Source of the DNA: Octopus bimaculoides
Taxonomy: Eukaryota
Direction of reading: 5' to 3'
Assembly: GCF_001194135.2 (NCBI RefSeq)
Contig: NC_068983.1
Coordinates: 88,268,679 to 88,332,678, forward strand
Length of the DNA: 64,000 nucleotides
Part shown: in pieces, positions 1 through 64,000 of the stretch
Position numbering within the stretch: position 1 is the stretch's first letter
How the letters are laid out: each line of letters starts with the position of its first letter
Notes under the pieces: generated by a model
What the model saw: only the letters and a program-made list of their open reading frames with translations
What the model was told of the DNA's origin: nothing
The model's database searches: none
Program-made: the position numbers and the translations under genes

Positions 1-19
1 TTAAATTAATATCAATGAC

Positions 20-175
20 ATTGGTACAAGGTCAGCAGTTTCGGGCAATAATATTCGTACTTATTTTATCCATCCCGAAAGGATGGAAGGCAAAGTCAAC
101 CCTGGTGGTATTTGAACTCGGAACGTAAAGTCAGAAAGAATGCCGCTAAGCATTTTGCCCGGGGCGGTAGCGTTT
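20..175 (-). mobile_element. tRNA-derived SINE (family A, Meta-domain-like core), partial
   Basis: Reverse complement matches the head and core of the well-preserved copy at 43537-43760 (cgagttcaaatacc B-box, gactttgccttccatcctttcggga core). Confidence 0.8.
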
Positions 176-571
176 GTAACGGCCCGATGCTTTTGATATA
201 CGAGAAATATCTGACGCAGGCCGAAAATGTTCCGTATCATTTAAGTTATCTCCCTTACATTAAAGACTGAAAGTACGGTTCAGTCGATTATGAGAATCTG
301 GAGGAAATCAATAATAGAACGTCGCGTTGGTGAAATCTTGATCGTTGGCTTCATTTCTGACAAATTAAAAAGTATGCGAATATATTATTGTGTGTATGAG
401 ACAAGAGAAAATTAAAACTGTATGAAAAGCATGTAGTGTTTCACCATCTTCATATACACGTGTGTTTACATACAGACATGCTGACATAAGTACCTATATA
501 TGTGTGTGTATGTGTATGTATGCATGTACACACACATACGCATGCATATATATATATATATTGCAAGACAA

Positions 572-779
572 TGTGTGAGAGAAATTGTGATGTAACAGGA
601 CAGAAATGTGTCTGCATGGATGATGGTGTCCTTGCTTTTAATGATTCTGAAAAGAAAGAGGCTTGGAGAAGCCATTATGAAAGGCTGCTGAATGTGGAGA
701 ATGAATGGGAGGAGGAGAGTTTGTCAAATGTTGATCCACTAGAGGGACCAGCTACCCAAATAGATAGCATCCTAGTAGA
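572..779 (+). mobile_element. Internal fragment of the RTE LINE family also seen at 52.9-57.7 kb (EN-RT linker)
   Basis: Translation CVCMDDGVLAFNDSEKKEAWRSHYERLLNVENEWEEESLSNVDPLEGPATQIDSILV is a paralogue of ORF 56227..56412(-). Confidence 0.85.
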
Positions 780-1249
780 GCTAAACAACAGCAGTATTCG
801 TCCTATTTTTTGAACTGCCATGTTGGCTTGGCAATAACTATTAACATCCAGTACTGCTGCCGTAGTCTCCTTTTGAGAGACTTAGAAATATTAATATTTC
901 TATTTTTGAAAACCAGTGAATGTATTCCACTTAATTTAGGTAAATAATCCTTCATACAGACGGGCAGTAGAGATGCCTGCTGGGTTCGGCTGCTCTACAT
1001 TGATAAGGGGCAACACCTTCAAACTGGTCTGTAGATGCCAGACCAGCATGGGGAAGTGACTGACCTCCACTGTTTGAAGGTTATAATGGACACAGGTTTA
1101 TGTGTCACATAGCTAGCTAGAGGTGATGGCCTCTTGGAGCTAATCAACGGCAGCATTCGTCCTATTTTTGGGACTGCCTTGTTGGCTTCGCGATAGCTAT
1201 TAATATCTAATACCACTGCTGTAGTCTCCTTTAGAGAGACTTAGAAATA

Positions 1250-1305
<56 letters not shown>

Positions 1306-1389
1306 CATACATATTTATACACATATATACATATATAACACACACACACACACATATCTATACATGTACACATACATATATATATGTTG

Positions 1390-1632
1390 TGCTTGGGAAC
1401 GAAGATCCATCAAGCCGAGTGATATCGTAATTGAGGCAGATATTGAAATCGTAGTTATGGCAACTGGCACGTAAAAGCACCCATTACACTCTTGGAGTGG
1501 TTGGCATTAGGAAGGGCATCAGCCATAGAAACCATGCCAAATCAGACGAGTATCTGGTGCAGCCCCTCAGCTTACCAGCCTTGATCAAACCGTCCAACTC
1601 ATGCCAGCATGGACAACTGACATTAAATAATG
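1390..1632 (+). mobile_element. RTE LINE 3' tail (5'-truncated)
   Basis: gtaaaagcacccattacactcttggagtggttggcattaggaagggcatc...ccatgccagcatgga...aatgatg matches the 3' ends at 55900-56215 and 13860-14038. Confidence 0.85.
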
Positions 1633-1685
1633 ATGTGTGTGTGTGTGTGTATGTATGATGATTGCAACACACACACCACACACCA

Positions 1686-4600
1686 TCACACAGCACAATC
1701 CCTCCATTGATGAGCCCGCAGATGACATTTAAGACCAGCTGCTGACTGACAGGGTTTAAAACACAAGTGGAAGATATTATTTAAGCTTCTTCTATATCTT
1801 TGCCCTTTGGAATCTGATTCTGAAGGAATGTTTTTGTGAACTAGCATATGTCTTTTAAATCCAGATATTGTCTTACAAGTTTTGTGACATATGACACAAG
1901 TTGTAAGAGGCGGTTGGTGTCCAAGATCATTATGTATCTGGGCATTTCGCTTTTCATGTGACTTGATATGGTTCACATATCCTGTTTTTGACAACAGAAC
2001 ATGATCACACATAATACATATCCAATGTTCACTGTTGATTTCAGTTCCATTCATTCCTTTGCGGAGTGCTGAATTATCTTTTCCTCTCAGGTGTTGCAAC
2101 CAATCCTAACAACACCTCTCCACATGTTCCGATCCAGAACATCAATTTCCCAATCACTTTTGTCCATATCTAGTTTCTTCAGGTTTTTCTTCACACAGTT
2201 TTTATACCTTATCCTTGGCTTATGTTGTGGTCACTTACCAGACTTGAGTTCACCATAAAAAAGATGCTTTGGCAATCGCTCATCTTTCATTCTAATAACA
2301 CATCCAGCCCATCTCATTTGAGTTAAGATAACGTTCAATTGAGCTACTATGTGCCATTTGCAAAACTTCTGTATCCAGTATGAAACATTCCCACTTGACT
2401 CCCAAAATACATCTGAGGCTCTTTTGATGAAATCTCTCCAGCATTTTCATATGACGCATATAAGTGGTCCATGTCTCACTCGAATAAAGAAGTGCCATCA
2501 ATACACACATTTTATAGATATTGATTTTCGCCAGCAGGAAAATACATCTATCTGCCCGTACTCGCTTTTCGAGCTTTCCAAATGCAACACTTCCCTCCCC
2601 TATTCAGTAGTTTATCTCTGCATCAAAGCCACCATCTCTTGACAGTATGCTTCCTAGGTAAATAAAAGTGTTAATGACTTCTAACCTTGTTCCATTCACA
2701 AAAATGTTTGGTTCAGAATGTGTTTGTCTTGGAGCAGGAGTAAATATTACTTTGCTTTTCCCAAGACTAATTGTGAGTCTAAAATGTACACATGCAGTGG
2801 AAAATCTGTCCATTAAATGTTGCATGCCTCCCTCTGAGTGTGCCATTAAATTAGCATCATCAGTGAAAAGTAATCCTTTTACAAGTGTTTTGAAAGTTTT
2901 TGCTTTGCAGTTAAACTGATTCAGATTAATAATGTGACCAGATGTCTGAAATCTGATTCTAATTCCCCTGTTGCAATCCTTGAAAGCTTACCAAAGCAAT
3001 GCAGCAAAATAAATAGAGAAAAGTGAAGGGGCAGGAATATCTCTCTGTTTGACACCATTGTCTACCAAAAATTCATGCGATAGCTCATTAAAGACTACCT
3101 GAGCTTTCATATTTCTGCATTGTTCCTTAAAGATGCTCACAAAATGTGTTGGGCAACCAAGTTTACACAAAACAATCCACAGTGCCTCCCTGTTTACCAT
3201 GTCAAATGCCTTAGTTAAAACTATGAAGACCTGGTAGAGTGGCATTTGTCCCTCTAAGCATTGTTCGTGAACCTGCCACACAGAAAATATCATGTGCATT
3301 GTTCCTTAGTCAGGTGTGAAACCACACTGTTCTTCGGGTATCACATATGGGCACATTCTCAACGAGACAATCTAACATGATCCTTGAAAGTATCTTTCCG
3401 GTATGTGCCAGGAGAGTTATCGCTCTAGAATTACCACACACTGCTTTTGTGCCCATACCCATGTATAAAGAGATTAGAATGCTATTTATCTATTCCTATG
3501 GTACATAAGATCCATTCCAAATTCGAGTTATCAGGCTGTGAATTTCAGATGAAATATGATCTCTACCTGTTTTCAGAATTTCAACTGGAATACCATCTAA
3601 TCCAAGAGCTTTACCTGATCTCAGTTTATATAATGCCAGATTTGCTTCTTCAATCGAAGGTGTATCATTCATGTGTTGTGCTATCTCTGTTTGTGGAATG
3701 TTGTTTATGATATACATGTTCACTACAGACAGATTGTAGAAAAGATCTGCAAAGTGTTCTCTCCATCTATTTATTATTCCCGGAAGATCTTTAATAACCT
3801 CATTTCCATCTTTTGACTTCAAGGGAACACATGATGAAGATTGGGATCCAAAAGCTTGCCATAATAAATTATAAAAACTTTTAATGTCTTCCCTAGCATA
3901 GGCCACCTGCACCTCCTCAGACAAATTTCTCCACCAAGTCTCTTTAAGCTTCCTGAGTTCCTTTTGCAAGTCTGCTTTCTGGGACTTGTACAACTTTTTT
4001 AGTTGCACTTTGTTCTTTACATTTGGGTCAAGAAGCTTTTCCTGAGTGGACCTCTTTGTTGCTAAAAGCTCATTTATTACCATATCATTTAAATTGAACC
4101 AATCTTGGTGCTGTCTCCTCTTAAAATTAACACCTCTGATCCCATTTTATATATTCCATCCTGAAAAGATTCCCATGAACCATCAAAATGAACATTGCTG
4201 CATCTCTTCTGAAATAACTACAAAACTTGTGGTTGTTTTAACTGCTCAACATCAATTCCTTTTGGTACTCATACACCTGCACCACAAATCTTCTTGTGGA
4301 CCCTGAACTTAAACTTAGCCCTCACCATTTTGTGATCGGTATCACAATCAGCACCTCACAATATCCTGAGACAGCACAAATTTTGTAAGTCAACTTTCTG
4401 AGTTAATACAAAGTCAATCAGTGACTTTGCTTTGATCTTGAGTGAATCCTGGTAACATTATACTTCGACTTATGACAAAAGAAAGTATTCCCAACAACTA
4501 TCTCTAGCTAAGAGTACATTTGTAGCAGATTCAACCCATTGTTGTTCATCTTTCCTATTCCATAATGCCCAAGTACATTTCAAGCATCATAGTCTCTACC

Positions 4601-5105
4601 TACATGTGCATTAAAGTCACCATACATCTCATTCAAAGGGACTGACAGAATAATTCTACTAAGCTCCTCATAAAATACATAGATGAAAGTACAAGAGCAT
4701 AGAGAAAACAGTTACAAAACGTCCACAAGAGAGGGGAATCCAGAGTTTCATTATGCATTTGTTTATGTTTTGAGATTATTCTAGATCCTTTAGCAAATCA
4801 CTTTTGCTTGCAAACCCAACACCACCTTCCTTTTTCTCTCACTTCAGCTTCCCAACCCAGAATGATATGAAACTTGCTGCTCTTTCGACAAGATGACCTT
4901 TGTTTGAACATCTTGTTTCAGAAAGAGCTGCAATATCGACATTAAGATGCCTTAGCTCCTTAGTTACTAGAGCTGTTCTTCATTCAGGCCTATCAGCTCA
5001 ATCTAAAAGAGTTCTCACATTCCAACAGGCCAGGTTAAGAGAAACCTTATTCCTTGCATACTTGTTATTATTGTTTATATCAATTCTTTGTTCATTCCTG
5101 CTAAA
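1686..5105 (-). mobile_element. Near full-length decayed RTE/BovB-type non-LTR retrotransposon (APE endonuclease + RT + C-terminal C2H2 fingers)
   Basis: Minus strand: ACWNVRTLLD*ADRPE*RTALVTKELRHLNVDIAALSETR and EGGVGFA (EN); KLRSGKALGLDGIPVEI; VLTKAFDMVNREALW; NGVKQRDIPAPSLFSIYF; FIYLGSILS; LLYSSETWT; three C-x2-C/H-x3-H fingers. Many stops and frameshifts. Confidence 0.93.
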
Positions 5106-5110
5106 TTGAA

Positions 5111-6235
5111 CTACCATTTTAGAATGCTGGCATTTCACACAGTGTGCCAAAGCGGTGATCATTTAGCGCATATTAGGCCAGAAAAACCAAACCATAATAA
5201 GCTTCACTGAGGCAGTGATGCCAGGATGTGACAGTGAATGCAGGGCATCGAAAACAGAACACTGGTGGGTCACAGGTACAAATGGTCTGGGAGAACCAGT
5301 AGCTGTGTCACAAAGGATTGTGCCTTCAGCAGATGGAAGTGAAAGATAGGAAAACTTGCAACAGGACAGCTTGGTGGAAGTTAGATCCAATGTGTCCAGA
5401 GCTGGCTGATCCTGAGCAATGGCAGTTAAATAAATTTCAGCAGGAGATGAAAGAGAACCCACAGGGAGACAAGACAGCACATCAGCAGGTACGTTCTCGA
5501 TTCCAGGTACATGCCGAATGTCACTCGTGAACTGGGAAATGTAGTCCAAGTGATGAAAAGCACGAGGCGATTGTCTGTCTGACATAGATGACAGAGTAAA
5601 TGTAAGAGGCTTGTGATCAGTATAAATCACAAAATTCTGGCATTTGAGTTGATGTTGAAAGTGACAAATTGACAGGTAGACCGCTAATAGTTCATGATCA
5701 AACGTACTGTAACAATGTTCAGGTGGATTTAATTAACGAGAAAAAAATGCCAAAGGTCGAGCTTGATTATTGATGGTATGTTGTAAAACAGCACCAACCG
5801 CAGAATCCAATGCATCAACTGTTAAAGAGAGATGAGCATCAGGAATTGGATGTACAAGCAAAGGAACAGAAGCTATTTCCTTCTTGATTGACTCAAAGAA
5901 AGATAATGCCTCGGCAGATAAAGTGATAGGAGAATTTTGGAGGAGAGAAGTCAGATACCATTAGAGTCAATATAATGACCTAGGAATTCCAGTATCGATG
6001 TGGCCAGTATCGATTGGACATTCAGCAGTAGACAAGAGAAAAACAATTTCTTAAGCACAGGTTTGTCCTCAAGTGGAGTGTCACTGAATTCTCGCAAACA
6101 GCAAAGAAACTCAGATGGTGTCCTATCTCCCAGATGTTCATCCTGCATCAGTGTCTGGAATTTACTCTCCGTAGATTGTGTGTTCCGACGGAGGGCCTCG
6201 TATTTGATCTTCTATCAAAATGTTAAATATCGTAA
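5111..6235 (-). mobile_element. Gypsy/Ty3 LTR retrotransposon internal deletion derivative (gag remnant fused to RT end, RNase H, integrase Zn finger)
   Basis: QDEHLGDRTPSEFL...NVQSILAT (gag) joined to LEFLGHYIDSNGI (RT end); VGAVLQH...RPLAFF, YSTFDHELLAVYL, IYTDHKPL, HLDYISQFTSDIRHVPG (RNase H); HSLSHPGI...FFWPNM...CVKCQ (HHCC). Confidence 0.9.
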
Positions 6236-6812
6236 ACAGTGGCTTGGTAAAAGGGAAAAAGCTCAACCACAACCGGGAAGGGAACTTCATGGGAAAAGGT
6301 TCTTTTCTCTATCTGGTGAGATTGCAAAGGAGTAATTCACTTTGAATTGTTACCACCTAATGCAACAATCAATGCTCAAGTCTACTGTCAGCAATTAGAG
6401 CATTTGAACCATNNNNNNNNNNNNNNNNNNNNNNNNNNNNNNNNNNNNNNNNNNNNNNNNNNNNNNNNNNNNNNNNNNNNNNNNNNNNNNNNNNNNNNNN
6501 NNNNNNNNNNNNNNNNNNNNNNNNNNNNNNNNNNNNNNNNNNNNNCCCAACCTTGCTCCTTCAAACTACTATTTTTTTCGTAGTTTACAGAATCATTTGG
6601 GGGACATAACTTTCACAAGCTAGGAGGAGGTCGAAACTGACATTTCAGAGTTCTTTGCTTTGAAACCAAAAGAGTTTTACATTGATGGGATTCAAAAGCT
6701 TGTAAATAGATGGAAGGAAGTCATAGATAATCAGGGAAAGTACATTGATGATTAAATTTCAATTAAATATAACATTTGATCACTTGTTTTTTTTTATTCA
6801 AAATTTGGACGT
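6235..6812 (+). mobile_element. mariner DD(34)D transposase, 3' half (spans an assembly gap)
   Basis: RKQWL...LHGK, WDCKGVIHFELLPPNATINAQVYCQQL; after the gap PNLAPSNYYFFRSLQNHL...IQKLVNRWKEVIDNQGKYIDD* (YSPDLAPSDY-type motif). Confidence 0.92.
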
Positions 6813-7358
6813 TGCCTCTGAATGGGCAAGTTTTTGATCTCTGCTGCACAGGATAGTAAAAACATAAACACTTCAAAAGAAAAAAACTTGACAACATGTT
6901 TGCTGGTTTAACATGGCTGAAAGGCAGCAGTGAAAAATTTGCTTTCCCTGTTTCTTGGTCACTGTTCTTACTATGACTGAAAGCAAGCAGTTAAAAATTT
7001 GCTTTCTGCTGACAACTTAACATGGCTGAAAGGCAAGCAGTAAAATATCTGCATTCTTTGTCTTTCTCTTTCTTGACTGCTCAATTTTTTTGTTTCCCTT
7101 CTCGAAAATAATAGAATACAAAGAAAATAACATTACTGTTCTTACTATGACTGAAAGCAAGCAAAAAATTTGCTTCCCTTTCCTATGTTTCTGTTGACAA
7201 CTTTGTACTAAGAAATGAAGGAGTGCGAAATAAAAGTAAATATAACTACAATGAAACTTGTGAAAATTATCAATAATCAATTATACATTACACAAAAATT
7301 ATTTATCATGGAAAAATAGTAAGGCATGCATTGCATACATAGACCTTTCGCTCCTGAT

Positions 7359-7404
<46 letters not shown>

Positions 7405-7513
7405 GTATGTATGTATGTATATACATGTATATGCATACATGTATATGCATGTACATATATGTATATGTGTATGCATGTATATATGTATGTGTGTGTGCAC
7501 GGATATGTATCTG

Positions 7514-7584
<71 letters not shown>

Positions 7585-7799
7585 NNNNNNNNNNNNNNNN
7601 NNNNNNNNNNNNNNNNNNNNNNNNNNNNNNNNNNNNNNNNNNNNNNNNNNNNNNNNNNNNNNNNNNNNNNNNNNNNNNNNNNNNNNNNNNNNNNNNNNNN
7701 NNNNNNNNNNNNNNNNNNNNNNNNNNNNNNNNNNNNNNNNNNNNNNNNNNNNNNNNNNNNNNNNNNNNNNNNNNNNNNNNNAAAAACTCAATTAAAATC

Positions 7800-8560
7800 A
7801 ATTTATAAAAAATTAAAATTAAATTGAGCTTTATAGATAAAATATATATAAAATATATAGTTTTAGGGAAAATAACCAATTTATTGTGCTTTTAATTATT
7901 AATTTTTCTATATGTGATAGTGGATTTTCATCGATGAGTTCTTGAAACTTGGTTATTTTCCCTAAAACTATATATTTTATATATATATATATATATACAT
8001 ATATATACATATATAAATTTTTATAACTATATTTATACCTTATAAATGAATATTTTATTTATCTTTCCTCAATCATCTCTGTTTTTACTTTATTTATTGT
8101 TCCAGTTTTATTTACTTTACTATATCCCTAAACGTATTCTAATCAAACTGTAAACCCTTCACCCAAGCATGTAATAATTCAAATCATAAACCGTAATATT
8201 TAATCTGCTGAAATGAATTGATAGGTCCACATATACCATCCCATCTCTGATGGAATTATACTCATGTCATATAAATGCAAATTTAATGCACAAATTGTTA
8301 ACTTCCTTATCTCCATTTTCTTTTCTTTTAACTGGATATATGTATATGTATATATATAGCCAGCCGCCATGATTGACCACTAAATCTACAAGTTTCTTTT
8401 ATTCTCTCTCTGTTTATTTCCTTATGTTCCTTTCTGTTGAAAAGCATAGGCTCGAAACATTAAAGACTTTCTCACTTTCCCGAGTATTGAACTAATACAC
8501 CTACTTGTTTATACACCTGTCTTTGTCTTTTGTTCTTCTGTAATTTTCAACTATATATAT
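7800..8560. mobile_element. Probable Penelope-type terminal (pLTR-like) sequence with inverted end and degenerate minimal hammerhead motif
   Basis: 38-bp perfect inverted repeat 7842-7879/7949-7986; ctgttga-aaagc-atag-gctc-gaaa-cat motif at 8434-8461; next to the Penelope ORF at 9.9-11 kb. Confidence 0.5.
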
Positions 8561-9119
8561 ATANNNNNNNNNNNNNNNNNNNNNNNNNNNNNNNNNNNNN
8601 NNNNNNNNNNNNNNNNNNNNNNNNNNNNNNNNNNNNNNNNNNNNNNNNNNNNNNNNNNNNNNNNNNNNNNNNNNNNNNNNNNNNNNNNNNNNNNNNNNNN
8701 NNNNNNNNNNNNNNNNNNNNNNNNNNNNNNNNNNNNNNNNNNNNNNNNNNNNNNNNNNNNNNNNNNNNNNNNNNNNNNNNNNNNNNNNNNNNNNNNNNNN
8801 NNNNNNNNNNNNNNNNNNNNNNNNNNNNNNNNNNNNNNNNNNNNNNNNNNNNNNNNNNNNNNNNNNNNNNNNNNNNNNNNNNNNNNNNNNNNNNNNNNNN
8901 NNNNNNNNNNNNNNNNNNNNNNNNNNNNNNNNNNNNNNNNNNNNNNNNNNNNNNNNNNNNNNNNNNNNNNNNNNNNNNNNNNNNNNNNNNNNNNNNNNNN
9001 NNNNNNNNNNNNNNNNNNNNNNNNNNNNNNNNNNNNNNNNNNNNNNNNNNNNNNNNNNNNNNNNNNNNNNNNNNNNNNNNNNNNNNNNNNNNNNNNNNNN
9101 NNNNNNNNNNNNNNNNNAA

Positions 9120-10985
9120 AATAAAGTAATCTATTATTATATCCATAGGCGGATATTTTTAGTATGAAGTGGTAAAGAGTGTGATGTGCTGAAAAAAGAG
9201 AGAACAATACTTGAAGTGTAGTTTCATTCCAGTGGTAAATATCCGTGTAGAAATTCGTGCAAAGTAATCCTTGTGTGAATAATCCGGAAATTTATGTTGG
9301 AACGAGAGTTGATATAGCATAGATAGCAGAGGTATATATATTCCATATTGCGATAGAATTTTGCTTGTTTACTTGAAGAATGTCCAAGTCAAGTGAAAAG
9401 TTAGCGGTAATTAGGTCAAGTCAAGAAGATAGAATGTGAAAGGGGATAGAGGGGATATAGAGGCGGAGAAAGATAATGATATATTTATGGTCAGTTGGTC
9501 TTAACAGGGTAGAGGGGTTGAGCATATAGAGAGAAGGAGGAATAGGGGGATGAGGTTAAAAGGTCTAGTGAGTAGGAAGGAATGCGTGTGTGTAGTATAT
9601 AGGTGGTGGGGGTATGGGTGATAAACCAAGGACAGAGATAAAGGAGAGGGATGGGTGGGAAAGGTAGTTAGTAGTATCATATTTTAGGATGCTGCCAAGC
9701 CTATTTATAGACGGTGGAAAGATATTGAAAGAGGTGACGTAGTCTGTTTGTGTAGGTGGTGTTCTTGTGAAATTGAGAATATGAGAAATAGATTTGTTGG
9801 TACATGTGTGGTGAGATGATCGAAAGGAAATAACCCTATTCAAAAGGATGGTGAAAGATGGATGTTTTTGCCAGGTTGAATAGGTTGCCTGTGGGGGGTT
9901 GTGTTATTATGTTGCGTGATCATTTGTGCAATTTTGCTTGTGTTAGAACCTGAATGTGTGGAAAGACCGGTGGTTGCAGTTGCTAAACGCTTCATTATAT
10001 CGATTAAGTAGAGTGGGAGAATTGTATTTTAAAATATGGAACGCCTCCGTTAAGCATAGCTTGCAATTGGAGCGCTGACCCTGGTATGGAGTTCCAGAGT
10101 CTAATATGGACCATTTAAAGGTGTATTGGGTATTTTTGTTTTTGAGGTGATGAATATGATTAGCTAATGTTGTAGATTTACTGTGTTTGTCGTATCTAAA
10201 AGAGTGCATGTGGGCTGCGTAGCGATGTTTAAAGTTTATAGTTGCACCAATGTACGTGGCAGTAGAGTTATGTAATAGATTTTTGACGGTGCATTTATAT
10301 ATTACATTGTATCTTGCGCAATGTGTTTGAAGCAGACAGATAGTCCCGGAGCGACAGTTACAAGTGTAGGAGGCTAGAGGGTTGCGTATGCTTGTGGTTG
10401 AGTTATTATTATTGGAGGATATGTTATTAGGGGCTGTGTAGGAAACTAGATTAGTGGAATTATTGTTATGGCTATTAGTCCTATCAGTGTTATTATTGGT
10501 ATTGCTATTATCTAGAATATTAATGGGTTGGGATCCATTGTGGTTTTGTTCCAGTGTACGAGCGTTAGTGTTAGAAGAACGTATATTGATGTCCGTGTTG
10601 GGTGTATGTGTGGGTCGGGTGCTGGTGTTAGCATAGCTACGGTTGCTTAGGTTTTGGTAATAGAGCGAGAGTTTATGTTTGTTAGAAGCTGCTATAATAG
10701 ATTCAAAGTTAGGCTGTGGTACACCTCCCATTCTCTCTTAACACTAGGAACCTAGCCAAATCTTTCTTTAAAATACTAGATTCTAACTTCCCACGACAAC
10801 ACAAATACCACTCTATATTCTACAGATCCACTTTAAAATTATCGTATTCTACCACTCCTAACTTTGAATCTATTATAGCAGCTTCTAACAAACATAAACT
10901 CTCGCTCTATTACCAAAACCTAAGCAACCGTAGCTATGCTAACACCAGCACCCGACCCACACATACACCCAACACGGACATATAA
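9120..10985 (-). mobile_element. Penelope-like element: GIY-YIG endonuclease ORF and 3' region, with an inverted 5' segment
   Basis: ORF 9943..10731(-): CNCR...VIYKCTV...TYIGAT...FKHRYAAHMHSF...LANHIHHLK...WSIL...CKLCLTEAFHIL...LLNRYNEAFSNCNH. ORF 10716..10985(+): PFSLNTRNLAKSFFKILDSNFP...KLSYSTTPN, the RT-to-EN linker of Penelope. Confidence 0.92.
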
Positions 10986-11342
10986 ATTTGTGTGTTGGAT
11001 GGTATCATATTTTAGCACCCCTGTTTGGCAATTTGACAAAAAATATGACTCTATCTAAATACAATATCATATGTTTCAACACAAGATTTTAAATAAAGTA
11101 TCTTTCTAAATATAGTGAAGACAACAGTATCTGTACGTGAGTGTATGTGTGTTTGTATGTGTGTGTGTGTGTTTCTGTGTGTCTGTTTGCCTGCCTGTCT
11201 GTCTGTCTGTCTGTCTGTATGTATGTATGTATGTGTGAATGTATGTATGTTTGTGTTTTTGTGTGGTATCTGATTTTTATTACAATTGTTGTACCAAATT
11301 TAGCAAAATTTTTAATGAATCAATGATGTAGTCATATACATG

Positions 11343-11376
<34 letters not shown>

Positions 11377-12343
11377 NNNNNNNNNNNNNNNNNNNNNNNN
11401 NNNNNNNNNNNNNNNNNNNNNNNNNNNNNNNNNNNNNNNNNNNNNNNNNNNNNNNNNNNNNNNNNNNNNNNNNNNNNNNNNNNNNNNNNNNNNNNNNNNN
11501 NNNNNNNNNNNNNNNNNNNNNNNNNNNNNNNNNNNNNNNNNNNNNNNNNNNNNNNNNNNNNNNNNNNNNNNNNNNNNNNNNNNNNNNNNNNNNNNNNNNN
11601 NNNNNNNNNNNNNNNNNNNNNNNNNNNNNNNNNNNNNNNNNNNNNNNNNNNNNNNNNNNNNNNNNNNNNNNNNNNNNNNNNNNNNNNNNNNNNNNNNNNN
11701 NNNNNNNNNNNNNNNNNNNNNNNNNNNNNNNNNNNNNNNNNNNNNNNNNNNNNNNNNNNNNNNNNNNNNNNNNNNNNNNNNNNNNNNNNNNNNNNNNNNN
11801 NNNNNNNNNNNNNNNNNNNNNNNNNNNNNNNNNNNNNNNNNNNNNNNNNNNNNNNNNNNNNNNNNNNNNNNNNNNNNNNNNNNNNNNNNNNNNNNNNNNN
11901 NNNNNNNNNNNNNNNNNNNNNNNNNNNNNNNNNNNNNNNNNNNNNNNNNNNNNNNNNNNNNNNNNNNNNNNNNNNNNNNNNNNNNNNNNNNNNNNNNNNN
12001 NNNNNNNNNNNNNNNNNNNNNNNNNNNNNNNNNNNNNNNNNNNNNNNNNNNNNNNNNNNNNNNNNNNNNNNNNNNNNNNNNNNNNNNNNNNNNNNNNNNN
12101 NNNNNNNNNNNNNNNNNNNNNNNNNNNNNNNNNNNNNNNNNNNNNNNNNNNNATATATATACATATACATATACATATATATATATTGATTGATTGATTG
12201 ATTGATTGGCCGATGATTAACTGACTGACTGGCTGACTGACTGATGAATGTTGTATTTACAAACATAAGAAAAAACACAAAATACTTCAAGTATGTTTAT
12301 TAGAAGATGAATTTTCTCGAATCAACTTTTATGATCAATGCAG

Positions 12344-12563
12344 ACAATCTTCGAGTGCTGTATTTTATTGCTGAAACAGCACCTGTTAAATGACAGTAAC
12401 AAAAATACATACATCAATCAAGTACTCAAAAACGAAATGAACAGCACCCTGTGAGTTCACAGTGAACTCCCTCAAGAAACACTTCCTGATAGCCAGCTAT
12501 ATGACACCAGAAGTGCTGGGCTTGCACATCTCACTCTGCATACTACAAGAAGGTTATCCATAG
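12344..12563 (+). other. Candidate host-gene exon (ambiguous frame; donors at 12451 and 12564)
   Basis: Unique non-repetitive sequence; acceptor tgatcaatgcag| at 12343; donors CT|gtgagt (12451) and AG|gtatgt (12564). One frame is open throughout except a single TGA at 12452-12454. Confidence 0.35.
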
Positions 12564-13289
12564 GTATGTTTCTCATAAACTAGAAAAGGATGACAATGTT
12601 AACATATAGCTTCTCTTGGACTTGTGGCTAGTCTCTATCTACCCTTTCCAACTAATTGAGTATTTACAACAACCATTGTTTCTTTTCCCTCAACAACAGA
12701 AAGTATCTACTCCTATCTCCCCTTTTTCTTCCCTCTCTCTTCTTTTCTTTACTCCTGACAACCTTATACGATTCCCACTCCCAAATATTTGACCCCATCT
12801 TTTCCTTTTCTTACTTCTTGACTGTTTTATTTCATCAAACATTTGTTTTTCTATTGTGTTCTGGTTTCACCATTCATTTTAACTCACATGTAACATGAGT
12901 AAACTTAGAAATTCCAAGCAATAATGTAACCTTCATGTAATTAAGGTATTCCCAGCCTCAGGATTTGCTAAGTTGAGCTATCTTCTGCTCTTGGATTGAA
13001 AAAGTATAGCCTTCAAGTTATGACATGATGTAGTGGCCACAAGTAGCTATAAAATATCTCATGAACAAATGGGAAAGCGATGCCTTTAAAACCCAAGGTG
13101 CAATCAGAAATGTTAATTATGTCACTTTTCTGTGAAAGACATAGCACATGTAATTTAGCAGCTTCCCAAAACTGTCATCAAGGTAGCACTTCCCAATGTG
13201 ATATGACATTTTTGGTTAAAACAATATACAATACCATGTGATATAAAAACTGCCCTGTCATAAATATAGAGACTCCTCCTTTTATTGAA

Positions 13290-13515
13290 TCTGTTATCTT
13301 TTATTTGTTTCAGTCATTAAACTACAGCCATGCTGGGGCACCACCTTGAAGAATATTTTTAATCAAATGTATTGACCCCAGTACTCATTTTTTTTAAAGC
13401 CTGTAACTTATTCTATTGATCTTTTTTGCTGAACAACTAAGTTACAGGAACACAAACAGACCAGCACTGGTTATCAAGCAGTAGGGTTGGGGCTGGACAA
13501 ACACACACACACACA
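13290..13515 (-). mobile_element. SINE family B, 3' module
   Basis: ttacttgtttcagtcatt...catgctggggcaccacc...cttttttgctgaacaactaagtta; matches 26700-26900. Confidence 0.75.
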
Positions 13516-13519
13516 CACG

Positions 13520-14038
13520 TATATAGAAGTGCCTCACAGAGGCAATGACTGATGACCGAGACCTTTGGCAATGTGCTATGCCTGAGAGGACCCGTCAGGC
13601 CAAGTGGACCTGTGCTGGTGGCATGTAAACGACACCTTTTAAGTGTTGGGCTTCACAGAGGCAAAGTGGCTGAGTTCCTTTCGAGTGTTGGGCTTCATGG
13701 AGGTAATGACTGAGACCTTTGGCATTATGTCATGCTTCAGAAGAAGACCCATCAAGCCGAGCAAAAACATAGTTGTAGCAGATACTGTTGTCATGCAAAT
13801 TGGCACCCATGCCAGTGGCATGTAAAAGTACCCTGGTGTCACACAAATGGCACCCATGCTGGTGGCACATAAAAGCACCCATTACATTCTTGGAGTGGTT
13901 GGCATTAGGAAGGGCATCCAGCTGTAGAAAACCATGCCAAATCAGACTGAAGTCTGGGGCAGCCTTCCAGTGTGCCAGCCAGGTCAAACTGTCCAACCCA
14001 TGCCAGCATGGACAACAGACATTAAATGATGATGATGT
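13520..14038 (+). mobile_element. RTE LINE 3' end (about 520 bp)
   Basis: cacagaggcaatgactgatgaccgagacctttggcaatgtgctatg through to ccatgccagcatggacaacagacattaaatgatgatgatg. Confidence 0.88.
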
Positions 14039-14749
14039 GTATATAACGGGTTTCATTCAGTATTTTGATTGCAAATTTTCTTTACTTTATAAATGCCCAT
14101 TCTTTTAACATAATTGTATTTCATCTTATTGCTCTACTTCACGTTTTCTATTGTAGATGTCCAAGCTTCATTTATGTTCCATGTCTTGCCAGTATTCTTC
14201 TCATGTGCATGCCGTATGTATACTGATACATAGACACAATAGGAATATTTGATAAACTATAGTAATATATGATACAATGATATGAAACCAATGTAAAACA
14301 TGCTATCTTAGAGATAGCATGTTCCCACTAGTACACACACACACACACATAGTAGATGTAAGCATGAAACCTTGCCACAGCACTCAGCTATAGCCCAGAG
14401 TTAACCAAAGCCTTGTGAGTGAGATTTGGTGGATGGGAACTAGAGAGTTCTCAACGAGATAGTTCTAGCTTCAGTCCCACAGCATGGCATCTTGTGCAAA
14501 GCCTTGCGAGTGGATTTGGTAGGAATGTGTATACGTGAATGAGTGTGTATATGTGAATGTGTGTGTGTGTGTGTCTTTGCATTTAACACCCACATCTGCA
14601 TAACAATGGTGTTGGTTTGTTTGCGTCCATGTAACTTAACTGTTCAGCAAAAGAGATCAATAGAGTAAGTACCAGGCTTTAAAAAAATATGCACTGGAGT
14701 TGAATCATTCAGCTAAAACCTTTTCAAGGCAGTACCCTAGTATTGCTAC

Positions 14750-14820
14750 GGAAGAAGAAGAAGAAGAAGAAGAAGAAGAACAACAACAACAACAACCACG
14801 ACGACTACAACAACAACAAT
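14750..14820. repeat. Compound (GAA)n-(CAA)n microsatellite
   Basis: Directly visible; produces the spurious poly-E/poly-Q ORF 14700..14927. Confidence 0.95.
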
Positions 14821-14934
14821 TCTTTCTTTTAAAGGCACAAAACCTGAAATTTTGTGGTAGAGAGACAGTTGATTACATCAACCCCACTGCTCAGCTGGAA
14901 CTTATTACACTGAGCCTGAAAGGATAAAAACAAA

Positions 14935-16285
14935 TGACACAGTCCTCACTCCCACACCAGACATTCTGGATACTCTCCATCTCAAACATCTGGACCCTCT
15001 GATAGATATCAGGGATCTCCAAATCCCTGACAGAGACACAACCTTGACTGCAACCAGTGATGATGTGGCTGCTGCCATGAGATTCTTCTCTATGAGCAGC
15101 AATGGCCAGTGATCCAGTCACCTTAAAGATTTAATCTCGCCACACTCTACCAAGATGGGTTTACACTTGCTCTGATCCATCACCAGTTTGACAGACTTAT
15201 TTCTAACCAACCTGATTGTACTGAAGAAGGACGGAAGCATCCATCCTACAGCAGTGGGAAATGTCTTTTGTCATCTTGTGGCTAGGTTAGCTTGTAGATC
15301 AGTCAGCAGTGACCTGAATGAGGTGTTCAGCCATGTCTAGCTGGAGGTGGAACTCAAGTGTAGATGTGAGGTTGTTGCCCATGCTGCCAGAAACTTCATA
15401 CAACACACATCTCCCTCATCACCTTGTCTCCTAATGAAACTGGATTTTAAAAATCTAGGACGATATCAGATGCAAGTTCACCCTCTAGCAGCTTGAGACA
15501 TGACTAAATCAGTACCATCTTGCCTGCCTCCATTCTGATTCACAGACAAATAGCGTTGCACGGCTCAATTTGGTGCCCCCCCTCATCTACTTGTACCCTT
15601 CTAGATAATGAGTGCATCCATATTACAGTACCTCAATACCTTAGTTTCTGCCTGTGTGAGCTGTGCAAATGTCAATGCAAAATGGCAGTAGACAAATTTG
15701 GTCTGCATCCTTTATCATGCAGCCTTAGTGAAGGCCGACTCCCTTGACACACCACTCTGGATGATATAATGAGAAAGGGCTTTGATGCAGCTAGCTTCCT
15801 GTCTCAACTTGAGCCAGCAGGCCTTGACCACAGGGATGGTAAGCGACCCAATAGGATAACACTCTTCCCATTAGAGGGAGGCAGATCTCTAGTCTGGGAT
15901 GCAACGTGCAGTGACATGCTCCCTGGCTCCATCCTTACAGCATCAACTCCAAACCCAGTTGTCGCCGCCTGTAACATGTAGGAGAGAAAAATCAGCAAGT
16001 ACAGGAAGCTGGCCGGCCACTGTCAGTTTGTGCTGGTCGCCGTCAAGACGTAAGGTGTTCTCATTCCCCATATTACCGATTCCTTCCGCAAAGTAGGGAT
16101 AACGGTGGCCCGTGGGTAAAACGAGCCCCATTAGGTGGAGTGGCTACAGCTGCTGCAGTGAGTGCCGCTGTGCAGCAACACCATCGCAGTCATTACTGCG
16201 GGATGCGGTTGAGCACACCATTCGTTCTGGGATATGTGACACATCGCTCCTTCTCCTTCTGTCATCCGTTGCGTTACCCTCCCCA
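14935..16285 (+). mobile_element. CRE-clade non-LTR retrotransposon (RT N-terminal part, Zn knuckle, restriction-like endonuclease), internally deleted
   Basis: DTVLTPTPDILDTLHLKH...DVAAAMRFF...HLKDLI; IVLKKDGSIHPTAVGNVFCHLVARLAC...HAARNF...LMKLDFKN (RT); CQCKMAVDKFGLHPLSC (Zn knuckle); LEPAGLDHRDGKRPNRITLFPLEGGRSLVWDATCSD...KISKYRKL...FVLVAVKT*GV (PD-(D/E)xK RLE). Confidence 0.88.
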
Positions 16286-17305
16286 NNNNNNNNNNNNNNN
16301 NNNNNNNNNNNNNNNNNNNNNNNNNNNNNNNNNNNNNNNNNNNNNNNNNNNNNNNNNNNNNNNNNNNNNNNNNNNNNNNNNNNNNNNNNNNNNNNNNNNN
16401 NNNNNNNNNNNNNNNNNNNNNNNNNNNNNNNNNNNNNNNNNNNNNNNNNNNNNNNNNNNNNNNNNNNNNNNNNNNNNNNNNNNNNNNNNNNNNNNNNNNN
16501 NNNNNNNNNNNNNNNNNNNNNNNNNNNNNNNNNNNNNNNNNNNNNNNNNNNNNNNNNNNNNNNNNNNNNNNNNNNNNNNNNNNNNNNNNNNNNNNNNNNN
16601 NNNNNNNNNNNNNNNNNNNNNNNNNNNNNNNNNNNNNNNNNNNNNNNNNNNNNNNNNNNNNNNNNNNNNNNNNNNNNNNNNNNNNNNNNNNNNNNNNNNN
16701 NNNNNNNNNNNNNNNNNNNNNNNNNNNNNNNNNNNNNNNNNNNNNNNNNNNNNNNNNNNNNNNNNNNNNNNNNNNNNNNNNNNNNNNNNNNNNNNNNNNN
16801 NNNNNNNNNNNNNNNNNNNNNNNNNNNNNNNNNNNNNNNNNNNNNNNNNNNNNNNNNNNNNNNNNNNNNNNNNNNNNNNNNNNNNNNNNNNNNNNNNNNN
16901 NNNNNNNNNNNNNNNNNNNNNNNNNNNNNNNNNNNNNNNNNNNNNNNNNNNNNNNNNNNNNNNNNNNNNNNNNNNNNNNNNNNNNNNNNNNNNNNNNNNN
17001 NNNNNNNNNNNNNNNNNNNNNNNNNNNNNNNNNNNNNNNNNNNNNNNNNNNNNNNNNNNNNNNNNNNNNNNNNNNNNNNNNNNNNNNNNNNNNNNNNNNN
17101 NNNNNNNNNNNNNNNNNNNNNNNNNNNNNNNNNNNNNNNNNNNNNNNNNNNNNNNNNNNNNNNNNNNNNNNNNNNNNNNNNNNNNNNNNNNNNNNNNNNN
17201 NNNNNNNNNNNNNNNNNNNNNNNNNNNNNNNNNNNNNNNNTTCTTTACCTCCGCCTACATATCTGTGTACATACCTGTGTGTATATACATATATACTTAC
17301 ACGAT

Positions 17306-17354
<49 letters not shown>

Positions 17355-17439
17355 GTGTGTGTACATTTACATATATACATGCAACTTCATTAATGCTGCT
17401 TATTGTCACTTTTTTATATTTTGTGTTTATATCTTTACT

Positions 17440-18330
17440 TAATCGTTTATTAGACTGCGACATTTTTTAAAACCTGTTCGGTAATGTTTCGATACAGGAA
17501 ATCGAAATAAAGAAGCACCTGAATGAAGCGATTCCAGTTTTCTTCAATGATACTGTCCTACAGGGAAGAACACGTAGCTTATAACAGAGTTAGTTGTACA
17601 CGTACACACAATAAACAAAGTCAACAGAATATACAATACTGAAAGTAGAGATATTTATATTACACTTTTTTACAAACTGAAAATTTCACAATGGTTGCTA
17701 CGACTTAATTGTTTTCAATCGGAGATGATAATCTCAGAATAACTTATTTGTGAAGGTTTCCAATATAATACACACACAAACACGCGTTGTTATGTGTGTA
17801 TATGCAAAATATACTATGTATGCTTCTCTATGTGCGTGTATGGTTACTCTTTCTTGTCTTTGGAGAGTTGTTAGTCCGCACATACATACCTTTCTATGTG
17901 GATCTGTTTATTATACTGATCATCTAACGAGAGAATTTCTATGTTATTGCTCGACCTATGAGAAATAACGGCCATATGTCCATCAAATCACACAGTTTTG
18001 TCTTGAAAAGATACATATTGTATAATTGTTTCTGATTTAGGTATAAAGCCAGTTGAGGGGAGGAGTTATTCGATGTCTCGCTCCCGGCAGTCTGAGATAA
18101 AAAAAAATAAAAAACTGGCTGTCCATTAGTGAAATGTCTTTTATCGCAGGCTTGTTGGACCAGAGCTAACCTGGGTCTAAACAAAAACTGTTGATCACTA
18201 TTCTATTTCTTACCTTAGCAACGCATTTCTCTGAAGTGCAATCGTAAAAATAGTTACGAAAGTATTTACTTCTAAATCGACTGCTCTGTTATAATATACA
18301 AACATCATCATTCAACGTCCGTTTTCTATG
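17440..18330. promoter_or_regulatory. CpG-rich, mostly unique block; probable unmethylated promoter or gene-boundary region
   Basis: About 27 CpGs counted by eye in roughly 890 bp, against near absence in flanking unique DNA. Function is inferred from invertebrate gene-body methylation patterns. Confidence 0.45.
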
Positions 18331-19559
18331 CTGGCAAGGGTTGAACTCCTGAAACAATATTGTTTTATTTAAAACACCCTTCTAAATCTGTGCTAGTTTC
18401 TTTTTGCCTGTATAAAGGCCTTTATTTACTTACTATATAAACGTGCTTTTGCTTATTCTCACCTGAACGAAATAAAGATCCATGCAACAGGAAAACAACT
18501 ATAACAAATATGGTACATATCTTTTCTCACATGCTCCATCATTTGGAAAACAGTTATGATAGTTTATTGTGCTGATTTTGTGGTTGCCTGAATAGAGTTG
18601 ATAAACTATAGAAAAATCTATAATTTATCACGTAATAAGAATATCGCATTGCTGACACACAAAAAAAAAATAATAAAACACAAGATTGTAAATCTTTAAT
18701 ATACATGGTAGTATATTATGGTTGCAAAATGAAATACTGTCCTTGCTAGTAATTAATATGGTTCCACGTCGAAAACATTGTCTGCTTGTCATTTACATGG
18801 TATTTAGGTATTGTTATACTACCCTGCTACAAGAACAGGCATATGTTTTTACATTGGTTTATTATTTGGGTCCATTTAGTGAGCTGTGGTCATAATGGGG
18901 CCCTATCATCTTTACAAAATTCTGTCATAACTTCAGTGCTCCAGAGTATTTGTAATTGCTGCTGAAATTCTGTAATTTTTTCCCTTAAAATATTGTGTCT
19001 AATAACACAGAAGCTTCTTTCACCCTGATATAGCAACCAAACCATTTTTCTACAATTCCCCTTACTGTTTTTTTACTATAAGGAAGATAACTTCTATCTA
19101 GTCATTCAATCTCCCTCATTAAACTCACTGTTGTGAAAACCTGAATATTTACAATCCTAAATCATTAGACTGCAGTATTTCTCACAGTAATCAGATAAGA
19201 TATTATCTATATTGAGCTACTGAGAGAGTGATGTAACTGCCAATATCTCTCAACAAACTCTGCACCATGTTTCAAATGCAGACTGCATGTTCTAAATATT
19301 AGAACGGCATGTGTCACAAGAATGACAGCAGGAACTACATGTTGCATACCTCCTCATGTCTTTTAACTTCAGATCTTTAGATTTATCATTCTGAATAGAA
19401 CATTTTATTCTAACAGCTGAGAATTAGCTACTTTATCATCTGGAAATATTATCTGTGACAGATCAGCATACTATCAAGAGTAGATGTAGCTCTCATCTAT
19501 TCAACAACAGGAAAATGGAGGTAAACAAGTGGCTCCTTAAAACCCCTTCAGATGTTTGA

Positions 19560-19761
19560 CCCTTTCATAGCCTAATTTTTAAAGAGATATATTTGTGTAT
19601 ATAAAATAATTTTGAAAAATAATCAAGAATAGGAAAGGATTTAATAAAATTATGTTTCTCATCATTAAGTTGGTGTTTTATGTTAGTAGATTTCAACTTC
19701 AATATCAACACTTTAGATTCCATTTTGCATGACAGAGCAAGGGTCAGTTGTATCTAAAGGG
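19560..19761. mobile_element. piggyBac-type MITE
   Basis: Starts tt(g)a|CCCTTT and ends AAAGGG|ttaa (TTAA-type target); AT-rich non-coding interior. Confidence 0.6.
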
Positions 19762-19989
19762 TTAAAAACTTATATTGACTGTAAAGCTAGAATGACCAGT
19801 GTGGGTTTGATACAAACCAACATACTGGACATTTGTTTAAACATCGTTTGCCAGAGTTCTGACTTGGTCTATAGCGTTCTTTCAACAATTTTTTTGTAAT
19901 GCTTCGTTGTGTCTGTAGAATTAGTAAATAACAACATCAGTATAGCACTTTAAGATCTAATTATATTTCATATCTAGTTTGCATTTTAT

Positions 19990-20760
19990 ATCATCATCAT
20001 CATCGTTTAACATCTGTTTTCCATGCTAGCATGGGTTGGACTGTTTCACTGAGGTCTGGAGAGCCAGCGGCTGCACCAGGCGTCAATCTGATCTGGCAAT
20101 CTTTCTACAGCTGGATGCCCTTCCTAACGTCAACCACTCTGAGAATGTAGCGGGTGCTTTTTACATGCCACCAGCACAGGAGTCGGTCAGACAGGCCTGA
20201 ATAGTGCTTTTTACGTGCCACTGGCACGGGAGCCAGTCAGGGGGTACTGGCATTGGCCACGTTTGGATTGTGCTTTTTACATGCCACCGGCATGGGAGCC
20301 AGTCAGGTAGATCTGGCATTGACCACATTCAGATGGTGTTTTTAACATGCTACCTGCACGGGAGCCAGTCAGGGGGCACTGGCCACAGCTAGAATATTGG
20401 TTTTACTTGGCTCAACAGGTCTTCTCAAGCTTATCATATCACATGATGCATCAGAGGTACTCTTAACTGGGCCGGACATGCTTGGCTGTGATCTCACTTT
20501 AGTTGCTGAGTCTTCTCAATCACAGCATATCTCCAAAGGTCTTGGTCTCCTCTCATTGCCTCTGTGAGGCCCAATGTTTGAAGGTCATGCTTCACCATCT
20601 CATCCTATGTCTTCCTGTCTACCTCTTCCACAGGTTCCTTCCACAGTTAGGAAGTGGGTAACACATGACCATACCAGCGTAGTCTTGCTCACCACATTTG
20701 ATGCTTTTTATGCCCAACTTTTCTCTCAGGGTGCTTACACTCTGTTGTACATGCACACTG
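19990..20760 (-). mobile_element. RTE LINE 3' end (ORF C-terminus plus tandem-repeat 3'UTR)
   Basis: Paralogous to 52900-53660; includes the GRGRPRKTW-type ORF end and four ~60-bp UTR repeats. Confidence 0.9.
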
Positions 20761-21118
20761 ACAATATATATATATAAAAACAAATAGTAAATGAGTATAT
20801 GCATATATACGTACAGGTATGCGCATACTGACATCCACCTGTATGTATAGGTGCATATCTGGGTACAGGACATTGCAAACAAAACGTAGACGAGAAAACA
20901 CACAAGCCACATAGAGAACATTCTTCATCAGCTACCCCTGTTTTAACACCGGCGTTTCGAAGAGCTGGGCAGGACGCATCGTTAAAACGGCTCTTCCCAT
21001 GGACCGCAAATTAAATTTGTATACACAAATTAAATCTTGCCATGGAGGAATGTAGTGGCGGACAAAAAGCAAGACAGGAAAACAAACAGAAAAGGCTTTA
21101 TGGCCAGACGAGAAAAAT

Positions 21119-21152
<34 letters not shown>

Positions 21153-21154
21153 CA

Positions 21155-22049
21155 CTAGCTGACGTACCTGGTAATTCTCAGAAAAGTGGGGCTTATCCTT
21201 GGTTCTGTTCTCATAATTGTTTCGCTAATCCAATAACAATACAAAGTATGTAGCCCTTAAAATGGTTTTTGTGCATTTACAGAGAATACCGAACTGGATC
21301 TGGTATTTAGGAATTCCCAATAAGTTATGAATACCCAAATTGTGAAGTCAGTTATGTAAAAACATGAAATTAGTTACCCGATAGTAAGAATTCAAATAAA
21401 GTAGGCCCGGAAAGGGCTTTAATGCATTCCTAGAGTATATAGTACATAGGAGGAAATACCAATAAAGTATGTTTACTAAAATCGTGAAGCATGTTAATTA
21501 GATATGAGATAATAACAATTCGAAGTAAATAACTCTGAAAAGGGCCTTTGTGCATTCCCAGAGAATATTACCCTCAGGGACGCTAGTGTTGGTATATTCA
21601 TAAATAAGTCATTACTGAAATAAGTGGATCTTTTGTTTAAGAAAATACTATTTACTTGTTTAAGGGTTGTACTGGATAAATTGCAAAAATAACTCTAACA
21701 GTTCAAATACTAAGAAATAAGCACACTCAATTTCATTTTTATCAAATAATTTAGGAAAATGAATGGGTTATTTCCCTTAGCTATATATAAGGATCCCTTC
21801 CAGGGGCGAATGGATTATTTTCCTTGGTTTTTAAAATAAAATATATTAAATATATATATATATATATAAGGATCCCTTCCAGGGGCCCTATTATCGGTTT
21901 TTTTTTTTTCAGCAATCTGAGTATGCCATGAGGTTTCCAGACATGAGTTCTACTCACGTGTCATGTTTCATCAAAATTGATAAACAATGTAGGAGGAGTT
22001 TGCTAACACACCCACAGATTTCCCACATATGTAGTATATATATATAGAT
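21155..22049 (+). mobile_element. Non-autonomous Helentron/DINE-1(HINE)-like element with internal tandem repeats
   Basis: Begins ctagctgacgtacc, ends tttcatcaaaattg...gaggagttt...acacacccacagat...gtagtatatatatagat; three diverged ~130-150-bp internal units starting tgcatt(t/c). Confidence 0.55.
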
Positions 22050-22924
22050 ATAGATATATATACACACATATATGCATACATTCATATATACACACACTCA
22101 TGAAATTTGTTGAGAAAATATGACATTATTGTCTATTAAAAGAAACTGAAGAAATGAAGTTTTATAAATATTCTTATACACCAGCAATGTGGTAGGGTCA
22201 TGATATGCATGCATTGTTATATTTGTTTGTGTTTTAAGTAGCATCAAATTCTTTCATTGTTAAAAGCCTGCTCATGTTTTAAATGGATATCCTGGTTCTA
22301 TCACAATTTAATAGTTTCAGTTTCACAGTCTTGGATCAAATTTTACTAGAATATATTTCTAGCAAAATTCATATAACTACACCCAATATTTGTTACTTTT
22401 TCTTCCTTTGTCTGAAGATTGATAACCATGTATGTGCATATATCTATCTATTTGTCTGTGTGTGTATGTGTTTATACACACACACATCCATATTGTTTTC
22501 AAAGAATTTTAATATGAGACCATGTGTTGAATCCAAACTAGTTAGTCAGAAATTTCCCATCACACTACTATAACCTTTCCACTGATTTTAAATTCTCCAA
22601 TTGATTTTCTATATGTTATCAAGCATGTATGTTGTTGTCATGTTACTGTTTTGTTTTCACTGAGTCTTTTTATTTTCTTTTGATTTGATTATGTTTCTTC
22701 TTGTTGGTACCAACATAAAACCATATGTGTTTGTGTGAGCATATAATTTGTAGGCTGTTTGTTTGTGATTTCTATCTGTGTGCTTGACTTTAGTTGAGTT
22801 TAGTCTTATTTTTATGGCATATATTGTTTATTTGAAGTAAATGTTAAATATAAAAGATTCATACAAATACAAAGAAACATGAGAGGTGAGAAAGGGAAAG
22901 AAAGAAAAGGGGAAAAAAGAAAGA

Positions 22925-23115
22925 AAAAAGGTGGAGGGGAAGAGGCGATGGGCCACATGTCCTCGAACAAGTGGGGTGCTCAGCTGTGCCCTGCAGTGAT
23001 GACTGCTATGGTGTTGCTGCAGAGAATGGCCAGCAACGCTTCTTACTGCACCAGCCATTCCACCTTGCGGGACTCATTTCTCTGGGTCACCGTTATCCCT
23101 ATTTTATCCTCATTC
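22925..23115 (-). mobile_element. 3' tail of the CRE-clade element (second copy, inverted relative to 16100-16285)
   Basis: Reverse complement aligns to 16100-16270 (HHRSHYCGMRLSTPFVLG versus HHSSHHCRAQLSTPLVRG in the ORF track). Confidence 0.85.
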
Positions 23116-23229
23116 TTCTGATACTGTAATGGTGACTATTACTTGTAGGGTGTTGTTACTTCTCTCATTCTTTCTACTGAAGGTATGTGTGACGTCAAAA
23201 TATGCTTCACTCTTTCTCTGTAACTTGAT

Positions 23230-23965
23230 GTAGTGTTGAATCTTTTGAATATCTGGAAAATGCTTATTTCAACATTGTTTATTAATTCATTACATTTCTG
23301 TATGTAATGTTGGTAGAGCAGGAATATCTGTTTCCTTTCATTACGTTCACACTAGTATTTACTGATTCTTTCACCTATGTTGCAAATTGTCTTTCCTATA
23401 TAGATGGCTGTGTCCATGCAGAACCCTTCCATGTATCTCACATGGTACAGTATGTTCCTAATTTGCAGTTAATTTGTAGGTTGGTTGTACACATTCTGTA
23501 GTTTTTCTTTGTACAGGTATGTAAGACTAATCATTGTTTCTCATAAAAAAAGTTGTTAGTTCCAGTTTTTGACCCCCAAAACAGCAACACTGTTTGAACA
23601 GAAGTTAAATGCAGGTGCAGCAGAAGACTTTAAGAGTCAAAAAGACAAGGTTGTTATGTCCCTATTGAATGACATTTTCAATATCCCTCTTTATGAACTC
23701 AGTATGTTTGGAATTAAGTGTTTAATTTGTGTGTGGTTGATTCCTGTGTCTGTGGAAGGTTAATGTGAGGAATACTGTCATATGCATAAGGTTATTAGAA
23801 ATGCAGCAAGATGGCCATTAATATTCAGAAGGAAGACTGTAGGAGACATTATCAAATCTTGGGGTACTCCAGAATTGATAGTATCTGAGTCAGAGTTGAA
23901 TCAGCACAAGAAGGTCTCAATCCAAGAAGAGGTGAGTGTAGCTCTCAGCTGGGCCATCAACACAG
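23230..23965 (-). mobile_element. Old CR1/Jockey-type RT remnant
   Basis: Minus strand: SWIETFLC*FNSDSDTINSGVPQDLIMSPTVFLLNIN (xGVPQGSxLxPxLF motif) and IKRDIENVIQ*GHNNLV (DLxxxxxWGxxNLV). Confidence 0.7.
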
Positions 23966-24879
23966 TTTTACTTACTAAATTTTAGACATTATTTACTTAT
24001 TCTCCTTCTGTAGTATTATTTACTAACATGACCTACTTCTATTCTCTCAGAAGAAATGTTTGAATCAAGCAAGGCATTTGACATGGTAAACCAATGTCAT
24101 TATTAACTTGTTCACTATTAGCAAAATGCCTATGATGATTATTACTATTTGATATAGATAGATGTTTATATGTAGGAATATATATTGATTACAGGCACAC
24201 TAAGCAGTGATGATTAAAATAAAGCTGTGTACATTTATATTCAAGATATTTAATGTCCACTCAAAAATAGAAAAACATTTGTTGCAGTAAATTTCTTTCA
24301 ATCATTTTTTTCATTTTTCTTTCATATTTTACTATTTTAAAAGTTTTGATCAAAACTTACAAAAGGACAGATTGGTCAATGTTTCCTATATATATATTTA
24401 TATAAGGACAATATATATATATATATATTACATAAGCCAGAAACTAATCTAGAGGACAGTATGTGTTCTAGTGACAATGACTGGTTTAACAGGGGGGGGG
24501 GGCTAAAAGAAGTACTGATAGAACATGGCTTCGGAAAAAATAATTCTGTGTGACTTAGTTGTTCAACCAGCTTTCAAGCTGTGATTGTCTCATCTTTTCT
24601 GGCATGTTTTGTTCAGAATTAATTTATAACTAATATATAGAAGCTTCCTTGGTGACTCATTATGTCAATGATATTATTTTGAAGTGACATCAATGTTTTA
24701 TTTTGATGTGACACCAATTTCATTATTCTGATGTAACAGATTTATATTATTTGTGTACTGTTTGGAAATGAGATCTTAATAGAATAGACAGACTATCACT
24801 ATGTTGGTGGTTATAATCATGTTGACTGATGGATTAAATTAGTTATCTCTTTCTGGTTTTGTTCTTACATATTAGCTTC

Positions 24880-25690
24880 TTACAAAAGCCATTTCTTGTT
24901 AATGCATACCTTCAGTAATGGTAACTCAGTTAAAAAGGTTCTTGCCAGATGATAGATTGGAAACTCTTCTACTTAGGCTGTATATAAAGTTTCTATTATA
25001 ACTGAGAGAGTAGTTGCAGTTCTTGTGTATGCATATGGTTTCCTTGTTTGGCTTTCTATAGAGGTGAAGTCTGCCTATAATCAAATCTAGTTGGATGTCT
25101 GATAAGTTTGTTGTTGTTATATGAGAAACAATGTTCATGTTTAAAGTGAATTTTAAAAATATTCTTGTTAGACTCTTTCTGAGTCTATCAACATTGTGAC
25201 TGTTCATGTTGTAGAAAATTGCTAAGCCACCATATCTGTGCTATGGAGGAGTTTGTTTACTGGAGATATCTAGGAAGGAAACTGTCTTCAGATCTGATAT
25301 TTCTGCTCAGCAAATAAAGGATCATCTTCCTTTCATCCAATAAGAGTTGTCAAGGTACAACATTGACTTCCTCATATCTACCTTGCTAATGGTGATATAT
25401 GTTCCCCAAATGCCTGGGCTTTCAGGGGAGGGGTATTTAAATATAAATGGCTAGAAATCCACCATATCAAATTAGGTGAATCTGCAAAATGGTTTGTTTT
25501 CTATACTTTTAAACCACTTAATTATAGTGGTACTACATTTCCATTGTCCCAATATTAATAGTGTTTCTTATTTTAAGGTTAATCATTTTGAGAATAGGCT
25601 AACTAAAGTCAGTTCTTGTAGGTTTTTAATTAAGCTACATCTGGTGTTGGAGGAAAGTTCATCTTATCATCTTTAGGGGTAATGTAAGGT
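24880..25690 (-). mobile_element. Decayed Penelope-like RT fragment
   Basis: Minus strand: FDMVDF (FDIVDFYPSI-type motif); DRLRKSLTRIF...LDL..GRLHLYRKPNKETICIHKNCNY...SRRVSNLSS (Penelope RT C-terminus). Confidence 0.8.
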
Positions 25691-26551
25691 TTGTGTCTAA
25701 TAAGACACCTCTGCAGCCTTGTACTTCTAATTTGGAAGCTAACTCTTTTGTTTTTACGTTTTATGATGGTAATGTGAGTGTGTTTGCATGTGTTCTTTCC
25801 CTACTTATTCCAGTTTCTAAAGCTAAGAATTTCAGAATATTAAAAATAAAAAAAGAATATTTTAAATATTGACCCTTATAAATTTTAACAAATAGATTTT
25901 GAGAAATACACTCATGAATGAATTCCTGAGATCTCTTTTAATTTTCCTATCTTTTTTTTTTCTGAACTGCATCCTTGGCAGTTGATTCTCATTATTTTAC
26001 TGTTTGGGCAAAACATCAAGAAATAGCATTTTTACACAAGCAAGATTAAGTGTCTAGTCCTGATTTATACTTCACACCAACTGTCTTTCTCTCTTCACCT
26101 ACACCTCGTCTCTCTCTCTCTCTCTCTCCCTCCTTCTCTCTCTCATATGTTAATCCTGTTCACAGCTATTTTAGTCTTTTACTTCACTTCAGATTTAAGG
26201 AAGTTTAGTTAGTTGTCAAAAAAATCATTACTATTATTTTTATTACTGTTGTTGTTATTGTGTCCTTGTGTGACTTAGTAAAAATAAACCATTGTTATTA
26301 CTATTCCTGTTGGTGCATTTGTTGCTGTTGTTGTCTACACTATTATCTAGCAGTGCTGCATAACATGCTGGCTTTGCCAACAGCAACAACACTTATCACC
26401 ACTAACCTGTACAACAACTGTTGCTGGACTTTACATCAGAATATTTTAGTTACTGTAATTAGTTTATAGATTTTCTTGGGCTTGCCACTAAACACTACAT
26501 AGTAGATAAATAACTAAATGATATACATACATACATATANNNNNNNNNNCT

Positions 26552-27106
26552 AGTACTTATTCTATTGGTCTCTTTTGCTGAACTGCTAAGTTATGGGTAT
26601 ATTAACACAAACATCAGTTGTCAAGCAATGCTGGCGGGGACAAACATAGACACAGACACACATAAATATGTGTGTGTGTGTGTGTGTGTATACTCTTACT
26701 CTTTACTCTTTTACTCTTTTACTTGTTTCAGTCATTTGACTGCGGCCATGCTGGAGCACCGCCTTTAGTCGAGCAAATCGACCCCAAGACTTATTCTTTG
26801 GAAGCCTAGTACTTATTCTATCGATCTTGTTTGCCGAACCACTAAGTTACGGGGACGTAAACACACCAGCATCGGTTGTCAAGCGATGTTGGGGGGACAA
26901 ACACACAAACACATACACACAGACATATATATATATATATATATACGACGGGCTTCTTTCAGTTTCCGTCTACCAAATCCACTCACAAGGCTTTGGTCGG
27001 CCCGAGGCTATAGTAGAAGACACTTGCCCAAGATGCCACGCAGTGGGACTGAACTCGGGACCATGTGGTTGGTAAGCAAGCTACTTACCACACAGCCACT
27101 CCTACG

Positions 27107-27144
<38 letters not shown>

Positions 27145-27295
27145 GCTTCTTTCTGTTTCTGTCTACCAAATCTACTCACAAGGCTTTGGTCGGCTTGAGG
27201 CTATAATAAAAGACACTTGCCCAAGATGCCACACAGTGGGAATGAACCCAGATCCATGTGGTTGGGAAGTAAGCTTCTTACCACACAGCCATGAG
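26552..27295 (-). mobile_element. Cluster of SINE family B copies (well-preserved full copy 26692-27115; extra 3' module and extra head)
   Basis: Head with B-box-like gagttcagtcccactgcgtggc and CORE-like ccttgggcaagtgtctt, then (TA)n, then 3' module ending gactgaaacaagtaaaagag. Confidence 0.88.
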
Positions 27296-29312
27296 ATTAG
27301 TGCATAAAAGTGTTTATTTCTCACACACACACACACGTACATGCACACACATACAATGCAAGTAAAGGGACCCTGCAGAATAGGAAAACTGTAAGATGTG
27401 AAAATAAGTGAAGGCAGAGCTTAGGGTACCAAACCTCACAAAAGATTTGACAAATGACTGCAAGAGTGATGAGGCACTGAACTCCAGAAGACCTGCCTAA
27501 TCCACTGAAGTATTGTAAAACAAGCTTTAAAATGATAAAAGATAATAATGGTGGTATGTTCACTCACACACACATATATATATGTACAGGAATAAATATA
27601 TTCATATAGATAGATACACATAAAAAGCTTGCACACACACACACACACACAAGAAGGCTATCCAACCTTAGGAAGAGGCCTAAATGAAATATACAAGCAA
27701 AATGTGGTTCTCGACTCATCTAGAAGGTTATTAACTTCATACAAGAACTGGCTCAGATTGTGACCACCCAGCCAACCCATGCCAGCATGGAAAGTAGATG
27801 TAGAGTGATGTGTGCTTGTATCTGCACACACACACACACACACAANNNNNNNNNNATATATATATATATATATATATATATAGGAGAGAGAGAGAGAGAG
27901 AGAGAGAGCACTCACACAAAATCAAAATTGTTCACTTATGCAGGCAATCATTATCTGCAAAATGTAGAATGGAACAATTTTTATATTGAATACATTTTAA
28001 ATGTATATATTGTATATCAACATAAATGTATTTTATGATTTGTTACAATTATCTTTACATAATATTTATTAAAAAGTGTTTGTCAAATGATAATTAAGTT
28101 CATTTTTTTTAGAAGAGGCTATTTTGGGCCAAACTTTGCTGCAGGTTTGCTATATTTAGTAAAATTCAGGTAGTCTGGACATATAATCGTAGTTGATGGT
28201 AGGTACTAAAAGAGAATGACTCTCCCCAGACAATAAAACTAGATGTTTTTTTTTGTTTATTCCGTAGGTCTACTCTGACAATAAACATCTGTCATTAAAA
28301 ATGTTCCAGCTGTAACTATCAGTTATAGTGTATTTGGGACTACATTATCCAGTGAATCTGTCTCTTTTTAACAACAATACTTCTACTAGCCCACTTTCAA
28401 CTACCACAGCAGTAGTACTCCTTGTTTTTGCTTCATATTCTGCTTCTCACATTGTTTACTAATACATTTTTCCATGGCACAACCAACCATATTTGTATAT
28501 CTTTATTCACTACTACTCTCATTTATCCTACAACTATATCATCACCACATTCACTTCCTACTGCAAACAACCTTTCAAGAGTAAATCTGTTCCATGTTGA
28601 TTCCATTATGATCTTTCATACATGGCACTGCTTTCCTTCTTTAATCTAGCAGCACCTTATTTCAACTCTTTCACCTGCTTCCTTTTCTAACCTTGATACA
28701 GTTGGCTTTCCATAACCTCGTATGTCTTCCTACCTCCAATCTTTCCATATGTGGCAAATCCTTCCTATTTCAATCATGGCACTGCCAAACTTCTGTACAT
28801 GCTTTTTACCTGTTTAACCATCATACTGTCATTGTTCCCTACAAGATAATCATCTTCTTTCTCTTAACTTTTGCCACACTATCAGTAATATTTAATTGAT
28901 CATCCTGTCACTGATAGTCAATCCAGAGTTTTCTAATGTCAATGTAGGTCAAGCAGTATGGACATTATGGTAGCCGGTGATTGCTAAATAAAGGTTCTTG
29001 TCATTTGTTTAGCTTCAATGCTGCTTTAACTGAGCTATTCAACTGTGACCACCCTACCATTTATTTATTTATTTATTTATTTATTTTCAAATGTCACATA
29101 TCTGATTGTATTATCCAGTATTTTGTTCCTCTTAAGTTTTCCTTAGGTTTGGACAAGCCAGGGCTCAAGAAAATTTACTGACCAACTGCGTCCTGATGGT
29201 TTTATCACTCTTGGCCCTTGATTGCTTATTCAGCTGGTGCACCTTCTTACATTGCAGTTTTCTAATAATATATATGCAGAGCATTTCCCAATCTGCCACT
29301 TGGAGGACATAC

Positions 29313-29432
29313 CAGATATCAATGGAGCTCTGGAACTGGTTTGTATAAGATAGATGGGTGTGATTTGATGGAAATTTTTAACAACTGTTTCTACCAGTTT
29401 GAGCAACCATATACAGGCATGCTTATTGGCTT
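29313..29432 (-). other. Candidate minus-strand exon (120 bp, phase 1-1)
   Basis: attgcttatttctatttcag|AAGCC...ATATCTG|gtatgt; a single open frame, ANKHACIWLLKLVETVVKNFHQITPIYLIQTSSRAPLIS; no homology recognised. Confidence 0.25.
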
Positions 29433-31339
29433 CTGAAATAGAAATAAGCAATGTTAGATTGGGTATGGGATGGTAGTGGATGCTATCTAAAGTAGGGGTT
29501 TATGATAGTTGTTAGCAACTAAATTAGGAGTAAGTTATGTTGCTATAGTGGTGTGTGACAGTGGATGGTAACTATATGGAATTGACAATAATGGGAGGTA
29601 ACTAAAATGTTAGCATCATTACACTTCAGCTACATTTGCCTGCCAATATGGTAGCTTTCAAGTCTTTTTCTTTAATCCCTCTTCTCCCTCCTCTTACTCT
29701 TTCTCTTTCCATAGAGTATACCTGTTTTACAGACATTAACTGCTGAAGATTCATGATTTTTATTGCAGAAGATACAGTAATGTTTTTTCCATTGCCTTCT
29801 GCCAGTCTATTTACAGTTTATTCTGCTAGTCTTCTATTCTCTAGAGCTTTCCTTTTAGGTACAAAGTCTGTCTATCCTTTAGGCCAGGGACCTGATTCAT
29901 CTGACATCAGGATATGTCCACACGCCAGTGGGCTGGTATGACAGATGTCTAGAGACCAGCCCTTCACCAAATCCAGTATGCTTTAACCATTGGGCCACCT
30001 GCTCTTTTTTCTAATAACTTGGGTCCTTAATAGATATTACTACCTCAAGCCAGAGTTGAACCAGGTGTAGTAGTAACTAAGGAGAAACTCCATACTTCCC
30101 AAATCTCTTAAACTCTCCACCAGATGCAGTTTAACATCTTGCTTAGAACATATTTTAACTTCACTAATTAATAAAACTTCAGTTTATCATTTTAGTTTTG
30201 TTTTCTGATGATGAATAGCAGAATACACTTCCTAGTCTTCTTTATTATCATCATTGGTTGTATCATTATTAATTCAGCATTTGTTTTCATATACTACTGT
30301 GCTTTGGACAATCCTGCATTCACTCCATGCATTTCTATCTACAATCATCATAAACATACTTAGGTCCAACTTAAAGTAAGTTGGTCCCATATTTTCTGCT
30401 AATAATTTCTTCCACTGTCACCTCACTATCATCACTACAACCATTAATACTGAATTGCGACACCTTTATGTGTTCTCCATCTCATCCCTCACCTGCATAG
30501 TCATTGTAATATACACATTAGCTAGTGTATTGTCAATATTGTGCAATATGAATGTGGTGAGGGGTAGGTAATCATCATCATTATTATTATAGTGGAAAAT
30601 GGCCTAATCAGGAGAGTCTCAAACGTAATACTTTGTGTTATTCTGATTTCAAATCACTCTGGGGTTGACTTCATATTTAATCATTTCAGGTCAATAAAAT
30701 TAGTTTTAGTCAGGAGATCCTGTGGTCAATATTGATAAACTCTCCGCCTAAATTGGTTTTGACTTTGTCTTAAACATTCCAGAAAGTCAATAAAATAAAG
30801 TAATGTTGCTTCAAAATATTGACTGTACCCTTGTGGAATTGTGCCAGGGTTAAAAATTATTAATAAAAGCAATGGATTGACAGAAAATTGATAGAATTGT
30901 AGACTAAATAACTTGGGTTTGCCCCTCCATGTTTTAAATTCAAACCTCTCCAAATTGACTTTATTTTTTATGCCTGGCTTGATGAAATTAGTATCAATTA
31001 TCTACTGCCAGCCAATTCTATCAGCATAAACCTCTCCCCTCTGACAAATATGTGGCTTTGATCCAATGTAGAAAAACATTATTCAGCTAGTAATGGAGAG
31101 TGATCAGCTGTAAGATTTCCTTTGCCTATCATTGTTTTTAAAGGGCTGGGCTTTTACTAGTAACAGGAGGCAAGATTTGAACTCAGGACATATGTCAATA
31201 CATTACATTGAATTGGTATTTTTATATCACTCTTAAAACTTCACTTAAGCAAGATTTGAACTTGGCATGCAGAAAGCTGGAACAAATACTGTTGGGCATT
31301 CTATCCATTGTTCTAACAATTCTGCCAATTATATCATTA

Positions 31340-31640
31340 TCATCCTCATCATCATTTAATATCCATGTTGCAGGCTTCTGCCCAGCCGACTCCTGTCAAA
31401 CCATCCCACCCATACCAGCACAGAAGGCGAATGTTAAACAATTATGATGATGATGTTGATGATGTCCCATGCTAGCATGAGTTGAATAGTTTGACAAGAA
31501 TCTGATGGGTCCAAGGACAGCATTGTACTCCAGTGCCTGCTTTGGTATGATTTCTATGGCAGGATGCCCTTCCTAACAGCAACCACGTTACAGCATGTAG
31601 TGGGTATTTTCTTGTGCCACCGTTTATATTGATGTTGCCA
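31340..31640. mobile_element. Two decayed RTE 3' tails in opposite orientation
   Basis: gtcaaaccatcccacccataccagcacagaaggcgaatgttaaac (+) abutting gatgtcccatgctagcatg...aggatgcccttcctaacagcaaccac (-). Confidence 0.65.
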
Positions 31641-32452
31641 TACAGCTTGCAAGACTATAGAACTCCAGTGAGTGAGGGTAAGCTTTATGCTAGGAGACAA
31701 AGAGTGGTAGGGGCAGAAAAGTTCTTCTAAAGCAGCTGCATGGCTACTCACATTCAGGAGAGAGAGAGAGAGAGAGAAAGAAAGAATGATCTGTCAGAGC
31801 TGCAACGAGATAAATAGTAGAAATGAGGTGTCCAGGTGGTCCCTCAAGGCACAAGGTGAGTAAAAGTGAATTGGTGGAGAATTTGCAAGATTCTATGAAG
31901 AGCAGGTTATGTATGTCATGATGTATGTACATATGTATACAGTGCCTTGAAGGACCACATGGACACCTCATCTCCACTATTTATCTCTTTGCAGCTCCTA
32001 CAAATCATTCTCTTTCTACCCTACTAAATGTGAGTACCCAAGTAGCTTATCTACAAGAACCTTCTCTGAACTCCCACCCATCACCACCTCCTCACCTATT
32101 TCAAGCTCTCATCTGCTATCTAAAGCCAAACTCTCTCCCTTGGGGTTCATAGTCTTACAAGCTGCATGGTACCTCAGTAGTGCTGGTGGTACACAAAAGC
32201 ACTCAGCACACATTGTAAAGTGGTTGGCACTGAGAAGGGCATCCAGCTATAAAAACCATTCCAAATAAGACATTAGAGCACAATGCAGTCCTTGGACCCA
32301 TTGGATCCTGTCAAATCGTCCAACCCATACCAGCATGAAATATAGGTGTTAAATGAGGATTATATGATGAACAGCTTGACATTATAACAGTATAGTCTGA
32401 TGCTCTGCTATTGCTAATAACAATCATATGTTGATATATTATGAACAAAGTA

Positions 32453-32492
<40 letters not shown>

Positions 32493-33049
32493 CTTTTCCT
32501 TAGCAACAAAGTTTGTTCTGTTATTGTTATTTGCCATTGCTGTTGTTTATCATCACAATATGATATTTGCTGAAAACCTGTATTAAATTTACCAGTTGTT
32601 GAACAATTGTCTATCCTGAGCACCTGTCAACAGACTAATTTTTTTCTCTCCCTACTAAATTATTCCTAGTTTTTCCTCAGCTGTATTGACGTTGGACTTA
32701 AAACTATTACATTATTGATTTATATCCCTGTTTGACTTAACTGCTACAATGTTTATTATACAAGTGCTATCTCACTAACTTCCTTCTTCACCTGCTTATT
32801 ATTTGCATGTGTGGGTGTGTAACTATTTATATAAGTAAATGAATGCATGGTTATGAAGTTTTCTGTACAAATACATGGTTCTAGGTTTCATACCATTGTG
32901 ATCACCTTGGATTTTTCAACACTCTGGGCTGATAAAATTAGTACTAGTCATATCCTAAAGTTAATTGAAGCATCTATATTATCCCTACCTCTACTCTCTA
33001 CATTTTTGCCTTGTACTGAGCTAATGTAAATATAAACAGTGTGATACAT

Positions 33050-33395
33050 CTTTTATCTTTTACTTGTTTCAGTAGCCATACTGGGACACTGCCTTGAAGG
33101 GTCTTACTTGAATAAATTGACTCTAGGACTTTTTTAAAACCTAGTACTTAATTCTGTTGGTCTCTTTTGCCACTAAGTTACAGGGATATAAACACACCAA
33201 CACTGGTTGTCGAAGCAGTTAGGGGGGACACAAAGACATACACATACAACAGGTTTCCTACAACTCTCATCTACCAAATCCACTCGGAAGGCTTCGTTTG
33301 GCTTGAGGCTATAGTAGAGGACACTTGCCTGAGGTGCCACACTGTGGGACTGAACACAGGACCATGTGTTTGGGAAACAAGCTTCTTATTATACA
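33050..33395 (-). mobile_element. SINE family B
   Basis: Same modules as 26692-27115, more diverged. Confidence 0.8.
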
Positions 33396-33519
33396 GCTGT
33401 GTATTTGCTGTTAGTAGCAGAAGCAGTCTTTATAACAAATATTAATTTGCACATCCATCTTAATTTGGATGTATTGTTAAGAATGCTGTAGACTGCAGTA
33501 ATCATCCAAGGAAATCATT

Positions 33520-33730
33520 TCATACAACACAATGGTGGTTCAAGAAATTTCGTAGCAGTGACGAGAGTCTTGAAGATGATAAGTATAGTGGTTGGCCATC
33601 GGATGTTGACAACGATCAACTAAGAGCCTTAGTGGAAGCCAGTCTATGCATAACTGTTCGAAAGATTGCTTCTGAATTAGACGTAACATATACGACAATT
33701 TCCAACCACTTGAAGTTAACAGTTGGAAAA
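33520..33730 (+). mobile_element. mariner transposase N-terminal HTH fragment
   Basis: TTQWWFKKFRSSDESLEDDKYSGWPSDVDNDQLRALVEASLCITVRKIASELDVTYTTISNHLK (Hsmar1/SETMAR-type DNA-binding domain). Confidence 0.9.
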
Positions 33731-33799
33731 TGCACTCTGGATCAAATGCTTCTTTTGGCTGTCTCCACACATACTTAGCAAGTGGTTGGAAATGAGGTA

Positions 33800-34260
33800 A
33801 AGGATGTTCAAGGAAATAATATTTTCCCACTGCTCTGGGGACCAGTTCTGTAGGTTTTTACTCCACTCTAGACATTTTGCAATGTTTGTTTTTGGTAGTA
33901 GTGGTTTTCTGATTGCAGCCTTCCCGTGAAATCCAGCTTTGTGCAGCTCCCGGTGAGCACTTTTTGTGGAAACTGGGTTCTCAAGGTGGTTATTAGGCTC
34001 TACAGTAATTTTGGGAGCTGTACTTTTGTGATCCTTTCTAACAATTCATGTAAGAGTCCGACAGTCCCTGTCTGAAAGTTTTGGTTTTCTTCCAGAGTTT
34101 CGTTTCGACAAGGAGGTTTTTCCCTCTTTCTCAAAGGCTGTCATTACTTTCAAGACAGTACTTCTTGATACACCAAATATTTCAGCTGTTTTCGTTACGC
34201 AAGTGCCTGCCATATGAGCACCTACAATTTGACCTCTTCTGATGATATCTGAAAAGAAAC
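33800..34260 (-). mobile_element. Tc1-like transposase N-terminal fragment
   Basis: RGQIVGAHMAGTCVTKTAEIFGVSRSTVLKVM...NSGRKPKLSDRDCRTLT*IVRKDHK...HRELHKAGFHGKAAIRKPLL...CLEWSK...NWSPEQWENII. Confidence 0.9.
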
Positions 34261-34734
34261 AGCAAATTTAGCAAAACATATTAAGCAACACTAAAAATAA
34301 ATCAAAACACATAAAAGTAAATAAGCTTTTGACAGTTTTATAGATATTTCAAAATTATAATGCTATGATGCTAGCATTATTTTGTCTAACACCTGTATGT
34401 ATATACAGACAGACATATACACACACACATATATATGGCACAGAATCTAGGAAACTGGCCTTATGAGCTTATGGTTCAGGAACAACCTTTGATTTTTTGA
34501 TAAATATACACAAACATAGGCGCNNNNNNNNNNNNNNNNNNNNNNNNNNNNNNNNNNNNNNNNNNNNNNNNNNNNNNNNNNNNNNNNNNNNNNNNNNNNN
34601 NNNNNNNNNNNNNNNNNNNNNNNNNNNNNNNNNNNNNNNNNNNNNNNNNNNNNNNNNNNNNNNNNNNNNNNNNNNNNNNNNNNNNNNNNNNNNNNNNNNN
34701 NNNNNNNNNNNNNNTATATATATATATATATATA

Positions 34735-34945
34735 TGTATATGTATGTATGTGTCTGTGTTTGTCCCCCAACAACCGATGCTGGTGTGTTTACGTCCAGCC
34801 ATAACTTAGCGGTTTGGCAAAAGAGACCGATAGAATAAGTACTAGGCTTTCAAAGAATAAGTCCTGGGGTCAATTTCTTGGACTAAAGGTGGTGCTCCAG
34901 CATGGCTGCAGTCAAATGACTGAAACAAGTAAAAGAGTAAAACAC
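34735..34945 (+). mobile_element. SINE family B, 3' module
   Basis: gtgtttgtcccccaacaaccgatgctggtgtgtttacg...gactgaaacaagtaaaagagtaaa. Confidence 0.85.
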
Positions 34946-36358
34946 AGAACCTCTTAGTTAAAAGAGTATGCTTATAAATAGGAAACCAATGTTTTTATCT
35001 CTTATACTTACTCACTTAGTGACCTCAGTATTGCATTAGCCAGACCAAGTTCACTTGGTACCTTGTTTACTGTCAATTAATGACCTCTACCATTCTTGCA
35101 TTATGTAACAGTGTGAGAAAATCAGGCTGAAGCAAATCTTTGTTTAGATTTTTCTCCTTTTTCTCACCAGCATGAAAGCCTCTAGTTCAACTTTGTTTAC
35201 ATCTGATAAAGAGTGAAATGGTGGTGGTGGTGGGGTTGTTGACAAGTTGGGAGAGTGATTGTTTGTTCTGGTACACATTCACAATGTCCAGCAATGAGGT
35301 CAATTGGGTGCATATACATTAGAAGTTGTCTTTTGGAGCAAAGCTTCTACCTTTCTGAATTGTGAATTCAATCACCTATATCCCTACCCTACATAACCAC
35401 ACCGCTGTGTCTGTTCTTTATGTCTTCTATTCTATACAGGTCTTCTATTATTAATATACTGACATTTGTTTTGTGCAGCTAAGTGTGTTTTCATTTTCTT
35501 CACAGTAACTGGTAACAGCTTGGTTGATTCATTACATCATCATCATCTACACCATTATCCTGATCATTTTTGTCATCATCATCTTCATCATGTACATAGA
35601 CCAAACAAATAAAGTTGGAAATTAGTCTAAAATGCATAGAAATATACTATAGTTGCGTAGTTGTCCAACCCATGTCAGGGTGGACAACAATGAAACTAAT
35701 TGGAGTGGTTGCAATTAGTGAGGAGAATAAAGATGTTAATGAAAAGTGGTGTTGGTAGCATTAAATAATGGTAAATTTTAAGAAATTAACAGGGAATCTG
35801 AAACAGTAATGGAAAACCTTAGTGCTAAAAGTTAACTCTAGCTTTATATTTCTTACATTGCTTTATTTCCACTTATTTCATCAGTGGGTGTTGTCAGCTT
35901 TGATATAAGACAAGGGTGATATTATTAATGGTGGTTTCCATCAGTTGACCTTTAGGTAAGTTGATGTTATTAGTATATAGCCTCTTTGTGGTGGCGATTT
36001 TTTTTTTTAAACAATAATGATCTGACAGAATAATGCTAATCTTCTTTTATGAATAAATTATAACTAATTTGGTGTCAGCTGATTTCTTGTAAAACTCGTT
36101 TACTACATAGTTATCCTCTTTTTCAGTACTGCTGCTGCTGCTATTATTATTTTTACATCAGCATCACCACCATTCTTAATAATGTCCTTTAACCAAAATA
36201 CAGACACCTAGAGATGCAAGAATCACAGTTCAGAGCTGTTTGCTCTGAATTGTGATTCTTATCAGCTCCACCCTATCACATAACTACATATCTAATCAAC
36301 CACACACAGCTAGGCACACATCATAATGCAGCTGACCCCTCTCTCTCTCTCTCTCCCC

Positions 36359-36407
<49 letters not shown>

Positions 36408-36702
36408 CACACATACCAAAATAACTGCAACATCAACTTACTATGACCAAATTCATCAGATGGGTAACCAAATTAAAGCTAACATGCATTAACCAATCAA
36501 AATACTTTTCCCATCTCCATTGCAGCTACCCTAGACCCTTCAGTCCTACAGAAACAAAGGCAGATTAGAATGTGCAGCCTTGTCTCAGCAGAGATATCTC
36601 GGATAAAAGACCTGCTCACTTTTTAATATTTCACAAACCATAAATCTTTCTAGACAATTAAACTTCATTCTTCCATATTGTATGGAAATATCTATTTATA
36701 AA

Positions 36703-36890
36703 CTAACCCTTTAGTATTCAGATTATTCTGTCAAATGTAATGCTTATTTATTCACATTGTTTTGGATTACTCATAGCTTTCAAATTTTTGATGATATGAT
36801 TGTTTATTTTTAGAGTGATGATGTAGAATAGATGGGAGAGTTTGAACATAAAATAGTAGAATATTTGGGCCGGATATAATATTATTAATA
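36703..36890. mobile_element. Truncated piggyBac-type MITE
   Basis: Starts (c)taa|ccctttagtattcag; right end not clearly preserved. Confidence 0.45.
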
Positions 36891-39042
36891 ATAACTGTTT
36901 CTAAATAAGGCATAGCACCAGCATTTTGGATGGGTTAGTTGATGCCATCAACAGTATTTGACTGGTATTGTATTCTATCAATCCAGAAAGGATGAAAGAC
37001 AAATTTGACCATGTCAGGATTTGGATTCAGAGTTCAAAGAAATACTGCATGGTATTTTTTTTTTTTTTTTCCAATATTCTAACACTTCTGCCAATCCAGT
37101 AACAATGGTTTCTTACTAAACCAGTAATTGGGGAAAAGGAACAAAAGTTGATTATATCAGTCAACAATACTTAACTGGCACTGAGTTTATCAACTTCAGC
37201 AGGCTATAAACTCAGAATGAAGGGGATCTAACTAAATACTACAAGGTATTATGTTCAATATTTTAACAATTCTGCCAATCTACCACCTTCATAATAAAAA
37301 TAATAGTAATTTTTCACATTAGCACAAAGTCAGAAATTTGGGGAAGAGGTATATCCAAGTAAATATACCCTAGTTATGACTTAAGATTTGAACTCAAAAC
37401 ATATAGGGTTACTACTGAATATCAAGAGGTATTTTCTTGGAACAAAAGATGGTCAGCTTTTCAAGGTGCCCTAATTCTCTGAAACAGCAAGCAGCTGAAC
37501 GACCTGGGAATCTTGATGCCCAAATTAATATATCTGCAAAACTGGCATACTGGGGAATTAATCACCTCACTGCAATTAATTGGCTGATAGACAAGACTCT
37601 AGTAGACACATCCAAAGATAATCTCAGCAGAAGCATTTGTTACAGACTCACCTACCAATAGAAGTAGAAGGCCTGGAAATCAGGAAATCATCTGACTTTG
37701 ACCTACTAAGATATTTCATCATTGCCTTCTAAAGCACTTAAGTTGATAGGACAATTTCCAATATCTCAAGGATCCCCCTCATCTATAGAACGTACTATGT
37801 TTGTTTTGGTGTTGAAACTATACTGATGTTCAAAAAGAAGCGATGTAATTGGGACAATACATGTCAAAAGACATACAGAGTATGAGGTTGTAGGTGCACA
37901 GAAGAAACAAGGCATTCACAGTTGGTGGCACAAGTTTGGTATGGTTTCTAGTACATTTGCATCTTTGTGTCCTAAATTGGTTCCAAGCCAGACAGCAATA
38001 TCTTCCTAATTGGTGTAACTCTTCACATCGACCCAGATATATGTCAAATGATTAAGTGTAGTTGTAATTGCAATACATACCATATGCTGATGTAAAATTT
38101 TATTGGTTATTTCAGTGAGTCAGTAGCTAGGTGATGCTCCTGATTCACTAAGATAATCAAATGATCTCCAACATTTTAAGGTATATCAGCAATCTTTGTG
38201 CCCACTAGACTGAGTCACAAATCTAGATAACTGGTTTTTTACATACTTCTTATAACAACTCAGAGGGTGCAATTCATCCAGTGAGTACTTTGACAAGGGT
38301 CAATGATAGCAAGTGACTTAAGTGATATGTGTTTAGCAAGAACTACTAGACACGTGTCTCTTTGAACTAGAGACAATTGAAACAACTGGCATCACCAGAG
38401 CAAAAATAGTTGAAGTGACAAGGGAAATTATTGGCAGTCCCAGTTTTTCCTTTGTATACATCTGCAAATATATGTAGATGCTTCTCTGTTTACTGTAACT
38501 TTTTTCCTTTAGAGTTTCTCTCGCTCTCTCGTATATATATATTATCATTATCATTTAATGTCCATCATTCATCCTGGCATGGGTGGACAGTTTGGTACAC
38601 TAAGCTCCATTGTCTGTTTTGGCATGGTTTTTACAGATGGATGCCCTTCCTAATGCCAACCATTTTACATATATTTATATATTTCATCATCATCATCAAT
38701 CTAATGTCTACATGTCCATACTTGCATGGATCAGATGAAACTTCATTCAAATAGAACTTTCTATAGCTAGACATCTTTCCCAATGCCATTTTTCACTGGT
38801 TTCCTACTAAGGTAATAATCTCGCAGTGTGTCTTTTGTTAGCAAATCAAAAATGCAAGAAGATATGCACTCAAGTCATACACACACATATGTATGTGACC
38901 CTTTTGAGCAATGCTGCTGAGATGCCTGGAAAAATACATAAGGTGATGTCAATGAATGAAAACAAAGAGAAAAGATAATCTGTTACCTTATAGAGGTTGT
39001 TTAATGATCCAATAATATTTTAGGTAGATTAAATCTTTTCAG

Positions 39043-39118
39043 ACAGAAGGAAATAAAAGAGTTTGAAGAAATGTGTTGTTATCAGCAGGCCATTCTAGAG
39101 TGTTGTGACAAAAGGCAG
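39043..39118 (+). other. Candidate exon (76 bp) or decayed TE ORF
   Basis: aaatcttttcag|...GGCAG|gtatat; single open frame QKEIKEFEEMCCYQQAILECCDKRQ. The Cys pairs could reflect CpG decay of a TE. Confidence 0.25.
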
Positions 39119-39191
39119 GTATATGTAATGGGATTAATATTATATATAATACTAGTGTGATTTGGTATCATATATTCCTATAGTGCATATA

Positions 39192-39255
39192 CAGCGTTCT
39201 TCCCACATGCATGCCATGTGTATATACACATGGCATGCATGTGGGAAGAACGCTG
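39192..39255. repeat. Perfect 64-bp palindrome, no spacer
   Basis: cagcgttcttcccacatgcatgccatgtgtat|atacacatggcatgcatgtgggaagaacgctg; checked base by base. Confidence 0.97.
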
Positions 39256-40454
39256 GCAAGACATGCAACATGAAGGAAGCATGGATGTCAGTAGTAGAAA
39301 ATGTAAAATAGAGTTATAAGTTGTTAAAAGAATGTGCATTTATGAAGCAATGAAAAATTACTACCCAAATAATTATCAATAAATTATAATATATACACAC
39401 TTTGATGAATTTTTAATACAACTTGTATTTGTTACTAAACACAATATCATTGTAAACACCATTATCCTATCTACATTTATGTGTAGTAAAAAACTGAGCC
39501 CATCTCATTCACATTATTGTCACCTTCTTGATGCAAACTGAACAAAAGAAATGTATTATTTATTTATAACATGTCATAATGTAATCAAATATTGTTACAT
39601 ACAAAATGAAACTGAAGCGAAGTAAGCCATTATTTAGATATTTAAAAAGAATATAATATTAATATTACTTATGTTAAAGCAATGGGCATACCTACACAAA
39701 TGTGCCCCACTGACTTCATTTCCAAATAACTTTCAGAAATATGGATATATTTTAATGAAATTTTCTACCAATATGCTTCAGATCAAAATTTGTCATGAAA
39801 AATTTTTTCCAGGTGTAGAGAGAGGAATTTCAGAGAATTCACATGAGTCAGTTTTGTTTCCTCATAACTATCAGAAGAATGGGTGTTTTTAAATGAAATG
39901 TTCTACAAATACCATTCAGAGTGTGTAAATTTCGGTTATATAAGAATTTGAGGTGAAAAAAGAAATAGTGAGTACACGCACATACATATTGATACACATT
40001 ACAAGTTTTTTCAAAATTGAAGTTTCATATGTGATGTGTGCCAGTATACATGTTGGCTATCTCACCATTTTTTTCATATTAAATTCCAGTATAATTATAA
40101 TGTACACACTCTGAAAGGTATTTGTTGAAAATTTTCTGGAAGTTATGTGGAAATAAAGATATGGTGGGGAGGGGCACTCATGTTTGCTGGAATCATATGA
40201 GCTTCAGACAAAATGCCTTGTGTTATTTCATCAGGTTCTTTATGTTTTGATTTCAAATCCTGCTTAGGTCAACTTTGCTTTTCATTCTCTTAGGGTTGGG
40301 TTCTTGAGTAAGTGTTATCAACCAGTCCCTTCCACTTGAAAACTGCAAGTTTTGTACTTACATTAGAAACAATTATTAAAGTTTGTAGAATGGCAGAATC
40401 ATTACATCATAAAAAAATACCTTGTATTTCTTTTTAGTCTTTACTTGGTTTATC

Positions 40455-40810
40455 TTGTATATTTTATCTTTTACTTGTTTCAGTCATTAGACTGTGGCCT
40501 TAAAGCATTTTTGTCGAATGTATTGGACCCCAGTACTTATTCTTTGTTAAGCTGGGTATTTATTCTTTCAGATCTCTTTTGCCACTAAGTTATGGGGACG
40601 TAAGCACACCAACACCAGTTGTCAAGTTGTAGTGGGGGACAGACACAAAGACATACACACACACATAAATATTTGGGCTTCTTTCAGTTTCCACCTACCA
40701 AATCAACTATCGCCCAAGGCTACAGCAGAAGACACTTGCCCAAGGTGCCATACAGTGGGACTGAACTCAAAACCACCTGATTAGGAAGCAAGCTTCTTAC
40801 CACACAGCCA
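40455..40810 (-). mobile_element. SINE family B
   Basis: ttacttgtttcagtcattag...gccactaagttatggggacg...gacacttgcccaaggtgcca...aagcttcttaccacacagcc. Confidence 0.82.
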
Positions 40811-41999
40811 ATTAAATGTTGGGATTCATGGTCCCTTCACTTTAAAATTATTGGCCTTACCTAAATCAGAAACTTATCATTATTTAGGGTTGTTGTGTGC
40901 AGAATCATTTGGATATTGAGAAAATGCTTTGTGCTATTTTTCCAACTCTTTGTTCAAATCCCAGCTTTCCCTTGCATCCCTTTGGAATTGTTAAAGTACT
41001 AGAATCAAATTAATCAAGAAGTGTGCCTATTTTTAGAAGCAGTTATTATTATCATCCATAATCTCTGCTAGACCTGCCTAATCCTGTTGCCACAACAAGA
41101 GAGCTCATCCAGAACTAGAAACATTTTCCTAAAAACATTAAAACCATCTGGAAAAATAATCATTAAACTTTGACCCACAACTCCTCCACAAAAGCTGTGG
41201 AAGCCTTGAAATTTCAATAATATTTTATGGCTGCTGTTGAAATTTCACTAATAGTTGCCATTGTTATGGTGAAAATTATGATAATTTCTCCATTTACTGT
41301 GAATTACAATTACACAGTCTGCAATAAGAAAAGGTCAAATAAACAACATTTATTTAATTGTTATTTTCTTATTGCTATTGGCCACCTTGAGAATGGGAAG
41401 TTTGAATGTTTCCCACAGCAATGTAAAAATGTTTGACTTGTTTACAAGGAGGTAGTCATTGTAAAAACTGTGTTTATACACACACACACACTATTATAAA
41501 GTTTATTTCTTCGCATCTCTTTCCTTTCCTGACACTCCACCACCTTTTCCTCACAATGCTTCTATTAATTTCTCTTTACTACCGCTATAATCTCCCTCAC
41601 TCTATCTACCTCTCTAACTCACTCACATTGGTCATTATCACTTTACATGTATTGTACACTCATAGGACATGTCCAAACCTGCTACTATTGATTAATATTG
41701 TCTTTCATGTCAAGTTACACAGTCCAGAAATTCTTCTGCTTTACATGAGCTTACTTTCACAAAGTTTCCCTGAACAGGGACCTCTTGAGTTTGAAAGTAT
41801 ACCACCCTTAAAGCCAATATTCAAGTTAGTTTTATGATTGTTTTAAGGTTTGAAATCTTCATTAACGTTAATATAATTATCATTATTACATCAGGTGGTT
41901 GTCCAGTTATAAAAATTATTGCTTCCACAAGTGAAGCATCCCACCCATGCAAAGCATGAACATATTATTGTAAATCAATAGAAAACAGTAAATCACCAT

Positions 42000-42139
42000 C
42001 TTCAAATTCCTCCAAGGTCGACTTTACCTTTCATCCTTTTGGGGGTCAATAAAATAAGCACTAGTTGAGTACTGGGGTCGATGTAATCAACTAATCCCCT
42101 CCCCTAAAATTGCTGGCCTTATGCCAACATTTGAAACTA

Positions 42140-42173
<34 letters not shown>

Positions 42174-42640
42174 CATCATCATCATCATCATTATTATTAT
42201 TATCATTATTATTATCATTAAGAAGGCAGAATCGTTAGCACACTGGGCAAAATTTTTAGTGGCATTTCCTCCATCTTTATGTTCTGAGTTCAAATTCTGT
42301 CAAGGTCGACTTTGCCTTTCATCCTTTCGGGGTTGATAAAATAAGTACCAGCTATGCACTGGGGTTGATATGATCAACTAGCCCCTCCCCCAAAATTTTA
42401 GGCCTCAGGCCTTTAGTGAAAAGGATTATTATTATTATTATTAGATTCATTAATGCATCATTGGAATTATATCATGGTATTTCTTCCAGTTCTGTATGTT
42501 CTGAGTTCAAACTTTGCTTGATCAGCTGTATTTTATCAACCACAAAAAGTTGAAAAGCAAAGTACTACTGAAGTACTGGAGCCAATGTAACTGACTTACT
42601 ATCTCCTCCCAAAATTGCTGGCCTTGTGCCTAAATTAAAA
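42000..42640 (+). mobile_element. Three tandem SINE family A copies separated by (ATT)n/(ATC)n
   Basis: Repeated gttcaaat...gtcgactttgcctttcatccttt...gataaaataag core and cccctcccc..aaatt..ggcct tail. Confidence 0.82.
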
Positions 42641-43119
42641 CAGTTAAGCACAGTGAATTAGCTGAATTGTTAGTGTTAGACAAAATATAGTTGTAGCTAT
42701 ATGTGTGACTCTTTACATCCTAAGTTCAAATCCTGCACTAGTCAGTTACTGGAATGTGTGCGTATGTGTGTGCATGCATGCATATGTGTGTATGAGTGTA
42801 TACTCACTAACTCTAACTCTGTTCATGGTGAAGCATAATATTTTTTTGGAAAAACCATGTTTTACATGGTCTGAAAAAGAAAGACAGTTTGGTCACAGCT
42901 GGAATGGCTTTGAGTTTAAGTGCAGCCAATTAGAGTTAACAGCAATGAGGCACTTTGAAATATTGCCAGATTCTGAAATTTTGTTGCAAATGTCATCATA
43001 TAGCTACAACTAACAGTACAATACTGTGCAGTATTCGTCTTAGATTTTCATAGCTGAAATACATCTTAGTGTTCCTCAGAGTAATTTAGCTTTATTTTCC
43101 TTTAGTTAGGGAAAAGTGT

Positions 43120-43340
43120 GATCATCATCATTGTTTAATGTCTGCTTTCCATGCTGGCATGGGTTGGACGGTTTGACTAAGGACTGGCGAGCCAGATGGC
43201 TGCACCAGGCTCCAATCTGATCTGGCAGAGTTTCTACAGCTGAATGCCCTTCCTAATGCCAACCACTCCAAGAGTGTAGTGGATGCTTTTAGGTGCCACT
43301 GGCACAAGAGCCAATCAGGCAGTACTGGCAACGGTGATGG
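43120..43340 (-). mobile_element. RTE LINE 3' tail
   Basis: catcatcattgtttaatgtctgctttccatgctggcatgggttggacgg...gcccttcctaatgccaaccactcc. Confidence 0.88.
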
Positions 43341-43496
43341 TCAGACTAATATATTGTACAACCAGCCCAATAATCTTGTGTTCAAATCAAATGCAAATGT
43401 TTATTTCTGTCTCTGTGTTTGATAAGTGCCAATGCACAAAGCTCTCAGACCGCAAGTCACTCTGTTACTTCTGCTGAATATTAATAAAAATGTACA

Positions 43497-43905
43497 GGTG
43501 CAGGGGTGACTGTGTGGTAAGAAGATTACTTCTCAAAGGCGGTGAGCTGGCAGAAACGTTAGCAAGCCGGGCAAAATGTTTAGCGGTATTTCGTCTGCTG
43601 TTACGTTCTGAGTTCAAATTCCGTCGACTTTGCCTTTCATCCTTTCGGGGTCGATAAATTAAGTACCAGCTACGCACTGGGGTCTATATAATCGACTTAA
43701 CCCCTTTGTCTGTCCTTGTCTGTCCCCTCTATGTTTAGCCCCTTGTGGGCAATAAAGAAATAAGAAGATTACTTCTCAACTACATGGTTCCAGGTTCAGT
43801 CCCACTGTGTGGCACCTTAGGCAAGTGTCTCCCGCTATAGCCTCAGGCCAACCAAAGCCTTGTGAGTGGATTTGGTAGACAGAAACTGAAAGAAGCCCGT
43901 CATAT
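43497..43905 (+). mobile_element. SINE family B head, interrupted by a family A SINE
   Basis: Head 43497-43536 resumes at 43780 after the duplicated target. Confidence 0.85.
43537..43760 (+). mobile_element. Well-preserved SINE family A with 19-bp TSD (TAAGAAGATTACTTCTCAA)
   Basis: A-box-like ggcggtgagctggcagaaacgttagc, B-box gagttcaaattcc; TSD at 43518-43536 and 43761-43779. Confidence 0.92.
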
Positions 43906-44025
43906 ATATGTATATATATATATATTTATATATGTAAGAAATTGAGATTCAGTTGAATTAAGTACTTAAGTTGAAGCACCAAGTCAGTCCGGTATTATCC
44001 ACACAGCTTGAAGTAAGGTGAATAA

Positions 44026-45702
44026 AATCAAAATAAGTAACAGGATATCAAGTAGTGATGCAGTACGACCGTTTCAAGCGGCTTCTTTTAATTGAACAAT
44101 GCAATCATTACATCAATTCAAATGTAGTGCCATCTTCAGCTGCACATATAAATAAATAGAATTTTAACCAGTTGGACACATTAATATAATTTTTCTCAAA
44201 TATTTTAACAGAGCAAGAAGATAGAAGAAATTCATGTTGTCACCATTGTAGCTAAGAATATACTACACTTCCAAGAATTGCATGAAGCCTATTGGGGTCA
44301 TAGTGTTGTAAAGGCTTGTAATTCATTTCTAATTCATTTATCTCGTTATCAACTACTGAATCTAAGACTAGAAGACTGTGTCTGTTATGAATAAAGGACA
44401 AGAGTGAGTTGACAACTCATGGCTAGGTATGGTCATAAATATTGTCATATGCATCCCTTTAACTGCCCTCACTACATCCATACCTATTACCCCCACTTTT
44501 CAGGTTACCTTTATCTCTTCCCTACCTCAAATTTTAATCCCCTGTCTCTTTAAATGTAGGTTGTATGTATTTCTTATTATTTTCTATAAATTCTTATTAT
44601 TTTGTTTTCTTATTTTGATATCCTTACCTATTAACCTCTTATCCCTTATAAATTGTTACTTTTCTTGTTCTTAAATAGATATTTTTCAATTACTTAAGTC
44701 TATGCGTGATGGTTATACTATATCCATATAAACATATAAATATTTGTGTATGTGTCTATATGCATGTGTGCACATATATAAATGTGTGTGTATCTGTACA
44801 CAGCTTTATTTTTTTCTGATTCATGGCTTAAAATTAATATATAGATAGCATGTGTATCTTTCCAGTTATTCCATAAGTGAATGCCCTGAGCAGTCTTTAT
44901 AGAAACCACCTAATAAGTAATTAATTAAGTACATGAATGAACATTAAACTGATTCTATGTAGTCTTTCTTTTTTAATGTTTATAATTGATATATACATAC
45001 ATTTTACTTATTTTGGTTATGTTATCATTTTTGAAAATCTTAAATTTTATTTTTTATAAAACATGACAATATTGTTTATAAACAATCACACATAGTGCCC
45101 CAAAATAAAATTTCCTCTGTATTAACACCTTAGATTTCTTAGCATCTTGCCCCTTTAACTAGTAATTAACATCATGATTTAAAGTCTTCCCCTACCCAGC
45201 CTCTTTTTATAGACAGTTACTTTATATCCATTTGACTACTCCTAATGTCTTCTTTCCTCCCTGAGGAAAAGGGATACATATGACAATATTTATGACCATA
45301 CCTAGCCATGAGTTGTCAACTCACTCTTGTCCTTTATTCATAACAGACACAGTCTTCTAGTCTTAGATTCAGTAGTTGATAACGAGATAAATGAATTAGA
45401 AATGAATTACAATCCTTTACAATACTATGATCCCAATAGGCTCCATGCCATTCTTGGAAGTGTAGTCTATTCTTAGCTACAATGGTGACAACATGAATTT
45501 CTTCTATCTTCTTGCTCTGTTAAAATATTTGAGAAAAATTATATTAATGTGTCCAACTGGTTGAAATTCTATTCATTTATTTGTGCAGCTGAAATTGGCA
45601 CCGCATTTAAATTGATGTAATGATTGCATTGTTCAATTAAATGGAGCCGCTTGAAACGGTCTTACTGCATCACTACTTGATATCCTGTTGCTTATTTTGA
45701 TT
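44026..45702. repeat. Long inverted repeat: two 435-bp arms (44026-44460, 45268-45702) with an 807-bp spacer
   Basis: The arms align by eye as reverse complements; the inner 145 bp has one mismatch and the outer parts are more diverged. Confidence 0.95.
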
Positions 45703-45714
45703 ATATATATATAT

Positions 45715-45925
45715 GTATGTATTTGTGTGTTTGTGTTTGTCCTCCTCCCTCCCACCATCACTTGACAACTGATGTTGGTGTGCTTACATCCCCCATAACT
45801 TAGCAGTTCAGCGAAAAAGACCAATAGAATAAGTACTAGGCTTACAAAGAATCTCCTGAGGTTGATTTGTTCGACTAAAGGCGGTGCTCCAGCATGGCCA
45901 AAGACAAATGACTGAAATAAGTATT
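45715..45925 (+). mobile_element. SINE family B, 3' module
   Basis: tttgtgtttgtcctcc...ccccataacttagcagttcagcgaaaaagaccaatagaataagtactagg...gactgaaataag. Confidence 0.82.
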
Positions 45926-46024
45926 TTGAGTTCTATTTTTCCTGTTTGCATCAACATATCTGTACTTCTATGTCTTAATTTAGCCATCCGTTACAAATAA
46001 ATACCATACCTATGAGAATATTAC

Positions 46025-46835
46025 CTATTTCATTGACCCTGAAAAGATGAAAGCCAGGTTGACTCAAGAAAAATGTCACTCAGCATTTTGTCCAACATGC
46101 TAATGTCAGCTTGCCGTCTTAATAATAATAATAATAATAATAATTGTTTCAAATTTTGTCTCAAGTTGAGTGATTTTTTTTTAGAGGCAAGGGGTCTTCC
46201 AATTACAGCAACCCCAACATTTGATTGGTGCTTAATTTTATTGACCCCCAGAAGGATGAAGGACAAAGTTGTCCTTAACAAGATTTGAACTCAGAACATA
46301 ACACACCAGAAAAATTGCTGCTAAGCATTTTGTCCAATGCACTAATAATTCTGCCAGCTCCCAGCCTTTTAATGGTTTCAAATTTTGACACAAGGCTAGC
46401 AATTTTAGGGAAGGAGGATAGTTAATTACATCAACCCCTGTGCTCAGCTAGTACTTATTTTATCTACCTTAAAAGGATGGGAGGCAAAGTTGACCATGAC
46501 AAATTTTAAACTACAATATAAAGAGCCTAAAGAAATATTAAGCATTTTGTCTGACACATTAATTATACTACTAGCTCACCATGTTCTTAATAATAATAAT
46601 AATGATGATAATAATAATGGTTTCAAATTTTACCACAAGGGAAGCCAGTTTGGGTGGAGGTATAAGTTGATTACATCAACCCCCAATGTTTCACTAGTAC
46701 TTAATTTATCAACCCAGAAAGAATGAAAGCAAAGTTGACCTCATAAGAATTTGAACTCGGAACATAGCAACGGGTGAAATACCACTAAGCATTTCATCCA
46801 GCATGCTAACGATTCTGTCAGCTTGCCACCTTAAA
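46025..46835 (-). mobile_element. Four tandem SINE family A copies separated by (AAT)n
   Basis: Repeated aaggatgaaagcaaagttgacc...atttgaactc...ctaagcattt...ctgccagct units. Confidence 0.85.
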
Positions 46836-46894
46836 TAATAATAAAAATTAATAAAAGTAATAATAATATTCATATTTTACTCTTTCTGTTACAG

Positions 46895-47199
46895 ACAAAT
46901 CAAATTCCTCAAGTGTAGCGACAGAAGATTCGTTCCTGAATGACAGTGACACTCCTGACAGCAATGCCAATGATTCAACTACAGTTGACAACCAAGAGAA
47001 TTTGGAAGTGAATGCCAACTATTCTAAAGTGCTGAATTTCTTGGAGCTCTACTGCTCCTTGAAGGAATGTCCACCAGAACTGCGCCAACAAGTTAATGAA
47101 CTGCAAACTCTTAGCAATGAGGTCTCCCAGTCAATTGCTAATCTCAAAGAGAAATCCGAGACATTGTCACCATTTCAAAACAGTTTGAATGGAAAATAA
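46895..47199 (+). CDS. Terminal coding exon of an unidentified host gene (acidic Ser/Asp/Asn-rich linker plus C-terminal helical/coiled-coil segment)
   Basis: Strong acceptor attttactctttctgttacag|; phase-1 start; about 100 open codons xKSNSSSVATEDSFLNDSDTPDS...NYSKVLNFLELYCSLKECPPELRQQVNELQTLSNEVSQSIANLKEKSETLSPFQNSLNGK*; retained CpGs; no TE motifs. Confidence 0.75.
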
Positions 47200-47213
47200 A
47201 AAGATAATGAGAA

Positions 47214-47266
<53 letters not shown>

Positions 47267-47439
47267 AATAGAGAGAGAGAGAGAGAAAATGAAATTATAT
47301 AAAAGTGTATTTAAAAACAAAAGAAACTAAAACAGTGTAATGTGACAAAAAACAAAAGCCTTTTTTTTAAAAAAGTTGAAAAATGTGAAAAAGAACATTG
47401 TTTAGATAGACATCATTTAAATTTTTTTTTCTTTAACAT

Positions 47440-47830
47440 GTTAATGTTATGTTGTGTTTGCCTGTATAAAGCTGTGTTTCATATGTAATGACTCAGCATG
47501 TATAATGTTGTTTTAATGTATTACATCTGACTCTAATGTTGTCCTTATATGTCTTTGTGTAAAATGACTTCATGTATAATGTTGTGTCTGCATGTATGAG
47601 GCTGTGTTTCTTATATATGAAATTGACTCTGCATATGTGTTGTGTCTTCAATATGTAATGTTGTATCTTCATGTACAATTGCTGTGTCTACATGAATAAT
47701 GTTCTTTTATCTGCTACAATAGCATTCTGTCTACTAGAATATATTGTGGCTCTGTGTGTCCAATGATAACATACTGTCTACATGTAAAATGTGTCTACAA
47801 TAATGGTTCTCCTACAATTCTGTGTCCACT
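47440..47830 (+). repeat. Degenerate ~20-bp minisatellite (tgt(t/g)gtgtct..catgt..aa)
   Basis: Recurring gtgtct/catgta/taatgttg words visible at roughly 20-bp spacing. Confidence 0.6.
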
Positions 47831-49615
47831 TCAACAACGTCCTTTTTACATGTCACACAAAAGCTCACAAAGCACTTTCTTTTAAATATTTGTAGGACAT
47901 ATAGGCTGTGATAACTAGAGATAACAATGTTATTATTACCATAACTATCATTTCTTTTACTCTTAAGTATGTGGCAGATATTGCTGATATACCAAGACCT
48001 TGATTCAGTTTTAACTGAAGCAAATTCACTTCACTAACCGTTTTAACAAATGTGTGAATGGAGTGCCAGCACTTCCACTGTAAAGACTGGCTGATAAATT
48101 GACAGAAACAGAACACAAGACCAAATGAGTAAAAAGGGTTTTAGTTCAACTCCTGTTGGGGTTTATGTTGCTTTTTATCCTTCTAAAGTCAATAAAACAA
48201 ATATTAGTGACATATTGGAATCAGTTCAGCTTGCCATAAAGTATGTAACCTTATGCCAATGTAAGAAATTATGATGGCAATAATTAATAACAATCTATAA
48301 TATTACTTTGTGTTCATGCATTTCAGATTGTTTTGTCCATATGTTACACATATGCTATGGGAGGTAATCACTCAAATGGAGAAATATATTTATAGAGGGA
48401 AAAGGGCAGACGAAGAGGGAGAGAGAAGGTTTATGTCATTCTGAAATTGTGTGTTCAAATTGCAGGCATAGTCAAAATGTTTAAGCATAATGAAACAATG
48501 TCATGAAGATTTATAAATTTATGCATTTAATGGATATATCAATAGATTGTTAAATTAAAGTGAAATAACCTTGGCAAATAGCTGTGGGTGTTATATTTTT
48601 ATCTTTTACATGTTTGAGACCAAAGGTTGTGGCCATCCTAGGGCACTGCCGTTATTCATTTTTTTTTTTCTTTTTGTTATTTGGTTTAAATGCTTATTGG
48701 TATTATCAGAATAAATGGATCCAGAACGAAATATAGATACGATAGTTAATTAGCTAAACTAGCTACATGTTTAGATAGATAGGTATGTAGGTAAGTCTAC
48801 AAATATGTCAACTGAGAGATATATTAATAGATGTGTGGCTGGGTTGAAATGAAAATAATCTCAATTGGTAAATAACTTGGATTGAGCGTTGGTGGTGGTG
48901 ATTGGACAATGAAAAGTGTAGTTCACATACATACATCATACATACATAAGTAAGTTTTAATTCATCTTTTATTTTCTTAAACTACAAAGCACATAATATC
49001 TGTCAAACATAAAAAAAAGGAAAATAAACAATGTTCTAAGTTCAATTTGATTATATTTGAAAGTACAGTTTTGATTGAATGGCTGGATTTCAAAAGAACT
49101 TTGGAAATTCCTTGCTTGTGTTTAATATATCAATGTTTTCAAACATGCTGACTTGCACCATGGATTTTCCATGGGTCCCACTAGTGTTAATCATAGTAAC
49201 AATAAATAGTTAATAGATATAAAGATTGTATTGATAATTAAATTGCGCTTGCATATTTCACATAATGTTCCTTTCTGTTTGCATGTCAATATAACCCTCG
49301 TATTATTGATATGTATTTGCTGGTGGTAGTGGTAGTGGTTTTATGTGATATTTATCACACTTATCTACACACATAGTTGTATTGTTGTTTGTATTTGCTC
49401 AGAATCACATACAACAATACATGTGTATGTTTTTTTTAAACAGACATGCAAGCATACACAATTTCATTTTGTGTTTTGATTAATCCTGAAGGAAAATTTG
49501 TGTGAATGTATGGTATGTATAAACACATACACATATATATATATTTGGTTCCATAGAACATGACTAACACTTTATTTTACTGAACCCTCATTTTTCATTC
49601 ACGACTAGAGAATCC

Positions 49616-49655
<40 letters not shown>

Positions 49656-49957
49656 TAACAGGTTAGCTGAGTTAGAGCAAAATGGTATGATTATAACCAT
49701 ATTCAACTTTTCCTTTTTCTTCTCTAGACTCTTCTTTTTTTATTTATTCTTCACTCTGGTGAAGCTCCATGTTTCAGATTGGTTTTATTACCAAATATGA
49801 TGAATATTTTTAACATCTCAATGGCAATACCATGCAACATTGGAAGTAGGAACAGCTGTTAGATGGGATGCAGTGTATTTGTATTGAATTAATAAATACT
49901 AATTGATGTAAGTCAATTGTTGTTCATCAATATTTCTCCATTTTCTGTTTTTGTTAA

Positions 49958-50002
<45 letters not shown>

Positions 50003-51245
50003 TACCATAATCTAAGTGTTGTTAAATGTGTATATGTATATTACATAATGCAAACATTATCTGATATAGAAATCAATTTGTTCTGTAGAATTAGTAGATC
50101 TATTTATTACATCAACAAATAAGGGTTTAGTCAGAGATTTTTCCTTGGTTAAACACCACTGTGTAAAAGGTAAAGGAACCTGCATTATTTATAAAGTTAG
50201 AGGTACCTTAGAAATGTTTGGGTTGGTGGGATATTAAATGTAATTATAATTCCTACCTTATAATATAGATTCTTCTTCTTACTTTTACATTTTACATCCT
50301 ACCAACACTCCAAAGAATCTAATTTTATAAACAATGTGGGTTTCTTTTTATAGGCAATGTCATAATACTTAGGGCAGACAATCAGCTGTTAATGTACCCA
50401 CACACAAACACATATATGGAAAGCATGTTAAGTGATGATGAGATACACACACACATATATAACTCACCTGTCAAACTAATTTATAGCTAGGTAAACTGGA
50501 ACATTGGACAATTGTTTTGACCTTAGACACAATGTAGTACTGGTGATAGTTTGTGCTCCTCAGTATCTTGTATGTTAGCACTCTGTTTACCTGGCCGTCT
50601 GTGCCCCCCACCCCATTTATGTGTGCATTGTGTGTGTATTTGTATACATTAAATGGTTGTGGACAATGTAGAATGGAGATATACTTGCAGCCAGTTACTC
50701 AAAAAGACTATTCCAATGCTTAAGTGATTTCATTTATATCCTACTATATTTGCCCACAGACAAATCTGAGGAGAGAGAAATTCTACCTGGCTTGACTTGC
50801 CCCCTACATACAACATGAAGCTGACATCCTCTGTGTTAACCCAATAACTCATTAAGGATTAAGGTGTAATTTTATTCAGTTTTTTTGTTCATATTTCAAG
50901 TGTACATTTTGGACATTGTTAAATAAGATATATATTAAAAAAAATTCAAACTCTTGTTTTTATGTTTTATGGCTTATTAAACTGATTATTTAATTTTGAT
51001 ATAGACTTTTAGTTTGTCATTTACATTTATAAGAGTCATTAGCATTCCCATTATCATTTTGTTATCTATTTTTTCATGCTGACAATTGATGGACTCCTGA
51101 TATCTAAACTCATCTCTTGCTCTGCTCACTTAATTTGCCTCTCTCTAACAGCTGATCTTTTTCATGCATCAACTACCATTGCCTTCAGTTCACATGTCCA
51201 TACTTGTGTAGCCACATTACATTCACCCATCATGTGATGTCTTAA

Positions 51246-51490
51246 CCTTTTCAGAACGATTTGGAAATGAAATTAACTGTCCATATGTTTCAATTAATTT
51301 TGAAAATAATCAAGGTTTTGGAGGGGCTTAATAAAATGACTCACTTTTTGTAATGAATCTGGTATTTGGAGCATAACTATATACAAGGTTTTACATAAAT
51401 TTGTGATGCAAGAGGCATATGAACAATTAAAAATAATAGTTATGCATCATAAAACCAGAAATAGTCTCAGGCTGATTGATACCAAAAGGG
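51246..51490. mobile_element. piggyBac-type MITE
   Basis: ttaa|CCTTTT ... AAAAGGG|ttaa with TTAA at 51242-51245 and 51491-51494. Confidence 0.65.
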
Positions 51491-52898
51491 TTAATGCTCT
51501 TGCAATGATAATAATGATAGTGATAGTATTGATGCTTGTTTCTCAGTAAACATCTGTGCTTTTGTATTTGGTTTGTATGATTCTTAATGTGAAATCATAC
51601 AAATCTTGGGAGGGTCATTATGCCAATGAGAAACACACTGGTTTAATTTTAATTTTATTAACTAATTAACAAATCGATTGTTTACTTGTTTGGTGAATCA
51701 CTGGGTCAACTAGATTCGTCACTCTTTTCATTGCCATTTGTGACTTTATTAATGACATGTCCTTGCTACTCCATGTCTGTCTGTCTCCTAGTTTAGATTT
51801 TATATCTATAAGGGGATGTGATAGAGTGTGTATGTGTGCATGCATGCTTGTGTGTGTACATGTACACCCATGTATGTGTAAAGTGTGGATACTGTGAGAG
51901 TGATTAAATATTTATTCATTTTATGGTTTGTGTCTTTGTCTTTATGAATGGAATGTGTGTATGTAAGTGTGTGTCAGTACATGTATGAACATTGAAGTCC
52001 ACTTTATTTATCTTGGAGATGGTGCAGATCATATTTCAAGTTTTTGACACTGCAATATTTCAAACATACATATGCAGAGCATGTAAACACAGATGTATGT
52101 TTACTGACACACCTAGGTTTGTTTATTAACCTAATACACTTACCCATGTGTGTTTACTAACCTATAGATTTGTAATCTTTTCCTCTGGTAGGGATGACTT
52201 ATTGTGTCCACCTATGCATGCATACACACACAATCTCTCTTTCATAAATATAGAATCTGTAAACTGTTGTTAAGAGGGCTTGGCATTGATGAGGTCATGA
52301 CCAAATGATTAATCAATCAGTTTACTGACTAATCATAAAAAGTTAAATGGAACCAGTGCATGTGTTTATTACTGGTATAATGGCATGTGTTTATTACTGT
52401 CTGATGTTTACATATGCACATTAGAATACTACCCATATTTAGATAAGATCCCCTAAGTGTAAATGCTGATTTTTCATTATATCTAGTAATTAGCAGAATT
52501 TCTTCCAGATAAACAAACATTTACTCACTAATACTGTCCAGCTACAAGTTGTCAACTGCAGACAGCATGATCCTTTCCCCTGATAGAATTTTTATAAATT
52601 GATCTTTGCTAATGATTTGTGAAACACTTTCAGCACAAAATGAACCAACTACTTTTCTGTATTTATCATTAATGATAAATAATAGAGGAAATCAGTTTGA
52701 GTATGACAGTTTGAAGTTAAAATAAGACAAATTTGAACTTGGTGTAGTGTTCACCACAAATAATCTATAAATTAATAACAAATAAAAGCCTGTCTTCACT
52801 TTTCCATTTTTTTTTTCTTCACTATGTCATCAAATGTCAGTCATAGGGTTATCATAGATCAGTCAGAATGCCCTAATTATGATCAGCAGGTCATACTC

Positions 52899-55800
52899 AA
52901 TCATCGCCATCATCGATTAACGTCTTTTCCATGCTGGCATGGGTTAGACTGAGGTCTGGAGAGCCAGTGGCTGCACCAGGCTCCAATCTGATGTGGCAAA
53001 GTTTCTACAGCTGGATGCCCTTCCTAATGCCAACCACTCTGAGAGGGTAATGGGTGCTTTTTACGTTCCACCAGCACAGGAGGCAGGCCTGGCAATGATC
53101 ACATTTGGATGGTGCTTTTTATTTGCCACTGGCACAGGAGCCAGTCAGGTGGACCTGGCATCGACTATGTTCAGATGGTGCCTTTTATGTGCCACCAGCA
53201 AGGGAGTCAGTCATGGGGCACCAGCCCCAGCTATGATATTAGTTTTACTTAACTCAACAGGTCTTCTCAAGCATATCATATCACCTGACGCATCAGGGGT
53301 ATTCTTAACAGAGCTGGACGTGCGTGGCTGCGATCTCACTTTAGTTGCCGGGTCTTCTCAATCACAACATATCTCCAAAGGTCCCGGTCCCCTGTCATTG
53401 CCTCTGTGAGACCCAATGTTCGAAAGTCATGCTTCACCACCTTGTCCCATGTCTTCCTGGGTCTACCTCTCCCACAGGTTCCTTCTACAGTTAGGGAGTG
53501 GCATTTCCTTACATAGCTGTCTTCATTCATACATGGTCATGTGTCTTCAACACATGACCATGCCAGCACAGTCGCCTCTCTTGCACACTGCATTTGATGC
53601 TTCTTATGCTCGACTTTTCTCTCAGGGCGCTTATACTCTATCGTGTATACGCACTGACATTATACATCCAGCGGATCATACTAGCTTCATTTCTTTCAAG
53701 CCTACACATGTCCTCAGCATTCATGACCCATGTTTCACTGCTGAGTAGAATGGCAGTTTGCACACATGCATCATACAGTCTACCTTTCACCCTGAGCAAG
53801 AGACCCTTAGTTGCCAGCTCCCTGAACTTTGCCTAGGCTATTCTTACTCTAGTTTCTACACTCTCAGAGCAACTGTCCTCACTACAGACTTGGTTGCCTA
53901 GGTAGCAGAAGCTATTAACTACTTCTAGTTTCTCCTGACATGTGATGGAATCTGTTTTCTGTACATCTTCAGTGTTTATTGCCCCAGTGCATCTGCCATA
54001 CACAAAAACTATTTTCCCAGTTAACCTTCCTTTGATATTGCCGCACATTTTATGTGTCCATAAATTACACCGGGTACATCGTATAGAGTTTCTACCCATG
54101 CCTTTTCTACAGATCGAGCAGGGCCATCTACCTGAAGGGGGTTGTGATTTGACAGCCTTCTTACTTACTGAGACTTTGGTTTTGGCTAGGTTAACCCTAA
54201 GGCCCTTTAATTCTAGACCTTGCTTCCACACCCTAAACTTTGTCTCTAGTTCTGGCAGTGACACAGCTATTAGTACAAGATCAACAGCATAGAGGAGCTC
54301 CCAGGGGCAGCCTCTCATGAATTCTTCTGTTATTGCCTGGAGGACTATAATGAATAAGAGTGGGATGAGGACTGATCCTTGGTGAACCCCTACTTCCACT
54401 CAGAATGCTTCACTATACTCATTGCCAAACCCCACCTTACTGACAGCATTCCTGTACAGGGCTTGTACAGCTCTTACCAGCCACTCATCTATCCCCAGTT
54501 TCCACATTGACCACCAGATAAGGGACCAGAGGACCCTGTCAAAGGCTTTCTCCAAGTCAGCAAAAGCCCAGTACAGAGGTTTATCTTTGACTAGGTATTT
54601 CTCCTGCAGTTGCCTTACCAGAAATATAGCATCAGTAATGCTTCTGCCTGGCACAAAACCAAACTGCATCTCATCTAGGCTAACTCTCTCCCTAATTAGT
54701 TGGGCTATGACCCTCTCGATAACTTTCATCACCTGATCCAATAATTTAATACCCCTGTAGTTATTTCTATCTAAAGCACCTTTCCCCTTGTAGCAGCTGA
54801 CTGTGGTGCTGCTACACCAGTCATTGGGTATGACTCCATGAACTACCTGATTTACGATGCGGGTGACAAGACTATAACCCACACCACCTGATATTTTAAG
54901 TATCTCAGCAGTGATTCCTGATGGGCCAGGTGCTTTCCCTGTCTTCATATCCTTAATTGCTTTATCTACCTGGGAGCATTATCATTTTTGTTTTATTATT
55001 TGCCTTCTTTAATATGTGTGTACATATAAACACTGAAAATGTGCAGAGAACAGCTTCTGTCGCATTCCAGGGAGAAAAATTACAAGTAGTTGATGGCTTC
55101 TGTTACCTGGGGGATCAGATCAGTAGCAGGGGTGGATGTTCTGAATAAGCTGCTAGAATAAGAATAAGAATAGCCTGGGCAAGGTGCAGAGAGCTCCTAT
55201 CTCTGCTGGTGACAGGGGACCTCTCACTCAGTGAAAGGTAGACTGTATGATGCATATGTGCAAACAGCCATGCTACATGGCAGTGAAATGTGGGCCGTGA
55301 CTGCTGAGGACGTGTGGGCTTGCAAGGAATTAAGCCAGTATGCTCCGCTGGATGTGTGATGTCAGTGTGCATACATGACTGAGTGTGGGCACCCTGAGAG
55401 AAGGGTTGGATTTAAGAAGCATCAGATGTGGTGTGCAAGAAAGATGACTGCACTGGTATGGACATATGTTGTGAATGAATGAGGACAGCTGTGTGAAAAA
55501 GTGTCACACTCTGGCAGTTGAGGGAACCTGTGGAAGAAGTAGACCCAGGAAGGCCTGGGATGAGTTGGTGAGGCACAACCTTCGAATGTTGGGCTTTACC
55601 AAGGCAATGACTAGTGACTGAGATCTTTGGAAGTATGCTGTGCTTGAGAAGACCGAACAAGCCAAGTGAGACCATAACCCATGGCCTATGCCACTGGGTG
55701 TATCCAGCCCACTTATGAGTACCCTTCATCCATATGAAAAAAAAAATTTGCTTGCAAAGACCAGTTGAGGCAAGTAAAATCAAAATCAAAATTGCTGACG

Positions 55801-57680
55801 TGGCCGATAACAGTACCACTTGATTGGCACTTGTCCTGGTGGAACGTTAAAAGCTCATCCGAGTGTGATCGTTGTCATGGCCGCTGATTGATTTCCGTGC
55901 CAATGGCACATGAAAAACAACATTCAAGCATGGTCATTGCCAGTGCCGCTTGACTGGCTCCCATGCAGGTGGCACGTAAAAACACTTTTTGAGCATGGTC
56001 GTTGCCAGAACTGAATGACTAGCCCTCATGCCAGTGGCACGTAAAAGCACCCACTACACTCTCAGAGTGGTTGGCATTAGGAAGGATATCCAGCTGTAGA
56101 AATTTTGCCAGATCAGATTGGAGCCCGGTGCAGCCTTCTGGCTCACCAGTCCTCAGTCAAACTGTCCAACCCATGCCAGCATGGAAAGCAGACGTTAAGC
56201 AACGACGATGATGATGTACTGTTGATTCAGATAGCTGGTCCCTCAATTGGGTTAACCTTTGGCAGACTCTCATCCTCCCATTCATTCTCTACATTCAGCA
56301 GTCTTTCATAATGGCATCCCCAAGCCTTTTTCTTTGCAGAATCATTAAACGCAAGGGCACCATCATCCATGTGGACACATTTCTCTCCTATGACATTATG
56401 GTTTTCTCTCAATCACTGTCTTGCAATCTGAAACACTTCAGTTCTCTGGTCCTCACATTGTTAAACATTGGCAAACTTCTTTTCTGCTACTCCCTTGGCT
56501 ATATATACCTGTCACTTAGCTTCCCTTTTGGCTATCTGATACATTCTCCAGCTACCACCACTCTTCCAGGCATTCCTAGTCTGTTTCTCTGCTCTAATGG
56601 CCCTGTCTACAGTATTGTTTCACCACCATGTTACCCTAGGTCTGGAAGGGTCTTTGCACCAGCCACAGATTTGGTCTGTGGCACTCAGCAAGCTGTCTCG
56701 CAGGAATTTCCATCTGCCTTCTATGTCACAAGACTGTAGCTCCTCCTCCCTATCATCAAGTTTCTTGGTAAGGATATCCCTAAATCTGTGACCTTCTGGC
56801 CTCGAGTCTAAAGTCACTAATAACTATTCTATGTTGGTGGGGTACATTCTTCACCAGGGAGGGTCTTTGTATTTAAGAGCAACCATGCATTCGCTGTCTG
56901 GTGAGAATGAAATCGATTTGGCTAGCAGAGTCACCTGATTGATAGGTTATCAGGTGGTTAGCTGGCTTCCTGAAGTTAGTGTTGCAGATCAATAGGTTAT
57001 TTGCTTCGCAGAACACCAGGAGCCTAGTTCCCTCTTTATTTCTGGTACCAACTCCATGCCCCCCTATTACACCATGTAAGATACTAGATTGCTGTCCGAC
57101 ATACCCATTAAAATCTCCAGCCACAAAGATGAGATCATTATCACTCCTATTTGAGGTAGCCTGCAGAAGAATATCATAAAAGTGATCCTTCTGTTCATTT
57201 AGTACACCTGCTTGTGGGGCGTAGGCAGAGATTATTGTAGCTATACCATTCTGCAAGACTAGCCTGAGTTTAAGTACTCTATCGCACACCCTCACACCTC
57301 TATGACCTTATCCACCCATTTCTCTGGAAGATGTATGCCCACACCCCCATTCCATCACTATTGCCTTCCCAGAAGAGCTTATACCTATGTGCTTTGCCTG
57401 TGAAAACTCTGGATGAAGCTCCTCTCTATCTTACCTCTTGTATGCAACATATATTAACACACCTCCATTCAAGCACCCCTACAATCTCGCTAGACCTACC
57501 TTTCAATGTGTCTACATTTAGAGTGCCATCTCTGTAAACTAGGAAAAAGATATGGGAGGTAACACAGGAAGGATAGATGTTATTCAGTACCTGAAAAGAA
57601 GGTTCCCATGAATGTTTGGTAACAAGCGTCTTAATAGTTGTCCTTGCTGTTAACCTACCGTCATTCAAACATGTTAGAGT
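52899..57680 (-). mobile_element. Near full-length decayed RTE-clade LINE (host copy), split by a nested insertion at 54975-56215
   Basis: EN: GTLNVDTLKGRSSEIVGVLE...CCIQEVR, ISAYAPQAG, AGDFNG, SQIDFILTR. RT: MKTGKAPGPSG, NYRGIKLL, QFGFVPGR, DLEKAFDRV, VGVHQGSVL.PLLF, LLYAVDL, FCYLG. Tail: GRGRPRKTW, then ...catcgccatcatcg. Confidence 0.95.
54975..56215 (+). mobile_element. 5'-truncated RTE copy of the same family inserted antisense into the host copy
   Basis: INTENVQRTAS..FQGEKLQVVDGFCYLGDQISSRGGCSE through tandem UTR repeats to ...gacgttaagcaacgacgatgatgat; about 50 bp of unrelated filler at the 5' junction. Confidence 0.92.
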
Positions 57681-58124
57681 TGTTTAGGTTGTTACCTCTA
57701 CTGGGGGAGGGGGAGAAGTGAGGAAGTATTGTATATGAAAGTGTTTGGGGCATTGTAAATATAAGCATTATGAGCCTTGTGAGAGAAGCATTACTGATGC
57801 TGCAGATATGTGTAAATAAATAAATAAATATTTAAAAAGTGTTGGGGGGGGCAGTAAGTGGGCTACCTTATGGTTTAGTTAGGCTAGAGATAGGGGGTGG
57901 AGAGAGAGGAGAGGGCAGCAAGATTACCAATAGAGGAGGAGAGAGGGGAAGGGCAACTGGATGTCCAGTAAGAGAGAAAGAAAGAAAGAGATCTCCGGTA
58001 AGAGTAAGAGAGAGAGATTTCTGGTTTTGGTGGCAAGGGTGGGGATGGTGGTGGCAGAAAAGGATAGTGGGGTGGGTACAACCACCAACACAAAAGGTCA
58101 TTTTAAGGGTTATAGCAAGGGTTA

Positions 58125-58812
58125 GAGTTATTTTAGAGAAAAGTACAAGATAAGTATATACATGTAGCCAAGAAACAAGGTTAGTTGTTGTAGGATTAGG
58201 ACAAACAAGAAAGAATTATTTTAGAGAATAGATGAGTTTGAATGAATGAGACAATTAAAAACGAGAGTTTCTTCGCTTAGCTGTGTATGTCTTCGAGTGT
58301 CATCGCCTTCAAACACATAGAATAGACTAAACTAAACTACCGAAAGTCTGAGAGGAGGTGGGGGGAACAAGTGTGGAGGCAACAGCCTGAAATGGACGAA
58401 GAAGGCAGCATTTTGCTCAAGGCTTCAAAGAGAAATAGCAGTGAGTAGCCATTGCAATAAGAAATAAAAGATACAGACAGGAAAGAAAGGAATTATTTTA
58501 GTGAACATTACAGAATACGTATATATATGAAGTCAAGAAACAAGGGAAGGGATTATTATTTTAGAGGGGGAGATTGCAAATTTGAAAGTTATTTGATGAA
58601 TTGATATAGAGATCTACAGTTTATGAAAGGGAGTTATTTTAGAGTAAAGTACGAGATAAGTATATACATGTAGCCAAGAAACAACATTAGTCATTGTAGG
58701 ATTAGAACAAACAAGAAAGAATTATTTTAGAGAATAGATGAGTTTGAATGAATGAGGCAATTAAAAACAAAAGAGTTTCTTAGCTGAGCTGTGCATATTT
58801 TCGAGTGTCATC
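58125..58812. repeat. ~180-bp direct duplication (58125-58304, 58631-58812) within a ttattttagag-rich purine tract
   Basis: Both copies read ...gataagtatatacatgtagccaagaaacaa...gtttgaatgaatgag.caattaaaaac...tcgagtgtcatc. Confidence 0.9.
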
Positions 58813-59039
58813 ACCACCGAAAGAGATTTGAATCGAAATTGAGTGCAACTGAAGGCCATTACTTCTATTTTCATCTAGAAACAAAACAATTTCAAATATC
58901 ACTCTTCTCATCATTACATCAAACCTCTTGTGAAATGTTTTTTCCAATCCTTCCTTCCTTAAACTCTCTATGGATCTCCCTCTCTGCCCATTGATCAACC
59001 CCTTCAAAACAACATCTTATAAAAGGAACCTTTATGTTG

Positions 59040-60420
59040 TCATTCAGTCTTAATTTATTACCTCAGAGGGATGAAAAGCAAAATCTGACCTACATAAAAT
59101 ATAAGGAGATATAATAAAACTACAAAATATTACAGTCTGGTACCTACCACTTCTGTCACACTCACAGCTTTAATAATAATTTCCAACTTTATTACAAAGC
59201 CATACATTAACTTCAGTACTTGACTACTTTGTAGTTGAAAGAGTTAAATCCAGTGGGATTTGAACTCATGATATAAAGTGATAACATTAAATACTGCTAG
59301 ATATATACTTTACAACTACATTACTATTTCTGTCTTCTTCCAACCCTAATAAAGATGTCTAACATAGGCACAAGTTCTCAAATTCGAGAAAGAAGAATAG
59401 TCAATTATATTTGATGCATTATATGACTTGCACATCCTAGAAGAATTAAAAGCAAAGTTGCCCTTAGTGAGATTTTAATTCAGAATGTAAAGGGTTGTAT
59501 CTAAATACTACAAGCCATTGTGTTCAAATATCTAATGATTCTGCAATCCACCATATTACCACCACTAATAATAACAGAAGTTCTGAACCAACGAGGGAAC
59601 CTCCACACACTTTACTTGTTATAAACAAATGTCAAATTCCTTCAAATGGTACCTTACTATCTTGAAAAAGGAAAACTTATTAGATAGTGTAGTCCTAGAT
59701 ATACAAAAATACAGGATGGTCATGGATAGAATGGCTTTTCATCATAGGTCTGAGCCATTAGATCAAAACAACAAAATAATAGTTGTTTCTTAAATTGTCC
59801 CAAGGTCATAAATTTATAGTTGAGGAGTTTATCAGTTTACTTATTTAACTGAATCCAGGAAGGTCAAGAAAAAAAGAAATCTTGTCAACTTACTTTATCA
59901 TTTCTTCTATTCTACAGCTATTGGTTGGTATAATTTTTCTAATTGGAGAATGGTACTGCAGATTACATTGACCACGGTATTTGATTAGTACTATTTTATC
60001 AATGCTTTCAAGCAAGAAAGCATGGTTGACTTTGACAGAATTCAAAGTCTCCACACTCATAATAATTCCTAGCATAGGTGCAAAGTCACATTTTCTGGAG
60101 TGAGGTGCGGTCAATTACTTAGCTGGTACTTATTTCATCACCTCCACCAAGAGAATGAAAAAAAAAAGTCAGCTTTGGAGGAAAGTATTTTGTCTGCCTA
60201 TCTACAAATTCTGCCAATCCACTGCCCTCTTCTTACCTCTAACGATTCCTAACATATGCACAATGCCTAAAATTTAGAGGAAAGTTATAGTCAATTATAT
60301 GAACCCTGATACAAGTACTTTATTTTACCAGTCTGAGAAGGATGAAAGTGAAGTTCACCTCAGTGGATTTTGAACTCAATGTAAATGGATGTAACTATGG
60401 CTACAGGCATATTGGTCTTA
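59040..60420 (-). mobile_element. Cluster of old, decayed SINE family A copies
   Basis: Multiple degenerate gatgaaaagcaaa / aaagttgccc...gatttt(g)aactca cores. Confidence 0.6.
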
Positions 60421-61058
60421 TGCTCTGTTGTTTTTTGGTTAATTTACAACCTGGTCCTTTCCCATAGCAACAACAAAACTCCTATTACTGTGAATATTTT
60501 AATATAACCTTGACTTCCAGAGAAGTCATTCACTGTATAATACAACATAAAATCAAAATGAAGTTATTTCTGGCATATTCCTTACCTCAGATAGAAAACA
60601 ATTTAGCTGTTGGACATATCTTTGATTAAAAAAAAGTGTATTTGTATTTATTTTTTCTAACATGATTTCATTAAAGAAAAAAATAGTTATCTTCTGCTGG
60701 CCTAGCTGCATCTGAGAATGTAATGAAATGAAGCATGACAGATGTACTTAGTCTAAACTCATACCTTTATATACTACAAAATTTATATACTATGTACTAT
60801 AAAATATATTATGACTAATAAAAACATCCTGCCATTTTTTCATAGTGTATCTAGGATTACATTAGCTAATGTGTCTCTCATTTTAAAGATGGTAGGGTGG
60901 GTTCTGGAGGAGATTTAGCTGCTATTTTTAGCAGTTCAAAATGACCAAAGAAAAATGACCAAAGAAAGATTCCTTTGTTGGCACTCTAACTACTCTCTCT
61001 CTCTCTTACCCTCTCTCTCTCTCTCTTTCCCTCTCTCTCTCTCTCTCTCTCTATCTTA

Positions 61059-61098
<40 letters not shown>

Positions 61099-61194
61099 NN
61101 NNNNNNNNNNNNNNNNNNNNNNNNNNNNNNNNNNNNNNNNNNNNNNNNNNNNNNNNNNNNNNNNNNNNNNNNNNNNNNNNNNNNNNNNNNNNNN

Positions 61195-61227
<33 letters not shown>

Positions 61228-61294
61228 CTCTCTCTTACTCTCTCTCTCTCTCTCACTACTATATCTCCTCCTGCCTCTTTCTCTCCATCAAAAA

Positions 61295-61500
61295 GAAGTA
61301 TGAACCTGTATGGTAGTGAAACATTGACAGAGAATGTGGAGGATGAAGAAAAGTGAGTCAAAAATGAATTTCTCAATATACAATGTTGAGTGAAAGTAGA
61401 GAAGGTGAGCTGATAAAATGACAGGGCATTAAAGACATCAGCCAATGTACATAGGAGAAATGGAACATGTTGGTATACACTGTTGGATTAACTAAATTGG
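61295..61500 (+). mobile_element. Old RTE C-terminal fragment
   Basis: LYGSETLTENVEDEEK...RRNGTCWY resembles the LYGSETW...RLRWYGH region. Confidence 0.5.
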
Positions 61501-61800
61501 GGCTGTGATATCAACAATATGGCTGAGGGAAAATATTTCATGGTAACATTCTGCATACTAAATACAATTTCAGTTGGGACTCACATATGTAATATAGTAG
61601 GTTGACAACCTTTGATCATCTGAGATTATCCAAACAGTTAATAAACAAAAACCAAAATATCTAAAAATCTAGCAACAATAAGATCAATTGATTAAAATTT
61701 TTGCGCAATATAGACTTTGTAGGCTGGAGTAGATTTTATCATTAAAGCTAAGTTTTATTAGACCTTCTCAGTAAAGCATATTATACTCAGTTGAGAGGAC

Positions 61801-62814
61801 TATAGCGACCGTGCGACCAGGAGATGGTGATGAAGGAATGGTTCCTTTAGTGCATCGCACAGTCGGCACAAATATAAAAAACAAATAGATGGAATGAGTT
61901 ACAAGAGTTAAGTGCCAACAAGAAAAGAGAGAGACTCAACCGGTAAAATGTATAAAGTAAGGTTTTATTGGTAGTCAACTAGAATGTCTGTGTGTGAGTG
62001 TATGCGACATAATAAAACACAATATTAGACAGGCCATCATGTAAGCAAAGAGTGTGTGTGTATACAAAAATGTATATGAATGCAAGAGATACAGAGCATA
62101 GAAAACAGTCTATAATAAGGATGTTAGAAGTCCAGACATAAGGATGAGAAATACCAGTTCGTAGCTAAGGCACACAGTAGGTTGAAATGCTGTACCAAGA
62201 GGTTGTGGCATTGAAGGCAGAGCCGTAGTAAGACACATGTCATGTAAGAAGTTGAGGCTTCAATGCTGTGGCCAGTTACTTGGTACAAGAGTTCTCGCAG
62301 GTTGTATTCTGGCTGTTAACCCTGGTGAAGCATTTCACACAAACAGCGTGGAGAAAGTTATGTTAGCATTGCTGGTTTGGTGTGTACGTTGAGATGTCAA
62401 TGTAGACGCTGGCGACGAAGAAGCTTGTAGTAAACAGTTAGTTGAACGGTGGTGTTGGTTCTCCAATGGAGCAGAGTCATGTCGTCGCTAGAACTGGCTG
62501 GTGCTCTGTGGTCAGTGGCTAGACCTCAGAAGGTCTAAGACCAAGAAAAACTTTTGCACAGACAAGCTACCTATTTAAGAGAAATAATTGACTCAGACAG
62601 GAGTTCAGAAAACCGTTCCATGTGACCTTATCAGAAGGCTATGATTGGTTGGTTTACACCCTGGCACGAAATAGAACAAGAGACAAAAGTGTGCCAATAC
62701 CAACTGATCAGAGTGGTGGACACAACAGGGTCCAAAGATGCGGCGAAAGGCTAGATGTTATCTGCTATGTCCGCATTCACATATATATAACTGAGAGAGA
62801 GAAGCTTCGCTACA
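61801..62814 (-). mobile_element. Solo LTR (1014 bp) with 4-bp TSD GGAC
   Basis: Ends T(A)TAGCGA...TCGCTACA (inverted termini, TG..CA with one substitution); GGAC at 61797-61800 and 62815-62818. On the minus strand a TATA-like element (near 62575) precedes AATAAA (near 61965). Confidence 0.88.
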
Positions 62815-63039
62815 GGACTAAAAGCAATTAATATTCATGGAAACAGAGGGACTGTAGTAATACTGATTACATGATCATCTTGATCATTATCATCATCATC
62901 ACCAGTTATCATACATCTTCCATGTTGGCATGGCTTTGAAAGCATCCAGCAAACCACATGGGTGCGTTGTACTCCAATGTCAGCTTTGGCATGACTTCTA
63001 CAGTTGGAAGCCATTCATAATATCAACCATTTAAGAGAT

Positions 63040-63202
63040 GCAGGCATGGCCATGTGGTAAGAAGCTTGCTTCTCAGCCACATGGTCCTGGATTCAGTTCT
63101 ACTACATGGCATCTAGAGCAAGTATCTTCTACTATAACCCTGGACTGACCAAAGCCTTCTGAGTGGATTTGGTAGATGAAAGAAGCTCATCGTATATATG
63201 TG

Positions 63203-63280
<78 letters not shown>

Positions 63281-63490
63281 GTGTGTCCCCCACCACTGTT
63301 TGACAACTCGTGTTGGTCTGTTTATGTCCCTGTAACTTAGCAGTTCAGCAAAAGAGACCAATAGAATAAGTAACAGGCTTCAAAATAAAATTTGAGTACT
63401 GGGGTTGATATATTTGACTAAAAGTTCTTCAAGGCAGTGCCCCAAGATGTCCGTAGTCTAATGACTGAAACAAGTAAAAGGTAAAAGATG
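63040..63490 (+). mobile_element. Full-length SINE family B
   Basis: Head (gtggtaagaagcttgct...ggattcagtt), (TA)n, 3' module ending gactgaaacaagtaaaag. Confidence 0.85.
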
Positions 63491-63558
63491 TACTCGGTGC
63501 TTTTTACATAACCAGCAGCATTAGAGAGGTTACCTAGTAACTGACAAAACAGGAAAAA

Positions 63559-63976
63559 AAAACAAGCAATGTTAATTCTCTAAATGCAGTTACTGTTAAT
63601 ACTTCATTTAGAGAATTAACATTGCTTGTTTTCACTTTTTCGATATCAGTGAAGAATTTCACTGGAAAAATATACATATGGTTGCCAAGAATTTGTACCT
63701 CTCATCAAAGGTCGGTAGCTATCGGACGCTGACGAAGGGAAATAACCCTGAAACCCGGGTCCGTTCGTGCTACGATCAAGATGAGAGGGGTAACTTCCCT
63801 TGGCAAAACAAACAGGACACAGTAGTGTGTCGATAAGCCAGCTGGAGGAGATGTCCTCCTGGGGCTAAAGCAACAGTAACATCCACCCCTAGGGGTCAGC
63901 CACACTTAAGTGGCAATACACTTCACTTTATCGTGCAGTTATTGTTAATACTTCATTTAGAGAATTAACATTGCTT
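63559..63976 (+). mobile_element. Retrozyme-like / non-autonomous Penelope-type element: 349-bp monomer, 43-bp terminal direct repeat, inverted 5' end
   Basis: Direct repeats 63585-63627 and 63934-63976 (1 mismatch); inverted repeat 63559-63586 versus 63605-63632; followed by (TA)n; contains the hammerhead; no credible ORF. Confidence 0.72.
63715..63773 (+). ncRNA. Type I hammerhead ribozyme (predicted cleavage after C63761, GUC)
   Basis: Stem I cggacg (63723-28)/cgttcg (63762-67) extended by gtagc/gctac across an internal loop; core CUGACGA 63729-35; stem II aggg-aaataa-ccct; GAAA 63750-53; palindromic stem III a-cccggg-u; H17=C. Confidence 0.88.
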
Positions 63977-64000
63977 ATATATATATATATATATATATAT

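What the first reader, a model, noticed from the sequence alone, without database searches (positions are those of the whole stretch)
63682..63806. Intact type I hammerhead ribozyme in a long rod-like hairpin
Seen: every catalytic-core position is present (C3UGAC7GA9 at 63729-63735, G12AAA at 63750-63753, U16.1 at 63760, C17 at 63761). Stem II is 4 bp with a 6-nt loop and stem III is the 6-nt palindrome CCCGGG. Stem I (cggacg/cguucg, one G-U) continues through an internal loop (gtagc/gctac) and on through cctctcatc/gatgagagg (63698-63706/63780-63788) and ttgccaag/cttggcaa (63682-89/63799-806). Established: short palindromic stem III is typical of hammerheads in Penelope-like elements and metazoan non-LTR retrozymes (newt Sat2, schistosome SM-alpha type), which can cleave as dimers; a stem I internal loop contacting loop II is the usual tertiary interaction of fast type I hammerheads. 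Inference: a functional self-cleaving RNA family in this genome. CpGs are retained, so the copy is young or unmethylated. I cannot check whether it has been reported in cephalopods.
Basis: partly seen in the sequence, partly recalled or inferred. Interest (0 to 1): 0.92.

Follow-up and report, generated by a model that had tools for sequence, protein, structure and literature searches.

The report
Hammerhead ribozyme in a small retroelement
The sequence is a real, sequence-intact self-cleaving hammerhead RNA motif carried by a young copy of a ~349-bp non-coding mobile element of a type already known in many animals (non-LTR retrozymes, which depend on Penelope-like elements), so it is a sound but fairly ordinary find.

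Summary
At 63723-63767 (+) there is a canonical metazoan type I hammerhead: helix I 6 bp, CUGACGA, helix II 4 bp with a 6-nt loop, GAAA, helix III A-CCCGGG-U, and C17. It sits inside a 125-nt rod (z -4.8). Rfam finds nothing, probably because its filters reject the motif. A covariance model built only from three experimentally cleaving retrozyme hammerheads (coral, mussel, axolotl), run without filters, scores it 24.9 bits (E 2.8e-5 for the window).

The motif is not isolated. It lies in a 349-bp unit present as 1.12 copies (43-nt direct repeats, 98% identical). An inverted copy of the unit's 3' end precedes it, and it ends directly in (TA)n. The same model found a second, homologous element at 771-1256: a 359-bp unit, 1.35 copies, ending in (TA)n at the same unit position. 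Its hammerhead is decayed at C3, G8 and G12, but all stems still pair, with four compensatory changes in helix I.

This matches non-LTR retrozymes and Penelope-like-element (PLE) derivatives. Self-cleavage, circular RNA and copy number could not be tested, and no cephalopod genome was searchable. Verdict: new member of a known kind, moderate-to-low interest.

The parts
63553..63590 (-). Inverted copy of the element's 3' end. It forms a 32-bp palindrome with 63601-63632.
   Evidence: I21: arms 63559-63590 / 63601-63632, 97% complementary, 10 nt apart; minus-strand self-match
63585..63627 (+). 5' direct repeat (pseudo-LTR-like). It equals the last 43 nt of the unit.
   Evidence: D3: 43 nt, 98% identical to 63934-63976, spacing 349
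63585..63933 (+). One full 349-bp unit of element A. It is non-coding, GC 0.44, and the predicted circular form is highly self-paired.
   Evidence: circular fold -110.7 kcal/mol, z -5.2; no Pfam domain in its ORFs; no protein homologue
63682..63806 (+). Rod-like hairpin that embeds the hammerhead; 8 CpGs, CpG o/e 1.01.
   Evidence: (MFE -52.1, z -4.82)
63723..63767 (+). Type I hammerhead: helix I 6 bp, core CUGACGA/GAAA/UC, helix II 4 bp plus a 6-nt loop, helix III A-CCCGGG-U.
   Evidence: the model match spans 63719-63772: 24.9 bits, E 2.8e-5, no non-standard pair
63761..63762 (+). Predicted self-cleavage site, between C17 (63761) and C1.1 (63762).
   Evidence: Position follows from the hammerhead numbering applied; cleavage itself was not tested.
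63934..63976 (+). 3' direct repeat: the start of a second unit, cut off at the element's 3' end.
   Evidence: D3
63976..64000 (.). (TA)n tract directly abutting the element's 3' end; it runs to the end of the window.
771..1256 (+). Element B: an older homologue of element A. It has 1.35 copies of a 359-bp unit, with direct repeats 771-897 / 1130-1256 that are 84-87% identical.
   Evidence: local alignment z 10.4; nhmmer A vs B E 1.1e-9
990..1040 (+). Decayed hammerhead of element B: UUGAUAA (C3>U, G8>A) and CAAA (G12>C). All three helices still pair.
   Evidence: (18.9 bits, E 0.002 for the window)
1254..1301 (.). (TA)n tract abutting the 3' end of element B.

Best explanation
Element A (63553-63976) is a recent, slightly-more-than-one-unit genomic insertion of a ~349-nt non-coding retroelement of the metazoan non-LTR retrozyme kind. 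These are non-autonomous elements thought to be mobilised by the reverse transcriptase and GIY-YIG endonuclease of Penelope-like elements (PLEs).

Shown here:
- An intact canonical type I hammerhead embedded in a stable rod.
- A 349-bp unit with terminal direct repeats.
- An inverted 3'-end fragment upstream.
- A 3' junction in (TA)n.
- A second, diverged and decayed family member with the same layout.

Inferred from published work on such elements:
- In transcripts that carry two or more units, the hammerheads cut after C17 (63761). Because helix III is the short palindrome ACCCGGGU, they may act partly as intermolecular or tandem dimers.
- Cleavage releases unit-length RNAs with 5'-OH and 2',3'-cyclic phosphate ends.
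- A tRNA-ligase-type enzyme (RtcB) circularises these into highly self-paired rods, in which the non-catalytic pairing dominates and protects the circle.
- A PLE enzyme reverse-transcribes multimeric or circular RNA from a preferred 3' site by target-primed synthesis at nicked (TA)n. This gives insertions with a fixed 3' end, a variable 5' end, more than one unit (hence the terminal repeats) and occasional inverted fragments.

At this particular locus there is only one hammerhead. A read-through transcript would be cut once, and no circle would form unless more units lie beyond the end of the window.
For: Hammerhead identity:
- A covariance model was built only from the coral Amil224, mussel Mg353 and axolotl Ax353 retrozyme hammerheads (sequences from Supplementary Table 2 of PMC7229834).
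- Run without filters, it matches 63719-63772 over its full length at 24.9 bits, E 2.8e-5.
- The best score in 47.8 kb of unrelated invertebrate DNA was 13.3 bits.
- The architecture equals the published definition of canonical metazoan type I hammerheads: helix I 6 bp, helix II 4 bp, helix III 1-2 bp plus a small palindromic loop (PMC4209133).
- The mussel retrozyme hammerhead has the analogous 6-nt palindrome, GAAACGCGCGUC, and cleaves at about 0.1 per min.

Element context:
- 43-nt direct repeats, 98% identical, 349 bp apart.
- Unit size and GC (0.44) lie within the retrozyme range of 170-400 bp and <45-50% GC.
- The circular fold has z -5.2.
- No coding capacity.

Family:
- Element B is homologous over about 290 nt (nhmmer E 1e-9; z 10.4).
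- In the A/B hammerhead alignment, 26 of 26 cells pair. Four of six helix I pairs changed on both sides, whereas slid controls pair 23-48% of cells.

Insertion signature:
- Both elements end within about 3 nt of the same unit position.
- Both ends abut one of only 15 (TA)>=8 tracts in the window.
- Their 5' ends differ: 177 versus 259 nt upstream of the cleavage site.
- Partial tandems, upstream inverted truncated copies and a (TA)n preference are described for PLEs (PMC8557442).
- Retrozymes have been proposed to be PLE derivatives (10.64898/2026.07.22.740005).

Age:
- CpG o/e is 1.01 in rod A against 0.23 in rod B and 0.27 in the window.
Against: - No Rfam hammerhead hit at any threshold. 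I had no positive control showing that the tool can detect hammerheads.
- Only one hammerhead per locus is visible, so the defining tandem arrangement of retrozymes is not seen here.
- 10.1-11.1 is A-U instead of the highly conserved G-C, which may slow catalysis.
- The catalytic fold is 7.6 kcal/mol less stable than the rod's MFE fold.
- No autonomous PLE was identified in the window.
- No other genomic copy, transcript or cleavage datum could be obtained: the searchable collections hold no cephalopod DNA.
- The covariation rests on two sequences aligned by the model itself.
Confidence: 0.75

Rival explanations
1. The locus is the 5'-truncated tail (pseudo-LTR region) of an autonomous Penelope-like element, not a dedicated non-autonomous retrozyme. 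The hammerhead is the PLE's own ribozyme.
For: - Its insertion architecture matches that described for PLEs: partial tandem, inverted 3' fragment and a (TA)n junction.
- Hammerheads are located in PLE pseudo-LTRs.
- Retrozymes and pLTRs are sequence-related in Xenopus, so the distinction is partly one of naming.
Against: [quoted passage not shown] This one is canonical (6 bp / 4 bp, no bulge).
- Two independent insertions (A and B) both consist only of the ~350-bp unit repeated more than once. That fits a short unit as the template rather than a 3-4 kb element.
- No RT or GIY-YIG domain was found in ORFs of the 6 kb upstream.
Confidence: 0.15
2. A host-exapted ribozyme: a single-copy hammerhead kept for processing of a host transcript, as proposed for some intronic or 3'-UTR hammerheads of vertebrates.
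For: The core is intact and CpGs are retained in a CpG-depleted genome.
Against: - It sits inside a mobile-element copy with terminal repeats.
- The homologous copy B has been left to decay.
- No gene model or conserved coding sequence is nearby.
- Youth alone explains the retained CpGs.
Confidence: 0.03
3. A chance match: a GC-rich hairpin that happens to contain the hammerhead consensus.
For: - The core string alone is not rare: 4 matches against 1.7 expected.
- Rfam reports nothing.
- At about 5e-4 strict matches per 64 kb, a genome of a few gigabases would hold some tens of chance hits.
Against: - The independent model gives E 2.8e-5.
- A second homologous element carries the same three-helix layout, with compensatory changes, at the same place in its unit.
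- Helix lengths and the palindromic helix III equal the published canonical architecture.
Confidence: 0.02

Closest known systems
Non-LTR retrozymes of metazoans, especially the Mytilus galloprovincialis retrozyme (Mg353; Cervera & de la Pena 2020, PMC7229834)
   Same: - Unit size: 349 bp here, 350-390 bp in the mussel.
- Low GC, no coding capacity, and a highly self-paired predicted circle.
- A canonical type I hammerhead with a 6-bp helix I, a 4-bp helix II and a 6-nt palindromic helix III (CCCGGG here, CGCGCG in the mussel).
- Host phylum: if the window is octopus, as its one protein homologue suggests, both are Mollusca.
   Different: - No detectable sequence homology outside the ribozyme (A vs Mg353 z 2.8, B vs Mg353 z 0.6).
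- Only 1.12 and 1.35 units per locus here, not arrays.
- 10.1-11.1 is A-U here and G-C in the mussel.
- Expression and circles are unknown here.
Penelope-like elements (Neptune, Penelope/Poseidon and Naiad clades; Craig et al. 2021, PMC8557442) and their hammerheads (Cervera & de la Pena 2014, PMC4209133)
   Same: - Partial-tandem insertions that create terminal direct repeats.
- An inverted truncated copy next to the upstream repeat.
- Insertion at (TA)n microsatellites.
- A type I hammerhead with a small palindromic helix III.
   Different: - No RT/GIY-YIG ORF.
- The unit is ~350 bp instead of 3-4 kb.
- The hammerhead is canonical, not the 'minimal' PLE variant.
Newt satellite 2 and axolotl retrozyme hammerheads (Amex1/Amex2) and the Schistosoma Sm-alpha hammerhead
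   Same: - Type I topology.
- A short palindromic helix III that allows an active dimer.
- ~330-350-bp repeat units.
- From my own memory of the Sm-alpha sequence (not tested here): it also has a 6-bp helix I followed by a UAC bulge (UAU here) and a loop 2 containing AAAUA (AAAUAA here).
   Different: - Those occur in very large tandem arrays.
- Here helix III has one more potential pair (A-U plus C-G, capped by CCGG).
- No array is visible in the window.

Membership tests
Hammerhead ribozyme, canonical metazoan type I | Conserved core CUGANGA ... GAAA ... U16.1-H17 in the right order. | tested here: met
   CTGACGA 63729-35, GAAA 63750-53, T 63760, C 63761
Hammerhead ribozyme, canonical metazoan type I | Helix I about 6 bp (the open helix), helix II about 4 bp, helix III 1-2 bp capped by a 2-4-nt palindromic loop (PMC4209133). 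| tested here: met
   Helix I 6 bp, helix II 4 bp. Helix III is A-U plus C-G capped by CCGG (or the palindrome CCCGGG).
Hammerhead ribozyme, canonical metazoan type I | G10.1-C11.1 base pair at the base of helix II. | tested here: not met
   A63736-T63749 (A-U). Copy B has G-U. The experimentally active axolotl Ax353 has U-U at this position, so this pair is not an absolute requirement.
Hammerhead ribozyme, canonical metazoan type I | Significant score against a family covariance model. | tested here: inconclusive
   - Rfam RF00163: no hit at the gathering threshold or at E<=10. No positive control was available for the tool.
- Model R1, built from three validated retrozyme hammerheads: 24.9 bits, E 2.8e-5 with filters off; nothing with default filters.
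Hammerhead ribozyme, canonical metazoan type I | Loop 1 / loop 2 tertiary contact. | not testable with these tools
   An internal loop UAU/U lies 6 bp from the core and loop 2 is 6 nt (AAAUAA). The contact itself needs structure probing or kinetics.
Hammerhead ribozyme, canonical metazoan type I | Mg2+-dependent self-cleavage 3' of position 17. | not testable with these tools
   Needs in vitro transcription.
Non-LTR retrozyme | Tandem repeats of 150-450 bp, each unit with a type I hammerhead (two or more ribozymes per locus). | tested here: not met
   Only 1.12 units (A) and 1.35 units (B), with one hammerhead each. Element A ends in the (TA)n tract that runs to the window's end, so more units beyond it cannot be excluded. 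Monomer derivatives of retrozymes are described.
Non-LTR retrozyme | Low GC, non-coding, no LTR/PBS/PPT, and a highly self-paired unit RNA. | tested here: met
   GC 0.44; circular fold z -5.2; no Pfam domain or protein homologue.
Non-LTR retrozyme | Expressed as unit-length linear and circular RNAs. | not testable with these tools
   No transcriptome of the source organism was accessible.
Penelope-like element (autonomous) | ORF with a telomerase-like RT plus a GIY-YIG endonuclease between pseudo-LTRs. | tested here: not met
   No RT or GIY-YIG domain in ORFs of 57.4-63.9 kb. Downstream lies outside the window.
Penelope-like element (autonomous) | Insertion architecture: partial tandem, inverted truncated copy, microsatellite target. 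| tested here: met
   searches compared with the description in PMC8557442

The most novel reading that the evidence does not exclude
The most novel reading not excluded is that octopus genomes harbour a currently active, possibly abundant retrozyme family. Standard Rfam/Infernal annotation would miss it because the HMM filters discard these hammerheads. Its unit-length circular RNAs could be abundant in tissues, as they are in mussels. Its insertions have a fixed 3' end, variable 5' ends, more than one unit and (TA)n junctions. These could give unusually clean genomic evidence for how PLE enzymes copy circular or multimeric ribozyme RNAs.
Probability: 0.3. Interest if true: 0.45.

Novelty: new member of a known kind. 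Interest (0 to 1): 0.3.

Why it matters
- It adds what is probably a cephalopod lineage to the animals carrying hammerhead-bearing non-LTR retrozymes. The octopus origin rests on a single protein homologue.
- Routine Rfam scans can miss such ribozymes entirely, so published counts may be underestimates. One example is the 235 Hammerhead_1 hits in the giant squid.
- The two insertions in one 64-kb window share a 3' end and a (TA)n junction. This is direct, if small-scale, support for the proposal that retrozymes are mobilised by Penelope-like-element machinery.
- None of this changes current understanding. It is an incremental annotation result.

Tried and rejected
1. Rfam cmscan found no hammerhead on the whole window (gathering threshold), on 301 nt or on 67 nt (E<=10). 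A would-be positive control on four metagenome loci with hammerhead-like strings also gave nothing. I therefore treat the Rfam negative as uninformative rather than as evidence against.
2. The metagenome scan for CTGANGA-N12-16-GAAACCCGGGTC gave 94 hits. By my estimate that is about the number expected by chance. None had helix I/II pairing related to this motif. The one tandem hit (L012) is a protein-coding repeat.
3. Stricter pattern scans of the bacterial/archaeal genome collection and of the viral contigs gave 0 hits.
4. I tried to reach other copies through spurious ORFs of the element. Five exact look-ups and one homology search with the 66-aa ORF found nothing.
5. I tried to sample the source genome through its LINE reverse transcriptase. 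Hits were 55-72% identical. The three fetched ENA contigs share only 65-72% DNA identity in short LINE-related stretches and no SINE, so they come from other species. I used them only as a negative control.
6. Ten window ORFs are not in the protein collection, so the contig could not be extended past position 64000. The single homologue of ORF 9943-10731 (an Octopus bimaculoides protein) has no contig on record.
7. RNAalifold on a MAFFT alignment of the two rods was unusable because the alignment slips after helix III. I replaced it with the model-guided alignment.
8. The fourth published hammerhead (axolotl Ax330) was left out of the model because MAFFT misaligned its GAAA.
9. I considered that the (TA)n tract upstream of element A (63207-63276) might be the other half of the target. 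I rejected this because that tract is internal to a SINE-like repeat that ends near 63490.

Full report
**1. The observation**

- Helix I: cggacg 63723-28 pairs with cgttcg 63762-67 (6 bp, one G-U).
- Core: CTGACGA occupies 63729-35.
- Helix II: aggg/ccct (63736-39/63746-49) closes the loop aaataa.
- GAAA occupies 63750-53, followed by cccggg (63754-59), T16.1 (63760) and C17 (63761).
- Distal pairings: gtagc/gctac, cctctcatc/gatgagagg and ttgccaag/cttggcaa extend helix I into a 125-nt rod.

Three details refine the description.
- The internal loop of helix I is UAU opposite a single U.
- The 10.1-11.1 pair is A-U rather than the G-C that is highly conserved in canonical hammerheads (PMC4209133).
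- The minimum-free-energy fold of the rod (-52.1 kcal/mol, z -4.82) is a non-catalytic alternative in which CGGAC pairs with GUCCG. Enforcing the catalytic fold costs 7.6 kcal/mol. A stable rod competing with the ribozyme fold is common in viroid-like and retrozyme RNAs (my own knowledge).

**2. Is it more than chance?**

- The bare core string is not rare: 4 matches against 1.7 expected.
- A descriptor that also demands the three helices finds only this site on both strands.
- In 2000 simulated windows that descriptor gave 33 relaxed matches and 1 strict match.
- Rfam gave no hammerhead hit at all, even on a 67-nt slice at E<=10.
- To get an independent test, I took the sequences of retrozyme constructs that self-cleave in vitro from Supplementary Table 2 of PMC7229834 (coral Amil224, mussel Mg353, axolotl Ax353). 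I aligned their hammerheads and built covariance model R1 with the textbook structure. The query sequence was not used.
- With default filters R1 finds nothing in the window.
- With filters off it matches 63719-63772 over the full model, with every pair standard, at 24.9 bits and E 2.8e-5 for the whole window.
- In 47.8 kb of unrelated invertebrate DNA the best score was 13.3 bits, E 0.08.
- The Rfam negative is therefore most likely a filter effect, although I had no positive control for Rfam.

**3. What surrounds it**

The hammerhead is part of a mobile-element copy, which I call element A.
- A 43-nt direct repeat (63585-63627 and 63934-63976, 98% identical) defines a 349-bp unit present as 1.12 copies.
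- Immediately upstream, 63553-63590 is an inverted copy of the unit's 3' end. It forms a 32-bp palindrome with 63601-63632.
- The second repeat ends directly in a (TA)n tract that runs to the end of the window.
- Upstream, a SINE-like repeat ends near 63490.
- The unit has GC 0.44, no ORF with a Pfam domain or any protein homologue, and a predicted circular fold of -110.7 kcal/mol (z -5.2).

**4. A second family member**

R1 gave one other significant match, at 990-1040 (+): 18.9 bits, E 0.002. I call the element that carries it element B.
- It lies between 127-nt direct repeats (771-897 and 1130-1256, 84-87% identical) that are 359 bp apart. This is 1.35 units. The second repeat also ends directly in (TA)n.
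- Elements A and B are homologous over about 290 nt (nhmmer E 1.1e-9; local alignment z 10.4 with 0 of 300 shuffles reaching it).
- B's hammerhead sits at the same place in the unit, but its core is broken: UUGAUAA (C3>U, G8>A) and CAAA (G12>C).
- B's three helices still pair. In the model-guided A/B alignment, 26 of 26 cells are standard pairs, and four of six helix I pairs differ on both sides. When the 3' partners are slid, only 23-48% of cells pair.
- This comparison has only two sequences and the alignment leans towards the structure, so it is supportive rather than decisive.
- CpG o/e is 1.01 in rod A, 0.23 in rod B and 0.27 in the window. Together with repeat identities of 98% versus 84-87%, this says A is young and B is old and decaying neutrally.

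**5. Insertion signature**

- In the A/B alignment the two insertions end within about 3 nt of the same unit position.
- Each end abuts one of only 15 (TA)>=8 tracts in 61 kb. The chance of this for both elements is roughly 1e-6 (my estimate).
- Their 5' ends differ: 177 and 259 nt upstream of the cleavage site.
- A fixed 3' end, a variable 5' end, more than one unit and an inverted 3' fragment together form the pattern described for Penelope-like elements. Those show partial tandems forming pseudo-LTRs, an inverted 5'-truncated copy next to the upstream repeat, and (TA)n as a preferred target (PMC8557442).
- No RT or GIY-YIG ORF lies in the 6 kb upstream, and both insertions consist of the short unit only.

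**6. Mechanism**

Shown: the anatomy described above.

Inferred from published systems:
- Transcripts with two or more units are cut by the hammerheads after C17.
- The short palindromic helix III lets two ribozymes form an 8-bp intermolecular helix (ACCCGGGU duplex, -14.9 kcal/mol), as in newt and axolotl repeats.
- The mussel hammerhead has the analogous CGCGCG and cleaves as a single motif at about 0.1 per min. Monomer activity is therefore plausible, if slowed by the A-U pair at 10.1-11.1.
- Unit-length RNAs are circularised by RtcB-type ligase and adopt the rod.
- PLE enzymes copy multimeric or circular RNA by target-primed reverse transcription at (TA)n.
- This locus has only one ribozyme, so it would yield one cut and no circle.

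**7. Comparison with what is known, and novelty**

- The architecture equals the published 'canonical metazoan type I hammerhead'. The element equals a monomeric derivative of a non-LTR retrozyme.
- Hammerhead_1 hits have already been reported in a cephalopod genome: 235 in the giant squid (PMC6962438).
- I found no paper describing retrozymes or this family in octopus.
- The window's only named protein relative is an Octopus bimaculoides protein, which is consistent with an octopus origin.
- This is a new member of a known kind.
- The points of modest interest are the filter blind spot of standard annotation and the clean PLE-type insertion signature.

**8. Limits**

- No cephalopod DNA or RNA could be searched with the tools available.
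- Copy number, tandem arrays, the autonomous partner, expression and catalysis therefore remain untested.

Noticed in passing
window 771-1301: A second hammerhead-bearing element (B). It has a 359-bp unit in 1.35 copies, a decayed core, and ends in (TA)n. It is homologous to the element in the finding.
   Followed up: yes
window 9943-10731 (-): An intact 262-aa ORF with an N-terminal low-complexity region. Its C-terminal part looks to me, from memory, like a GIY-YIG-type nuclease motif (..VIYKCTV..YIGAT..), possibly a remnant of a Penelope-like (Naiad-type) element. Pfam finds nothing. Its only homologue is XP_014775464.1 of Octopus bimaculoides, 57% identical over 54% of the query.
   Followed up: partly
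window 53833-57295 (-): A decayed LINE. RVT_1 is split over two ORFs (53833-54399, 54400-54948), and an Exo_endo_phos_2 endonuclease ORF lies at 56873-57295. The closest proteins in the database are only 55-72% identical.
   Followed up: partly
window 2988-4083 (-) and 5163-5630 (-): Further retroelement fragments: an RVT_1 piece and an Integrase_H2C2 piece (LTR-retrotransposon type).
   Followed up: no
window about 62900-63490; also 13289-13380, 26707-26765, 34886-34942, 40459-40493: A SINE-like repeat family with an internal (TA)n microsatellite and a common 3' end ...GACTGAAACAAGTAAAAG.... The hammerhead element lies about 60 nt downstream of one copy.
   Followed up: partly
whole window: Draft-quality eukaryotic sequence: 9 runs of N (2922 bases), GC 0.366, CpG o/e 0.27-0.28, and many (TA)n, (CT)n and (CA)n tracts.
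   Followed up: no
window 63719-63772 and 990-1040: A methodological point. Infernal's default HMM filters discard both hammerheads. This probably explains why Rfam cmscan reports nothing.
   Followed up: yes
protein P0001: The best database match to the window's LINE reverse transcriptase (72% identity) is labelled 'RNA-directed DNA polymerase, partial [Escherichia coli]' and sits on a 586-bp contig. It is probably animal DNA contaminating a bacterial assembly.
   Followed up: no
window 55927-56050: A 65-nt tandem repeat, 1.9 copies, 79% matches.
   Followed up: no

Follow-up and report, generated by a model that had tools for sequence, protein, structure and literature searches.

At the right-hand end of the 64-kb window, by which we mean the whole stretch of octopus DNA analysed here, lies a short element made up of one full 349-nt unit, a 43-nt piece of a second unit directly in front of it, and a short stub in the opposite orientation upstream of both (Table 1). 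A repeat finder reports a 43-nt direct repeat (63585-63627 and 63934-63976), identical at 42 of 43 positions and with a spacing of 349 nt, and an inverted repeat whose 32-nt arms (63559-63590 and 63601-63632) are 97% complementary, with one mismatch and a 10-nt spacer; when a 3-nt indel is allowed, the arms extend to 63553-63590 and 63601-63641 and match at 38 of 41 positions. Both the inverted and the direct repeats are long, near-perfect and unique within the window, and no second copy of the 418-nt region or of the 349-nt unit occurs elsewhere in the window. The first-pass annotation had described a 43-bp direct repeat with one mismatch and a 349-bp period, a perfect inverted copy of about 28 bp, and a (TA)n tract following them. 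All three are found: the direct repeat is as described, the first 28 nt of the inverted copy are perfect within arms of 32 nt (38 nt with the indel), and (TA)n is present from 63977.

The partial unit stands head-to-tail with the full unit and head-to-head with the inverted stub, and the contiguous direct copy measures 392 nt, or 1.12 units. The turn-around between stub and partial unit is a small natural hairpin, TGCAGT-N10-ACTTCA. The stub crosses a unit-to-unit junction, ...CATTGCTT|GTTTT..., which as read in the stub itself is AAAAC|AAGCAATG, and its own 3' end points outward, to the left. The junction GCTT|GTTTT occurs twice, once in the direct copy and once in the inverted copy. Moreover, the stub matches the internal junction copy for 5-11 nt past the point at which the 3'-terminal copy yields to (TA)n, and the outward 3' ends of the direct and inverted copies lie 5-14 nt apart on the unit map. 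On the left (...AAAAAAAAAC) the element adjoins an A run and then unique sequence, without (TA)n; on the right (ATATAT...) it adjoins (TA)n, 24 nt of which fall within the window and which is probably the target microsatellite. No target-site duplication is legible between these flanks, the window ending 24 nt past the element. Farther upstream, a SINE-like repeat occupies 63045-63492; it has at least 10 relatives in the window, and ∼60 nt of unique sequence separate it from the element.

Table 1. Features of the element, its 3' flank and the Penelope-like element (PLE) relic in the window.
Feature	Coordinates	Strand	Basis or remark
Inverted 5' stub	63553-63590	-	Reverse complement of unit 63601-63632 (to 63641 with 3-nt gap)
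5'-truncated partial unit, the final 43 nt of a unit	63585-63627	+	D2 repeat, 98%, spacing 349
Full 349-nt unit	63628-63976	+	Phase set by the insertion's 3' end, ...AACATTGCTT then (TA)n
Predicted hammerhead domain with long interrupted helix I	63700-63786	+	RNA folding
Predicted type I hammerhead core	63723-63767	+	Descriptor and sequence-neutral covariance model
(TA)n flank	63977-64000	.	3' end of insertion, runs to window end
PLE endonuclease relic, stop-free segment	9946-10737	-	Exhaustive HMMER search and diagnostic motifs

The unit is non-coding; as the first-pass annotation had also noted of its interior, it lacks a credible open reading frame (ORF). Its longest ORF is 66 aa (GTG start, minus strand), followed by one of 52 aa; a protein search yielded no homologue of the 66-aa ORF, the 52-aa ORF and one of 47 aa are absent from sequence records, and no PLE coding remnants were found in the 349 nt. 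The GC content of the unit is 43.8%, against 36.6% for the window. Folded as a circle, its RNA has a predicted energy of -110.7 kcal/mol and pairs 60% of its bases (z = -5.5), a stability equalled by none of 200 shuffles, while fifteen window segments folded as controls gave z values from -2.2 to +0.5. The fold is predicted to be multibranched, with the domain closed off by the prolonged helix I of the ribozyme described below, and the hairpins listed in the first-pass annotation are all present, both in the sequence and in the minimum-energy fold. By descriptor and covariance model (CM) alike, the ribozyme is present in one polarity only of the unit, which fits retrozymes and not viroid-like or delta-like agents.

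That ribozyme, a hammerhead that had been named earlier without coordinates, has the sequence CGGACG-CUGACGA-AGGG-AAAUAA-CCCU-GAA-AC-CCGG-GU-C|CGUUCG. The core comprises CUGACGA at 63729-63735, GAAA at 63750-63753 (GAA at 63750-63752) and C17 at C63761; the invariant core positions are all present, including A63753 paired with U63760 (A15.1-U16.1), and cleavage is predicted after C63761 (63761|63762). Helix I is 6 bp (CGGACG/CGUUCG), helix II is 4 bp (AGGG/CCCU) with a 6-nt loop, AAAUAA, and helix III is 2 bp (AC/GU) capped by the 4-nt palindrome CCGG, so that ACCCGGGU is self-complementary. Past its 6 bp and an internal loop (UAU/U), helix I is prolonged outward by the paired segments GUAGC/GCUAC, GGUC/GAUC and UCUCAUC/GAUGAGA, which add ∼16 bp. 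Canonical metazoan type I hammerheads, which are active as dimers, have a helix I of 6 bp, a helix II of 4 bp, and a helix III of 1-2 bp whose palindromic loop has 2-4 nt (Cervera and de la Pena, PMC4209133). The core nucleotides and helix sizes of the predicted ribozyme match this canonical form. Two copies of 63700-63790 are predicted to co-fold as a double hammerhead whose intermolecular helix III has 8 bp, at -75.7 kcal/mol compared to 2 x -35.1 kcal/mol for the monomers.

The hammerhead descriptor has this sole match in the window, on either strand. With thresholds set to the observed helix lengths, a match also occurs in 3 of 1000 dinucleotide-shuffled copies of the window, and a lenient version matches in 7% of shuffled windows. 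We also produced a sequence-neutral CM from 60 synthetic sequences that embody only the published consensus geometry, with random covarying helices. Run with filters off, it retrieves the core at 39.3 bits (E about 5e-9), full-length and with no indel; the next-best match in the window scores 12.8 bits, and the hammerheads of real PLE contigs score 22.4 and 19.4 bits. The Rfam CM Hammerhead_1 (RF00163) gives no match at its gathering score (34 bits), and an Rfam search of 501-nt and 101-nt slices at E <= 10 did not find a hammerhead either, its matches being generic hairpins aligned to the fold-back. As a control for that CM, the PLE hammerhead in contig L131 scores 23.6 bits, also below the gathering score. 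The Rfam helix II consensus is GUC...GAC, compared to AGGG...CCCU here, and the 10.1-11.1 pair is therefore A-U and not G-C. The Rfam miss probably stems from this atypical helix II (A10.1-U11.1), and the same pair might reduce catalytic activity. Separately, we scanned metagenome and viral contigs with the pattern CTGANGA-N(8-24)-GAAACCCGGGTC, obtaining 120+ and 9 matches, respectively; those examined were chance occurrences in coding sequence and were set aside. They fell, for example, in ribonucleotide reductase and in zinc-finger repeats, and none resembled the element. No copy of the element turned up in the collections searched, none of which includes this genome; there, the best LINE reverse transcriptase match was 72% identical, and ORFs neighbouring the element had no entry.

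The layout of the locus, a partial tandem with an adjacent inverted 5'-truncated copy, matches the published insertion signature of PLEs. A standard PLE insertion has a partial tandem that forms pseudo-LTRs (pLTRs), often with an inverted 5'-truncated copy beside the upstream one, and many insertions carry an optional 30-40-bp 'tail' (PMC8557442). The pLTR-like, Penelope-style ends proposed in the first-pass annotation are thus seen here, as a partial tandem and an inverted 5' stub of the kind in that survey. The GIY-YIG endonucleases of PLEs use (TA)n and AT-rich targets (PMC8557442, PMC11167929); in the single PLE studied biochemically, both DNA strands were cut and extended in vitro with a preference for AT-rich sites, and reverse transcription began at two adjacent internal sites of multi-copy RNA (PMC11167929). 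PAc, a Poseidon PLE of Anolis, is autonomous and 3 kb long (Frangieh et al. 2024, PMC11167929); its hammerhead is protein-dependent and dispensable for in vitro insertion, and its alternative reverse-transcription start sites, 30-40 nt apart, correspond to the 'tail' (PMC11167929). PAc offers a mechanism for the layout seen here.

Three features of the junctions speak to the template. Because the contiguous direct copy amounts to 1.12 units, we infer that the template, a multimer or a circle, exceeded one unit in length. The stub extends past the end of the 3'-terminal copy; its source was therefore such a longer-than-unit template and no terminal repeat. Finally, the 3' end is repeated at a distance of exactly 349 nt and the junction is doubled, which indicates that the 349-nt form was already the unit of the RNA template at the time of insertion. 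The suggestion made earlier of a multimeric or circular template agrees with this, in that more than one unit was copied and the stub spans a junction past the 3'-terminal end.

The same window carries the remains of a PLE. An exhaustive HMMER protein search gives 3402 relatives for the stop-free segment listed in Table 1, which ends in ...CNCRSGTIC...NVIYKC...YIGAT...CKLCLTE...NCNH; a word-index protein search gives no match for it, and neither the relic nor the full-length Hydra-like proteins match Pfam, NCBIfam or PDB sequences. One relative in UniParc is 91% identical to the relic, and another, from Octopus bimaculoides (XP_014775464.1) and annotated as a roco9-like kinase, is 59% identical; these matches speak for the window being octopus DNA. 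The full-length relatives are 720-806 aa long (P0123, 806 aa; P0170, 720 aa). P0123 and P0170 carry RWK, DKT and YRDDG motifs, a CxCX5C linker (CxCX7C in P0170) plus a GIY-YIG-like domain at the C terminus; a CxxC precedes the conserved E and a CxH follows the conserved N. These motifs are diagnostic of Hydra-clade PLEs, which are <3 kb, always have canonical hammerheads, and are almost always inserted in (TA)n (Craig et al., PMC8557442). By such diagnostic motifs, as read in its predicted protein sequence, the relic is placed in the Hydra clade. On its 5' side it has a perfect 125-nt inverted repeat of its own.

Hammerheads accompany its relatives as well. In two contigs that encode P0170 (L131 and L132), the ORF is flanked by a pair of direct hammerheads spaced 2359 bp apart; the 3' member of the pair overlaps the stop codon and has a helix III, AC-AUAU-GU, of the same plan as AC-CCGG-GU of the element. 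In a further contig (L135) a hammerhead-like motif lies past the stop codon and is followed by TATATATA. Neither at the nucleotide nor at the coding level does the element resemble the PLE relics of the window or the Hydra-like PLE contigs. A 21-nt match to helix II at 9816-9836 (1/300 shuffles) was discounted, its core being broken and its orientation antisense to the relic's ORF. The first-pass annotation had pointed to Penelope enzymes, such as those of relics in the window, as the plausible mobilizer. This stands in part: at 9.9-10.7 kb there is indeed an endonuclease relic, of the Hydra clade, but it bears no sequence likeness to the element, and because no significant sequence is shared, the two are linked by class only. 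The Hydra clade is a sharper candidate for the mobilizer than 'Penelope', since canonical hammerheads and (TA)n insertion are both reported for it.

Compared to Hydra-clade PLEs, in which the hammerhead is found near the 3' end (PMC8557442), the element is alike in its canonical hammerhead, its adjacency to (TA)n, and its partial tandem with an inverted 5' copy. It also shares with the relic's Hydra-like relatives a helix III of the form AC-NNNN-GU with a palindromic loop. It differs from Hydra-clade PLEs in having no RT/EN ORF, in being only 349 nt long, and in its much longer helix I.

The other natural comparison is with the non-LTR retrozymes of Metazoa, which have units of 150-450 bp with GC content below 50%, their RNA being highly self-paired (Cervera & de la Pena 2020, PMC7229834). 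Short retroelements bearing hammerheads have already been described in molluscs and many other animals, and those of the mussel Mytilus have repeats of 350-390 bp (PMC7229834). The element resembles metazoan retrozymes in its type I hammerhead, its length of 349 nt, its GC content below 50%, and its lack of ORF, LTR, PBS and PPT; it further resembles them, especially those of Mytilus, in its predicted self-paired RNA, its mollusc host, and the co-existence of PLEs. It is unlike them in that there are only 1.12 units at the locus and no other copy in the 64-kb window. The hammerheads of invertebrate retrozymes mostly cleave efficiently, whereas those of amphibians must act as dimers (PMC7229834). 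The weak helix III of the element is of the dimer type, as in the amphibian retrozymes and unlike most of the invertebrate ones.

Sm-alpha of Schistosoma, at about 335 nt, and newt satellite 2, at about 330 bp, are close to the element in unit size. Like the element, both have a type I hammerhead with a 6-bp helix I followed by a 3-vs-1-nt internal loop; their helix II likewise has 4 bp and a 6-nt, A-rich loop, and their helix III is weak and functions within a double hammerhead. They belong to other phyla and have other sequences, and their helix II is GUC(C)/(G)GAC, compared to AGGG/CCCU in the element.

Taking layout, ribozyme and unit together, the element is probably one insertion of a ∼349-nt, non-coding, non-autonomous hammerhead retroelement mobilized by a PLE; in published terms this is a non-LTR 'retrozyme', here a short hammerhead-bearing derivative or parasite of PLEs, of a kind already described in animals. 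Under the mechanism that we propose, a source locus elsewhere would be transcribed as a multimer, in which the weak 2-bp helix III and its palindromic loop would lead two ribozymes to pair as a double hammerhead and excise 349-nt monomers, and a host ligase may then circularize these. A PLE reverse transcriptase/GIY-YIG endonuclease, most likely of the Hydra clade, would cut both strands of AT-rich or (TA)n DNA, and each resulting 3'-OH would prime reverse transcription of longer-than-unit RNA, whether multimeric or circular, starting within an internal initiation zone. The two cDNAs would finally join head-to-head, so that 1.12 units run one way and a short stub the other, both 3' ends pointing outward. 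The locus as assembled contains fewer than two tandem ribozyme-bearing units, namely 1.12 units and one hammerhead. With a single ribozyme, a transcript of the locus as assembled would be cut once, releasing no monomer and forming no circle, so that the caveat already entered in the first-pass annotation (∼1.1 monomers, one ribozyme, no monomer release) stands for the locus as assembled.

Several other accounts of the locus deserve consideration. Hammerheads are known in PLE pLTRs, and a 2026 preprint makes the case that metazoan non-LTR retrozymes derive from PLEs as non-autonomous elements and are phylogenetically related to pLTRs (10.64898/2026.07.22.740005); given that relationship, the boundary between a retrozyme and a PLE remnant is thin. 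The element could accordingly be a remnant of one autonomous PLE, either internally deleted or solo-terminal, its 5' end fused to the 3' pLTR by a single deletion, in which case there would be no dedicated amplifying short family and no small RNA. The lack of a further copy of the unit in the window agrees with such an origin. A deletion after insertion does not, however, explain the exact 349-nt recurrence or the twice-present GCTT|GTTTT, and the unit lacks any PLE coding remnant; we consider this origin rather unlikely.

We likewise regard as improbable that the locus is in truth a longer tandem array, of retrozyme or satellite, that a short-read assembler collapsed to 1.12 units, which would imply several ribozymes at the locus and monomers releasable from it. 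Nine N runs mark the window as a gapped scaffold, short-read assemblies are known to break at tandem and inverted structures of the PLE type (PMC8557442), and 1.12 units is a possible outcome of a single pass through a collapsed loop. Against this, the two 43-nt copies differ by one base and hence are not a simple k-mer overlap.

The outer ends of the element are inverted repeats of each other at 26 of 27 nt, and could be read as the 27-nt TIRs (63564-63590 and 63950-63976) of a MITE-like cut-and-paste element whose hammerhead-like motif is accidental. That reading is very improbable: the flanks (...AAAAAAAAAC and ATATAT...) show no target-site duplication, a third, internal 'TIR' copy with 16 nt more makes up the 43-nt direct repeat, for which a MITE has no use, and the left arm matches this internal copy past the end of the right terminus. 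A chance hammerhead-like motif in an unrelated local duplication or hairpin, for which the lack of an Rfam model match and the 7% rate of the lenient descriptor might be cited, has next to no likelihood, given the 0.3% rate of the strict descriptor among shuffles, the full-length, gap-free match to the neutral CM (E about 5e-9), a helix I longer by ∼16 bp that closes a fold of z = -5.5, a helix III that is palindromic as the dimer mechanism demands, and the placement of the motif within a PLE-type insertion adjoining (TA)n.

Beyond the probable identity of the element as a PLE-mobilized retrozyme, a more specific proposal can be made. The locus may be the fresh footprint of an active cephalopod retrozyme family, its RNA processed by double hammerheads into a ∼349-nt circle and copied into (TA)n by rolling-circle, twin-primed reverse transcription by Hydra-clade machinery; we offer this tentatively, as a possibility that falls well short of likely. 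A single locus alone is an anecdote. What gives this one extra value is that it is a clean, junction-containing, head-to-head insertion beside (TA)n, with a Hydra-clade relic in the same window.

For the giant squid genome, 235 Rfam Hammerhead_1 hits have been reported (PMC6962438); because that CM appears to miss well-formed hammerheads whose helix II departs from GUC/GAC, this count may be an underestimate. Retrozymes co-exist with PLEs in animals (PMC7229834), and the evidence so far for PLE mobilization of animal retrozymes consists of such co-occurrence and pLTR phylogeny. If further copies of the element repeat the head-to-head layout, the longer-than-unit template and the (TA)n target, they would supply junction-level evidence for the retrozyme-PLE partnership, and the repeated pattern would also single out one clade, Hydra. 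The find would extend the hosts of hammerhead circular-RNA elements to cephalopods; and if the reading of an active family is true, the insertion junctions of the octopus would reveal directly both the hypothetical partnership of retrozymes with PLEs and the circular template.

The first-pass annotation placed Penelope relics at 9.9-11 kb and 24.9-25.7 kb. The former is borne out: 9946-10737 (-) is a relic of a Hydra-clade Penelope-like element (PLE), with 3402 relatives in the protein library. It combines a CxCX5C linker with a GIY-YIG-like endonuclease, ahead of which lies an Asn/Thr-rich low-complexity stretch. The latter corresponds to 24929-25240 (-), a 104-aa segment that resembles PLE reverse transcriptases in their C-terminal portion (pattern RYVDD...FLD...YRKP) and has no match in Pfam.

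Among the relatives, P0122 (O. bimaculoides XP_014775464.1) is 59% identical to the PLE endonuclease segment of the window and is a member of the same transposon family; its public annotation, "probable serine/threonine-protein kinase roco9", appears to be a misnomer. Two others, P0123 and P0170 (loci L130-L132), are full-length Hydra-like PLE proteins of 720-806 aa with both reverse transcriptase and endonuclease. These have zero Pfam-A matches at E <= 0.01, a weak precomputed match to DUF8422 being their sole recorded domain; the Hydra clade would therefore be missed by domain-based annotation.

No hammerhead was found in the 3' flank of the relic at 9946-10737 (-). A plus-strand sequence 110 nt from its stop codon, TGATCGAAAGGAAATAACCCT at 9816-9836, matches the helix II region (63730-63749) of the hammerhead in the 349-nt element at 20 of 21 positions (1 of 300 shuffles). 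Its catalytic core is broken and it lies antisense to the ORF of the relic; it is either a chance match or a decayed inverted fragment.

Other repeats are listed in the table. The RVT_1 domain of the LINE is divided between two neighbouring ORFs (E = 1e-12 and 2e-6), with an Exo_endo_phos_2 endonuclease fragment upstream, and its top database identity is 72%. The SINE-like repeat, whose tabulated copy directly precedes the hammerhead element on its 5' side, is abundant, with ∼10 further sites in the window (e.g. 26707-27293, 13289-13492, and 34715-34942). The short tandem arrays seem to belong to a different repeat family; gtgctttttacat, a fragment of their motif, also occurs a short distance upstream of the hammerhead element, at 63499-63511.

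Features of the window
Feature	Position	Strand	Description
PLE relic	9946-10737	-	CxCX5C linker, GIY-YIG-like endonuclease
Inverted repeat, 5' side of PLE relic	10589-10713 / 10857-10981		perfect, 125 nt, 143-nt spacer
PLE reverse transcriptase-like segment	24929-25240	-	stop-free, 104 aa, HRYGGLAIF...LYRKPN...
LINE, RTE/CR1 type	53836-54978 and 56876-57307	-	RVT_1, Exo_endo_phos_2
SINE-like repeat	63045-63492		tRNA-like head, internal (TA)n tract
Short tandem arrays, period 47-66	20204-20383, 53108-53235, 55927-56050, 13785-13880		common motif GTGCTTTTTACATGCCACCGGCA...
Nine N runs	6413-6545, 7585-7781, 8564-9117, 11377-12152, 16286-17240, 26540-26549, 27846-27855, 34524-34714, 61099-61194

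The nine N runs show the window to be a gapped scaffold built from short reads, in which tandem or inverted repeat structures may have been collapsed; many long "ORFs" in the mechanical listing are N runs.

The Rfam model RF00163 (Hammerhead_1) misses the type I hammerhead at 63723-63767, which is geometrically perfect and has a helix II other than GUC/GAC. Counts of hammerheads made with Rfam for cephalopod genomes may therefore be too low.
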